A stretch of 48,870 nt of DNA from Promethearchaeia archaeon. GTDB lineage: Archaea; Asgardarchaeota; Lokiarchaeia; Sigyniarchaeales; SOKP01. Shown piece by piece: positions 1 through 48,870 of this stretch (positions are counted from its first letter, which is position 1; each line of letters opens with the position of its first letter). The position numbers and the translations under genes are program-made. The DNA is taken from NCBI GenBank assembly GCA_029856045.1, contig JAHQWG010000015.1:1-48870 (forward strand). Reading direction: 5' to 3'. The notes beneath the pieces were generated by a model. It was not told the origin of the DNA. It was given only the letters and a program-made list of their open reading frames with translations, and ran no database searches.

Positions 1-769
1 CTATTAATCCGATTATGCTTATCGTCAATAACATGCTTATAATAAATAAAACTACTCTTGGATTGGCCGTCCAGCCAATAGAAACCTACACCGCATCCTT
101 AGGAAATGAAACCCCATAAGTATATTGTTGCATTGGAACATTTGTTTCAGTCCATGTATAAATTAAATAATCGGTACTATCAATTTCCGTGAAACTATAG
201 CTATTATATTCCCTGTAATGCCATTTAACTTCGTTTCCATTTGTGAAATTTGGTGGAAAATAAAAATTAACTTCAAGATATTCATAAGTAGGACAAAAAC
301 TAGAACTAAACCAAGTTGGAGAAAATTCAACACTTGCCAAACTTTCATTTTCATAATCGCCAAAAATCATATTTGGATTGTTTCCAATCACATAAAGCTG
401 ACCAGATTCTCCTGGATCAATATAATGCCCAGTAAGCCATATTTCAACACCAATATTTATAACTTCTGATACTTCGATATTATAACTAGGTATATCATAC
501 TCACCAATTTTTGCTTTTACACTTGATAAATCATAATCAGCAGTTGGAAAACCAATATCAACTACGTTAATCGGATCTGCCCAAGAATGACAAGTAAAGT
601 TAATCCAATATTCAATTGTAATAGACCCATCTAGTTCAATATAAACATTTGTTTTCATATAATCAACATCAAAAGAATACGTATGAGCGTTAACGTTTGT
701 AGTGGTCGAAGCAATGAAGATTATTGCTAATCCAATAATACTACTATAAATTAACCATTTTTTGTTCAT
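1..769 (-). CDS. Exported/membrane protein (DUF2207-like), interrupted by an in-frame TAG at 86-88; frame stays open to the window edge
   Basis: Signal peptide MNKKWLIYSSIIGLAIIFIA from ATG 769; beta-rich ectodomain ending GVSFPKDAV; after the TAG the frame reads VSIGWTANPRVVFIIISMLLTISIIGLI (TM helix). Confidence 0.65.
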
Positions 770-777
770 TTTCTTTC

Positions 778-1164
778 TCACCACTTCACTTTATCTTTAG
801 GCAATTTAATCGCTTCCCCGCATTTCTCGCAATAAACTATTTCTTTTTTCTTCATATCCTCTGATATTTCAATTGGGGTTCCACAATTTTTACAAATCAT
901 TTCAGATGGCACATATTTTGTTTCTTCTTTTATATCCTTAGGTTCTTTAACTTTTACAATCTTATACTTGGTTCTCTGAATTAAACGCAAGATTATAACT
1001 AAAAGAGTAATGGCAATAATTATCAATAATACTCCAATTGTCAACCGTAAAACCGTTTGTGTTGGATCTACTGGGGATGCAAGTATATAAACCACACCGA
1101 AAAATGTAAGAACCACAAAAAGAATTATTGCTATAATTTTTAAAAAGATATTTGATTCACTCAT
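778..1164 (-). CDS. Two-TM membrane protein with C-terminal zinc ribbon
   Basis: Two hydrophobic helices, then CKNC...CEKC; 8 bp from the next gene, likely an operon. Confidence 0.8.
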   Translation of the reverse strand: MSESNIFLKIIAIILFVVLTFFGVVYILASPVDPTQTVLRLTIGVLLIIIAITLLVIILRLIQRTKYKIVKVKEPKDIKEETKYVPSEMICKNCGTPIEISEDMKKKEIVYCEKCGEAIKLPKDKVKW

Positions 1165-1294
1165 TTTTTTCTTAAATTTTTATATTTTTTTTTAAAATAT
1201 ATGAATTTTTTAAGTTAAAGTAGGTATAATAAGGTTGCGCACGGAATTTTTCAAAGTAGTTTCATTTAAATTATGAATTGAATAAGATTTAATT

Positions 1295-2053
1295 ATGGAT
1301 TTACAAGAAAAAATTGAAACTTGTGCAAAATGGATTGCAGAATCTGAAAAGATTGTAGCCTTTACAGGTGCTGGAATTAGCACAGAATCTGGATTACCAG
1401 ATTTTAGAGGACCTGATGGACTATGGACTCGTCGAGATAAAGGATTACCTCCCCCTAAAACCACAAAGCCTTGGCATATGGTTGAACCAAATCCTGCGCA
1501 TTACACACTTGTAGAATTGCAAGATATGAATAAATTGGATTTTCTTATCAGTCAAAATGTCGATAATCTTCATTATAAATCGGGAATTAAGCTCGAAAAA
1601 CTTGCAGAACTACATGGAAATATGACTCTAATGAAGTGCCTTCAATGTAACAAAAAAATGACGTTCGAAGATGCTGGATGGGATCAAGAAAAATGGGGTA
1701 AAGGTTATCGCACTTCAAGAATAAGAAAGGGACAACCTGCATGTCCAAATTGTGGAGGAAGGTTAATAAACTCAATTGTAAATTTCGGAGATCCATTACC
1801 ACAAGAAGATTTACGTAATTCTATAATGCACACTGAAAAATGTGATGTTTTTCTTGCAATAGGTAGTTCCCTTGTTGTTTATCCAGCTGCAGAAATGCCC
1901 GCCATAGCGTATCGAGCTGGAGCAAAGTTGATTATAATCAATAAAGGAGACACTCCATATGATAACATGGCAGATATAAAAATGAGTGAAAATGTTGCAG
2001 AAATTATCCCAGCGATTGTGAATAAAGTAAAGAAACTTATAAAAGAAAAATAA
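1295..2053 (+). CDS. cobB: Sir2-family NAD-dependent protein deacylase
   Basis: TGAGISTESGLPDFRG, SQNVDNLH, ELHG, two CxxC, GSSLVVYPAA. Confidence 0.95.
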   Translation: MDLQEKIETCAKWIAESEKIVAFTGAGISTESGLPDFRGPDGLWTRRDKGLPPPKTTKPWHMVEPNPAHYTLVELQDMNKLDFLISQNVDNLHYKSGIKLEKLAELHGNMTLMKCLQCNKKMTFEDAGWDQEKWGKGYRTSRIRKGQPACPNCGGRLINSIVNFGDPLPQEDLRNSIMHTEKCDVFLAIGSSLVVYPAAEMPAIAYRAGAKLIIINKGDTPYDNMADIKMSENVAEIIPAIVNKVKKLIKEK

Positions 2054-2196
2054 TAAATTTCTCTATTTAAAATCATTCAAACTATTAATTCAATCTTCTA
2101 GACTGTTAGAGTTTCTATTTAATAAATCTTTAAAATGAAATATTGCTGTGTTCAATAGGTTATTAAGTTAGAAAATATTTTCTAATAAAAAAGAAA

Positions 2197-3636
2197 TCAC
2201 AGTTTTAATTTCTTTAATTGTTCTTTAATTTTTTGTGTTTTTTCTGGAGTAAGGTTGTATACTTTCACGAATATAATAAACCCGATGAGAGTCAAGATCA
2301 TAGGAATAAACGCTGTATGTAATCGAATTCCAAAATTTGCCAAATCAGTTTGAGTTGTTAAATTCGGATTAAAACCTGTTAATTCATGTACAAAGGCAAA
2401 GATCAAACCTTGGGCAATAAGAGAGAATTTATTGAAGAATGTATATACTCCCATCAAAGCACCTTCGATATGTTGCCCCGCTTTTACAGTTGCCTCGTCA
2501 ATTGTATCAGCCATAACAGGATTTCTTCCAATTCTTAGGGCTCCTCCACCGATTCCGAGTAGGATACAACAAATCACCATACCAATTAAGGATTGTGCGA
2601 ACATGAATGGTAACAAGAAGATAGTGTTAAGAAAGACTCCTATTATTAACATCTTGCGATTATTATTAAGTTTTTGAGATAATATAAGCCAAGGCCAAAG
2701 TGATCCTAAAGCACCCAAGATAAATCCTGCTAAAAGATATATGGACAATTCTGCTTCCGCCTCTAAAACATATTTAGCTACATATTGGATTGATGCAGTT
2801 AAGCTTGCCCCTATTATTGCGTCCATAAAAAAAACTAAAATTACCACTACAAAATTTTTCTGAGATATCACAATTTTAAGGGTTTTCCAGAAGGATATCT
2901 TCTCTTTTTCTTCTTGTTCCATAACATACCTTGCCTTCAACTCCCTAGATTCAATATGTCCTGGAATAAGTGTTAAAAAAATAATCATATTAAAAACCAC
3001 GAATATCCAAGCCATATTCGTATATGACTGGCGGTCTCCGTATGTAATAAGCAATGGAGGAATTATAAACCCCACTGCGGTCCCTACAAGAGATAATGCC
3101 ATTCGAATTCCACCAGCTTTACGCCTATCAGTATCTAAACGAAATTTATCAGGATATAATGCAAAATGGTTCAATGAGATAATCGTAAAGAATAACTCGA
3201 AAAGACATGTAGAAATTAAGATCCATGCAAAATAAATCCAAACTCCACTTATAGGATCTAGATATGGTGGACTAAAAATAGCAGCAAGTGTTAGAATCGC
3301 AGGGATTCCCCCAATGATGATAAATGGAAATCTTTTTCCATACTTTTTCCAAAATTTTTTGGGACGATCTGCGAAATATCCTACAAGTGGATCGTTAATA
3401 GAATTCCAGATAGCATAAATGATGTAACCAAGTACCACAATCCATATATTTAATTTAACTTCAGTTTCCCAGAATAAAAAGTAAAACCCCCCAAAAATCC
3501 CGTTAAAAATGTCAAATAAAAAATCTGCCATACCAAACGAGAACATCGAACGATTAGATTCATGGAGAATGGTTGATTCCTTTAGAATTGAATCCCCATT
3601 AATATTTAAAGATCTCTTATTATTCTTTTCTTTCAT
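2197..3636 (-). CDS. MFS transporter, GPH/MelB-like family
   Basis: ~12 TM; WNSINDPLVGYFADR, YGKRFPF, MADTIDE. Confidence 0.9.
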   Translation of the reverse strand: MKEKNNKRSLNINGDSILKESTILHESNRSMFSFGMADFLFDIFNGIFGGFYFLFWETEVKLNIWIVVLGYIIYAIWNSINDPLVGYFADRPKKFWKKYGKRFPFIIIGGIPAILTLAAIFSPPYLDPISGVWIYFAWILISTCLFELFFTIISLNHFALYPDKFRLDTDRRKAGGIRMALSLVGTAVGFIIPPLLITYGDRQSYTNMAWIFVVFNMIIFLTLIPGHIESRELKARYVMEQEEKEKISFWKTLKIVISQKNFVVVILVFFMDAIIGASLTASIQYVAKYVLEAEAELSIYLLAGFILGALGSLWPWLILSQKLNNNRKMLIIGVFLNTIFLLPFMFAQSLIGMVICCILLGIGGGALRIGRNPVMADTIDEATVKAGQHIEGALMGVYTFFNKFSLIAQGLIFAFVHELTGFNPNLTTQTDLANFGIRLHTAFIPMILTLIGFIIFVKVYNLTPEKTQKIKEQLKKLKL

Positions 3637-3782
3637 ATTACATACCTTGCCAAAATTAAATTTAAATATTTTTTAATGAAATAACATTTTAATTCTATCT
3701 ATTAATGAATTTATATAATTTTCTCTAATTCTTTATGATAAAGTAATTAATAAAGAAGTTCGAAATTAAAGTTGATAAAAAA

Positions 3783-5324
3783 TTGAAAGTAATTATTATA
3801 GGTTCCGGTTTATCTGGATTAACCGCGGGTGCTTATTTAATTCGTAAAGGATATGACGTTACAATTTATGAACAGTTTTCAGAGATAGGAGGAGTTACAG
3901 CAACAATCCACAAAGATGGATATTCTTGGGATCTCGGACCTCTTCTCTTGGAAGGTTTTGCACCTCATGAAAAACTTGGTAGAGTTCTAGCAGAGTTAGG
4001 TTTAACCGATAAAATAACAATAATAAGAGAAGATCGTGGACAATGGTTTCAAGATTTTGAATTTTGGAGGCCAAAAGAATATGAGGGACCTTATTGGAGG
4101 CGAGAATTGCTAAAAAAAAAATTTCCATCTGAAAGCTTAGCATTGGATCGATATTATGAGTTCTATGATCAAATGATGACGCTTTTAGCAGTTGTAAACC
4201 AATTAGAATGGACAAAAGGATTAAAAGCTATCTGGCTTAAATTAAAGCTACTTCCAAAATTTTTAAAAGTAAAGAAGTGGATGGATTGGAACGCTGCTCA
4301 AGTTATGGATTTTTTCTTTAAAGAACCTAAAATAAAGGCAATATATTTGGGAATTTTAGCAGATTTTGTAATAAAGCCGAGTGAGTTCTATGGATTGGGA
4401 GTACCAGCAGTCAATATAGAGACTGCTTTTGATAAACGCATACCCCTTGAGATTAAAGGAGGTAAATTGCCTACATACCATTATATAGAAGGTGGTTGTG
4501 AACAATTAGTAAAAGCATTTGCAGATTATATTACTACTAACGGAGGAAAAATTCATACAAATAGTTTAGTTCAAAAAATTATTATTGAAAATGAACGGAC
4601 TATGGGAGTAAAATTAGAAAATGGGAATGTTATACAAGGTGATCTAGTATTAGCTAGTGGTAGTGCTCATAAAACCTTTTTTAATTTAATTGGACGAGAA
4701 CATTTGTCCGCAGATTTCGTCAAAAATCTTGAAAATCTAGTTCATATGGAGTCTGTATTGATGGTGCATATTGGAATTGATTTTGATCCTACTCCATATC
4801 AACGGGCCGCTCTTTGCTACTATTACCTCACATATGATATTGAAGAAGGTGTTAATCACTGCAGATCGGGTGATTATCACGAAGGGAAAGAAGGGTTTTT
4901 AATATATATACCATCTCTCCATTCTCCAGAGATGGCTCCAGAGGGGAAATATGCAGTTACTGTATATACAATTGCACCTGATCAGCTAAGTGAAGGGAAT
5001 TGGACAGAACGTAGAGAAGAACTTGCAGAAAAATTGCTAATAGAGGCTGAAAAGATTATCCCAAACTTAAGAGAAAGAACACAAACCAAAATAATTCTCA
5101 CTCCAGACGATTTTAAAAATAGAATCAATGTTGATCGTCATAGTTTCGGTGGATTGCCTCCAGTTATAGGGCAACAAGGACCTCCTCACCGAACACCAAT
5201 CCATGGATTCTGGTTTATAGGCGCACAAAGTGAATCAGGTGGTGGAGTGGCAGGTGTTGTTGCTGGAACTCGAAAAGCAGTCCAGATGATATTTAAAGAG
5301 AAATCTCGAGTATATGAAAAATAA
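3783..5324 (+). CDS. Phytoene dehydrogenase-like FAD/NAD(P) oxidoreductase
   Basis: TTG start; IIIGSGLSGLTAG Rossmann motif, E...GG, IPSLHSPEMAPEG, TPxD, TPIHGFWFIG. Confidence 0.85.
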   Translation: MKVIIIGSGLSGLTAGAYLIRKGYDVTIYEQFSEIGGVTATIHKDGYSWDLGPLLLEGFAPHEKLGRVLAELGLTDKITIIREDRGQWFQDFEFWRPKEYEGPYWRRELLKKKFPSESLALDRYYEFYDQMMTLLAVVNQLEWTKGLKAIWLKLKLLPKFLKVKKWMDWNAAQVMDFFFKEPKIKAIYLGILADFVIKPSEFYGLGVPAVNIETAFDKRIPLEIKGGKLPTYHYIEGGCEQLVKAFADYITTNGGKIHTNSLVQKIIIENERTMGVKLENGNVIQGDLVLASGSAHKTFFNLIGREHLSADFVKNLENLVHMESVLMVHIGIDFDPTPYQRAALCYYYLTYDIEEGVNHCRSGDYHEGKEGFLIYIPSLHSPEMAPEGKYAVTVYTIAPDQLSEGNWTERREELAEKLLIEAEKIIPNLRERTQTKIILTPDDFKNRINVDRHSFGGLPPVIGQQGPPHRTPIHGFWFIGAQSESGGGVAGVVAGTRKAVQMIFKEKSRVYEK

Positions 5325-5426
5325 CGTTGGAGACAAAATCTCTATAAATTTAAAAAATATTTTAAGAAGTTAAAAGAAAATTAATATAAATAATTATAAA
5401 ATTATCTAAAAAAAAATGATATAGAA

Positions 5427-6884
5427 ATGAATGATAAAGTAGAAGAAAGGGAAGTTTATGAGAATTCTAAAAAAATCATGGCGAGCTATGGAACCACTCA
5501 ATTTTTCGGTCAATGGATAACTGGGCCCTTTTCATTTTACGTTTTCTTTTTCTTTAAGCAAGAGATTGGTCTCAATGTTATATTAGCTATGACGGCGATG
5601 ATTATATACGCTGCTTGGAATGCAGTTAATGATCCTCTATTTGGTTATCTAATAGAACGTTTTCATATGAAATGGGAAAAACGTTGGGGAAAAAGATTTC
5701 CTTGGATTATAATTGGAGCTATTCCTTGGCTTTTTTCATATTTACTTATTTATATGGTTCCACTTGAGTGGGATCCAATTGCTGATCCTTCGGCTAATTG
5801 GCCAGTTTTTACTTGGTATGTATTGACAACAATATTATTTGATACTCTATTTACAATATGGAATGTGAACACTACAGCAATATATCCGGACAAATTTCGA
5901 GGATTAAATGAACGGAGAACCGCTGGAGGTATTGGTACACTTATAGGTATTCTAGGTATCGTTTTTTCTTCTATAATTCCACCACTTTTTATTAACGAGG
6001 GTGTTCCTCAAACCTATAGAACCGCAGCTTGGATGGGCATAGGTTTAGGGATAATTATATTTCTCTTTATGATTCCGGGAATATTTGAAGATAAAAAAAC
6101 GAGAGCTCGGTATGAAGAAAGGAGGATAAAATTAGAAGGAAAAGAAGCTGAGAAATTCCTTAAAACTGCTAGAAGAGTAATTACTGATAGACGTTTCATG
6201 GTAAAAACTATATACTTTTTTGGTTATCAAGCAGCCGTTGCACTATTGTCTGCGTCTGCTCAATTTATGGTAATATTCGTTATTGGAGGAACCACGCCCG
6301 ATATTAGCATTTTTATGGCTGCGATGCTTTTAGGTGCTCTTGGATCCGTCCCACTCTGGCTTTATTTTTCGAAGAAAGTAAATAACAATAAGAAAATGAG
6401 TTTAATAGCAGGTTTTGCAATGGTTCTTACATTTTTACCAATATTCTTTGCTGTCGGTTATGTATTTTATTTCATTGCTTTACTTTTATTCGGAATTGGC
6501 TTGGGGGGTCAGTGGTTCATGGATCCACCGGCTATGGGTGATGTCCTCGATGATCTCGCATTAAGAACAGGAAAAAGAGAAGAAGCAATCTATTATGGAT
6601 ATCAAACTTTCTTTATTCGATTTGGAGAGGCATTTAAAGTAATTATAATCGCTATTGTTCATATAATGGTTGGTTTTCCAGAAGGTGTTGCGACTTATCA
6701 AGAATTGGTAAATGAAGTTGGAGCAGAAAATGTTTTCTTACCATTATTAGGGATTCGATTACACTCAGCTCTCATTCCAGCAATATTAGTTCTCATAACA
6801 ATCTTTATCTTTTGGAAATGGTATGATTTAACACCTGATAAAGTTGAAAAAAATAGAATCAAATTAAAAGAACTTGGAATCTAA
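5427..6884 (+). CDS. MFS transporter, GPH/MelB-like family
   Basis: ~12 TM; WNAVNDPLFG, WGKRFPW, GDVLDD...TGKREE; paralog of 2197..3636. Confidence 0.9.
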   Translation: MNDKVEEREVYENSKKIMASYGTTQFFGQWITGPFSFYVFFFFKQEIGLNVILAMTAMIIYAAWNAVNDPLFGYLIERFHMKWEKRWGKRFPWIIIGAIPWLFSYLLIYMVPLEWDPIADPSANWPVFTWYVLTTILFDTLFTIWNVNTTAIYPDKFRGLNERRTAGGIGTLIGILGIVFSSIIPPLFINEGVPQTYRTAAWMGIGLGIIIFLFMIPGIFEDKKTRARYEERRIKLEGKEAEKFLKTARRVITDRRFMVKTIYFFGYQAAVALLSASAQFMVIFVIGGTTPDISIFMAAMLLGALGSVPLWLYFSKKVNNNKKMSLIAGFAMVLTFLPIFFAVGYVFYFIALLLFGIGLGGQWFMDPPAMGDVLDDLALRTGKREEAIYYGYQTFFIRFGEAFKVIIIAIVHIMVGFPEGVATYQELVNEVGAENVFLPLLGIRLHSALIPAILVLITIFIFWKWYDLTPDKVEKNRIKLKELGI

Positions 6885-6890
6885 AACAGA

Positions 6891-6940
6891 TTATCCTTCC
6901 GTGAACCTAATCACCTAAGGATAACAAATTTTTTTTATTT
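6891..6940 (+). terminator. Stem-loop followed by T-tract
   Basis: TTATCCTT/AAGGATAA arms with inner GTGA/TCAC pairing, then a T-run, 6 bp after the MFS stop. Confidence 0.5.
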
Positions 6941-7065
6941 TAATCGAGTATAAAAATTAATATTTTTTCCTATTTTTCCAATTTTTAAAATTCTCATCTA
7001 TTTTACGAAAATTTTTACAATAATAAAAAATAAATAATAATATCCCCATTAATTATTGAAGAAAT

Positions 7066-7305
7066 ATGACCGATATTTCATTTTCTGTATCTAAGGAATT
7101 ATTAAAAAGAATGAAAAAATATCCCGAAATTAAATGGGATACAATTGCACAGGCTGCTGTTGAAAATTACCTCCAAAAATTGGAAATTGCAGATAAAATT
7201 ACCTCTAAAAGCACTTTTACTCTAGAAGACGCTGAAATGATAGGTAATGAGATAAAACAAAAAATTTGGGAAAAACACAAAATATACTTAGAAAATCTTC
7301 CTTAA
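7066..7305 (+). CDS. Ribbon-helix-helix, VapB-like archaeal antitoxin
   Basis: ISFSVSKELLKRMKKYPEIKW..IA..AV..YL matches archaeal RHH antitoxins normally paired with PIN toxins. Confidence 0.65.
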   Translation: MTDISFSVSKELLKRMKKYPEIKWDTIAQAAVENYLQKLEIADKITSKSTFTLEDAEMIGNEIKQKIWEKHKIYLENLP

Positions 7306-7310
7306 AATAC

Positions 7311-8945
7311 CTATTTTAATCGTGCATATAGCTTTTTATTATCATCGAGTTTTTCTAATAATAATTGGGCATCTCTATTATCAACAGAAAGAGTTATATC
7401 TCCTCTCTTACTAAAACACCCTGTAAAAATAACTCTCGACCCAGAATATATCTCTACGTTCTTACCAGCGTAAATCGGATTCGCAGAAACCACGAGATTG
7501 TTATCTTGTATTTCTAAATCCAATTGAATTTGCTCTCTTTTTCTAGATTTTTTTTTTGTTATGTAATTACTATAACTTTCTTTGTATTCTCTTGAAATAG
7601 GAACCACTACAGTATCTTGCCCGAAGGAATATATTTCAAAAATTAGAGAATTATTAAAGAATTCTCGTGCCTCAATAACAGGTCTAGCCAAATCTTTATC
7701 TCTGAAACCCGTAGGAACTTTAACTGCCATTTTTACAACCAGCACAGATGACACTTCTCCACCCTTTATGAAAATTATTGTGTCTATAATGGATGGAAGC
7801 ATCCCAAGCTCAATTCGAGCAATAAACCTCTGTAAAGCATCAATGGCCGAGGAAGAATGAATTACGCCCACCATTCCTACACCACTTAGGCGGAAATCAG
7901 AGTAGACCTTGAAATCATCCGTGGTTCTAACTTCATCGAAAATTGTGAAATCTGGTCTTGCCAAAAGAAGTATATCAGCAGAATTTTCCAAACTACCTTC
8001 TAATTTAGTATATTGAGTTATTTCGGGGTTGACTTGTAAATCTCTAACACTTTCTAACGTTTTTACAATTTTATTTTGTTTTAAATAATTATTTGCTAAT
8101 GCTGCAGCGAACGTGCTCTTTCCCGCCCCAGGTGGTCCGCAGACTAAAATGCCTTCTGCTCGTTGAAGTCTTTTCATTAATTTATTGTCAAGATTATAAT
8201 CATTAAGCTCTTTTCTAATTAGGGGTTTGGTTATTGTAACTTCGATCTCATTAGAAAAATTTGGCCGAGTTATGACAATACGATATTCTCGTAGCTGCGC
8301 TACAATAGCCCCTTCTTTCTCAATTTCGATAAATGAGCGAGGGTCTTCTTTTACAGCCTCAAGAATTTCATAAATAATATCTTCAATTTGTTTTGTAGTT
8401 ATATATTCATCATTGATCTTGCTTAAATACCAATTTCCTGGACTCCCTTTTTTTGCATAGGGTGGAATATATCTTTTTAGATGAACAGACATCGTATTTT
8501 CATCAAAAAAATCGAATAATTGCAAATGAGGTAATCCTTTTTTCCTCTTTTTGACTTCTTCTTTAATTAGAATCACATTTAAGCCCTCAAAAATACCCAT
8601 ATCATATTGAACTTTATCTCCCGTAATTAAAGTGGCATCATGCGTATCTTGGCGAATGGCTGCATCTAATTCCCCCCCATAATTGAGTTTTATTTGTTCC
8701 ATAGTGGGACGTTTTCCTACTAATTCTAGTTTAATTTTATCTTGATTATGATATTCTCTTAACTTTTTTAATACATACAATCCATATTTACCAATTACTT
8801 TGCCTACATTTGCTTGAAATTCAATTTCTGCGGTAACAATTCTTGATATTAAAATATTGGGTTTAATACCTAATTCTTCTTCGTTTATCAATTCTAAGAT
8901 TTTTCCATTCAGGATAACTGATGTATCCACAATAAATTTTTCCAA
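7311..8945 (-). CDS. PIN-domain/VirB11-PilT-like ATPase (PINA family)
   Basis: N-terminal PIN (FIVDTSVIL), Walker A GPPGAGKST, Walker B TIFDEVR, GVGMVGVIH, DLARPVIE. Confidence 0.9.
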   Translation of the reverse strand: MEKFIVDTSVILNGKILELINEEELGIKPNILISRIVTAEIEFQANVGKVIGKYGLYVLKKLREYHNQDKIKLELVGKRPTMEQIKLNYGGELDAAIRQDTHDATLITGDKVQYDMGIFEGLNVILIKEEVKKRKKGLPHLQLFDFFDENTMSVHLKRYIPPYAKKGSPGNWYLSKINDEYITTKQIEDIIYEILEAVKEDPRSFIEIEKEGAIVAQLREYRIVITRPNFSNEIEVTITKPLIRKELNDYNLDNKLMKRLQRAEGILVCGPPGAGKSTFAAALANNYLKQNKIVKTLESVRDLQVNPEITQYTKLEGSLENSADILLLARPDFTIFDEVRTTDDFKVYSDFRLSGVGMVGVIHSSSAIDALQRFIARIELGMLPSIIDTIIFIKGGEVSSVLVVKMAVKVPTGFRDKDLARPVIEAREFFNNSLIFEIYSFGQDTVVVPISREYKESYSNYITKKKSRKREQIQLDLEIQDNNLVVSANPIYAGKNVEIYSGSRVIFTGCFSKRGDITLSVDNRDAQLLLEKLDDNKKLYARLK

Positions 8946-9005
8946 TCTATCTCATCCCTTTTTTATTTATTCGATTAAAACAGTTTCATTTTTAATTTAT
9001 TTAAA

Positions 9006-9617
9006 CTAAATGTCAATTTTCTCAAGTGCAATTTTTTTAACAAGATAATAAATAGGTTTACTTAGACGGTCCACTGCTGCAATTACTAATTCTTTTCTTG
9101 AGCTTATAGAAGTCTGGGTTATTTTATCTAACTCATTTAAATTGATTGGAGTCCCCTCGAAAATGGGATATATTAAATATTTTGCAGGTTCAGTTGTAAA
9201 ATCAGCACCTCTTTTATATACTCTGAATTCAAACCCTTCGCCATAACCTGCTCTAACAAAATAACCTCTTTTTCTCAAATCATTATAGACTACATATTTT
9301 TGCCATAAATTTTTATTCCACTTAGAGAAATAAATTAATAAATCCTCAAATGAAAGTAAATCATTTTCTTCAGTAGAGTCATCTTTTGCAATATATATTC
9401 TGTCTCGCTCATGTAATAATAAAACTTCAATTGGTTCCAATATTAAAATATCTTTTTCATCATCCGTCTCTTTATTTCCAAGATAAGAGTTATCAAAAAA
9501 TTCATTAATTCCGTCTTGATCTTCAATAATTGCTTTATCGTCTCTTAAAAATGCTCTAAATAAACGTTTTTCTTGTTCATTTTCCTTAGATTGTTCTTCG
9601 TCGTTATTTTTATTCAT
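9006..9617 (-). CDS. endA: tRNA-intron endonuclease subunit, probably structural
   Basis: YVVYNDLRKRGY, FEFRVYKRG, SRKELVIA; catalytic His position appears replaced (EPAKY). Confidence 0.8.
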   Translation of the reverse strand: MNKNNDEEQSKENEQEKRLFRAFLRDDKAIIEDQDGINEFFDNSYLGNKETDDEKDILILEPIEVLLLHERDRIYIAKDDSTEENDLLSFEDLLIYFSKWNKNLWQKYVVYNDLRKRGYFVRAGYGEGFEFRVYKRGADFTTEPAKYLIYPIFEGTPINLNELDKITQTSISSRKELVIAAVDRLSKPIYYLVKKIALEKIDI

Positions 9618-9733
9618 TTTTTTCCATTAATTATATTTTAAGACTATTATTATCTTAATTATTAATAAAATTTGAAAATAGTAAAATTTTTGCTTTTAAG
9701 AGTTAAATTTTCAAGTAATAGGAAAAAATAAAA

Positions 9734-10306
9734 ATGGATTTGGAAGAAAAAATATTAGAAAAGTTAAAGGGCGCTAAAAAAATTGTTTTTTTGGGCATTG
9801 GTGAAGATAAATTACGCGATGATGGTGTAGGTCCCTTTATAATTACTCAATTAAGTGAAAATCCCAAATCAAATATACAATATATAAATGCAAGAATTGT
9901 TCCTGAGGAGAGAATGGAAGATATACTAGATTTTACCCCATCTCATATTGTTTTAATTGATACATGCACCTTAAACAAACCTCCCGGAACTGTAGCAATC
10001 TTAGAAAAGGAAGATATTCTAAAATCTGTGCCAATATCCTCACATACCATTCCTGTGCCCATTTTTATTAATATTTTGGAAGAAAAATTAAATAATATAA
10101 AAATTTTCATGATTGGAATAGTACCTAAAAATATTAACCTTTCTGAACCTTTAATACCTTATAAGGAAGGATTAATTTCATTAGATGATTATGATGAGAA
10201 CCCAGAACTGCCTTATTTTGAATTTCAATTATCAAAAGAAGTGCAAACAGCGGCAGAATCTGTAATTAAAATAATCTTGAATATAATAAATGCAGTGAAA
10301 ATTTAA
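9734..10306 (+). CDS. Hydrogenase maturation protease, HycI-like
   Basis: FLGIGEDKLRDDGVG, VPE, VLID, SSHTIP, IGIVP. Confidence 0.85.
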   Translation: MDLEEKILEKLKGAKKIVFLGIGEDKLRDDGVGPFIITQLSENPKSNIQYINARIVPEERMEDILDFTPSHIVLIDTCTLNKPPGTVAILEKEDILKSVPISSHTIPVPIFINILEEKLNNIKIFMIGIVPKNINLSEPLIPYKEGLISLDDYDENPELPYFEFQLSKEVQTAAESVIKIILNIINAVKI

Positions 10307-10328
10307 TCTTCTTGTTTTTTTGAGAATT

Positions 10329-11114
10329 TTACTTGAAAGTTTCAATGAATTCTTTCAAAGGTAAAAAATATTCTTCTTTATAGGAAAAAATGTCATTATG
10401 GCCAGCCCCTTCTATCATAATTAATTTTTTTTCAAATTCATCAGGGAGGGCATTATATATTACTTTTGCCTCATCACAAGGAATAATCCAATCCATTGTT
10501 CCATGAATAATCAATACTGGTTTTTTAAATTTTTCAATACGAGTATCATTTGAGTATTGCTTTAATATTTCAGGTGTGATATTGGGACCACTTACTCTAA
10601 ATAATCTCGTCATCATATTATAAATACTCCCAAATCCACTCTCAAAAATAATGCCACGTAAATCTTTTGGATTATGAGCTCCGATTTCTGCGGCACAAGC
10701 GCTTCCTAGCGATCGTCCCAGGATAAAAAGCGAATCTTTTAAATTATTATCATCCATCCATTTTTTCATTTCATTATAAATTGGAATTGCGTCTGATATT
10801 AAACTGCTATATATTGGATCACCTGTACTAAAACCATACCCCCGAAAATCAGCAACTGCTAAATTTACCCCACATTGAAAAAATAGAGGTGCAAAATATT
10901 GATAATCAAGTGCAATTTCACCATTACCATGGAATAATAAAATCGTTGGGAGATCAGGATTATTTAGAAAAAAAAATCCACCAATTAAGAGATTTTTATC
11001 AATTTGAAATTTTAACACTTTAATGCTTGGATCTAAATTATTCGGAATCGCTATTTTGCGGGGATAAAACACGACATTAGAAATTCTAGGATCATCCAAA
11101 AACAATATTTTCAC
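10329..11114 (-). CDS. Alpha/beta hydrolase (BEM46/ABHD13-like)
   Basis: FHGNGE, DFRGYG, GRSLG nucleophile, IHG..D, GAGHND. Confidence 0.9.
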   Translation of the reverse strand: MKILFLDDPRISNVVFYPRKIAIPNNLDPSIKVLKFQIDKNLLIGGFFFLNNPDLPTILLFHGNGEIALDYQYFAPLFFQCGVNLAVADFRGYGFSTGDPIYSSLISDAIPIYNEMKKWMDDNNLKDSLFILGRSLGSACAAEIGAHNPKDLRGIIFESGFGSIYNMMTRLFRVSGPNITPEILKQYSNDTRIEKFKKPVLIIHGTMDWIIPCDEAKVIYNALPDEFEKKLIMIEGAGHNDIFSYKEEYFLPLKEFIETFK

Positions 11115-11231
11115 TTTTTTTTTAGAATTATACTAATTAAAAAAAACACAATTATGAGATTCTAAGAAATAAAAAGATATTTAATATTAAATTTTATTAC
11201 TTTTCATAAAATTGAATACTTTTTTTTAATT

Positions 11232-11591
11232 ATGAAAAAACTTAAAACAAAATTAGTTCGGTGTAAACTTTGTTCAAATCCTTTTTTTAGAGATGAAAAT
11301 TCTACAAGTGAAATTTGCGAAAATTGCATTAAGCTTGAAGAAAGACGTAAAAGAACTACTGCATTAAAAGTAAAGCAAGAAGAAATGCAAAAAGACATAG
11401 ACAAAATGGAAAATCAACTTAAGATTACTATGTCGAAGCGAAGAAAGGAAGAAATTAAAAAAGATATTGAAGCAAGAACTTTTGCTTTATCAAAATCAAT
11501 AGAACTGTTAGTAAAATATGAAGAAACAGGTGATGAGATTTATATTGAGCAATATATGAATTTATTTAAGTTATTAAAAAATAATTCGTAA
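11232..11591 (+). CDS. Hypothetical zinc finger + coiled-coil protein
   Basis: CKLC...CENC followed by a charged helical region. Confidence 0.7.
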   Translation: MKKLKTKLVRCKLCSNPFFRDENSTSEICENCIKLEERRKRTTALKVKQEEMQKDIDKMENQLKITMSKRRKEEIKKDIEARTFALSKSIELLVKYEETGDEIYIEQYMNLFKLLKNNS

Positions 11592-11658
11592 TATTATAAC
11601 AATAAATTCTGTGTCTATTTTTAAATAAATTATTATACTTCCTAATTTGGGGATAACG

Positions 11659-12918
11659 TTATTGTTTCTTATTTTTTTGTAAAATTTCCATAAAGCTTTC
11701 AAGCTTATTTTTGAGTTGTTCTTCATTCATTTTTCTTGGATCGTTCATATCCGCTTCAATAACAAGGGATGGAATTCCTTCCTCCTCCATTAATCTTTGT
11801 TTAAGGTCATACATACCACAAGAGTTTGGTCGGCAAGAAAGATTATTATGTAAAATAACTCCATCAATTTTCCATTCTTTAATTACTCGTTTAAATTCCT
11901 TAACTCTCGTCTCAAGGTCGTATATATACCAAAAACTCAGCATAATTTTACTCATGGCTTTTATTGGATTATTTATAATATAATCTTTCGTCATCGTTGG
12001 GTCTAAGAATTTTCCAAATGAATATGTATAAGGTTCAAAAACAATAATTGCTCCCCATTGTTCCAAGACACCAAAGAATTTTAAGTTATACCAAAAAGGT
12101 ATTCCCTCAAAAAGTAGCCGGAATTGTTCGTTCTCTAAAGCCCCGATTCCATTATCTACTCTTTCTTTAGTCTCTTGATACATTTTTTTAAATACTCTAA
12201 TTGGCTCTTTTAACCCGGGCATAGTAAAAAGTGGAAAGAGTCCACCGAAAGTATCTTTTGTTGACACTGGACACGGTATTGTTTTTCTTAATTCAAAAAT
12301 TTTAATCCAGTATTCACTTAACTCGTAGGAATTAGTAATGACCTCTCTTGATTTTTCTTCATTATATTCTTTTTTAGTTATTTCTGAGATCCAATCCATT
12401 AATTCAAGCATCTGTTCTTCTACATATGACTGATAATACTCTTTTTGTTTATTTGTTGTATTGCTAGTGACATGAGGGACATCAATTATATATAGTGGAA
12501 CTTTATATCTTTGAGATTGGACTTGAAACCATTTCACATGCGTATCACAAATTACATCTGCTGCGACCATAAATGTTGGAGGTTTTATTCCTCCTAAGTC
12601 AATAGGTGCATTATTTTGCATAGCTCCAACATTTGTTTTAAAATAAGAACATAAATCATATGAAAAACCTAAGTCTTCAGCAGATTCAATATATTTTTTT
12701 GAAACTTTCTGGGCGGCAGAAATAGTAGCAGCATTTTCAGGTAAAATTGGTTGAACGTCAAAAGTATAAAGCATCTCGACAGAAGTCCCACTAGTAGCCC
12801 AAGCTGTAGGAGTTCCATCTCGATAGGCTTGTTCTATCGCTAAATAATGGCGTCCCATTAAATTTTTAACACTTAAAGATGATTTCAATATTTTACTTTT
12901 AGTTCTTTGTGTTGTTAT
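11659..12918 (-). CDS. 2-hydroxyacyl-CoA dehydratase / benzoyl-CoA reductase-like subunit (HgdA/BcrB-like); start at ATA 12918 or TTG 12888
   Basis: PEN, GFSYDLCSY, ICDT..KWF, DGVILH..SCR, PSLVIEAD..DPR. Confidence 0.85.
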   Translation of the reverse strand: MTTQRTKSKILKSSLSVKNLMGRHYLAIEQAYRDGTPTAWATSGTSVEMLYTFDVQPILPENAATISAAQKVSKKYIESAEDLGFSYDLCSYFKTNVGAMQNNAPIDLGGIKPPTFMVAADVICDTHVKWFQVQSQRYKVPLYIIDVPHVTSNTTNKQKEYYQSYVEEQMLELMDWISEITKKEYNEEKSREVITNSYELSEYWIKIFELRKTIPCPVSTKDTFGGLFPLFTMPGLKEPIRVFKKMYQETKERVDNGIGALENEQFRLLFEGIPFWYNLKFFGVLEQWGAIIVFEPYTYSFGKFLDPTMTKDYIINNPIKAMSKIMLSFWYIYDLETRVKEFKRVIKEWKIDGVILHNNLSCRPNSCGMYDLKQRLMEEEGIPSLVIEADMNDPRKMNEEQLKNKLESFMEILQKNKKQ

Positions 12919-13976
12919 TTTTTAACACCTCTTAATATTTCTTTAAAAGCTTCTAATTTTGTGGATAACTGTTTATAGGAGTCCCTCTTGTATTCTTTTT
13001 CTAAAAAAATAAAAGGCATTCCAATTTTTTTAAACGAATCTCTAAAAAATGGATATTCATAAAGTAAAGGCTCACAAAACTTTTGAACTAAACATATTAC
13101 TCCTTGAACTTGATACTTTTCTGCAAGCGTTTTAATAAAATCGAATCTCCCCGACGAAGGATGTTCGGTGGAATAGGGTGGTTTTGATAAATGAAAGTTC
13201 GCAATATCTTTTATGGGATCTCCAGTTATTTCTATTAAATTATGAAAATATCTTGTGCCAATGCATAAATCATCAGTAACAATTTCAAAACCTAAGCTTT
13301 CTAGATAAATAAGTATTTCTGTATCATCTAAAATAGAACCAGTTAATAAAATCCTTTTTTTACTACCATCAACGTAGGGTAAAGGTTCTTTAATTTCCAA
13401 CTTTTTTAATTTTTCTTTTAAGTTGTGTAAAACATCCTTTTTATCCGATTTATATGCATTTTTAATAATTGCATGAAATTCTGATCCTAGCAATAACCCT
13501 TTATTTCTATATTCAGAAATCTTTTTTAATAACTTTCGAATTTCATTTGTTAGGTTTATTGCTTCATATAGTTTTTTATCAGTTATTTCAGCCCCAAAAT
13601 GTTCTTCCAGTTGAAATTTTAATTCTTTTAAATCATTAATAAAAAATTTTAAAGATATTTTATCTCGCTTTAATGGTGCATTTAAGAAATAATAAAAATC
13701 ATAAGGTACATGGCTATACCATATATCATATTCGCGATTTGAACAATCGCATGCGTGAGTTATAATAATTCCTTTTATATCTTTATCCAATCCATTTAAA
13801 CCTCTCTGAAGGCAATTTCTTGCCCAAAAACAATGATTAGGGGGTACGAATTTATCAGCATCCATTAGATCAATTGTTGGATCCCCAAAAATTCTATATG
13901 GAATTAAATTCGCTGCCATCATTAATTCTTCCGGAGTATTAAAACTTGGATCAACATAACCTATTTTGTAAGCCAT
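12915..13976 (-). CDS. 2-hydroxyacyl-CoA dehydratase subunit (HgdB/BcrC-like)
   Basis: TPEELMMAA, HACD, RILLTGS, DDLCIGTRY, QKFCEP. Confidence 0.85.
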   Translation of the reverse strand: MAYKIGYVDPSFNTPEELMMAANLIPYRIFGDPTIDLMDADKFVPPNHCFWARNCLQRGLNGLDKDIKGIIITHACDCSNREYDIWYSHVPYDFYYFLNAPLKRDKISLKFFINDLKELKFQLEEHFGAEITDKKLYEAINLTNEIRKLLKKISEYRNKGLLLGSEFHAIIKNAYKSDKKDVLHNLKEKLKKLEIKEPLPYVDGSKKRILLTGSILDDTEILIYLESLGFEIVTDDLCIGTRYFHNLIEITGDPIKDIANFHLSKPPYSTEHPSSGRFDFIKTLAEKYQVQGVICLVQKFCEPLLYEYPFFRDSFKKIGMPFIFLEKEYKRDSYKQLSTKLEAFKEILRGVKK

Positions 13977-14163
13977 TTTATTTTAAATCCGTAAATTATA
14001 ATTTAATTTTAACCAATGTTTAGTTAAATTATATGATTAAATATTATAAGCTTTTTATTAATCACGAGAATATTCGCTTGAAATCAATATTTAAAATAAA
14101 AAAATATTTAAGTTTTAAAATAAAATACAACTTATAATCTAACCAAATTCAGTCGAAGATATT

Positions 14164-14496
14164 TTGGAACACGTACAGAATATTCATAATTATTTAGCAA
14201 AAGCGACACTTCAGCCAAGTGTAAGGATAAAAATTAAAATTTGGAATACTTACATAGTTGGAAAGATAATTAAATTTGATAATCATCTGAATCTTTTATT
14301 ATCTGATGCAAGAGAAATTTATTTGGGACCAGGGGGTAATCGAGAAAAAGAACTTGGAAATATTATGATACGTGGTGCAAGCATTATATTAATTGGACAA
14401 AAATATGAAACCATAAATCTAAGCGAAGAAAAAATTTCCAAATTGATGGCAGATGAAGATGAAGAGATAGATGACAATGAAGGCGCAGAATATTAA
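14164..14496 (+). CDS. Sm-like (LSM) RNA-binding protein with acidic tail
   Basis: Sm1 GKIIKFDNHLNLLLSDARE, Sm2 LGNIMIRG; conserved position upstream of L37e. Confidence 0.9.
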   Translation: MEHVQNIHNYLAKATLQPSVRIKIKIWNTYIVGKIIKFDNHLNLLLSDAREIYLGPGGNREKELGNIMIRGASIILIGQKYETINLSEEKISKLMADEDEEIDDNEGAEY

Positions 14497-14517
14497 ATTT
14501 TAAAGAGTGAATAAATA

Positions 14518-14718
14518 ATGACAAAAGGAACACCAAGTTTTGGAAAGCATAATAAAAGAGCCAGCCACAAGATATGCCGTAGATGTGGAAATAGATCTTA
14601 TCACCGACAGAAAAAGGTTTGTGCAAGTTGTGGCTTCGGAGCTAGCGCTAAATTAAGAAAATATAATTGGAGCCGTCACGTAAAAGCTTTTAACGGTCAA
14701 AAGGCATATCATAAGTGA
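14518..14718 (+). CDS. rpl37e: 50S ribosomal protein L37e
   Basis: [10 protein letters not shown]...[18 protein letters not shown]. Confidence 0.98.
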
Positions 14719-14783
14719 TTAATTATCTAATTTTTTATGATATTAGACTTTTTATGTTTTATTAAATTTATTGAGAATATATT

Positions 14784-15317
14784 ATGATAATTGAAAGTCC
14801 TCATAGTGGAAAAAAGCCAATTATTCATGAATCGGTATTCATTGCTCCAACTGCAGTAATTATAGGTGATGTTGAGATTGGAGAGGGATCAAATATATGG
14901 TTTGGTGCAGTTTTAAGAGGAGATTGGGGCAAAATTCGAATAGGAAAATATACTTCAATTCAAGAGAATGTAACTATTCATACCGAAGTCAATAAAGAAG
15001 CAAAAATTGGAGATCATTGTATTGTGGGACATCATGCGATGATTCATGGACCGTGTGTTATTGAAAAGGGATGTTTAATAGGAATAGGTTCTAATGTACT
15101 TAATAATTCCAAATTGGGCGAAGGCTGTTTATTAGCTGGTGGGGCGGTTTTAACAAATAAGGAAATACCTCCAAGAAAATTAGTTGTTGGCATACCTGCT
15201 GAGATAAAAAAAGATTTGAAAAGTACTGGAAAGGCATTGGGAGTAATTGATTCAATGGGTTATTATAGAAACGGTCAGGAATTCAAAAAACTTTTTGAAA
15301 AGTTAAGTAAGAATTAA
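14784..15317 (+). CDS. Gamma carbonic anhydrase-like hexapeptide-repeat protein
   Basis: IAPTAVIIGDV.IG..SNIWFGAVLRGD, IQENVTIH, VGHHAMIHG. Confidence 0.92.
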   Translation: MIIESPHSGKKPIIHESVFIAPTAVIIGDVEIGEGSNIWFGAVLRGDWGKIRIGKYTSIQENVTIHTEVNKEAKIGDHCIVGHHAMIHGPCVIEKGCLIGIGSNVLNNSKLGEGCLLAGGAVLTNKEIPPRKLVVGIPAEIKKDLKSTGKALGVIDSMGYYRNGQEFKKLFEKLSKN

Positions 15318-15350
15318 TAATTGTTTTTAATTAACATTAGGTGAAATTTT

Positions 15351-16232
15351 ATGTTATTAAAAGGAAGAAATATTGTTATAACAGGTTCGGGGCGGGGTAT
15401 TGGAAAGGAAGTTGCATTGGCTTGTGCAAGGGAAGGAGCCAACATAGGATTGACATCAAGAACTAGAGAAGAATTAGATAATGTGAAGAAAGAGATAATA
15501 GATTTAGGATCTGGAGTAAAAGTTGTTATAGCGACTGGGGATATTTCAAAATATGAAGATACTGAGAATATTTTTAAAACCTTTCATAATGAACTTGGTC
15601 CATTAGATGGTGTTATTGCAAACGCAGGATATTCTCGTAGGGGTTCTTCAGATACATTCGAAATTGAGAAATTCCGACAAATCCTTGATGTAAATATTCT
15701 TGGTGTCTATTATACTTTAAGAGCAGCCTTACCTTATTTAAGAAAGGATGATAAAAAAAATAAAGCTAGGTTTATTGTGACTGGGAGTGGTGCTTATCAA
15801 ACGGTAATGCCCTTGTTTGCAGCTTATACTGCCAGTAAATGGGGTGTAGTTGGTTTAGTTAAGGCGTTAGCGGCGGAATATAAAAAAGAGAACATTACTT
15901 TTAACATAATATTACCAACAATGGTGGATACACGATTATTACGTGGAAGAAAAGCGGGTGATGGAAATAAAGATGATTTTGTAATGAATCCATGTGATTT
16001 AAATGAATATTATCTGTTTTTGTTATCAGATGAAGCGAATAGAATAAATGATGAATTGATTTATACGCAGAATTTTCAACAAGTTAAAAAAATTATTAAT
16101 GAAGCCCCAACCGATAAAAAGGAAAATTGGGATATATTTGAAGGTTATCTTGAAGAAAAGAATCCTAAACTGTTTAATTCTGTTAAGAAATTAAGAAAGT
16201 TTATTGAATTTCTTTTAGTAAGAAGCAATTAA
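15351..16232 (+). CDS. Short-chain dehydrogenase/reductase
   Basis: TGSGRGIG, NAG, YTASK. Confidence 0.93.
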   Translation: MLLKGRNIVITGSGRGIGKEVALACAREGANIGLTSRTREELDNVKKEIIDLGSGVKVVIATGDISKYEDTENIFKTFHNELGPLDGVIANAGYSRRGSSDTFEIEKFRQILDVNILGVYYTLRAALPYLRKDDKKNKARFIVTGSGAYQTVMPLFAAYTASKWGVVGLVKALAAEYKKENITFNIILPTMVDTRLLRGRKAGDGNKDDFVMNPCDLNEYYLFLLSDEANRINDELIYTQNFQQVKKIINEAPTDKKENWDIFEGYLEEKNPKLFNSVKKLRKFIEFLLVRSN

Positions 16233-16382
16233 GTTTTTAATACTTTTTTTTTCCATTTATATATTATTTACATAGAGATTTTAAACAAACTATACTTAAA
16301 ATGTGCTAAAGATTGGTCTAAAAATATTTTATTATATAGCGAAATCATATTTTATTAACAATTATTAGGAGATTTTAAAAAA

Positions 16383-17546
16383 ATGTATTGTTCAAATTGT
16401 GGAAAAAAAATATTTGATGATGTAAAATTTTGTCCTGAATGTGGTGCTGATATTAAGACAGGGATAATACCTACAAGAGCAAAATCTGTCGCTCCAACCC
16501 CATATCAGGCTCGAAGTCATACAGGGAGAAATATAGCAATAATCATCATACTTTTAACCATTATAATTATGGTGCCGGTTACTATTTTTATAATTGTTCC
16601 TGGTACAACATGGGAAAAATATGAAGAATCTTTTGACTACTATTATACGCCAGCATCTCCATCGAGTTTAGAGTCAATGGACTTTAATCTCGATATAGGT
16701 AAGATAATTATTAAATACAATCAAACACCCACACCACATGTTGCGAAAATTGATGTTGATTTAGATATTGAAGGTCCATCTGTAGCTGGTAAAACTTATG
16801 AAGATTATTTTGAGCCAATTTCTTGGGTAAATACTAGCAGCCCCATAACATTTACTTTAGAATCCAAACCAGACGCTTGGGTTTCCCCTATAACGTGGTT
16901 CCCTTTTCACCAAAATATCACTTTGACTGTAACTCTTAGAACAGATGTCATCTACAAGATTGATGCAACAGCTATTACTGGAGGTGTAGAAATGACAGTT
17001 CCAACTGGTGTTACTGTCGGTGATCTTCAACTTATATCCACTACGGGTGGAGTTTCGATATTAGCAAATGGCGCCAATTTTTCTACTGGTGTAAATGGAA
17101 AAATTATTACAGGGGGTCTAACAATGAATTTTACCAATTGTATTTTTGGAGGAAATATAGTGGGGGATGTTACTACAGGTGGAATAGATTTTAAAATCTA
17201 TAATCCAGAATTTACACAAACCAATCAATGGACACTTACTTCTACAACCGGCGGTATTGATATTGAGATTTACCAATATAAACCAGTGGGTGCAAATATA
17301 ACTGGGCAAGTAACAGTAACTACTGGTGGAATTGACTTGCTTTATGAGGATAATCAGGCTTCGGTTGGTGCTAGATTTAGTGGAACGACAACAACAGGTG
17401 GAGTTGATCTTGATAATAGTGGAGGATTTACTCAAATTGGAGATGAAATATTAGTATCCGATGATTATAACACTGCTAGTTATAAATATACTTTTGATTT
17501 ACACACTACTACTGGCGGTATTGGTGTGGATGCAAAAAGTGCTTAA
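16383..17546 (+). CDS. Zinc ribbon + TM + DUF4097/adhesin-like beta-repeat protein
   Basis: CSNCG..FCPECG, one TM helix, eight xTGG[IVL] repeats. Confidence 0.8.
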   Translation: MYCSNCGKKIFDDVKFCPECGADIKTGIIPTRAKSVAPTPYQARSHTGRNIAIIIILLTIIIMVPVTIFIIVPGTTWEKYEESFDYYYTPASPSSLESMDFNLDIGKIIIKYNQTPTPHVAKIDVDLDIEGPSVAGKTYEDYFEPISWVNTSSPITFTLESKPDAWVSPITWFPFHQNITLTVTLRTDVIYKIDATAITGGVEMTVPTGVTVGDLQLISTTGGVSILANGANFSTGVNGKIITGGLTMNFTNCIFGGNIVGDVTTGGIDFKIYNPEFTQTNQWTLTSTTGGIDIEIYQYKPVGANITGQVTVTTGGIDLLYEDNQASVGARFSGTTTTGGVDLDNSGGFTQIGDEILVSDDYNTASYKYTFDLHTTTGGIGVDAKSA

Positions 17547-17564
17547 ATAATAATTTTTAATTCC

Positions 17565-17585
17565 TTTTTTTTTTTGATTTTTTTT
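17565..17585 (+). terminator. Archaeal oligo-T terminator
   Basis: T11 and T8 runs about 20 bp after the stop at 17546. Confidence 0.5.
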
Positions 17586-17696
17586 CACTTGATAAATGTT
17601 ATCAAGATCTTTTAATTTAAAAAGCTAAACTACAAATTTCCTTATTTATTTTATATAATATTTAATTTTTTCAATCATTTGGTTCAAAGTTGTCAT

Positions 17697-18716
17697 ATGT
17701 ATAAGTCTGAATTTAGTGAAATTGAAGGAGTTTATCGATTTAAAATAGATGTTCCGTTTCATGTAAAATTTGTGTGTATATATCTATTGAAAATTGATAA
17801 TAAGAATGTTCTGATTGATGCGGGTGTAAATTTAGGGGATTGGAGTAAAGTTTTTTTTTCTGTATTAAATGATGCAAAATTAAATATCAAAGATATAGAC
17901 TATTGCATTATTTCACATGCCCATATGGACCATGTTGGTTTACTTAAGAAATTTAAACGCAAAAATCCCAATTTACAGATATTTATGCATGATATTACTA
18001 ATGATATACTCAAGTGGAGCACGGATCCTGAAAATTTTGAAGAAATTGAAAGTTCAGCAGAGAAAATGGCTCAAAAGATGATAAAATATGGGATCAGTGA
18101 TAAACAGGGTAAAAGAGTAAGTCAAATTTTTACTTCTTGGTCAAAAATGGTAAAATATCAAAAACCAGATAACCTTTTGAATGATGGCGATGAAATATCT
18201 TTTGGGACGAATAAATTAAAAATCATTTGGACCCCAGGGCATAGTTTTGGACATATTTGCATTTTTGACCAAGATAAGAAGCATCTTTTTGCCGGAGATC
18301 ACATATTGTCTAGAATAACACCACATATTGGTGTTTTTAATGTATCCCCTGCTCTTAAAAATAAATATAATTTTAATAATATCTTGAAAAATTACTTAGA
18401 ATCATTAGATCATATTGATAAATTAAACCCTAAGATTATTTTTCCTGCACATCAAGAAATCATTTATAATCCTCATCAACGAATTATGGAAATTAAAGAG
18501 CATCATAAGAACCGATTAAACGAAATTTATAACTTAATTAAGGAGAATCCATTAACTCCTTATAGGATTTCGCAAATTCACTTTGGAGAAGATTTAGACG
18601 AAATGAATTCATTTTTAGCGTTAAATGAGGTGTTAAGTCATTTGATTTATTTAGAACATCAAGAAAGAGTAAAAAGAATCGAAAGGAATGATAAAATTTT
18701 ATTTACGGTCAATTAA
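17697..18716 (+). CDS. MBL-fold metallo-hydrolase
   Basis: SHAHMDHVG, TPGHS.GH, AGDH, PAH; ATG 17697 preferred over TTG 17679. Confidence 0.9.
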   Translation: MYKSEFSEIEGVYRFKIDVPFHVKFVCIYLLKIDNKNVLIDAGVNLGDWSKVFFSVLNDAKLNIKDIDYCIISHAHMDHVGLLKKFKRKNPNLQIFMHDITNDILKWSTDPENFEEIESSAEKMAQKMIKYGISDKQGKRVSQIFTSWSKMVKYQKPDNLLNDGDEISFGTNKLKIIWTPGHSFGHICIFDQDKKHLFAGDHILSRITPHIGVFNVSPALKNKYNFNNILKNYLESLDHIDKLNPKIIFPAHQEIIYNPHQRIMEIKEHHKNRLNEIYNLIKENPLTPYRISQIHFGEDLDEMNSFLALNEVLSHLIYLEHQERVKRIERNDKILFTVN

Positions 18717-18754
18717 TATGCAAGATTCATTTATAATTAACTAAAATTACTATA

Positions 18755-19498
18755 TCATTTTGAACAAATACATTTTTCATGTCTTTGAACAGGAATTTTA
18801 TCAAAAGACATTTTAAGTAAATTTACCATTAGCAAATTGTTTTCTAGAGTTACTCCAATATTTAATAATGATTTGATTACCTCTAGAGCCTCTAAAGTGC
18901 CTAACACTCCAGGAGCCACCCCAATAACTGGTAAGGGGGCTTCCTTTTTAGTTAATTTTTCAGGCTCACCAAAAAAAACACATCGATAACAAGCAGATTT
19001 TCTTGGATTAATTGTCATCATTTGTCCATAAAAATCTTTTACACCCGCAATTGTGCATTTCACATTATTCCTTATGGCGGCATCGTTAACCATAAATTTT
19101 GTTCTAGCATTATCACTACAATCAACAATATAATCCTTTCCAATGATTAATTCATCAATAGATTTATCATCAACATACATTTTTTTAATAATAATTTGTG
19201 TATCAGGATTCATATCATTCAATCTTTCTTTAGCTGCCTCAACCTTCACTCGATTCAATGAACTACCATCATATAATATTTGTCTCTGTAAATTTGATAA
19301 CTCCAAAATATCATTATCAACAATAGTTAATTCTCCAATTCCAGCTGCCACCAAATACATTGAACAAGGAGACCCTAACCCTCCCGCTCCTATTTGTAAT
19401 ATTTTGGACTTTAATAATTTTTCTTGTCCTTTTTCTCCAATTTCTGGGCTAATCAACTGCCTTGCATATCTTATTTTTTGTTCTTCAGATAATGGCAT
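18755..19498 (-). CDS. ThiF/MoeB/UbaA-family E1-like adenylyltransferase
   Basis: RYARQL, GAGGLG, SNLQRQ, DCSDN, CYRC. Confidence 0.92.
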   Translation of the reverse strand: MPLSEEQKIRYARQLISPEIGEKGQEKLLKSKILQIGAGGLGSPCSMYLVAAGIGELTIVDNDILELSNLQRQILYDGSSLNRVKVEAAKERLNDMNPDTQIIIKKMYVDDKSIDELIIGKDYIVDCSDNARTKFMVNDAAIRNNVKCTIAGVKDFYGQMMTINPRKSACYRCVFFGEPEKLTKKEAPLPVIGVAPGVLGTLEALEVIKSLLNIGVTLENNLLMVNLLKMSFDKIPVQRHEKCICSK

Positions 19499-19614
19499 AA
19501 TTTTATCACTCCTATTTTTTCTTCAACAAATATCGTTGTTTTAAAAAGATCAATATTATTGATTTAAATATTGTGATTAAAATTTATTAAATTACTATAA
19601 ATAGAAATGATAAT

Positions 19615-19719
19615 ATGGACGTTTTAAAATTTTCAGAAGATTTAGTGAATAGTGAGATAAAATTAGCTTTAAGCCAGATTTCCAGCTCAAATATCGAAGT
19701 TGTTTCAACGAGAAAATAA
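19615..19719 (+). pseudogene. 34-codon ORF, possibly the truncated N-terminus of a larger gene
   Basis: ATG..TAA reading MDVLKFSEDLVNSEIKLALSQISSSNIEVVSTRK, ending 1 bp from the convergent methyltransferase. Confidence 0.3.
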
Positions 19720-19720
19720 G

Positions 19721-20425
19721 CTATTTTTTATTATTAAGTTTATTATGAATTGAAAAATCCATAAAACTAGGAGTTAATTGCCATTTATCTCTTAAATTCG
19801 ACTTATCAAGCATCTCTTTGACTTCTTTCGGTGTATATCCCGCCATTATTGAAGTTTTCCAGCCAATTCTCATGAATTTTGGACCAAAATATTTAAATAT
19901 GTGAAATATGAGTTTTCCCCTCCAATCTAAGTCTCGTCTTCCATCGCTAACACAAAAAATCCCATCTTTTTTTAAAACTCTATAAATTTCGTTAAAAACT
20001 TGTATAGAATCTTCCCAGTGATGAAGATTTCCGTTAGATATTACGACATCGAATGAATTGTCTGAAAATTGCTTCATATCTTTGCCATTCCCTAATACAA
20101 ATGAGACACGATCTTGAACTCCTTCCGATTCTTTATTTTTATTTGCAACCCGAATCATATCTTCAGAAATTTCTAATCCAATAATTTTTAGTGAAATATT
20201 TGTTTTTGCCATCCAAATTCCTATCCAACCCGGTCCAGGACCAATCTCCAATACTTTTGAATTATCATTAACTCCCAGATCATTAACTACAAATTTTATA
20301 AATCGATTGTATTCACCCTTAAGCATTTTTCTCGCCGTTTTGCTATAATCTTCCATAGTAAAATCAAGATCATCTAATATTGCCTCTCCTTCGGGGATTC
20401 TGGGTTTAACTTTCTTTTTTTTCAA
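19721..20425 (-). CDS. Class I SAM-dependent methyltransferase (UbiE-like)
   Basis: VLEIGPGPG, SFDVVIS, LHHW, RVLK.DG; start moved to TTG 20425 behind AGGAGG. Confidence 0.9.
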   Translation of the reverse strand: MKKKKVKPRIPEGEAILDDLDFTMEDYSKTARKMLKGEYNRFIKFVVNDLGVNDNSKVLEIGPGPGWIGIWMAKTNISLKIIGLEISEDMIRVANKNKESEGVQDRVSFVLGNGKDMKQFSDNSFDVVISNGNLHHWEDSIQVFNEIYRVLKKDGIFCVSDGRRDLDWRGKLIFHIFKYFGPKFMRIGWKTSIMAGYTPKEVKEMLDKSNLRDKWQLTPSFMDFSIHNKLNNKK

Positions 20426-20453
20426 AAAATGCTCTCGCCTCCTAAAAAATAGG

Positions 20454-21263
20454 TTATAATTTGAATCTAATTGGGTGTCGCAAGATTTTTGCTGCAATCC
20501 ATTTTAACATAATAAATGGTAACATTTTCCATAGTTTTTCTACTACAGGTTGAAGAATTATACCTGAAGGCAACATTATCATAGATTCCTCCAATCCAGG
20601 CATGACTTTATATGGGGGGATTAAGATTTCAGCACCTGCTTCTTGTAGCTGCTTGGTGGCCTTTTTATGATCCGAACAAGATAAAGTAATGCGATGCCAA
20701 CCATGTAGACTCTGATTCGGATCTATTTTTAATAAATCTTCTGTAGATATGATAGATCTTTCAATTAATGGGTGAAATTCTATTCCTACACTCGAAAGAG
20801 ATAGAATTAAATTTTGGTCTGAACCCGTATTTTTTTTGCAAAATCCGCATTGATTCTGGAGAATATTAATATCATTCTCTATTGTGTTTGAGTATACTTG
20901 AATTTCGGCAATCCGTGCTTTTAATCCTGACTTAATTATAATAGTCAAATTAGGTTCCAACTGAAACTCTCCTGGTTCTTTATTTGGGATTTCTAGCATT
21001 ATTCTGTCAATATAACCAATATTTTTGGGACGAGTTCCGCTAGCAAATCCTAGTAATTCAAGCGAAAAATTGCCGCATTCTATTAAAGCAACAGGTACAG
21101 TCCTTTCCCTCGATATGAGCTCAAATCTAAGGAATGGTTTTAAACCAGTTAAATCATATAATTTAGTTAATACCGTATCCAAATCGGATACATTTCCTAC
21201 AATTCCATCTATTTGATACTTAATTATAGAATCTGTAATTTCCTTCTTAGCTTTGTTTTTCAT
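20454..21263 (-). CDS. VOC/glyoxalase-like fold protein
   Basis: IDGIVGNVSDLD..., LELL, HRITLSCSD...LQEAGAEIL, PSGIILQ; ATG 21263. Confidence 0.6.
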   Translation of the reverse strand: MKNKAKKEITDSIIKYQIDGIVGNVSDLDTVLTKLYDLTGLKPFLRFELISRERTVPVALIECGNFSLELLGFASGTRPKNIGYIDRIMLEIPNKEPGEFQLEPNLTIIIKSGLKARIAEIQVYSNTIENDINILQNQCGFCKKNTGSDQNLILSLSSVGIEFHPLIERSIISTEDLLKIDPNQSLHGWHRITLSCSDHKKATKQLQEAGAEILIPPYKVMPGLEESMIMLPSGIILQPVVEKLWKMLPFIMLKWIAAKILRHPIRFKL

Positions 21264-21317
21264 TTTTTTAATCTTCAATTAATAAAAAATTTATTTTATT
21301 TATAAATCTTTGTCAGA

Positions 21318-21337
21318 TTGTCATAAATTTGTGACAA
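21318..21337. promoter_or_regulatory. Palindromic operator between divergent promoters
   Basis: TTGTCA-T-AAATTT-G-TGACAA (one mismatch) between TATA-like TTTATAAA (~21299) and CTTAAATA (21341). Confidence 0.6.
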
Positions 21338-21395
21338 AAACTTAAATATTATTTTAATTTAATAATTATTTGGAATTAATTCATTTTGAAATGAA

Positions 21396-22271
21396 ATGAG
21401 TGAAAATAAATTCGAAGAATATTTTAAAGAATTACTTAGTTTTGGATTAAATTCTGATGAAGCAAGAGTATATCTAGCTCTATTAAAAAAGGGTAAAAAT
21501 GGAGATATAATTGGGAATCTTTTTAACGAACTTGAGATAAAAAGGCCAACAATATACAAAATAATATATCAATTAATTGAAAAAAGATGGGTTTCAAAAG
21601 GTGGATTTTCAAATACGCCTAAAAGGGCACAAATTTTCGTTGCAAGACCACCACTCAGAATATTAAACGAACTTATCGAAAAAAGTGAAAAAAAGTTAAA
21701 TAACTTAAAGGAACAGTGCCTTTTCATTGGAGACAATCTTGAAAAAATTTATTTAAAGCATAGAAAATTAACAATTTACGATATTTATCCTAGTACAGTA
21801 AAATACTTAAAACCTCTTTTTAAAAAAAAATGGATAGTGCTTTCAGAAGTAATCGAACAATCAAAAGTGTTAGGACGCAAGGTATTCGATTATGAATTTA
21901 AGAGCTATAAAAGTGATCGTAAAGATGCGGGGCTTATTATTTTTGATTATGATCGAAATATTGAAAATGATAAGAAATTAACAAAATCAGCATTGAATAT
22001 GTTTAAAAATAAAATGAAATATGATATTAAAAGCGGTCATAATTCAATCGTCGAGGATCTGAAAATTGTTGATGAAAAAATTCAAGGTTATTTAGGAGGA
22101 AACACCTTTTTAAAGTTTAAAGAAGGTTCACCACCTGTAAAATTTATGGGTACAGATTGGGTACATGCTGGGAAGTATGTTGTGATTCCTATAAAATATA
22201 AGATATTCTTAATTTGGGCTGAATTAAAAAACTTTAGCTTTTTAATGGAGTCGGTTTTGAGTGTTAAATAA
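21396..22271 (+). CDS. TrmB-family wHTH transcriptional regulator
   Basis: FGLNSDEARVYLALL..., IKRPTIY..IYQLIEKRWV, FVARPP. Confidence 0.8.
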   Translation: MSENKFEEYFKELLSFGLNSDEARVYLALLKKGKNGDIIGNLFNELEIKRPTIYKIIYQLIEKRWVSKGGFSNTPKRAQIFVARPPLRILNELIEKSEKKLNNLKEQCLFIGDNLEKIYLKHRKLTIYDIYPSTVKYLKPLFKKKWIVLSEVIEQSKVLGRKVFDYEFKSYKSDRKDAGLIIFDYDRNIENDKKLTKSALNMFKNKMKYDIKSGHNSIVEDLKIVDEKIQGYLGGNTFLKFKEGSPPVKFMGTDWVHAGKYVVIPIKYKIFLIWAELKNFSFLMESVLSVK

Positions 22272-22310
22272 TATAAAAAAAAGATTAATTTATTTAAATT
22301 AAATTAATAA

Positions 22311-22526
22311 TTATTTATTTGAAAATCCTAAAATAGTATCACAATGCGGGCAGGTAAACATTTTTATTAGGTAAATTCTATTATTTTTGAATTGTTTTTC
22401 CGTCAATCCTGGAGAAAATTCTTCTCCGGAGAAATCATATGATGGATATTTGAATGTACCAGTTTCAATATTCTGAAAAAAATCTTTAAGATGAACTTCT
22501 TTCTTGCAATATGGACATTTTCCCAT
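22311..22526 (-). CDS. Small zinc-ribbon protein
   Basis: CPYC...FTCPHCDTILG. Confidence 0.75.
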   Translation of the reverse strand: MGKCPYCKKEVHLKDFFQNIETGTFKYPSYDFSGEEFSPGLTEKQFKNNRIYLIKMFTCPHCDTILGFSNK

Positions 22527-22696
22527 GGATTTTTCACTTTATTTTTCATTTTTTATTGGAATTAATATGATATCTATAAAAAATTGAGTATTTATATCCA
22601 TCTGGGTTATTTTTAGTCATTTGTAGAAAAAGATAATATATGAAAATATTTTTTTTAAAAGGTTATACCCACTTTTTTTATAAAAAAATTGATATA

Positions 22697-23260
22697 TTAC
22701 TCAGTCTTCTTTTTTAATCTACTTATTAGCATCAATAATAATGCTATTACCAAGAAGATTATTCCTACAAATAAGAAACCGAACTTAATCACAGCAGATA
22801 AAGATGCAACAAATGGAATAAATGGTTGAATAAGGGAAGAATTTCCTAGCATTATAAGCAAATGAATATTTTCAATTACGTCAAAAACACCTGCTATTAA
22901 CGGAGTTAAAGACATAAAAAGACCAATTTCTTGCAATTTTCCTTCTGCCCAACGAATAGGAATTAGAACCAATCCAAAACCGAAAATAGAATAACCAAGA
23001 AGATATAAAAAATCAATATATGTTGCGAATATTTCTTTCGCTATACCCTCTGAACCCCACGCTGCAAATATGTTATTTATTACTTCTGGAACCCAAGCAA
23101 ACTCAAATTCCAATACCCCATAACCAGTACTAGATTTTAATTCGCTTTCAATAGGACCCATAACTATTACTTGAATTAGCAGAAATGATAAGAAGGCAAT
23201 TATGGTAATTAAAATCAAAATCTTATTTTTCGGGAATTCCTTTAATTTTTCTAAAAACAT
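22697..23260 (-). CDS. Hypothetical 4-TM membrane protein
   Basis: Hydrophobic helices; LEFEFA, IDFLY, AGVFDVIEN motifs. Confidence 0.8.
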   Translation of the reverse strand: MFLEKLKEFPKNKILILITIIAFLSFLLIQVIVMGPIESELKSSTGYGVLEFEFAWVPEVINNIFAAWGSEGIAKEIFATYIDFLYLLGYSIFGFGLVLIPIRWAEGKLQEIGLFMSLTPLIAGVFDVIENIHLLIMLGNSSLIQPFIPFVASLSAVIKFGFLFVGIIFLVIALLLMLISRLKKKTE

Positions 23261-23340
23261 TTTGGTTGACCTTCATTTAAATTTATTATACTAAAATATA
23301 ATATGTGTTATTTATACTTTTATTTAATTGGAAATAATAT

Positions 23341-23532
23341 ATTAGTGATAAATTTAAAGAGCGTGGGATTATTGGTATGGCAACCGGTATATCAAAAAAT
23401 ATGAAATATAACACATTTGGATTGGCTTGGGAGCAAGTAAAAATATTTACTGATGCATTTTTGGATATTGCAAAAAAATATAATTTGATAGAGATAAAAT
23501 TGGAAGAAAAAATAGTTCAAATAAGTTATTAA
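23341..23532 (+). pseudogene. Open frame not in the ORF track (51 aa from ATG 23377), possible gene remnant
   Basis: ISDKFKERGIIGMATGISKNMKYNTFGLAWEQVKIFTDAFLDIAKKYNLIEIKLEEKIVQISY*, ends 23 bp before the DUF2283-like gene. Confidence 0.4.
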
Positions 23533-23555
23533 GCAAAATTAAGGATGTATATAAT

Positions 23556-23822
23556 ATGGAGCCACTAATTATTAATCCAAATGAAATTTTGCATGTTATT
23601 GAAGAAAAGTTTGGAATTAAATTTCAAGATTCAATTTTAGATTTTCAATATGAACCAGTCTCACATTTATTTGGTATTCGGTTCTTTCAAGCTAAAAATG
23701 TAATTAGTGATTCAATTGATGAAGAGGGGCAGATAATTTTCAATCGGGATGAGAAATCAGAAAAAATCGCGAGTCTTGAGATTTTAGATTTAATTTATTT
23801 CTTATCTGAAATTTCTGTTTAA
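23556..23822 (+). CDS. DUF2283-like protein
   Basis: YEPVSHLFGIRF...SDSIDEEGQIIFNRD...IASLEILD resembles the DUF2283 pattern. Confidence 0.6.
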   Translation: MEPLIINPNEILHVIEEKFGIKFQDSILDFQYEPVSHLFGIRFFQAKNVISDSIDEEGQIIFNRDEKSEKIASLEILDLIYFLSEISV

Positions 23823-23938
23823 CTTTTAAAACTGACAAAATTATAATAATTATTAGAGAGATAAACTTCGCCTAACTAATTGTAAGAATTAAAAAAAACC
23901 TATTTATTTCATTTAGAAAAGAGTTTTTTTATTTTGAG

Positions 23939-25744
23939 TCATTTAACTTCTATATTTTTCTTTAGAAATTTAATAAATAAAATTAAAATCCCTAATATTC
24001 CAAAACCAATTAGAAACTCAGGAAAATAACCAAATATATAATTTCCAACACAAGAATTATCATAAATAATAGTATCCACTCCCAAGTCACTGATACATCC
24101 ACCAAGATTATAATAAAGAAAATTCTGGTAGATTTCATTATCATTTGAATCACAAATACACAACATTCCAGGGATATCTTCCAATCGGATTCCATACATA
24201 TTATTATATGAAGCATTATTGCTAAAAATTATATTATAATCCGATCCTTCTAGTTGAATGCCATTAGCATTATTAAATGATGCATTATTTGCAAAAAGCT
24301 CACTAAAATCCGCAGACCAGAGTAAAATCCCATATTCATTATTCATTGCTATGTTATTAGAAAGATTATTATAATATGAATTCTGCAATAAAATACCTGT
24401 AAAATTGTTATATAAGGCTTGATTTTCAGAAAGAACATTATATGAACCCTGCAACATAATACCACACTCATCATTAAATGAAATTTGGTTTTTAACAAGT
24501 ATATTATTATTTGAAATGTCAATATTGATACCGTTTTGATTATTAGATGCTTCATTATTCAAAAGAGAATTATTATTTGAACAACGTAAGAGAATACCAT
24601 AGTGGCTATTATATGAACAACTATTATTTACAATAGTATTGTTATAGCAATCGGAGAGTAAAATAGCTGTTGCTGTGATAGAAATATCCGAATTTGAGAT
24701 TAGTGAATTATTGCAATTAACCAATATGAGTTGCCCAACATTTGAAATTCCATTAATTTCCAATCCAATCTGATTCTCATGATATATTATTGATTTTCCA
24801 TTTACTAAATTTGTTGAATCAATCAAATTATTAAAAGATTTATATATATCTATCCAATCTTCTACCAATACATTGTAAGATAGAATATTGTTATTTGCAT
24901 AGTAAGATAAAGAAATTCCAGAATATCCATTATATGAGATGGTATTTTGGGAAATATTATTATTAGTTCCATATATTTTAATTCCAGAGATGTTATTAAA
25001 AGAAACCAAATTATTAATAACGGTGTTATTTGAATTCCAAATATTAATACCATAAGCGTTATTTAAAATAAAGTTATTAGAAAGGAAATTATTTGAACCA
25101 GAAACACTAATCCCCCATAGAAAGTTATAAGATGCAAAATTGCCAGTAAGGTTATTATAACTTGAATGCCCTAGGTAAATTCCATCATGTTCTAAATTAT
25201 GGGAAGCGTCGTTTCTTAAAAGAGAATTATTATTCGAATAAAATAAGCGAATACCATTATTATTATCTATTACCTTATTATCCGACAGAACAATATTATG
25301 TGATTTATGTAAAAAAATTCCATAGTCATTATTTTCCACTTTACAGTGATTGATATTTACATTCGTGCAATTATATAGCTTAATTCCCGTACTCCATAAT
25401 CCCGATCTGGAATTTTTAGTAATGCAATTTTTTATAATTAAAAATCTATCAGTATTTAAAACTTCAATACAAGTCTCAATCCCTCCTTTATCAATAATAT
25501 ACCCTTCAATTATATGGGCGGTAGACCATGAAAGACCATCTGTACCAGTTCCCGTACAAAAAGCATCTAATGCAGTATTTCCATCAATATAAATAGGTGT
25601 TCGTATTTCTGCTTTTGATAAATTAAATAATTTATCGCTGAATATTTCATTATTAATTTGATCTTCCCTTTTAATTGTAGGATGAAATACCAAATTAATT
25701 ACTAAAAACAATAAAAAAACAATAAAATATGATTTTTTCAACAT
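23939..25744 (-). CDS. Cell-surface NosD/CASH parallel beta-helix protein with C-terminal sorting/anchor segment
   Basis: Signal peptide from ATG 25744; many GIxLxxSxNNxxxxN repeats in two blocks; C-terminal IFGYFPEF-TM-KFLKK. Confidence 0.88.
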   Translation of the reverse strand: MLKKSYFIVFLLFLVINLVFHPTIKREDQINNEIFSDKLFNLSKAEIRTPIYIDGNTALDAFCTGTGTDGLSWSTAHIIEGYIIDKGGIETCIEVLNTDRFLIIKNCITKNSRSGLWSTGIKLYNCTNVNINHCKVENNDYGIFLHKSHNIVLSDNKVIDNNNGIRLFYSNNNSLLRNDASHNLEHDGIYLGHSSYNNLTGNFASYNFLWGISVSGSNNFLSNNFILNNAYGINIWNSNNTVINNLVSFNNISGIKIYGTNNNISQNTISYNGYSGISLSYYANNNILSYNVLVEDWIDIYKSFNNLIDSTNLVNGKSIIYHENQIGLEINGISNVGQLILVNCNNSLISNSDISITATAILLSDCYNNTIVNNSCSYNSHYGILLRCSNNNSLLNNEASNNQNGINIDISNNNILVKNQISFNDECGIMLQGSYNVLSENQALYNNFTGILLQNSYYNNLSNNIAMNNEYGILLWSADFSELFANNASFNNANGIQLEGSDYNIIFSNNASYNNMYGIRLEDIPGMLCICDSNDNEIYQNFLYYNLGGCISDLGVDTIIYDNSCVGNYIFGYFPEFLIGFGILGILILFIKFLKKNIEVK

Positions 25745-25928
25745 TTGCCCCTCCAATTCTTTCCATCATATATATTCTTTTTTATCCTAAAAACCTTTTG
25801 CAACTCAATATTCAACTAATTTTTAAAATCAAAATAATTGCTAAAATTACTCCCAATTACATATGAAATTGAATTATTGTCTGAGTTTTCTTAAAAGGAA
25901 AAAAGAAATTTTTGTAATTTACTCTATT

Positions 25929-27416
25929 TTATTGCCAATTATCTTTCCTAATCAGATAATTTAAAAGAATAACTGAAACCAAACAGAGAGTATTAATTGC
26001 AATCCATAAACTATAATATAAATCGGCAGGTAAATACCAGAGAGGTTGAGTCAAATTAGTAAACTTATGGGGTTCATTGGTTTTAACATAATTAACCCCC
26101 AAACACCAAAGCTGGGAATAGCGTTCTATGAAGTCAACAGTATATGTAACCACTGAAATATTTGCTTCCGAATACTCTCTAAATTTTGAATTACTCAAAC
26201 TATAATGTGTGTTAATTTGATCATAATCAGAAGCTAAGAATTCCTCTATAGAACAAGCGCTCCTCATTTTTGTTATGTTAGGAGCTTTATCTTCAATCAC
26301 ATCAAATAATTCATCATCGGTGGGTATCCAAATCTTATCTTCAATACCTGCCCCTACAATTAAGTCTATACAAATATTGTAAAATTGCTGACGGTATGGA
26401 TGACCCTCTGGAGGTCTTCTAAGGTCAAAATCAAATAATAGATTATTATCTCTAGTAAAATTTAAAGCTTCTTCGAATGTTGGAATTTTAATCCCGCGAT
26501 ACTCTTCCGCTTGAGTAGGAGTGATGAGACCCTTAGCTATAGCATAATATGGATCATTATCAACAAACCATGAACCTGCATCAAGTTGTTTAATCTCGGA
26601 TAAAGTAAAATTGCTCGCCCTTAAATCAGTACGATCAGGAAAAATCGCTTCAACATTAGTTGTTCGCTTGAGTGTAGAATCATGAATTAAAAAGGGAATT
26701 CCGTCGTAGCTGATTCGAACATCTGATTCCCATCCAACACATCCATAATTAACAGCTAATGTTGCAGCTTTAATTGTATTTTCCGGGGCAAGATGAGACG
26801 CCCCTCGATGAGCAACAATACCAGGTTTTGGAGGTAAAGGACCTTCAATAACATTTGCAGGCACATATAAAAAAGGCAGACTAAAGATAAATCCATAAGC
26901 CGTGATAAAACAAATTAAAATCAAAATGGATTTGGGTCGTTTTATTGATTTCTTTATTATTGTAATAATTGGGTCTAGAATAATTATTATGCCAATGGCA
27001 ACTCCAATGAAAATTAATATATTTATAGTCTCAAAAAGATAAGATACTATTGCAGCTTCCTCGCCGAATAGGTCTAGCATTATAAATAAAAGTGCACTAA
27101 AAAAAACAATAAGAATTATAGCAAGGATTTTATGTACTATATGAGGATCAATTCGATTAATTGTAAAGATATTTTTAAGGTTGAGTATTAATAAAACTGA
27201 AGAATATGCTAGTGGAATTCCAATGATGATTAAAAAGATTAGAACATAATTTGCTTTAGATCCTATGAGATCTCCAAGATATTCATTGAAATCTGCCCAA
27301 AGCGGTTCTATTGACAAAAGGATCATTTCAAAAATGAATAAACTAACAAAAGCTATTATGAAAACTAGAAGCCATTTTTTTCCTTGTTTTCTATAAAATG
27401 ATTCAAACCAATACAT
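25929..27416 (-). CDS. Six-TM glycerophosphodiester phosphodiesterase, GDE2/GDE3/GDE6-like
   Basis: 5 TM + AHRG..APENT, WESD, LIHD.TL.RTT, LDAGSWF, YTVD, GV..VKTN + 1 C-terminal TM. Confidence 0.9.
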   Translation of the reverse strand: MYWFESFYRKQGKKWLLVFIIAFVSLFIFEMILLSIEPLWADFNEYLGDLIGSKANYVLIFLIIIGIPLAYSSVLLILNLKNIFTINRIDPHIVHKILAIILIVFFSALLFIMLDLFGEEAAIVSYLFETINILIFIGVAIGIIIILDPIITIIKKSIKRPKSILILICFITAYGFIFSLPFLYVPANVIEGPLPPKPGIVAHRGASHLAPENTIKAATLAVNYGCVGWESDVRISYDGIPFLIHDSTLKRTTNVEAIFPDRTDLRASNFTLSEIKQLDAGSWFVDNDPYYAIAKGLITPTQAEEYRGIKIPTFEEALNFTRDNNLLFDFDLRRPPEGHPYRQQFYNICIDLIVGAGIEDKIWIPTDDELFDVIEDKAPNITKMRSACSIEEFLASDYDQINTHYSLSNSKFREYSEANISVVTYTVDFIERYSQLWCLGVNYVKTNEPHKFTNLTQPLWYLPADLYYSLWIAINTLCLVSVILLNYLIRKDNWQ

Positions 27417-27533
27417 AATACTTAAATATTCAGATCAATAATTAATAAAAATTTAGTTGTGAGTAAATAAAATTAAATTAAAAAAATTCAGATCACCCGG
27501 AAAAGATAAGAAAATTTTAATATTCAAAAAAAA

Positions 27534-28835
27534 TTAATTTTGAGGTTTAATTTTCCCTTTCAGTATTGGATCATTTGTCTTTCTCATCCAATCAAATAAT
27601 TTTTGTTTTAATTCAACTGCCACATTCTTGTAATCTGAATTATTAATTAAATTATTCCGTTCATTGGGATCTTTTTCAAGATCATAAAGTTCTTCTTTAC
27701 TTCTCGGTTTATTATATTTATTTTTCATATATCTTCCCGAAAGATCTCTCATTAAATCCATAGGCATTTGATATAAAGTGTCTAATTTTTCAAAATTATA
27801 GATATATTTGTATTTATTTGTTCTTATACTTCTAATAGGATCATATATTTCATGATAGGTTTTTTCCGTAAAAATTTCTTCTCGAAAGGATTGATTATTA
27901 TTTTTAAGAACAGGGAGGAAGCTTTTTCCTTCTATATCTTTTGGTATATCTGCTCCAATAATGTTTAAAAGAGTAGGAAGTAAATCGATATTACTTATCA
28001 TTTTATTTACAACATTCCCTCCTTTAAATAGATTTAAATTTGGCCAAGACATCAATAATAGTGTTTTAATTCCAGGATCGTATAATGTACATTTAGCTCT
28101 TGGAAAAGCACTCCCATGATCAGTAGTATAGATAAATAAAGTATTTTGTATTAATCCATTTTCTTCTAAACTCTTTAAAATTTTCCCAATCAAATTATCT
28201 ACCGCATGAATTGCTCCATAAAATTGTCCAAGATCTTCTCTAATCATTGGATGGTCAGGTAAGAAAGGAGGGATCTTAACTTTCTCTGGTTCAACTGGAT
28301 CCCCCCAAACAATAAAAGGTCTATGTACTTCAATCATTCCAATATTTACATAAAAAGGTAAATTATCGTCTTTATGTTCTTGGAAAAATTTTAAAATCTT
28401 ATTTTCCATGTATTTCTTACAATATTTATATTCTCTTGTTCTTTTACTCACTGTATCATATCCTAAGGATGAGATATTATTACTTTCATGTTGAAAACCA
28501 AGTAAATGCGTTGAATAACCATTCTCTTTCAAATACATTGGTAAAGTTTTATTGATACTAGGCAGTGTCCAACCTCTATCCACAAGTCCCATAAGCCCAT
28601 TTTGGTGAGGATATTTAGAAGTTTGAATACTTCCACGACTTGGAGAGCACTGGGGGGCAGTACAGAAATAATTTGTAAATTTTACTCCATTGGAAGCGAT
28701 TCTATCTATGTTTGGGGTATTAAGCGAATTAGGTGTTTGTGGACTATTATAACAACCGAGGAATTGTCCTTGATCATGTGTTATAAATAAAACAATATTA
28801 GGTTTCTGCCCATCTATTTTATTTGTCTTTGACAT
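27534..28835 (-). CDS. Cys-type sulfatase (sulfamidase/SGSH-like)
   Basis: CSPSR formylglycine motif, TTDHG, PRAKCTLYDPG, ELYDL..DP.E. Confidence 0.92.
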   Translation of the reverse strand: MSKTNKIDGQKPNIVLFITHDQGQFLGCYNSPQTPNSLNTPNIDRIASNGVKFTNYFCTAPQCSPSRGSIQTSKYPHQNGLMGLVDRGWTLPSINKTLPMYLKENGYSTHLLGFQHESNNISSLGYDTVSKRTREYKYCKKYMENKILKFFQEHKDDNLPFYVNIGMIEVHRPFIVWGDPVEPEKVKIPPFLPDHPMIREDLGQFYGAIHAVDNLIGKILKSLEENGLIQNTLFIYTTDHGSAFPRAKCTLYDPGIKTLLLMSWPNLNLFKGGNVVNKMISNIDLLPTLLNIIGADIPKDIEGKSFLPVLKNNNQSFREEIFTEKTYHEIYDPIRSIRTNKYKYIYNFEKLDTLYQMPMDLMRDLSGRYMKNKYNKPRSKEELYDLEKDPNERNNLINNSDYKNVAVELKQKLFDWMRKTNDPILKGKIKPQN

Positions 28836-28839
28836 GTTA

Positions 28840-30486
28840 TTATACAATTATTTTTTCGTGTTTTAAAATTTGACCATTTAGAATACCTAAATGCTTTCCT
28901 TTTTCGACGGTGATTTCACCATTTACAATGACATAATCAATACCCTCAGGATATTGACGACCATTTTCGTATGTCGAGTTATCTCTTATTGTTTGATGAT
29001 TAAAAATTACCAAATCAGCTTTAAAATTTGGTCGGATTATACCTCTATCTCTAAGACCTAAAATGCTTGCAGGTAAAGAAGTCATTTTTCGAATAGCTTC
29101 TTCTAAAGAAACAATCTTTTTTTCTCTAACATATCTTGATAAGATTCTGGGGAAGGTACCATAAGATCGAGGATGGGTATTTCCCTCAATAACCAAAAAT
29201 CCATCAGAACCTACACAAACAAAATCTTGTTTAAATAATGATAAAATACTTTTCTCCTCGCTCATCTGTCTAATGGAGATCATGATGGAGCCTTCTTCAT
29301 CTCTAATGAAATCTAATACAGCATCGTAAAATGATCTTTTTGGATAAAGAATTTTTAATGCCTCGCCTAAAAATTTTCCTTCAATATGATGGTTTTTTAA
29401 AACACTAATAATTCTTATGTCTTTCTTGAAAGAGGAAAAAATTAGTTTTTTCATTAAGAATTTTGGAATAATCCGAATTATGAAAGGAAGATCTGATAAA
29501 AAAGTCGAGAATATCATATCTAGGATTTCTGTAACAATTTTTTTCCTTGCTTCTGAATTAGTTAAATTTTGTTCAAAATCATCATAAACCCAAGGGTTAA
29601 GTAGAATGCCTGATAAGCTGGTTGATGATTCTTCATAAGGATATAAATCCGCATGAAGAAAAATTTCTTTTTCTTTAGCATTTTTAATCAGATTTATGAC
29701 ATCATGAGTTAATTTCCAAGCATATTTACCTACAGTTTTTAGATGAGAAATATGGGCGCGAACATTCGACTTTTTGGCAATCTCAATAACTTCTCTAATT
29801 CCTTGTTCTATTATCCTTGTTCCTTCATTTCTCATATGTGTATCATATAGACCTCCAAAATCAGATACAACTTTACAGAGCTCAATAATTTCGGACGTTG
29901 GAGTGATTGAACCGGGAGGATAAACCAATCCTGTAGATAAACCAAAAGCGCCTATTCCCATTTCCTTTTTTACTATTTTTTTCATTTCCTCAAGTTCTTC
30001 TGATTTTGATGGACGATCTTCCAATCCTAGGATATAAGTTCTTATATTTCCGTGTGGTATAAAAAAAGCAAGATTTGAAGAAACGCCTTTTTTCTTGAGC
30101 ACTTCCATATAATCTTGAATGGAGTCATATAATTGTGATACTGATGAACCAAAAGCCTTAGTTATAAAATTAGAATAATAATTTCGAACTTTTTCATTTG
30201 CGGGTGCTCGCCCAATTCCACACATCCCTACTACAAGTGTTGTAACACCCTGCATTATGGCGGCTTCTGCTTTATTTACTTCTAATATAGTTAAATCAGC
30301 ATGAGAATGCATGTCAATAAATCCAGGTGCAATTATTTTATTTGAAACATCAATTATATCATATCCATTTCCCTCCAAATTTGCACCAATCTTTAGAATT
30401 TTATTATCTTTTATTGCAATATCGGATTTATACCTTGAAGAACCAGTTCCGTCAATTATCCATCCATTTTTTAGCAGAATTTCCAT
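28840..30486 (-). CDS. N-acyl-D-amino-acid deacylase (amidohydrolase)
   Basis: PGFIDMHSH, QGVTT.V.GMCG, HMRNE, HISHLK, GSDG, HPRSYGTFPR. Confidence 0.92.
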   Translation of the reverse strand: MEILLKNGWIIDGTGSSRYKSDIAIKDNKILKIGANLEGNGYDIIDVSNKIIAPGFIDMHSHADLTILEVNKAEAAIMQGVTTLVVGMCGIGRAPANEKVRNYYSNFITKAFGSSVSQLYDSIQDYMEVLKKKGVSSNLAFFIPHGNIRTYILGLEDRPSKSEELEEMKKIVKKEMGIGAFGLSTGLVYPPGSITPTSEIIELCKVVSDFGGLYDTHMRNEGTRIIEQGIREVIEIAKKSNVRAHISHLKTVGKYAWKLTHDVINLIKNAKEKEIFLHADLYPYEESSTSLSGILLNPWVYDDFEQNLTNSEARKKIVTEILDMIFSTFLSDLPFIIRIIPKFLMKKLIFSSFKKDIRIISVLKNHHIEGKFLGEALKILYPKRSFYDAVLDFIRDEEGSIMISIRQMSEEKSILSLFKQDFVCVGSDGFLVIEGNTHPRSYGTFPRILSRYVREKKIVSLEEAIRKMTSLPASILGLRDRGIIRPNFKADLVIFNHQTIRDNSTYENGRQYPEGIDYVIVNGEITVEKGKHLGILNGQILKHEKIIV

Positions 30487-30629
30487 TAATTCTTTACCTT
30501 AATAATCTTATCATCAAAAAAATCGGTTGATTATATTTTGAATTAATTAAACACTCTTAATTTTTATTAATTATTTTCGATATCTTAAGATTTTTTTAGG
30601 TAAGAATTAATATTTATGTTAGTAAATTG

Positions 30630-31325
30630 ATGTTTGAAAGATATGAATCCCGTTTTGAAGCGGGAATTATTTTAACGAAATTCATAGAAAAGTTAAATCC
30701 AGAATTACACGATTCAATTGGAGAAAATTCCAAGAATTATTTTTGTTTTTGTATTCCAAATGGCGGAGTACCGGTTGCTGAAGGATTTTGTAGTGAATTC
30801 AATATATCATATGATTTATTAATTGTAAGAAAAGTTAAGATACCATATAATCCAGAGGCAGGATTTGGTTCGGTTACAACGGATGGAACTGTCCTATTAA
30901 ATGATTATTTGTTATCTCATTTAGGATTAAGTGAAGTAGAAATAAATAAATCAATAGAAATAACTAAACAAGAGATTCAAAAAAGGTTAGAGTTTTATAA
31001 TATTTCTTTAGATTTAGAAAATAGATATTCTCATATTAAAAATAAAACACTTTTTATTATTGATGATGGATTAGCTTCTGGTTTTACAATGTTAGCTGCT
31101 ATAAAAATGTTGAAGAAGTATAATCCAGCGTCCATTTATGTTCCCGTACCAACAGCATCGAAAAGTGCAGAGAAATTAATAATAAATGAGGTTGATGATC
31201 TATTTTGTCCTAATATACCGAATACATGGCATTTTGCCGTTGCAAATGCATATAAATATTGGTATGATGTACCTGAGAAAGAAGTGAAAGAGATCCTTTC
31301 AAAATCTAAATGTTACCTTAAATAA
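30630..31325 (+). CDS. Phosphoribosyltransferase-family protein (COG1926-like)
   Basis: IPNGGVPVA, VRKV..P.NPE, IIDDGLASG. Confidence 0.9.
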   Translation: MFERYESRFEAGIILTKFIEKLNPELHDSIGENSKNYFCFCIPNGGVPVAEGFCSEFNISYDLLIVRKVKIPYNPEAGFGSVTTDGTVLLNDYLLSHLGLSEVEINKSIEITKQEIQKRLEFYNISLDLENRYSHIKNKTLFIIDDGLASGFTMLAAIKMLKKYNPASIYVPVPTASKSAEKLIINEVDDLFCPNIPNTWHFAVANAYKYWYDVPEKEVKEILSKSKCYLK

Positions 31326-31363
31326 AAAACTAAATAATTAATAAAAATTTGGTCTCCTAAACC

Positions 31364-31400
31364 TTTATAAATGAGCAATACTATACCACTCATAGTATTG
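31364..31400 (+). promoter_or_regulatory. TATA box and perfect inverted-repeat operator upstream of padR
   Basis: TTTATAAA 31364-31371; CAATACTAT-N7-ATAGTATTG 31376-31400. Confidence 0.7.
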
Positions 31401-31456
31401 GATAAATAATATAAAAAAAATACTAAAATAAAATAAAAAAATAAAAACACACAGAG

Positions 31457-32002
31457 ATGAGAAAAATTATAAAACGAGTAAAAGAATTAGGTCCAACAGC
31501 TTTAATTGCATCAAGAGAATTTAGAAATTTCGTTGAAAAATTTGAATCTGAAATAAATCGTGGCATTAGTACATTATGCATATTATCCATTATTAATCAA
31601 GCAGGAGATGAAGGAATGTATGGTTACAAAATTCTTAAAGAATTAGAAGAACAAACAAATGATATGTTAGTTATTGAGGAGGGCACCCTTTATCCTCTTT
31701 TGAGAAAACTTGAAAGAGATAAACTGATTAAATCGGAACGGAGAGAATTTAGTGGAAGACCAAGAAATTATTATTTCATGACTGAAAATGGTCTTAAGAT
31801 TTACAATCATATTAATGGCTTTTTTTCTAAACTAACTGAATCTATTTCACCATTGATGGATATGAATGTTAATCTAAAAGAAGATTATATTTATTGTCCA
31901 AATTGTGCGAATAAAATTGACATTTCTAAAGAGGATTTCAATTTTTGCGAGATCTGTGGTTTAAATATTAGAGATTTAAAAGAAAGGAGGTTAAAAAAAT
32001 GA
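31457..32002 (+). CDS. PadR-family regulator with C-terminal zinc ribbon
   Basis: MYGYKI, EGTLYPLLRKLE, RPRNYY..T..G; CPNC..CEIC. Confidence 0.92.
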   Translation: MRKIIKRVKELGPTALIASREFRNFVEKFESEINRGISTLCILSIINQAGDEGMYGYKILKELEEQTNDMLVIEEGTLYPLLRKLERDKLIKSERREFSGRPRNYYFMTENGLKIYNHINGFFSKLTESISPLMDMNVNLKEDYIYCPNCANKIDISKEDFNFCEICGLNIRDLKERRLKK

Positions 32003-33045
32003 GTCGACAATATATGGAAGCAATGGTTAAAGAATTCTTAAAAAATGTGAAGAAAAAATTACCAGAATGGTTAAAAGAAAAAAAGAAGGAAGTTAAGGAT
32101 ATTTTAGCTGAACTTGAGGAACACATTTGGGAAAAAGCTGAAGAGTTATCAGGTATGGCTCAACCAACTGAAGATTCGGTACGATTAGCAATAGCCCATA
32201 TGGGAACACCAGAAAGCATAGCAAAGGAATATAAGCGTCGAGGAACACCTAAATATTATATAACGGAGGAACTTTGGCCAATTTATACAAAGGTTTTGAC
32301 AATAATATTTCTCGTAATTATAGCAATTGGTATTTTTTCTACAGTATTTAATATAATAACTGGTGACTTAGCAGAGGCTTTAAATTTTTTCAGTTTTTTC
32401 ACAGGATTTTTTTCTGCATTTACAATAGTGACAATAATTTTTGTAGTTTTATCAATGGAAGGTTATTTTCCTGAAGATTTCAAATCAGAAAGAGAACTTA
32501 AGAAGGAGGCTCGTCGGCTTGAAATCGCTCAAGAAAAGGGATTACCTATCTCTTCCAGAACTGGGAAACCTTTAAAACCTTTTATTCATCCCATTGGTGA
32601 AATTATTGGAGGAATCGTTGTAATTATTATTGGTGTATTTCTTATTACATTTCCAATTCCAGGGTTAGTCAATTCGATGAATCCAGGATTTCTATTAATA
32701 CTTGGTGTTTTTGGAGTGTTAATAATAATAGAGGGAGGATTGGATACAACTCGTGGAGTTATTGGAAATTATAAAGTAAAAACCCATCAGATAATTCATA
32801 TAATAACGATTGGAGTAAAATTAGCTTCAATACCATTAGTTGTAATTCTTTGGAGTCGACCAGACGTAATTCCTTTTCTAATTTGGGATAATTCAACAAA
32901 TACTTTGGTTAATATAGGAGTCACACCAGAATTCTATGATCTTTGTAGAAATATAATGGCTGTAATAATATTAATAACAATAATTACTCCAATAGAAGAC
33001 ATATACAAAATCATAAAGTTGGAAAAATATAAAGTAAAAAATTAA
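31999..33045 (+). CDS. HAAS-domain membrane protein (PadR partner)
   Basis: DILAELEEHI...AIAHMGTPESIAKEY followed by ~6 TM; ATGA overlap with padR. Confidence 0.8.
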   Translation: MSRQYMEAMVKEFLKNVKKKLPEWLKEKKKEVKDILAELEEHIWEKAEELSGMAQPTEDSVRLAIAHMGTPESIAKEYKRRGTPKYYITEELWPIYTKVLTIIFLVIIAIGIFSTVFNIITGDLAEALNFFSFFTGFFSAFTIVTIIFVVLSMEGYFPEDFKSERELKKEARRLEIAQEKGLPISSRTGKPLKPFIHPIGEIIGGIVVIIIGVFLITFPIPGLVNSMNPGFLLILGVFGVLIIIEGGLDTTRGVIGNYKVKTHQIIHIITIGVKLASIPLVVILWSRPDVIPFLIWDNSTNTLVNIGVTPEFYDLCRNIMAVIILITIITPIEDIYKIIKLEKYKVKN

Positions 33046-33110
33046 TAATAAATTTTTTTTTCTTTTTAAATTAAAATTTTAATTCTGCTATAGTCGAGAG
33101 GATAATCTGA

Positions 33111-33131
33111 AAGCCCCAGCTTTAGAGCTGG
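33111..33131. mobile_element. Possible IS200/IS605-type end hairpin remnant
   Basis: AAGCC-CCAGCT-TTAG-AGCTGG, a GC-rich hairpin in an AT-rich spacer; no tnpA/tnpB nearby. Confidence 0.3.
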
Positions 33132-33356
33132 TTCTGAATAAAAGCTATACCTTTTCCTTTTAAAAGAAAATGGATGTTTTAATCGTTCTTTAAGATAAAA
33201 AAGAAAGAGTTTTAAAATATTAATTTGTAAAGCCAATTTCTTTTACCTCAATTATTTTATTGAATTCAATTATTCTTTACTTAATTATAATTATTACATT
33301 TAAATTTAGTAGAAATTGTAATTATAATAAGAAAGATTCGATTATTAAAATGTATT

Positions 33357-34319
33357 ATGATGATTCAGACTAATCAAGAGATACAAGAGATTCAAAAGTT
33401 AATATTAAATCTTAAAAAAGAGAAAGATGTTACAATTCTTGCTCATTATTATCAAACCTTGGAAATTCAAGAGATTGCAGATTTTGTAGGAGATTCCTTG
33501 GAACTTTCAAAAATTGCCAGAGATCATACTAATACGAAAAATATTATTTTTGCTGGAGTTCTTTTTATGGCAGAAACGGCTTCCATTTTAAATCCTGTAA
33601 AAAGAGTGCTAATGCCAGATAAACAAGCCGGCTGTCCTTTAGCTTCATTTCTTAATGGAGACACCTTGAAGATTTATAAAGATAAATATCCTGGGGTTCC
33701 AGTGGTTGTGTATGTTAATTCCACAGCCGAAACAAAAGCAGAGGCTGATGTAGTATGTACATCTTCAAATGCAATTAAAGTTATTCAAGGAATACAAAAA
33801 GAGTATAACTCTAAAAAAGTTTTATTTGGACCAGATAAAAATCTTGCTGATCATGTGAGATTAAATACCAACATAGAGATTATCAATTTGCCAGACGTAG
33901 GTTTTTGCTATGTACATAATGATATAAATAAATCGGATGCAATAAGAGCTAAAAATGACTATCCAAATGCAGCCGTTGCTGTACATCCAGAATGTAAAAG
34001 GGAGGTGCGTAAATTAGCTGATTTTATAGGTTCTACAAAAGGTATGTATGATTATGTCAAAGAAAACCCTTCAATTGTAAATGAATTTATAATCGGAACT
34101 GAAATTGGATTCGTTCAAAGGCTTCAAAAAGATTTTCCAAATAATAAAATTTACCCAATGACCGAGAATTTTATTTGCAAAGATATGAAACGCACGAATC
34201 TAAAAAAAATTCTTAATTTATTAAATAATTTAGATAATGATAATAATATAGTCAATGTACCAAATTCTATCTCCGTAAAAGCAAGAATTAGTCTTGAAAA
34301 AATGTTAAAATATTCCTAA
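33357..34319 (+). CDS. nadA: Quinolinate synthase
   Basis: LAHYYQ, DFVGDS, FMAET, GCPLA, YVNS, GPDKNL, CYVH, HPEC, CKDMK. Confidence 0.97.
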   Translation: MMIQTNQEIQEIQKLILNLKKEKDVTILAHYYQTLEIQEIADFVGDSLELSKIARDHTNTKNIIFAGVLFMAETASILNPVKRVLMPDKQAGCPLASFLNGDTLKIYKDKYPGVPVVVYVNSTAETKAEADVVCTSSNAIKVIQGIQKEYNSKKVLFGPDKNLADHVRLNTNIEIINLPDVGFCYVHNDINKSDAIRAKNDYPNAAVAVHPECKREVRKLADFIGSTKGMYDYVKENPSIVNEFIIGTEIGFVQRLQKDFPNNKIYPMTENFICKDMKRTNLKKILNLLNNLDNDNNIVNVPNSISVKARISLEKMLKYS

Positions 34320-34486
34320 ATTTCTACTTGATTAATCTGGAAAATTTAAATTAGTAAATTATTAAATAAAATATAGCAAAAATATTTTAAACAAAATTAA
34401 GATATTAGAATTATAAAAACAATGGAAAAAAAATTAAATTTACAATTTTTATAACCACATAAATCTAAAAATCACTTAAAACTTAA

Positions 34487-34879
34487 TTGAGGTTGAAGAA
34501 GATTCCGATAGGTATAATTATCATTAGATGGGATAACGAGATCGGTCCAATCAGCGAAGCTTTTTATCCAGAGAGCCTAAAAATTACCAATAATTTATTA
34601 ACTCAAGTTTATAGCTCCCATAGATATCAATCATTAAATCCTGGGTTTGCTTCCATATCACTAAAGAACAATAAAGTTGTGTCCTTTTTCTCTGGCGTTG
34701 GCGATAATTTTGTAGAGATTGAGAATTATGTTATAGCATTAGTATTACGTAGAGATGAGCAAACCAATAAATATAGAGAAATTCTTAAAAAAATTGCTGC
34801 TGAAATTTTAGGGAAAATACGGGAGGGGGATTACAAAAAAGCGCTCCCAAATTTATATAAGGATCTTGCCAAAATCTAA
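34487..34879 (+). CDS. Longin/uDENN-like small Asgard protein; start possibly ATT 34502
   Basis: PIGIIIIRWDNEIGP....YP beta-hairpin, helix, three strands, C-terminal helices. Confidence 0.6.
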   Translation: MRLKKIPIGIIIIRWDNEIGPISEAFYPESLKITNNLLTQVYSSHRYQSLNPGFASISLKNNKVVSFFSGVGDNFVEIENYVIALVLRRDEQTNKYREILKKIAAEILGKIREGDYKKALPNLYKDLAKI

Positions 34880-34897
34880 AATTGGAGGAAAAAAAAT

Positions 34898-35905
34898 TTA
34901 TTCTTCCAAAAAATCCATTTTTAATACTACTTCTCCAAGATCGTTGTATTCAAAAATATTTGCGGCAATTAATTTTTCTACGTAATTTTGAACAGTTACA
35001 GTAGGTATTCCCAATGCATTCTTCAAATCTGACAAAGAAATGTGTTTTATTTCTCTGACAATTATAAATGCCTTAAAAAGAGATTCTTCTTCAAAAAGAG
35101 GTTGTAGTCGATTAAAAAATTCAATAACTTCAATATTATTATTTTTAAAATCAGTTAATTCCGTTATTTGGTCTGTCAGTCGTTTTAATTTTTCCTTCAT
35201 CTCTTTATTTTCTTGATCGCGTTTATCATATTTAGTGATCAAATCATCATATTTTTTGACCATATCCTCGTATAATTTTAGAGCAGTTTCTTTTGCTGAT
35301 ATAGACTCTTTTGTGGAAAGTTTATCTTCCAAAATCTGCGATTCTAACGATTTAACCTTATCTTCCAACTCCATCTTCTCTGTTAAAGCTTTTTCCCGTA
35401 TAGTTTTAATCTGCTCGTCATATCCTTCTTTAATATTTTTCTCTACAGTTTCTAATTCCTGGACTCGAATTTTTAAATTATTTATTTCTTCTTCTTTAAA
35501 TCTAAATTTTGTGTCGATCTCTGCAATTGTAGTTTTTAGATCTCCAACAGTTTCAGATTTAACTTCCATCATCTCTTGTAAAGGTTTGAATTGTTCTTTA
35601 AGTAATTCCATTTCTTTTTGTACTTCTGCAACTGTTGCGTTAGCAAGTTCAAGTTGAATGGACTTCTCAGATATTTCAGCTCTTTGTTCACCAATCAATA
35701 CTTTCAGTTCAATTACATCTGCTGGGACATCATACATTGAATCAATTTTCTGTTTTTGCTGCTCAATAACTGCATTTTGATCTGAAATTACATTTTTTTG
35801 TTTTTCAACTATTTCAGTCAGCCGGTCAATTTTTGCTTGAACCTGAGCGCTTTCTTTTTCTTGACCCTCTATTGAGTCAATTAAATTTTTAATATCTTTA
35901 GACAT
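34898..35905 (-). CDS. Long coiled-coil protein with C-terminal winged HTH
   Basis: ~265 aa E/K/Q heptad region; ISLSDLKNALGIPTVTVQNYVEKL...GEV. Confidence 0.75.
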   Translation of the reverse strand: MSKDIKNLIDSIEGQEKESAQVQAKIDRLTEIVEKQKNVISDQNAVIEQQKQKIDSMYDVPADVIELKVLIGEQRAEISEKSIQLELANATVAEVQKEMELLKEQFKPLQEMMEVKSETVGDLKTTIAEIDTKFRFKEEEINNLKIRVQELETVEKNIKEGYDEQIKTIREKALTEKMELEDKVKSLESQILEDKLSTKESISAKETALKLYEDMVKKYDDLITKYDKRDQENKEMKEKLKRLTDQITELTDFKNNNIEVIEFFNRLQPLFEEESLFKAFIIVREIKHISLSDLKNALGIPTVTVQNYVEKLIAANIFEYNDLGEVVLKMDFLEE

Positions 35906-36017
35906 TTTTAAAATTCATTCCGACTTGAGTTATTAATTATTAAAGCTAGTGAGAATTAAATCTTATAATTATTTTTGATTATTTAAGAATTAAATAATTT
36001 TTATTATTTTTAATAAT

Positions 36018-36587
36018 ATGCTGACCAAAGGTTTTTACTTTTATTCTTCAGAGTTAGAAAAAAACATTATTATCTTATATCGTTTAAAAAATTCTAAAGT
36101 TTTTCTTGAAAGTGTGAATTTGATAGATAGTAGAAATCTTTCTAATTTTATTTCAGAGAATGATTTAATTGTTGAAAAATTTCAAAGTGTTAATAATACC
36201 TCGTTAATAAATATGGTTAAAATTATTAATTCATGTCTAAAAGGTGAAAGAGTTAATCTGTATGATAGTATTCGGAAATTAGGAATAGTAATTGATTATA
36301 AAAGAACTTTTAAAACAATGTTTGCTTCAAGTGTAATAAGAGAATTATTAAAGGTGAAATATGGCGAAACTATTTCCTATTCAGAATTGGCTTCTAAATT
36401 AAACTCAAATGCATATAGAGCTGTCGGGAATATAATGCGTAAAAATCCATATCCATTAATAATTCCCTGCCACCGTGTGATTAACAAAAATGGAAATATT
36501 GGCGGATTTATGGGATCAAATAATGATGAATCACCATTAAATCTTAAAAGAAAATTAATTAAACTTGAAAAAAATAGTAGAATCTGA
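36018..36587 (+). CDS. ogt: Methylated-DNA--protein-cysteine methyltransferase
   Basis: YGETISY, RAVG...NP.PLIIPCHRV. Confidence 0.95.
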   Translation: MLTKGFYFYSSELEKNIIILYRLKNSKVFLESVNLIDSRNLSNFISENDLIVEKFQSVNNTSLINMVKIINSCLKGERVNLYDSIRKLGIVIDYKRTFKTMFASSVIRELLKVKYGETISYSELASKLNSNAYRAVGNIMRKNPYPLIIPCHRVINKNGNIGGFMGSNNDESPLNLKRKLIKLEKNSRI

Positions 36588-36606
36588 AAAAATAATTATA
36601 AATCTA

Positions 36607-36936
36607 TTAAGTACTTTTTAAATTGGGAAATCTCTCAAAAACTAAATCTAAACCTTTTTTACATAAAGCAACAACGTCTTTATTTTTATTTTCTACATGC
36701 TTCTGGAAAAAAGGTATCAACTGTTTAGCAAAATTCCTATAATTAGTTATATTATCTCTTTTTATATGTTGTGCCATATTATTAAATTGGATATCCAATT
36801 CCGTCAAAAGCCATAAAAGAGATTCATTTTGAGATTTTCTTAGTTCCAACGTCAATTTACTTGGGTCTGCGACTTTTTGTAAATCAAGATATTCTGATGT
36901 GTATTTTCCTTTTTTATTATTTTCCCATGTACTCAT
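36607..36936 (-). CDS. Hypothetical helical protein
   Basis: 109-aa ORF with ATG and upstream AGGATGA-like context; no motif recognised. Confidence 0.65.
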   Translation of the reverse strand: MSTWENNKKGKYTSEYLDLQKVADPSKLTLELRKSQNESLLWLLTELDIQFNNMAQHIKRDNITNYRNFAKQLIPFFQKHVENKNKDVVALCKKGLDLVFERFPNLKST

Positions 36937-37209
36937 CCTATTATACCAGATTTTAATAATTTTAAGTCATTATTTATTATTTGAACTTACTAACAAACTT
37001 CAATTAATTTAAAGTAAAATGCCTATTAAATTTTTATAAATTTTTGAAAAGCACGTGCTATACGTTAAAATTATAAAAATTCATCAGATATTTAAAAATA
37101 AATATCATCTTAATATAACAAATAATAGTTTCTTAATATTTAGAAAAAAAAGAAAATGTTAAAAAAAAACATTCAATTTAAATTTTGAAATAAAATTATT
37201 AAGGAAGAT

Positions 37210-37446
37210 CTATACCTTCAATGCTTTTATATCTTCTTTCATAATTGTTTTTCTTTTTAGTTCTCCCTTTGACTTCCCTTTCGATTTCTTTGGTAGTATA
37301 TCAATAATTTGTTGAATATTGGCTTCGACTTGTTTATCAAGCCATTTAATAACTTCATCTTTGACGTCTCCAGCCCTTCTTATCCCTAATTTACTAAAGT
37401 ACTCATCTACGCGGCTTTTCATTAAAAATTTACTTTTATAACTCAT
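37210..37446 (-). CDS. Atypical histone-fold protein
   Basis: Basic 78 aa; alpha1-G-IR(L1)-long alpha2; RKTIMKEDI matches the archaeal RKTIxxED motif. Confidence 0.8.
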   Translation of the reverse strand: MSYKSKFLMKSRVDEYFSKLGIRRAGDVKDEVIKWLDKQVEANIQQIIDILPKKSKGKSKGELKRKTIMKEDIKALKV

Positions 37447-37845
37447 TTTTTTTCCCTCTTTTTTCTAGGTTAAAAATAAATAAATGAAGAATATCATTTT
37501 TCTATTGATATAATTATTTTCTTTCTTACTTTTTAAATGTTTTATTTTTACCTTATCTAGATATTGATATTTTTGATTTTTTTTAATAAAAATTTAAATG
37601 TTTTTAATGGGATTAGAGAAAAATTTAAGAGAATTTAGTTCTTTTAATTGTCAATATTTTTATCTAATCAGTTTTTTAAGGGATTTGTAGGTAAATTAGC
37701 ATTCGAATGATTTTAACGAGTATTTTGCACAATTTATGACATTGAGATCATTATAATTTAAGAAAATAGTAATTTTAGAAATAATATTTTAAATTAATAT
37801 GTTTATAAATTATTTATAATGAAGAACAAACAAATGGTATAAATC

Positions 37846-39558
37846 ATGGATTTAAAAGAGTTAAAGAAAAAGATAAGTGTAGCCTATTTTTCCATGGAAA
37901 TTGGTATTGACTCAAATATTCCCACCTATAGCGGTGGTTTAGGCGTTCTCGCTGGTGACACCATTCGGTCTGCAGCAGATTTAGAGATTCCTATGGTTGC
38001 TGTATGTCTATGCTATAGTAGCGGTTATTTCTATCAAGCATTCGATAACGATGGAAACCAACTAGAGCACGATATTAAATGGAACTTTTATTACGAATTC
38101 GAAAAGATAATGAATCCCATCAAGATCCAAATTCAAGGAAAAGAAATTGTAATTTCTGCTTGGAAATATAATGTAGTAGGACAAAGTGGTCATATTATTC
38201 CCATTTTGCTTCTTGAGACTGATGTAGAAGAGAATGAACCGTGGCAGAGAGATCTTACACATGTTTTATATGATTCGACCAGTAGATTTCATAGAATTGT
38301 TCAGGAGATGATTTTAGGGATTGGAGGTATTCGATTACTTAAGTCGCTTAATTATGATAACCTTCAAGTATATCATATGAACGAGGGGCATGCCGCTTTC
38401 ATCACTTTAGAATTATTGAAAGAATTTAATGGCAATTTAGATAAAGTGAAAGAAAAATGCGTTTTTACAACACATACACCTGTTCCTGCGGGGCATGATA
38501 AATTTAACTATAATTTAGTAAATGATGTATTTAGAGATGATTTACCAAGGAATATAAAAGAATTAGGAGGGAAAAATGAATTAAATATGACAATTCTTGC
38601 AGCAAATTGTTCTAGATATATTAATGGAGTTTCTAAAAAGCATGGTCAAGTGGCACAAAAGATGATGCCGCAATATAAAATTGATTATATTACAAATGGC
38701 ATTCATTTACCTCATTGGGTTTCAGGCTCATTTGAGGAAATTTTCACAGAAAAGTGGCCTCGATGGAAGATGAGGCCAGATTTTCTGCAGAATGCAATAG
38801 AACTTGAAGATTTAGACTTATTTGATGCACACAATGAAAACAAATTTAAATTGATATCTTATCAAAAAGCCCATTCTTGGAATTTATTGGATGAAGAATT
38901 AATAACAATTGGATTTGCTCGTCGTTTTGCGACTTACAAGAGAGCCACTTTACCATTTCATGATATCGATCGATTAGGAAAAATCTGTAAGGGTAAAGTT
39001 CAATTTATTTTTGCTGGGAAAGCTCATCCAAAGGATCAAATGGGTAAGGATTTTATTAAAAAGATATATGACAACAGTATTTATTTGTTTGATAATTATG
39101 GAGTAAAAGTTGTCTTAATGGAAAATTATAATATGGATTTATCTCATTTAATAACGGCGGGAGTTGATGTTTGGCTGAATTGCCCTGAGAGATATAGAGA
39201 AGCTTCAGGTACTAGTGGAATGAAAGCAGCCTTAAATGGTGCGTTGAACTTTAGTGTTTTAGATGGGTGGTGGCTTGAAGGATACAAAAAGAATCGGTTG
39301 GCTGGATGGGCAATCGGTCCAGATGATTCGGATCCCGACGCGATAAAAAATGATTGGAATAAAGATGCTGAATCACTTTACACGGTATTAGAAAATGAGA
39401 TTATTCCCACTTACATGGACCAAGATGAGTGGCTTTGGCGGATGAAAAATAGCATTGCACTTGCTGCGTATTTCAATACTCACAGAATGATAAACGATTA
39501 CGCAGAAAAATCCTGGAATTTAGTTAAACAAGATCCTTGGAAATTTATCCCAAAATAA
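37846..39558 (+). CDS. glgP: Alpha-glucan (glycogen) phosphorylase, GT35
   Basis: AYFSME, YSGGLGVLAGD, HMNEGH, FTTHTP, GFARRFATYKR, EASGTSGMK. Confidence 0.96.
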   Translation: MDLKELKKKISVAYFSMEIGIDSNIPTYSGGLGVLAGDTIRSAADLEIPMVAVCLCYSSGYFYQAFDNDGNQLEHDIKWNFYYEFEKIMNPIKIQIQGKEIVISAWKYNVVGQSGHIIPILLLETDVEENEPWQRDLTHVLYDSTSRFHRIVQEMILGIGGIRLLKSLNYDNLQVYHMNEGHAAFITLELLKEFNGNLDKVKEKCVFTTHTPVPAGHDKFNYNLVNDVFRDDLPRNIKELGGKNELNMTILAANCSRYINGVSKKHGQVAQKMMPQYKIDYITNGIHLPHWVSGSFEEIFTEKWPRWKMRPDFLQNAIELEDLDLFDAHNENKFKLISYQKAHSWNLLDEELITIGFARRFATYKRATLPFHDIDRLGKICKGKVQFIFAGKAHPKDQMGKDFIKKIYDNSIYLFDNYGVKVVLMENYNMDLSHLITAGVDVWLNCPERYREASGTSGMKAALNGALNFSVLDGWWLEGYKKNRLAGWAIGPDDSDPDAIKNDWNKDAESLYTVLENEIIPTYMDQDEWLWRMKNSIALAAYFNTHRMINDYAEKSWNLVKQDPWKFIPK

Positions 39559-39618
39559 GTGATTTTTTTTCTATTATATTTTTTAATTATTTTTTTTATG
39601 GAAATGATTTAAATCATT

Positions 39619-40101
39619 CTATATCTCATCTAAAATTGATAACGAAGGAATTTGTATATACTTTTCAAATTCATTTTCTTTAAAATAGTTAGAGAAGGTT
39701 TGCTCTAAAATAATTTTTAATGTATTAATTCCCCTTTCAAAACCCTTAAAATCAATTGCTTTCAGTAGAGTGAATTCTTTAGTCACTTCTATTTCGTAGG
39801 TTCCACTTTTTAATTGAATGTTTTCATATTTTTCAATTATTATATCTAATTCCTTTTCTTTTTCTAATTCGGCACATAGTAAAATTAGATATTTATCAGA
39901 ATATTCCTTTTTAAGATAATTATCTCTAATAGCAGTGGCGTCTAAAGGAATTCCAACCCTTTCTTTAAAAAAAATTTGCAGGTCCGTTATTAACTTGCGA
40001 ATTCTCGATTTATTATGTAATAAAATTAGATTTTTATGTAAAGCAAAGGATTGATTTTCATGGTATTTGAGAGATTTTAGTTTTTTCGGAAACTCATACA
40101 T
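39619..40101 (-). CDS. Stand-alone GH20 domain-2-like protein
   Basis: YEIEVTKE.....AIDFKGFERGINTL and terminal IPSLSILD match the hexosaminidase N-terminal domain. Confidence 0.55.
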   Translation of the reverse strand: MYEFPKKLKSLKYHENQSFALHKNLILLHNKSRIRKLITDLQIFFKERVGIPLDATAIRDNYLKKEYSDKYLILLCAELEKEKELDIIIEKYENIQLKSGTYEIEVTKEFTLLKAIDFKGFERGINTLKIILEQTFSNYFKENEFEKYIQIPSLSILDEI

Positions 40102-40183
40102 ATTAATTAATCAAGAAGGAAAACTATTAAATCTTTTTTAATATTAAATGAAATATAATTAAAAACTGTTAATATTAATGTAA

Positions 40184-41167
40184 ATGCAATTAGGTAAATT
40201 AAAACTCGAAAATAATTTAATTTTGGCACCTTTATTAAATATTTCAACAGGGCCTTATAGAAGGTTTTGCCGCCATTTTGGAGCCATCGGATTGGTTTCA
40301 GTACCCATGTTATATTCAAAAAGGTTTGGAGGCAAGTCAGACTCCATTGAGCATGAACTCTTTAAAATTGAAAAAGAAAAACCAATTAGTGTCCAATTAA
40401 TAGGTCCTGATACCGAATCAGTTAAAATGAGTGTTGATTTTCTTAACAGTTATGATTTTAATATTTTGGATTTTAATGCAGGGTGCCCTTCCAGAAGAGC
40501 TATTAATTCAAAAGAGGGAGGTTATCTATTAAAGGACATTGATTTATTAAAAGCAATTTTAAATACGATAATAAAATATTCAAATAAACCAGTTTCATTA
40601 AAAATGAGAACGGGATTTTATAAACCTAATGTTTATTTGAAGATAGGGAAGATAGCAGAAGATTTAGGTCTTGAATTTATTACATTACATGGGAGAACTG
40701 TAACAAAACGATTTCAAAGTACAACTGTAGAATTAGAGACAATAAAAAAATTAAAAGAATCGTTATCAATTCCTGTTGTTGGCAATGGAGATATATTTGA
40801 TCCGGAGTCTGCCAAAAAAATGTTAGATTATACAGGAGTTGATGCAATAATGATTGGAAGAGGGTCCATGGGGAATCCACAAATTTTTTCGGCTATTGAA
40901 ACATATTTAAAAACGGGAGAGAAAGAAACTTATAGAGTTCACAAGGATTTATTAAAAAAAATGATTGAAATCTATGAAAATTGTATTGATAGCTTTCTTT
41001 CCGGGATTAATTATCCTTATGATGATTTTAAATTTGTTGAATTAAAAAGAAATTCTTTATGGTTATCCAAATTTATGAAAAATGCAACAGTATTTAGAAA
41101 TAATATTAGTAGAATTAAAACCCTGTATGACTTTAAGAGAGAATTAGACAATTTCCTCAGTAATTAG
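40184..41167 (+). CDS. dus: tRNA-dihydrouridine synthase (DusB-like)
   Basis: LILAP, VQL.G, DFNAGCP, PVSLKMR.G, TLHGRT, GNGDI, MIGRG..GNP. Confidence 0.92.
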   Translation: MQLGKLKLENNLILAPLLNISTGPYRRFCRHFGAIGLVSVPMLYSKRFGGKSDSIEHELFKIEKEKPISVQLIGPDTESVKMSVDFLNSYDFNILDFNAGCPSRRAINSKEGGYLLKDIDLLKAILNTIIKYSNKPVSLKMRTGFYKPNVYLKIGKIAEDLGLEFITLHGRTVTKRFQSTTVELETIKKLKESLSIPVVGNGDIFDPESAKKMLDYTGVDAIMIGRGSMGNPQIFSAIETYLKTGEKETYRVHKDLLKKMIEIYENCIDSFLSGINYPYDDFKFVELKRNSLWLSKFMKNATVFRNNISRIKTLYDFKRELDNFLSN

Positions 41168-41188
41168 GGTAAACTCCTTACTAATCAT

Positions 41189-41596
41189 TTAAATTTTCTC
41201 ACAATCAACATGCTCCAATTCATTATGTTGATATATTCTCTTGCCCCCCTGTTTTTTTAAAGCAATGAATGAAAAATGGAATACTAGTGCGGCACTCAAG
41301 AAAATAAGGGGGACAAAAAGATAATAAAGGAACTTAAATAGAAGACAAATTACAAGCAAAATTATTCCTAATAAATAAGTAATAATTACTTCAAATTTAT
41401 TAGGTCTTTCTGGTTCGTCATCACGAACTGATTCTATTATAAACATAAAAATACCCAATAGTGCAAGGGTTCCACATATAATGAAACTATTTGTATCTAA
41501 ACTAAGAAATAATTCAAAAATACTCCACCAGATTATACTAATGATAAACGTTATTCCAGATGATATTCGAACTGCATTTTTATAAGTTAATTCCAT
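41189..41596 (-). CDS. Hypothetical 4-TM membrane protein
   Basis: Four hydrophobic segments. Confidence 0.7.
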   Translation of the reverse strand: MELTYKNAVRISSGITFIISIIWWSIFELFLSLDTNSFIICGTLALLGIFMFIIESVRDDEPERPNKFEVIITYLLGIILLVICLLFKFLYYLFVPLIFLSAALVFHFSFIALKKQGGKRIYQHNELEHVDCEKI

Positions 41597-41730
41597 TAAA
41601 TATATTATTTAATAATAATGTTAAAAAATTTTGGGTTTCTTTGGATGTAGATTAATACTTCGCATTTTGTTATCTAAATCACTTAGTCATTTCAATGATA
41701 ATATACTTAAAAGTTTACTTTCATCTCAGT

Positions 41731-42762
41731 TTAGGTATATTTTTCCACCAAATCTTTAGGTGGAAAGACACCGTCCTCAGTAATTACTGCCGAAACTAAT
41801 TCAAATGGTGTAAAATCAAAAGCATAATTAATACAATTAACTCCTTCTGGAACAATTTGAACTTTTCCTAACACATGACTTACTTCTTTAGAATCTCGTT
41901 GTTCAATTTTGACATCTTCAAATGATTCGCTTATTGATAAAGTTGATACGGGAGCTGCTACATAAAATGGGATTTTATTATCTTGAGCAGCTAAAGCGAC
42001 CATATATGTCCCAATTTTATTAAAAACACCATCTGATGTAATTCGATCTGCTCCAACTATGACTTTTTGGATTTTTCCTAATCTCATCATTAAACCTGAG
42101 GAACCATCTGAAATGACGCTTACTGGAATCTTATCATATTGCAATTCAAAAGCAGTTAATCGTGCACCTTGTAATCTCGGTCTGGTTTCATCAGCAACTA
42201 CAGAAATTTTTTTACCTTGTTCAATAGCAACTCTTACAGGAGCTAGTGCAGTACCATATTGAACTGTTGCAAGGGAGCCTGCATTACAGTGTGTTTGAAC
42301 TGTATCTCCGTCATTGAGTAATTCTGCTCCATGTTTTCCGATACTTTTATTAGTATCAATATCTTCTTGCCACATTTTTTTTGCTTCTTCTATAATGATT
42401 TCTGAAAGCTGACTAGGTTTTTTATCAACGCCCTTAATTTTATTTAAAATCCGATCTACTGCCCAAAATAAATTGACAGCTGTTGGTCTTGTCTGTTTTA
42501 TTAATTCTCCTGCTTCTTTTAATGAGCTCAGAAACTCTTCTTTATTTTTATTTTTAAATTCAATAGAAGCTAGGGCCATTCCCATGGCTGCTGCGACACC
42601 TATAGCAGGAGCTCCCCTTATATTCATTATTTTTATGGCTTTTGCAACATCTCTGTAATCTTTAAATTCTAAAAATTCAAGCTTATGCGGTAGAACTGTT
42701 TGGTCGATCATTTTGACTTTATTTTCAACCCATTCAATAGAAGGAATCATAATCTTAACCAA
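41731..42762 (-). CDS. mtnA: Methylthioribose-1-phosphate isomerase (eIF2B-like family)
   Basis: IRGAPAIG, RPTAVNL, THCNAG.LAT..YGTA, ETRP.LQGARLT, GADRI, NKIGT. Confidence 0.93.
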   Translation of the reverse strand: MVKIMIPSIEWVENKVKMIDQTVLPHKLEFLEFKDYRDVAKAIKIMNIRGAPAIGVAAAMGMALASIEFKNKNKEEFLSSLKEAGELIKQTRPTAVNLFWAVDRILNKIKGVDKKPSQLSEIIIEEAKKMWQEDIDTNKSIGKHGAELLNDGDTVQTHCNAGSLATVQYGTALAPVRVAIEQGKKISVVADETRPRLQGARLTAFELQYDKIPVSVISDGSSGLMMRLGKIQKVIVGADRITSDGVFNKIGTYMVALAAQDNKIPFYVAAPVSTLSISESFEDVKIEQRDSKEVSHVLGKVQIVPEGVNCINYAFDFTPFELVSAVITEDGVFPPKDLVEKYT

Positions 42763-42827
42763 TCTAATGTTTTTTTTAAAAATAATAAAGAATATAGAAT
42801 TTAAAGCTCTATCATTAATAATGATTT

Positions 42828-44273
42828 TTACTTAATATCTAGAATCTCCTTAATTAGTTTTTTTTTACTTTCTAAATCTGCTTGTCTTCTTATCATTATT
42901 CTCTGTGCTTGAGGAGAGCCAGCTCCATGCATTGACTCTGTTCTATAACTCACGGAAGCAACACCCATAGATAAATTCTCTATAAAGCGAAAGACTTTAT
43001 ACCGATCTTCAACAGAAATTTCATTACAAGTGGTGAGATATTTTTTTAATAAGGAGCCAATTTCTTCAGATTTAAAATCTGCTTCAGAAGGAAGCGTACA
43101 TATTAACCCTCCAGCTAGGTCCTCAGCAATTCTACCAATTTCATATGGAAAACGGGTAACATTTAGTTTGCATACATTTGCTAAAAGCATATCCATTTCA
43201 TAATTTCCAGCTTCTCTTTGAAATCCTAATGAACTGCATGCGATTCCACAACTAAAAAGAGTTTCATTTAAATGCACCATCTCTACTAATTTATCTTGTA
43301 TATGACTGGTTTTTTCTACTCCATTATATTCTGTAATTAAAGCTGAGGCACCAATAAGAACATCTCCTACACCTACTTTGCAACCACCATATGATTGACG
43401 ATGAAATCCGGCAAAACGATTGACTAATTCTCCCGAGAATTTAATCTCTCTCTTCATAAAAATTCGTTCATTTGGGATAAATACATCGTCAAAAATTACA
43501 AATATTTCTTGACCACCATATTTATAATTTCCAATATCTAATTTTCCATTCTCCATTTTACGAGTATCACCTGATTGCCTTCCATATATTAATGTTATTC
43601 CCTTTTCATTTGTATCAACCCCAAAACTAACAGCATAATCCTCTTCACCGGGTCGTAAAGATAAAGTTGGCATAACGATGGCTCTATGTGAGTTTAAAAA
43701 TCCTGTCTGATGAATTTTTGCACCCCTTACTACAACTCCATCATCATTCTCATCCACAATATGTAAATATACATCCGGGTCTGTTTGTTTATTCGGTCTT
43801 TTACTCCGATCTCCCTTTGTATCCGTCATTGCGCCGTCAACGCTCAAATCTTGATTTTGAACCTCGATCCAATACTTCTTGAATCGGTCATGATAATTTG
43901 TTCCATATTCCTTATCCATTTCATAAGTTACACTATATAATGCATTTGCGGTATCAAATCCTACGCAACGTTGGAAACAACAAGCCGTTTTTTGCCCCAT
44001 CAATCTCTGCATTTTTACTTTTTTTATCAGGTCGTCTACTGATTGATGGATATGAGTAAATCGATTTATTGTCTCACCTGTTAAATGGGAAGTTGTTGTC
44101 ATTAAATCTTTATATTCATCAATTTGAGCTAATTCATAAATCTTCTTTACTGAATTAATTGAAGGGATTATTATCGGATGTTTCCAGAATTCTTTAATTT
44201 TCTCCCCAAACATGTACAAATTAACAGGTCTCTTTATACTTTCTAAATATTCTTCTGGACTTTTCAGTACCAT
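42828..44273 (-). CDS. abfD: 4-hydroxybutyryl-CoA dehydratase
   Basis: TACCFQRCVG, GAMTD.KGDRS, HRQSYGGCK, ESMHGAGSPQAQ; ATG 44273 behind AGGTGA. Confidence 0.95.
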   Translation of the reverse strand: MVLKSPEEYLESIKRPVNLYMFGEKIKEFWKHPIIIPSINSVKKIYELAQIDEYKDLMTTTSHLTGETINRFTHIHQSVDDLIKKVKMQRLMGQKTACCFQRCVGFDTANALYSVTYEMDKEYGTNYHDRFKKYWIEVQNQDLSVDGAMTDTKGDRSKRPNKQTDPDVYLHIVDENDDGVVVRGAKIHQTGFLNSHRAIVMPTLSLRPGEEDYAVSFGVDTNEKGITLIYGRQSGDTRKMENGKLDIGNYKYGGQEIFVIFDDVFIPNERIFMKREIKFSGELVNRFAGFHRQSYGGCKVGVGDVLIGASALITEYNGVEKTSHIQDKLVEMVHLNETLFSCGIACSSLGFQREAGNYEMDMLLANVCKLNVTRFPYEIGRIAEDLAGGLICTLPSEADFKSEEIGSLLKKYLTTCNEISVEDRYKVFRFIENLSMGVASVSYRTESMHGAGSPQAQRIMIRRQADLESKKKLIKEILDIK

Positions 44274-44391
44274 TTTTATTTTCACCTAAAAATTGTGATA
44301 ATACAATAAAACAATAGTATTTATGATTTTATTTTTAAAATAATATTTATAATAATATTCTCTTGATTTAAACTCAATATAAAACTTTGGA

Positions 44392-44856
44392 TTAATTTGC
44401 ATTGATTAAACTTTTTCTCATTACAAAATGTTCAATTTCATTAAAAAGCGTATGACCTTTTCTAATTACTTCATAACCGAGTTTCTCAAAAAAGTCTTCC
44501 GCTGTTTTTCTAGCATTTAATATAATAGATTCTAATCCAAGATTTATTGAATGCATTTCTATATTTTTCATTAATTTTTTTCCAATACCCATTTTTTGAT
44601 ATTCTTTTTCTACTGCTAAATATCTTATTTGCCCCTCTTTTTCATTATTTTTATGAAGACGTGCTGTTCCAACAATTTTGTCATCTAAAATTGCAATGAA
44701 TGAATAAGATTCATCTTCTTTTTCATCTCTTTCGGATCCTTTTGGTTGATTCCATGGTTTTCTTAATAATTTCCATCTTAAATCATATAATTCCTCAAGT
44801 TCTTCTTTTGAAGCCGCCTTCCGAATTATTAATTTATCCTCTATTACATTGACCAT
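44392..44856 (-). CDS. GNAT acetyltransferase (YiiD/ElaA-like)
   Basis: LRW.LLRKPW, QIRYLAV...QKMGIG, LNAR..A..FF.KLGY. Confidence 0.92.
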   Translation of the reverse strand: MVNVIEDKLIIRKAASKEELEELYDLRWKLLRKPWNQPKGSERDEKEDESYSFIAILDDKIVGTARLHKNNEKEGQIRYLAVEKEYQKMGIGKKLMKNIEMHSINLGLESIILNARKTAEDFFEKLGYEVIRKGHTLFNEIEHFVMRKSLINAN

Positions 44857-44910
44857 CTTTTAATTTATAAAAATTAATTAATTTTGATTTGATTTTAATT
44901 ATATAAAAAC

Positions 44911-45798
44911 ATGGCTAAAAATACAATTATCCCTAAATTAGTTAAATCTCCAATCATTTCTTGTTCCCGAAGAACAGATATCCCTGCTTTCCTTATGGAT
45001 TGGGTTATTGACAAGATTAAGAAAGGATATGTTGATGTTGTTAATCCTTTCAATCGAAAACAAGTTTATCGAGTCTCATTAAAACCAACAGATGTGAGAT
45101 GTATAGTTTGGTGGAGTAAAAATTTTAAAAATTGGATAGAATACTATAAAACCTACAATCAATTATTCAAATCCTATAAAGGGCACTATTTTCAATTCAC
45201 AATTAATACACCCTCAGAGTTAGAAGCAAATCTAAAGGTATCTTTAAAAGAAAGGTTTAAGCAATTTGAGTGGCTGGTCAATGAATTCGGAACTCTTGCG
45301 GTCAATTTCAGGTATGATCCAATAATATTTTATAAATCAATGGATTCAAATGTAGTTAAACATAATTTGCAACAATTTGATTATATTATAGAAAATATTG
45401 CAAGTTTTGGAGTAAAAGAAATGATATTTAGTTTCGCAAATATTTATCCAAAGGTAAAAAAGCGAATGTTAGCAAGAGGAAATATACCTCTCGAACTCTC
45501 TTTTAAAAAGAAACAAGAAACTCTCAGAAAATTAAAAAAAGTATGTGATAAGTTCCAAATGAAAATGATGGCTTGCTGTCAGCCGGATTTACTGAAAATC
45601 GATGGGATAAAACAAGCACATTGTATTGATGCAATAAAAATCCGAAAAATTGTTAAAGAAGAGATACCATTACTTAAAGACACCGGACAAAGAAAAGATT
45701 GTGGGTGTTATAAGTCAAAAGATATAGGAGGATATACAGGTATTTTTAAGTGTATTCATAACTGCGATTATTGCTATGCGTCTCCAGCCAAAAGATAA
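44911..45798 (+). CDS. DUF1848-family protein (radical-SAM-like)
   Basis: IISCSRRTDIPAF, WSKN, RYDPI, QR..CGC..S.DIG.Y, CIHNCDYCYA. Confidence 0.92.
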   Translation: MAKNTIIPKLVKSPIISCSRRTDIPAFLMDWVIDKIKKGYVDVVNPFNRKQVYRVSLKPTDVRCIVWWSKNFKNWIEYYKTYNQLFKSYKGHYFQFTINTPSELEANLKVSLKERFKQFEWLVNEFGTLAVNFRYDPIIFYKSMDSNVVKHNLQQFDYIIENIASFGVKEMIFSFANIYPKVKKRMLARGNIPLELSFKKKQETLRKLKKVCDKFQMKMMACCQPDLLKIDGIKQAHCIDAIKIRKIVKEEIPLLKDTGQRKDCGCYKSKDIGGYTGIFKCIHNCDYCYASPAKR

Positions 45799-45833
45799 GA
45801 TTTTTAAAAATTTTATAATTTTATCTTAGTCAT

Positions 45834-46010
45834 TTAATGATTATTTAATATGCAAGTTGGATCAGATTTGGTATAAGAGTTAGTGGCGAGAAAAACTTTG
45901 GCTCGACAACCCCCACAAATTGTTTTATATACACATTTTCCACACTGGCCTTCAAACTTTAAATTTCTATATTGATTGAGAACAAGAGAATTTTGCCAGA
46001 TTTTTTGAAT
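45834..46010 (-). pseudogene. Radical SAM SPASM-domain C-terminal remnant, not in the ORF track
   Basis: IQKIWQNSLVLNQYRNLKFEGQCGKCVYKTICGGCRAKVFLATNSYTKSDPTCILNNH*; in-frame TAA immediately upstream. Confidence 0.85.
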
Positions 46011-46041
46011 TTAAAACAATCAGTAATTGCAAATCAATCTT

Positions 46042-46773
46042 TTATTTCAATTCTCTTAATTTTAAAATTAATAATTGAAAATTATCCTCTAAATTATACT
46101 GGATAATTTTTTCAAGGGGTTCCTTAATATTAGCAAGATAAGGTAAAGAATGAGAGTCTGAACCAATACCTACAGGAATTTTATGTTCTTTTAATTTGTC
46201 AAAAAATAATCGATATTCGGATGAATAATATTGAGAATAACTATAGTTAAACTCAAAATAAATATCATATTCCTTCAGAAATTCAATCAAATCTTCTAAA
46301 TAATTATAAATTAAATATCCTGGATCAAAATGTGCTAATCCTATAATCGGAAAATCGGACTTAGAGTCAATTGAGACCTTCCAATATTTAATTATCCTTT
46401 CAATTTTAACAGCATCTTTCATATTTTGAAGATACTCAAATAAAACCAATTGGAATCTATCAATCTCAATATTATTCTTTATATAATCGATCGAGCTTCT
46501 TAAATCAATTTCAACACCACCCAACAATTTCAGAGGTAATTTTTTTGACCTTAAGAATTCTTGATAATCTGAAATTTCATCTAAATACCTTGAAATTTTT
46601 CTCCTACTATTTAAGGTTTTAATAATATTTGCCTTCCAAGTATTTGTAAAATGATCTGTAATTGCAATATAATCTAATCCTAATTTCAAAGACTCTAATA
46701 CAATTTCTTCAATTGAATTTGCCCCATCTGAAAAATTAGAATGAATATGTAGATTTACTCTCGGAAACTCCAT
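46042..46773 (-). CDS. PHP-domain phosphoesterase
   Basis: NLHIHS.FSDG, ITDH, GVE, AH, GSDSH. Confidence 0.9.
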   Translation of the reverse strand: MEFPRVNLHIHSNFSDGANSIEEIVLESLKLGLDYIAITDHFTNTWKANIIKTLNSRRKISRYLDEISDYQEFLRSKKLPLKLLGGVEIDLRSSIDYIKNNIEIDRFQLVLFEYLQNMKDAVKIERIIKYWKVSIDSKSDFPIIGLAHFDPGYLIYNYLEDLIEFLKEYDIYFEFNYSYSQYYSSEYRLFFDKLKEHKIPVGIGSDSHSLPYLANIKEPLEKIIQYNLEDNFQLLILKLRELK

Positions 46774-47057
46774 GTTCTTTAATTCTACAATAATCCATAG
46801 TTTTTAAAAATATTTATAAAGTTTTTCAATATTAAAATATATAAAATATTAAATTTTTGAAACCCAAATTAAAAAACCAAGCAAATTTTTTATAAAAGAA
46901 AAGAATCCCAGATTTCACTCTCCTTTGGAAAGAATATTAGGTAAAAATTATGTATTATACTTCAATGAAAAAAGAAATAGATTAGCAAAACCTTGAAATA
47001 AAGATTCATTATTCAAAAATCCATAATTATTAAATATCAGAATTATAAATTGTAATT

Positions 47058-47687
47058 ATGAAGATAAAATGGATATCCCATGCATGTTTTCAAATTATAA
47101 CAGAATCTGGCAAGGTTATATATTTAGATCCTTATGAAATTCCTACTGGCTTAGAAAAGGCAGATGTTATCATTTCAAGTCATTCTCATGGAGATCATAT
47201 GGATAGTTCATCGATTGGAGAAATATCAAAAGATTCTACTATTTTACTTGGACCAGAAAGTGAATCAGATAATTTAACAAAATTCAATGGCAAAGGTTTA
47301 AAATTAGGAGTAATTTTTGAGGTAGAAGATTTTAAGATACAACTTGTTCCCGCATATACAATCAAAAAGAGTACTCATCCAAAAAATAGAGGGTGGGCAG
47401 GTATAATAATTGAAGCAGAAGGAAAGAGAATTTATCACGCCGGAGATACAGAAAGAATTCCAGAAATGAAGGACTTAAAAGATATTGATGTTGCGATGCT
47501 TCCATGCGGTGGTACATATACAATGGATTTTGACGAGTCAACTGATGCTGCGTGTGATATTAACCCGAAGATCGTGATTCCCATGCATAATTGGGGTAAG
47601 GATTTAAACCAATTTAAGGAAATGTTGAAAAATAAAAATCCAGATATAATAGTTGAGATTTTAGAAGATAAAGATCTTCAACTATAG
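47058..47687 (+). CDS. MBL-fold hydrolase (UlaG/COG2220-like)
   Basis: HACF, SHSHGDH, YHAGDT, IPMH. Confidence 0.92.
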   Translation: MKIKWISHACFQIITESGKVIYLDPYEIPTGLEKADVIISSHSHGDHMDSSSIGEISKDSTILLGPESESDNLTKFNGKGLKLGVIFEVEDFKIQLVPAYTIKKSTHPKNRGWAGIIIEAEGKRIYHAGDTERIPEMKDLKDIDVAMLPCGGTYTMDFDESTDAACDINPKIVIPMHNWGKDLNQFKEMLKNKNPDIIVEILEDKDLQL

Positions 47688-47710
47688 TCTTTTTTTTTAT
47701 TAATTTAACT

Positions 47711-48870
47711 TTACTTGTCTGTTTTAAAGATTAATTTTTTAAATGCCATGAAAAATGCAACAAGAGAAAATATGGACATAACAATTCCCAACCAATAAGG
47801 TTCAAACGCCCATAATATAAAACCGCCAAGCAAAGGTCCAATCATTTGAGCAAAACTATCCAAAGCAGAGGAATAACCATTTATTTTTCCTTGTTCTTTA
47901 GGAGATACCGATTGAGTTATTTTACTACTGAGAGTACCCCTGGTACAAGAAGCTGCAAAACTAACAAATAATAATAAGATTAAAGCTTGTTGCCAATATT
48001 GAGTAAATCCAATGAGAAAAAATATAACAGTAAATATACCTAAACCAAGTTTTAACATTTTATTAAGACCTAATTTATTTAGAGTAGGCTTAAAAAGAGT
48101 AAATCTTATAATTGCTCTAAATATTCCTGAGACCATCAATAACATTCCGATCTGAAATCCATCTAGACCAAGAACACTAGCTGCAAATAATGAAAAGGTA
48201 GATACATATATAATAAAAGAAATCGTATGGAACCCCCATTGAGTTAATAAGAACATTGCATTTTTATTTTTTCTAATTTTAATTTTTATTTTCTCTTTGT
48301 CTTTTTTCACTCGATTATGTTTTGGCCAAGTTTCTTTTAATAAAAAGATAGTTATAATAATTGTGAATAGCGATAATCCCGCAGCAACTAATCCAGACGG
48401 CATGATACCCCATATTGATAATATACCTCCTAAACCTGGCCCAATAAGTGAAGATAAAACATGACATACTCCTACATTAGTCATTTGAATCGGTCTATCT
48501 TTCGGAGGCACGCTATCGCTAATAATAGCTTTAGCAATAGGATAATTCCCTCCGAAAAATCCATCAACAATACGTGAAAGAAAAAGCATTTCTAAAGAGG
48601 TTGAAAAAGCAAGCATTAAAAAGCCAACCATTGTTCCAATCTGAGATATTAATAATAATGGTCTTCGACCAAATTTATCACTTAATTTTCCCAAAATGAT
48701 TGCAAAAAAAAAAGAAAACATCGCATTTGTTGCCAAGAGGAGGCCAATAATAAATTCATTAGTTTCATATACTTCTACGAAAATTGGTAAAAATGGAATT
48801 AATATCGAAAATCCTAGAATATCGATAAAAATTGCTATCCATAAAGGGATTAAATTTGGATATTTAATTC
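47711..48870 (-). CDS. MFS drug:H+ antiporter (TetA/DHA1-like), 5' end outside the window
   Basis: GKLSDKFGRRP motif A; frame open upstream of 48736 to the edge (IAIFIDILGFSILIPFLP). Confidence 0.92.
   Translation of the reverse strand, partial: IKYPNLIPLWIAIFIDILGFSILIPFLPIFVEVYETNEFIIGLLLATNAMFSFFFAIILGKLSDKFGRRPLLLISQIGTMVGFLMLAFSTSLEMLFLSRIVDGFFGGNYPIAKAIISDSVPPKDRPIQMTNVGVCHVLSSLIGPGLGGILSIWGIMPSGLVAAGLSLFTIIITIFLLKETWPKHNRVKKDKEKIKIKIRKNKNAMFLLTQWGFHTISFIIYVSTFSLFAASVLGLDGFQIGMLLMVSGIFRAIIRFTLFKPTLNKLGLNKMLKLGLGIFTVIFFLIGFTQYWQQALILLLFVSFAASCTRGTLSSKITQSVSPKEQGKINGYSSALDSFAQMIGPLLGGFILWAFEPYWLGIVMSIFSLVAFFMAFKKLIFKTDK

Follow-up and report, generated by a model that had tools for sequence, protein, structure and literature searches.

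Animal GDE2, GDE3 and GDE6 (GDPD5, GDPD2 and GDPD4) are six-transmembrane ecto-phosphodiesterases whose substrates are GPI anchors and glycerophosphodiesters, and GDE2 has been studied in neuronal differentiation and neurodegeneration. The window analyzed in this study, a stretch of 48,870 nucleotides of contig JAHQWG010000015.1 from a Promethearchaeia archaeon, contains a gene that an earlier note had read as an archaeal member of this group. The locus raises the question of whether the protein really belongs to the GDE2/3/6 family, what it would do in an archaeon, and where the family came from. In our literature search, no paper connected GDE2-type enzymes with Asgard archaea, and none mentioned prokaryotic GDE2-type enzymes.

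The open reading frame starts with ATG and encodes 495 amino acids with zero internal stops, and its homologs align from residue 1-5 to approximately residue 490. The features of the gene are as follows.

25929..27416, minus strand: coding sequence (P0001, stop codon included) of a probable six-transmembrane GDE2/3/6-family glycerophosphodiesterase, 495 aa, from the ORF list and translation.
26871..27371, minus strand: N-terminal five-helix membrane domain, residues 16-182, from hydropathy, positive-inside counts, AF2 helices and BLASTP.
26031..26849, minus strand: GDPD catalytic domain, a TIM barrel predicted to be extracellular, residues 190-462, from Pfam PF03009, PDB sequence and fold matches and conserved columns.
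25950..26006, minus strand: sixth, C-terminal transmembrane helix, hydrophobic core 471-489, AF2 helix 464-494, from hydropathy and AF2.

Hydropathy analysis showed six hydrophobic segments, at residues 16-34, 59-77, 97-115, 133-151, 164-182 and 471-489. Lysine and arginine residues numbered 4 in the N-terminal tail, 3 in loop 2-3, 5 in loop 4-5 and 2 in the C-terminal tail (14 in all on the cytoplasmic side by the positive-inside rule), while the two short outer loops, 1-2 and 3-4, had 0. This distribution indicates an N-in topology, with residues ~185-465, the catalytic domain, predicted to lie outside the cell. A cytoplasmic catalytic domain had been named beforehand as an outcome that would speak against the GDE2-like reading, and the charge counts place it on the other side of the membrane; for GDE2 itself, the orientation of the ectodomain has been established experimentally (PMC7033719). 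The enrichment of N-glycosylation sequons in the ectodomain (5 observed against approximately 2 expected) was too weak to serve as support for the topology. In the AF2 model, the N-terminal membrane domain forms helices at residues 13-35, 37-51, 57-85, 93-130, 132-156 and 161-183 with pLDDT >83, and the model of the whole chain (pLDDT 94.2, pTM 0.92) predicts a single compact structure in which the five helices pack onto the catalytic barrel. Unlike GDE2, whose cytoplasmic tails govern its trafficking, the window protein has an N-terminal tail of 15 residues and, beyond the predicted sixth helix, a C-terminal cytoplasmic tail of 6 residues, so the trafficking-controlling tails are missing (PMC7033719). 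The protein is a pared-down version of the family, lacking the long tails that extend into the cytoplasm in the animal enzymes. Such compact tail-less prokaryotic orthologs, modelled with very high confidence, are practical targets for structural and biochemical work.

The protein matched the Pfam GDPD family PF03009 with an E-value of 1.7e-21, and the catalytic residues H203-R204-G205, E230/D232, H245-D246 and D331 are all present; H203, R204, E230, D232, H245, D246 and D331 are kept in at least 90% of 85 family members. The GDE2 mutant H233A is catalytically dead (PMC7033719), and judging from the HRG motif, H203 is probably the counterpart of GDE2 H233. Hydropathy, AF2, PF03009 and the conserved columns thus agree with the architecture first proposed, five transmembrane helices, a GDPD domain with intact catalytic residues and one more helix. 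D331 lies inside the subfamily motif D-x-[KR]-x-PP-x-x-HPY, where other GDPDs have E-x-K. This motif, LWC.G and the P.W that leads into the sixth helix are common to Asgard archaea, Chloroflexota and eukaryotes and are missing in the outgroups.

The earlier note had also listed several motifs of human GDE2. In our motif check, fish, frog, tunicate, nemertean and priapulid proteins were used as stand-ins for the human sequence. KP before HRG, LWC.G and P.W before the sixth helix line up with the sequences of animals, the ichthyosporean and other eukaryotes in the family, as do N/D after the first helix and HK before the third, and FDLRRPPEGHPYR is identical between the window protein and fish GDPD5 in BLASTP. 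In the lead-in to the sixth helix, P458-x-W460 and W471 are conserved with the eukaryotic members. HK before the third helix occurs in Asgard archaea and eukaryotes but is absent from Chloroflexota. The listed WF..DP is not specific to the subfamily, because the nearest soluble bacterial GDPDs carry it too.

When residues 196-495 were used as the query, fish, frog, tunicate and nemertean GDPD5/4/2 proteins matched with E-values from 1e-56 to 1e-41 at 32-40% identity, whereas the best match among multidomain bacterial GDPDs reached only 1e-21. BLASTP of the window protein against fish GDPD5 gave E 5e-68 at 32% identity over residues 70-472, and against a nemertean GDPD2-like protein E 4e-62 at 29% identity over residues 43-481, so that the transmembrane helices were included (residues 43-190 of that alignment are the membrane-domain part). 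With phmmer, eukaryotic members matched across residues ~15-490. The alignments indicate that the five-helix domain is homologous to the transmembrane domain of animal GDE2/3/6. Of clusters built at 50% identity, 155 matched at E<=1e-30 whereas 1562 did so at E<=1e-10, which shows that the subfamily is distinct. The AF2 model superposed on that of a chordate GDPD5-like protein with TM 0.82 over 478 residues, against TM 0.52 for PF10110-type enzymes.

The Bacillota-type PF10110 (GPDPase_memb) GDPDs likewise carry their GDPD domain behind a polytopic membrane domain, and their catalytic domains are homologous to that of the window protein (hhalign E 7e-32). They differ in having a seven-helix membrane domain, no C-terminal helix and a conserved E-x-K, and they fall in the outgroup of the tree. 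In the hhalign comparison, the catalytic part alone aligned and no relation of the five-helix domain was detectable; residues 1-198 of the window protein had zero Pfam matches even at E 10. The candidate that the five-helix domain is PF10110 or another Pfam family was rejected on these grounds. Placement among bacterial membrane GDPDs would have spoken against the GDE2-like reading, and these enzymes were found outside the family clade. Soluble or periplasmic GlpQ/UgpQ enzymes, such as B. subtilis GlpQ (PDB 5t91/5t9b), share the TIM barrel (Foldseek E 3e-15, TM by target 0.79) and the catalytic residues, but they lack the membrane domain and the subfamily motifs and are 20-26% identical over the catalytic domain only. 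PDB sequence and fold searches returned soluble GDPD domains only and no six-transmembrane GDE structure; the fold matches included S. aureus lysophosphatidylglycerol phospholipase D (8ghh/8ghi).

The six-transmembrane family formed one clade of 67 rows (SH-aLRT 100, branch length 0.66) when the catalytic-domain tree was rooted, and this clade leaves out the soluble and the PF10110-type GDPDs. The window protein and animal GDE2/3/6 therefore share the order of five helices, GDPD domain and one helix, a catalytic domain facing outside (predicted here), the catalytic His/Glu/Asp, the motifs KP-x-x-x-HRG, D-x-[KR]-x-PP-x-x-HPY, LWC.G and P.W, 29-32% identity over nearly full length, and one clade against all other GDPDs. 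Because the full-length sequence and the motifs agree with the architecture, the predicted fold and the position in the tree, we conclude that the window protein is a true full-length archaeal homolog of the six-transmembrane GDE2/GDE3/GDE6 (GDPD5/2/4) family, as was first claimed. Within the family, it stands in a separate archaeal clade outside that of the animal enzymes.

We believe that the gene probably encodes a membrane-anchored ecto-glycerophosphodiester phosphodiesterase of this family. By analogy with GDPD enzymology, H203 and H245 would serve as the general acid and the general base, R204 would bind the phosphate, and E230, D232 and D331 would be ligands of a divalent metal. The enzyme would cut the phosphodiester between glycerol phosphate and the head group in substrates located on the outer face of the membrane or close to it. 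If the family assignment is right, we tentatively regard the scavenging hydrolysis of exogenous glycerophosphodiesters or lysophospholipids as the most likely role in a sediment archaeon, at a little short of even chances, rather than the shedding of GPI-anchored proteins. In this role, glycerol (or glycerol phosphate), phosphate and the head groups would be set free for uptake, and the protein would be a membrane-tethered counterpart of periplasmic GlpQ. In vitro, GDE2 frees choline from glycerophosphocholine (PMC7033719).

The host genome, scored 100% complete, was searched for Inos-1-P_synth, Peptidase_C13 (GPI-transamidase-like) and the exosortase/archaeosortase families, and none was found. 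Unlike for the animals that carry GDE2/3/6, no machinery for GPI or inositol lipids was detected in the host, which favours a scavenging ecto-glycerophosphodiesterase and makes an endogenous GPI substrate unlikely; the cleavage of GPI anchors in this host, suggested earlier, has no genomic support. The genome has 8 PIG-L family genes, but this family is general, and with neither Inos-1-P_synth nor Peptidase_C13 found, the candidate of an endogenous GPI or inositol-lipid substrate was rejected. Scavenging also agrees with a glycerol-kinase-like gene (451 bits, below the NCBIfam curated cut-off) and a GlpD-type DAO_C gene in the host, and with genes directly downstream of relatives: an MFS_2 transporter in six Heimdall loci and a PfkB kinase in Anaerolineaceae, where a C_GCAxxG protein is also conserved downstream. 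Against it, the role is drawn from absences and a weak context: in the window, the neighbouring genes encode a sulfatase, an amidohydrolase and housekeeping proteins unrelated to it, and across 35 archaeal loci no neighbour recurred in more than 6.

It is less likely, and we would call it a minority possibility, that the enzyme acts on its own membrane instead, removing head groups or turning over and remodelling polar lipids of the outer leaflet in the manner of a phospholipase C or D. The confidently modelled packing of the five-helix domain on the barrel and the likeness in fold to the S. aureus phospholipase D agree with such a role, and a five-helix membrane domain conserved between archaea and animals exceeds what anchoring alone would require, a hint that the substrate may be a lipid or membrane-bound. 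Archaeal lipids are built on glycerol-1-phosphate, so action on the host's own lipids would need a different stereospecificity. The occurrence of the family both in hosts with glycerol-3-phosphate ester lipids and in hosts with glycerol-1-phosphate ether lipids speaks against a fixed lipid substrate of the host's own, and no lipid-metabolism neighbours were seen, although the animal relatives do work on membrane-embedded GPI lipids (PMC7033719, PMC5576486). Release by the enzyme of a surface protein encoded next to it is very improbable. The gene of a beta-helix protein (23939-25756) lies directly downstream on the same strand with a gap of 172 bp, and its product ends in ...FPEF, a hydrophobic helix and KK, which could be read as a C-terminal anchor. 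However, neither PGF/PEF-CTERM nor any other sorting-domain model matches this protein, the complete genome yielded no archaeosortase-type gene, a plain transmembrane helix offers no phosphodiester substrate, and a beta-helix neighbour was beside the GDPD gene in 0 of 80 other archaeal and bacterial loci; we rejected such a shedding module. Scavenging of exogenous substrates remains the role that we favour.

The distribution of the family bears on its origin. Among 400 sampled Asgard genomes, 63 (16%) carry the gene, in 21 of 85 genera. Carriers include two closed genomes of the host's order, each on a single contig (4.3 and 6.0 Mb), as well as MAGs labelled Promethearchaeum. At least 44 Chloroflexota species genomes, mostly Anaerolineaceae, encode the same 5+1 architecture. 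The Anaerolineaceae/Brevefilum proteins share the motifs and the clade at 30-37% identity to the window protein, but are often 50-100 residues longer and lack HK before the third helix; they are annotated merely as glycerophosphodiester phosphodiesterase. An even sample of the class concerned gave the gene in 2 of 401 genomes, and in the family 21 of 301 genomes carry it. Named eukaryotic members come from bilaterian animals, the ichthyosporean Chromosphaera, Mastigamoeba and the apicomplexan Cystoisospora, whose sequence nests among animal ones, besides a eukaryote-like metagenome contig; most are from animals. Among the eukaryotic members identified, none was named as a plant or a fungus, so the gene is not indicated for the last eukaryotic common ancestor. 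A profile of the non-animal members matched only vertebrates and one cephalopod, in a word-index search of limited breadth, and a feature search of the ESM Atlas returned chordate clusters only.

Inside the six-transmembrane clade, Asgard archaea and Chloroflexota formed separate clades and the eukaryotes mostly clustered. The best rooted tree, from a quick search with SH-aLRT support and an outgroup root on ~287 columns, joined Chloroflexota with eukaryotes (SH-aLRT 91). By the AU test, Asgard+eukaryotes was not rejected (p 0.081), Asgard+Chloroflexota was weakly rejected (p 0.034), and a Heimdall-labelled clade with eukaryotes was rejected (p 0.00013). Catalytic-domain identity was about equal for Asgard-eukaryote (32.5%) and Chloroflexota-eukaryote (34.6%) pairs. 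The family is thus common to Asgard archaea, one Chloroflexota lineage and some eukaryotes, mainly Holozoa; the trees leave the order of donor and recipient unsettled and do not show that eukaryotes inherited the gene from Asgard archaea. It is a clear case of one membrane enzyme across these three groups.

The earlier note had proposed a eukaryotic signature protein. What stands of this is an archaeal GDE2/3/6 member and an Asgard+eukaryote grouping that survives the AU test. A family of Asgard archaea and eukaryotes only does not fit the bacterial copies, an observation named beforehand as contrary: among prokaryotes the gene is not restricted to Asgard archaea, since 45 of the 80 best genome loci are full-length Chloroflexota copies, and in the best tree the eukaryotes do not branch inside Asgard. 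Vertical descent of the eukaryotic sheddases from an Asgard ancestor whose enzyme already cleaved GPI-like or other lipid anchors is unlikely in our opinion. The gene is far commoner in Asgard archaea than in the bacteria sampled and HK before the third helix is shared with eukaryotes, but the best topology, the rejected Heimdall grouping, the near-equal identities, the few eukaryotic hosts and the host's missing anchor-related genes all count against such descent. Slightly more doubtful still is the fuller version, in which the animal GPI-anchor sheddases GDE2/3/6 arose from a pre-eukaryotic Asgard phosphodiesterase already editing lipid-anchored surface molecules and the Chloroflexota copies are a side transfer; if true, a component of eukaryotic surface remodelling would be older than eukaryotes and open to study in cultured Asgard strains.

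A bacterial origin is a reasonable possibility, though we would not wager on it: Chloroflexota may have joined a local soluble GDPD to the membrane domain, with separate transfers to Asgard archaea and to an early holozoan or amorphean eukaryote. The sister of the family in the rooted tree is a group of soluble GDPDs whose genomic relatives come from Anaerolineae, Acetothermia/Bipolaricaulia and Syntrophobacteraceae, with no archaeon in the best 80. Both the best topology and the weak rejection of Asgard+Chloroflexota agree with it, and Chloroflexota divergence (49% identity within the group) is as deep as that of Asgard (47%). On the other side are the low prevalence in Chloroflexota, centred on one family, the quick search and short root alignment behind the support, and the surviving Asgard+eukaryote alternative. 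Asgard archaea are neighbours of Chloroflexota in anoxic sediments. A match between Asgard archaea and animals alone is insufficient for the label of a eukaryotic signature protein.

Contamination of the window was rejected as an explanation, since the closest relatives (84-90% identity) come from Promethearchaeota contigs that reach 913 kb in length. Some copies of the Asgard type are labelled Deferrimicrobium, Nanopelagicaceae or Bathyarchaeia and nest inside Asgard clades; these are apparently the result of recent transfer or of mistakes in binning or labelling.

Studies have shown that the animal enzymes GDE2 (GDPD5), GDE3 (GDPD2) and GDE6 (GDPD4) each combine a catalytic ectodomain with six helices and with tails in the cytoplasm (PMC7033719, PMC5576486). 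The gene compared with them here is single-copy in its own genome, an assembly of 55 contigs and 3.34 Mb that is scored 100% complete and has two short generic GDPD matches elsewhere:

25929-27416, minus strand: six-TM GDPD open reading frame, 495 codons, ATG start, uninterrupted

A 19-residue hydropathy scan gave six hydrophobic segments in the protein (16-34, 59-77, 97-115, 133-151, 164-182 and 471-489). Helices 5 and 6 flank a GDPD domain (Pfam PF03009, E 1.7e-21) with the motifs H203-R204-G205, E230-x-D232, H245-D246 and D331, which upholds the earlier note's reading of five N-terminal helices, an intact catalytic domain and one C-terminal helix. The N-terminal tail has 4 Lys and Arg residues and the C-tail has 2; loop 2-3 has 3 and loop 4-5 has 5, and there are 0 in the short loops 1-2 and 3-4, which carry three acidic residues each. 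By the positive-inside rule, the N-terminus would be cytoplasmic and the 280 residues between helices 5 and 6 are predicted to lie outside the cell, as that note had proposed for the catalytic domain. A weak GDPD match in the same genome (L003, G000:C27:123222-123488) has an in-frame TGA within it.

Because ordinary listings were full of roughly 500-aa Asgard proteins, residues 196-495 were searched against longer proteins only. The first non-archaeal matches were GDPD5/GDPD4/GDPD2 of fish, frog, Ciona and nemertean (E 1e-56 to 1e-41, 32-40% identity across 92-99% of the query) and not bacterial GDPDs, the best multidomain ones among which reached E 1e-21 or weaker, in agreement with the suspected kinship with GDPD5, GDPD4 and GDPD2. 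In pairwise BLASTP, fish GDPD5 was 32% identical over residues 70-472 (E 5e-68) and shares FDLRRPPEGHPYR unchanged, and a nemertean GDPD2-like protein aligned with residues 43 to 481, spanning helices 2-6. When 1.84 billion cluster representatives were searched exhaustively with phmmer, 155 matched at E ≤ 1e-30 and 1562 at E ≤ 1e-10, and nearly all of the best 150 cover the full length of the protein. The representatives' alignment showed four shared traits.

Traits common to Asgard, Chloroflexota and eukaryotic six-TM members and absent from outgroup GDPDs
Trait 1: KP preceding HRG
Trait 2: D-x-[KR]-x-PP-x-x-HPY, replacing the usual E-x-K strand
Trait 3: LWC.G
Trait 4: P-x-W into helix 6

Traits 1, 3 and 4 had been named in the earlier note as subfamily motifs, whereas its WF..DP also occurs in the nearest soluble GDPDs in this alignment and is therefore no subfamily marker.

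The AlphaFold2 model (input alignment of 85 sequences) had a mean pLDDT of 94.2 and a pTM of 0.92 for the whole chain, including the membrane helices. Among ESM Atlas models, the full-length model matched a Promethearchaeota cluster at TM 0.88 and, in line with the proposed relationship, a chordate "GDPD5-like" cluster at TM 0.82 over 478 residues, whereas the PF10110-type Bacillota membrane GDPDs reached TM only 0.52. Profile comparison with a PF10110 protein aligned the catalytic domain alone, and the N-terminal domain had no Pfam match, even at E 10. The PDB structural matches were soluble GDPD domains only (B. subtilis GlpQ 5t91: E 3e-15, TM 0.79 by target and 0.43 by query), and no six-TM GDE was found in the PDB by sequence search. 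These comparisons of sequences and models show that the window protein is GDE2/3/6-like, and we regard it as a new, prokaryotic addition to this known family. Compared with the animal enzymes, it keeps the core, but its tails are just 15 and 6 residues. Full-text literature searches found no paper linking prokaryotes, Asgard or other, to GDE2-type enzymes. Some JGI records are named "glycerophosphoinositol inositolphosphodiesterase", a GDE3-type name.

The nearest relatives are Promethearchaeota MAGs (84-90% identity), and Asgard matches by name include Hel-, Hermod-, Hod-, Heimdall-, Thor- and Loki/Promethearchaeota. The protein was found in 63 of 400 sampled genomes of the Asgard phylum and 21 of 85 genera (E ≤ 1e-30), patchily across families. 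Ten unnamed metagenome proteins that formed a sister clade proved to be Chloroflexota. Many bacteria of this group carry the protein, which counts against the earlier note's reading: 45 of the best 80 loci in a collection of species-representative genomes belong to Anaerolineaceae, Brevefilum or Anaerolineales, with full-length copies of the same 5+1 helices on contigs up to 3.2 Mb. Bacterial prevalence is low: 21 of 301 sampled Anaerolineaceae genomes have the gene, and an even sample of the class gave 2 of 401. Contigs from one MAG series (SMAG_U...), labelled Deferrimicrobium, Nanopelagicaceae and Bathyarchaeia, carry three Asgard-type copies (L045, L073 and L055) that share 42-49% identity with the window protein. 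Because these copies nest within Asgard clades in the catalytic-domain tree, they probably reflect errors of binning or labelling, if not recent transfer. P0282, a soluble-looking GDPD of 272 aa without TM helices, falls inside the Chloroflexota six-TM clade; it is a fragment of a gene or was shortened secondarily.

Named eukaryotic members comprise animals (fish, frog, tunicates, echinoderms, priapulid, nemertean, cephalopod), the ichthyosporean Chromosphaera perkinsii, the apicomplexan Cystoisospora suis and the amoebozoan Mastigamoeba balamuthi (two genes). One M. balamuthi protein, P0176 (886 aa), seems to hold tandem GDPD domains, judging by its three HRG motifs and three matched stretches; its record name puts the second gene, P0252, on that scaffold too, at a distance of about 5 kb. 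At L084 (8001-13692), an intronless GDE2-like gene, P0266, has as neighbours a C2orf69 gene and one for a Glyco_transf_22 protein (ALG9/PIG-B-type mannosyltransferase) on a metagenome contig of 39.6 kb with few genes, so its unnamed clade is most likely from a microbial eukaryote carrying the family.

FastTree analysis of 139 full-length proteins gave Asgard, Chloroflexota and eukaryotic clades (support 99, 100 and 98). The catalytic-domain tree (81 rows, IQ-TREE, LG+C20 PMSF, short search) was rooted on PF10110-type, fused and soluble GDPDs. In it, all six-TM proteins, GDE2/3/6 included, formed one clade (SH-aLRT 100), in line with the earlier note, with Asgard (96) and Chloroflexota (98) clades within it. 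The eukaryotes mostly clustered: 20 rows made up their main clade (94), and the tree did not resolve the position of Mastigamoeba or of one unnamed pair. Chloroflexota grouped with eukaryotes (SH-aLRT 91); in AU tests, Asgard with eukaryotes was not rejected (p 0.081), and Asgard with Chloroflexota gave p 0.034. The Heimdall-labelled clade with eukaryotes gave p 0.00013, which for this gene excludes eukaryotes branching from inside the Asgard diversity sampled. Mean identities between groups were about equal (Asgard-Chloroflexota, Chloroflexota-eukaryote and Asgard-eukaryote: 36.7%, 34.6% and 32.5% in the catalytic domain; 14.7%, 12.7% and 14.3% in the membrane domain). The genomic relatives of the sister soluble GDPDs were Anaerolineae, Acetothermia/Bipolaricaulia and Syntrophobacteraceae; the best 80 included no archaeon. 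Taken together, these results make an archaeal origin of the family no more likely than a bacterial one.

The genes flanking the phosphodiesterase in the window are as follows:

23939-25756, minus strand: NosD/parallel-beta-helix surface protein, 605 aa, 172 bp downstream
27534-30486, minus strand: sulfatase (PF00884, arylsulfatase-like) and overlapping D-aminoacylase-type amidohydrolase, directly upstream

The beta-helix protein has a signal-like helix at its N-terminus and ends in FPEF, a hydrophobic helix and KK; this C-terminal helix is plain, and CTERM sorting-signal models gave no match to the protein. The sulfatase has no obvious signal peptide. Amidohydrolase, sulfatase, phosphodiesterase and beta-helix protein form a same-strand run of four hydrolase or surface genes, grouped by position only.

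GDE2 sheds GPI-anchored proteins and in vitro frees choline from glycerophosphocholine, and GDE3 has GPI-specific phospholipase C activity (PMC7033719, PMC5576486). In the complete-scored genome of the window, Inos-1-P_synth, Peptidase_C13 (the GPI transamidase family) and exosortase/archaeosortase were not found, and control genomes gave the expected matches; a glycerol-kinase-like protein and a GlpD-type dehydrogenase domain are encoded. An outward-facing, membrane-tethered glycerophosphodiesterase would harvest lipid breakdown products, and we favour this role because of the missing GPI/inositol and sorting genes, the glycerol genes and the gene context. The main rival is that the protein may edit the cell's own outer-leaflet lipids.

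Among Asgard loci of the gene, no conserved neighbours were found; an MFS_2 transporter lies 3' in six Heimdall loci. In about 20 Anaerolineaceae species genomes (L004-L024), genes for a sugar kinase of the PfkB family and for a C_GCAxxG_C_C redox protein follow about 50 bp downstream, a linkage that may be mere synteny among close relatives. A SulP/STAS transporter or malic enzyme lies upstream in some Anaerolineaceae loci.
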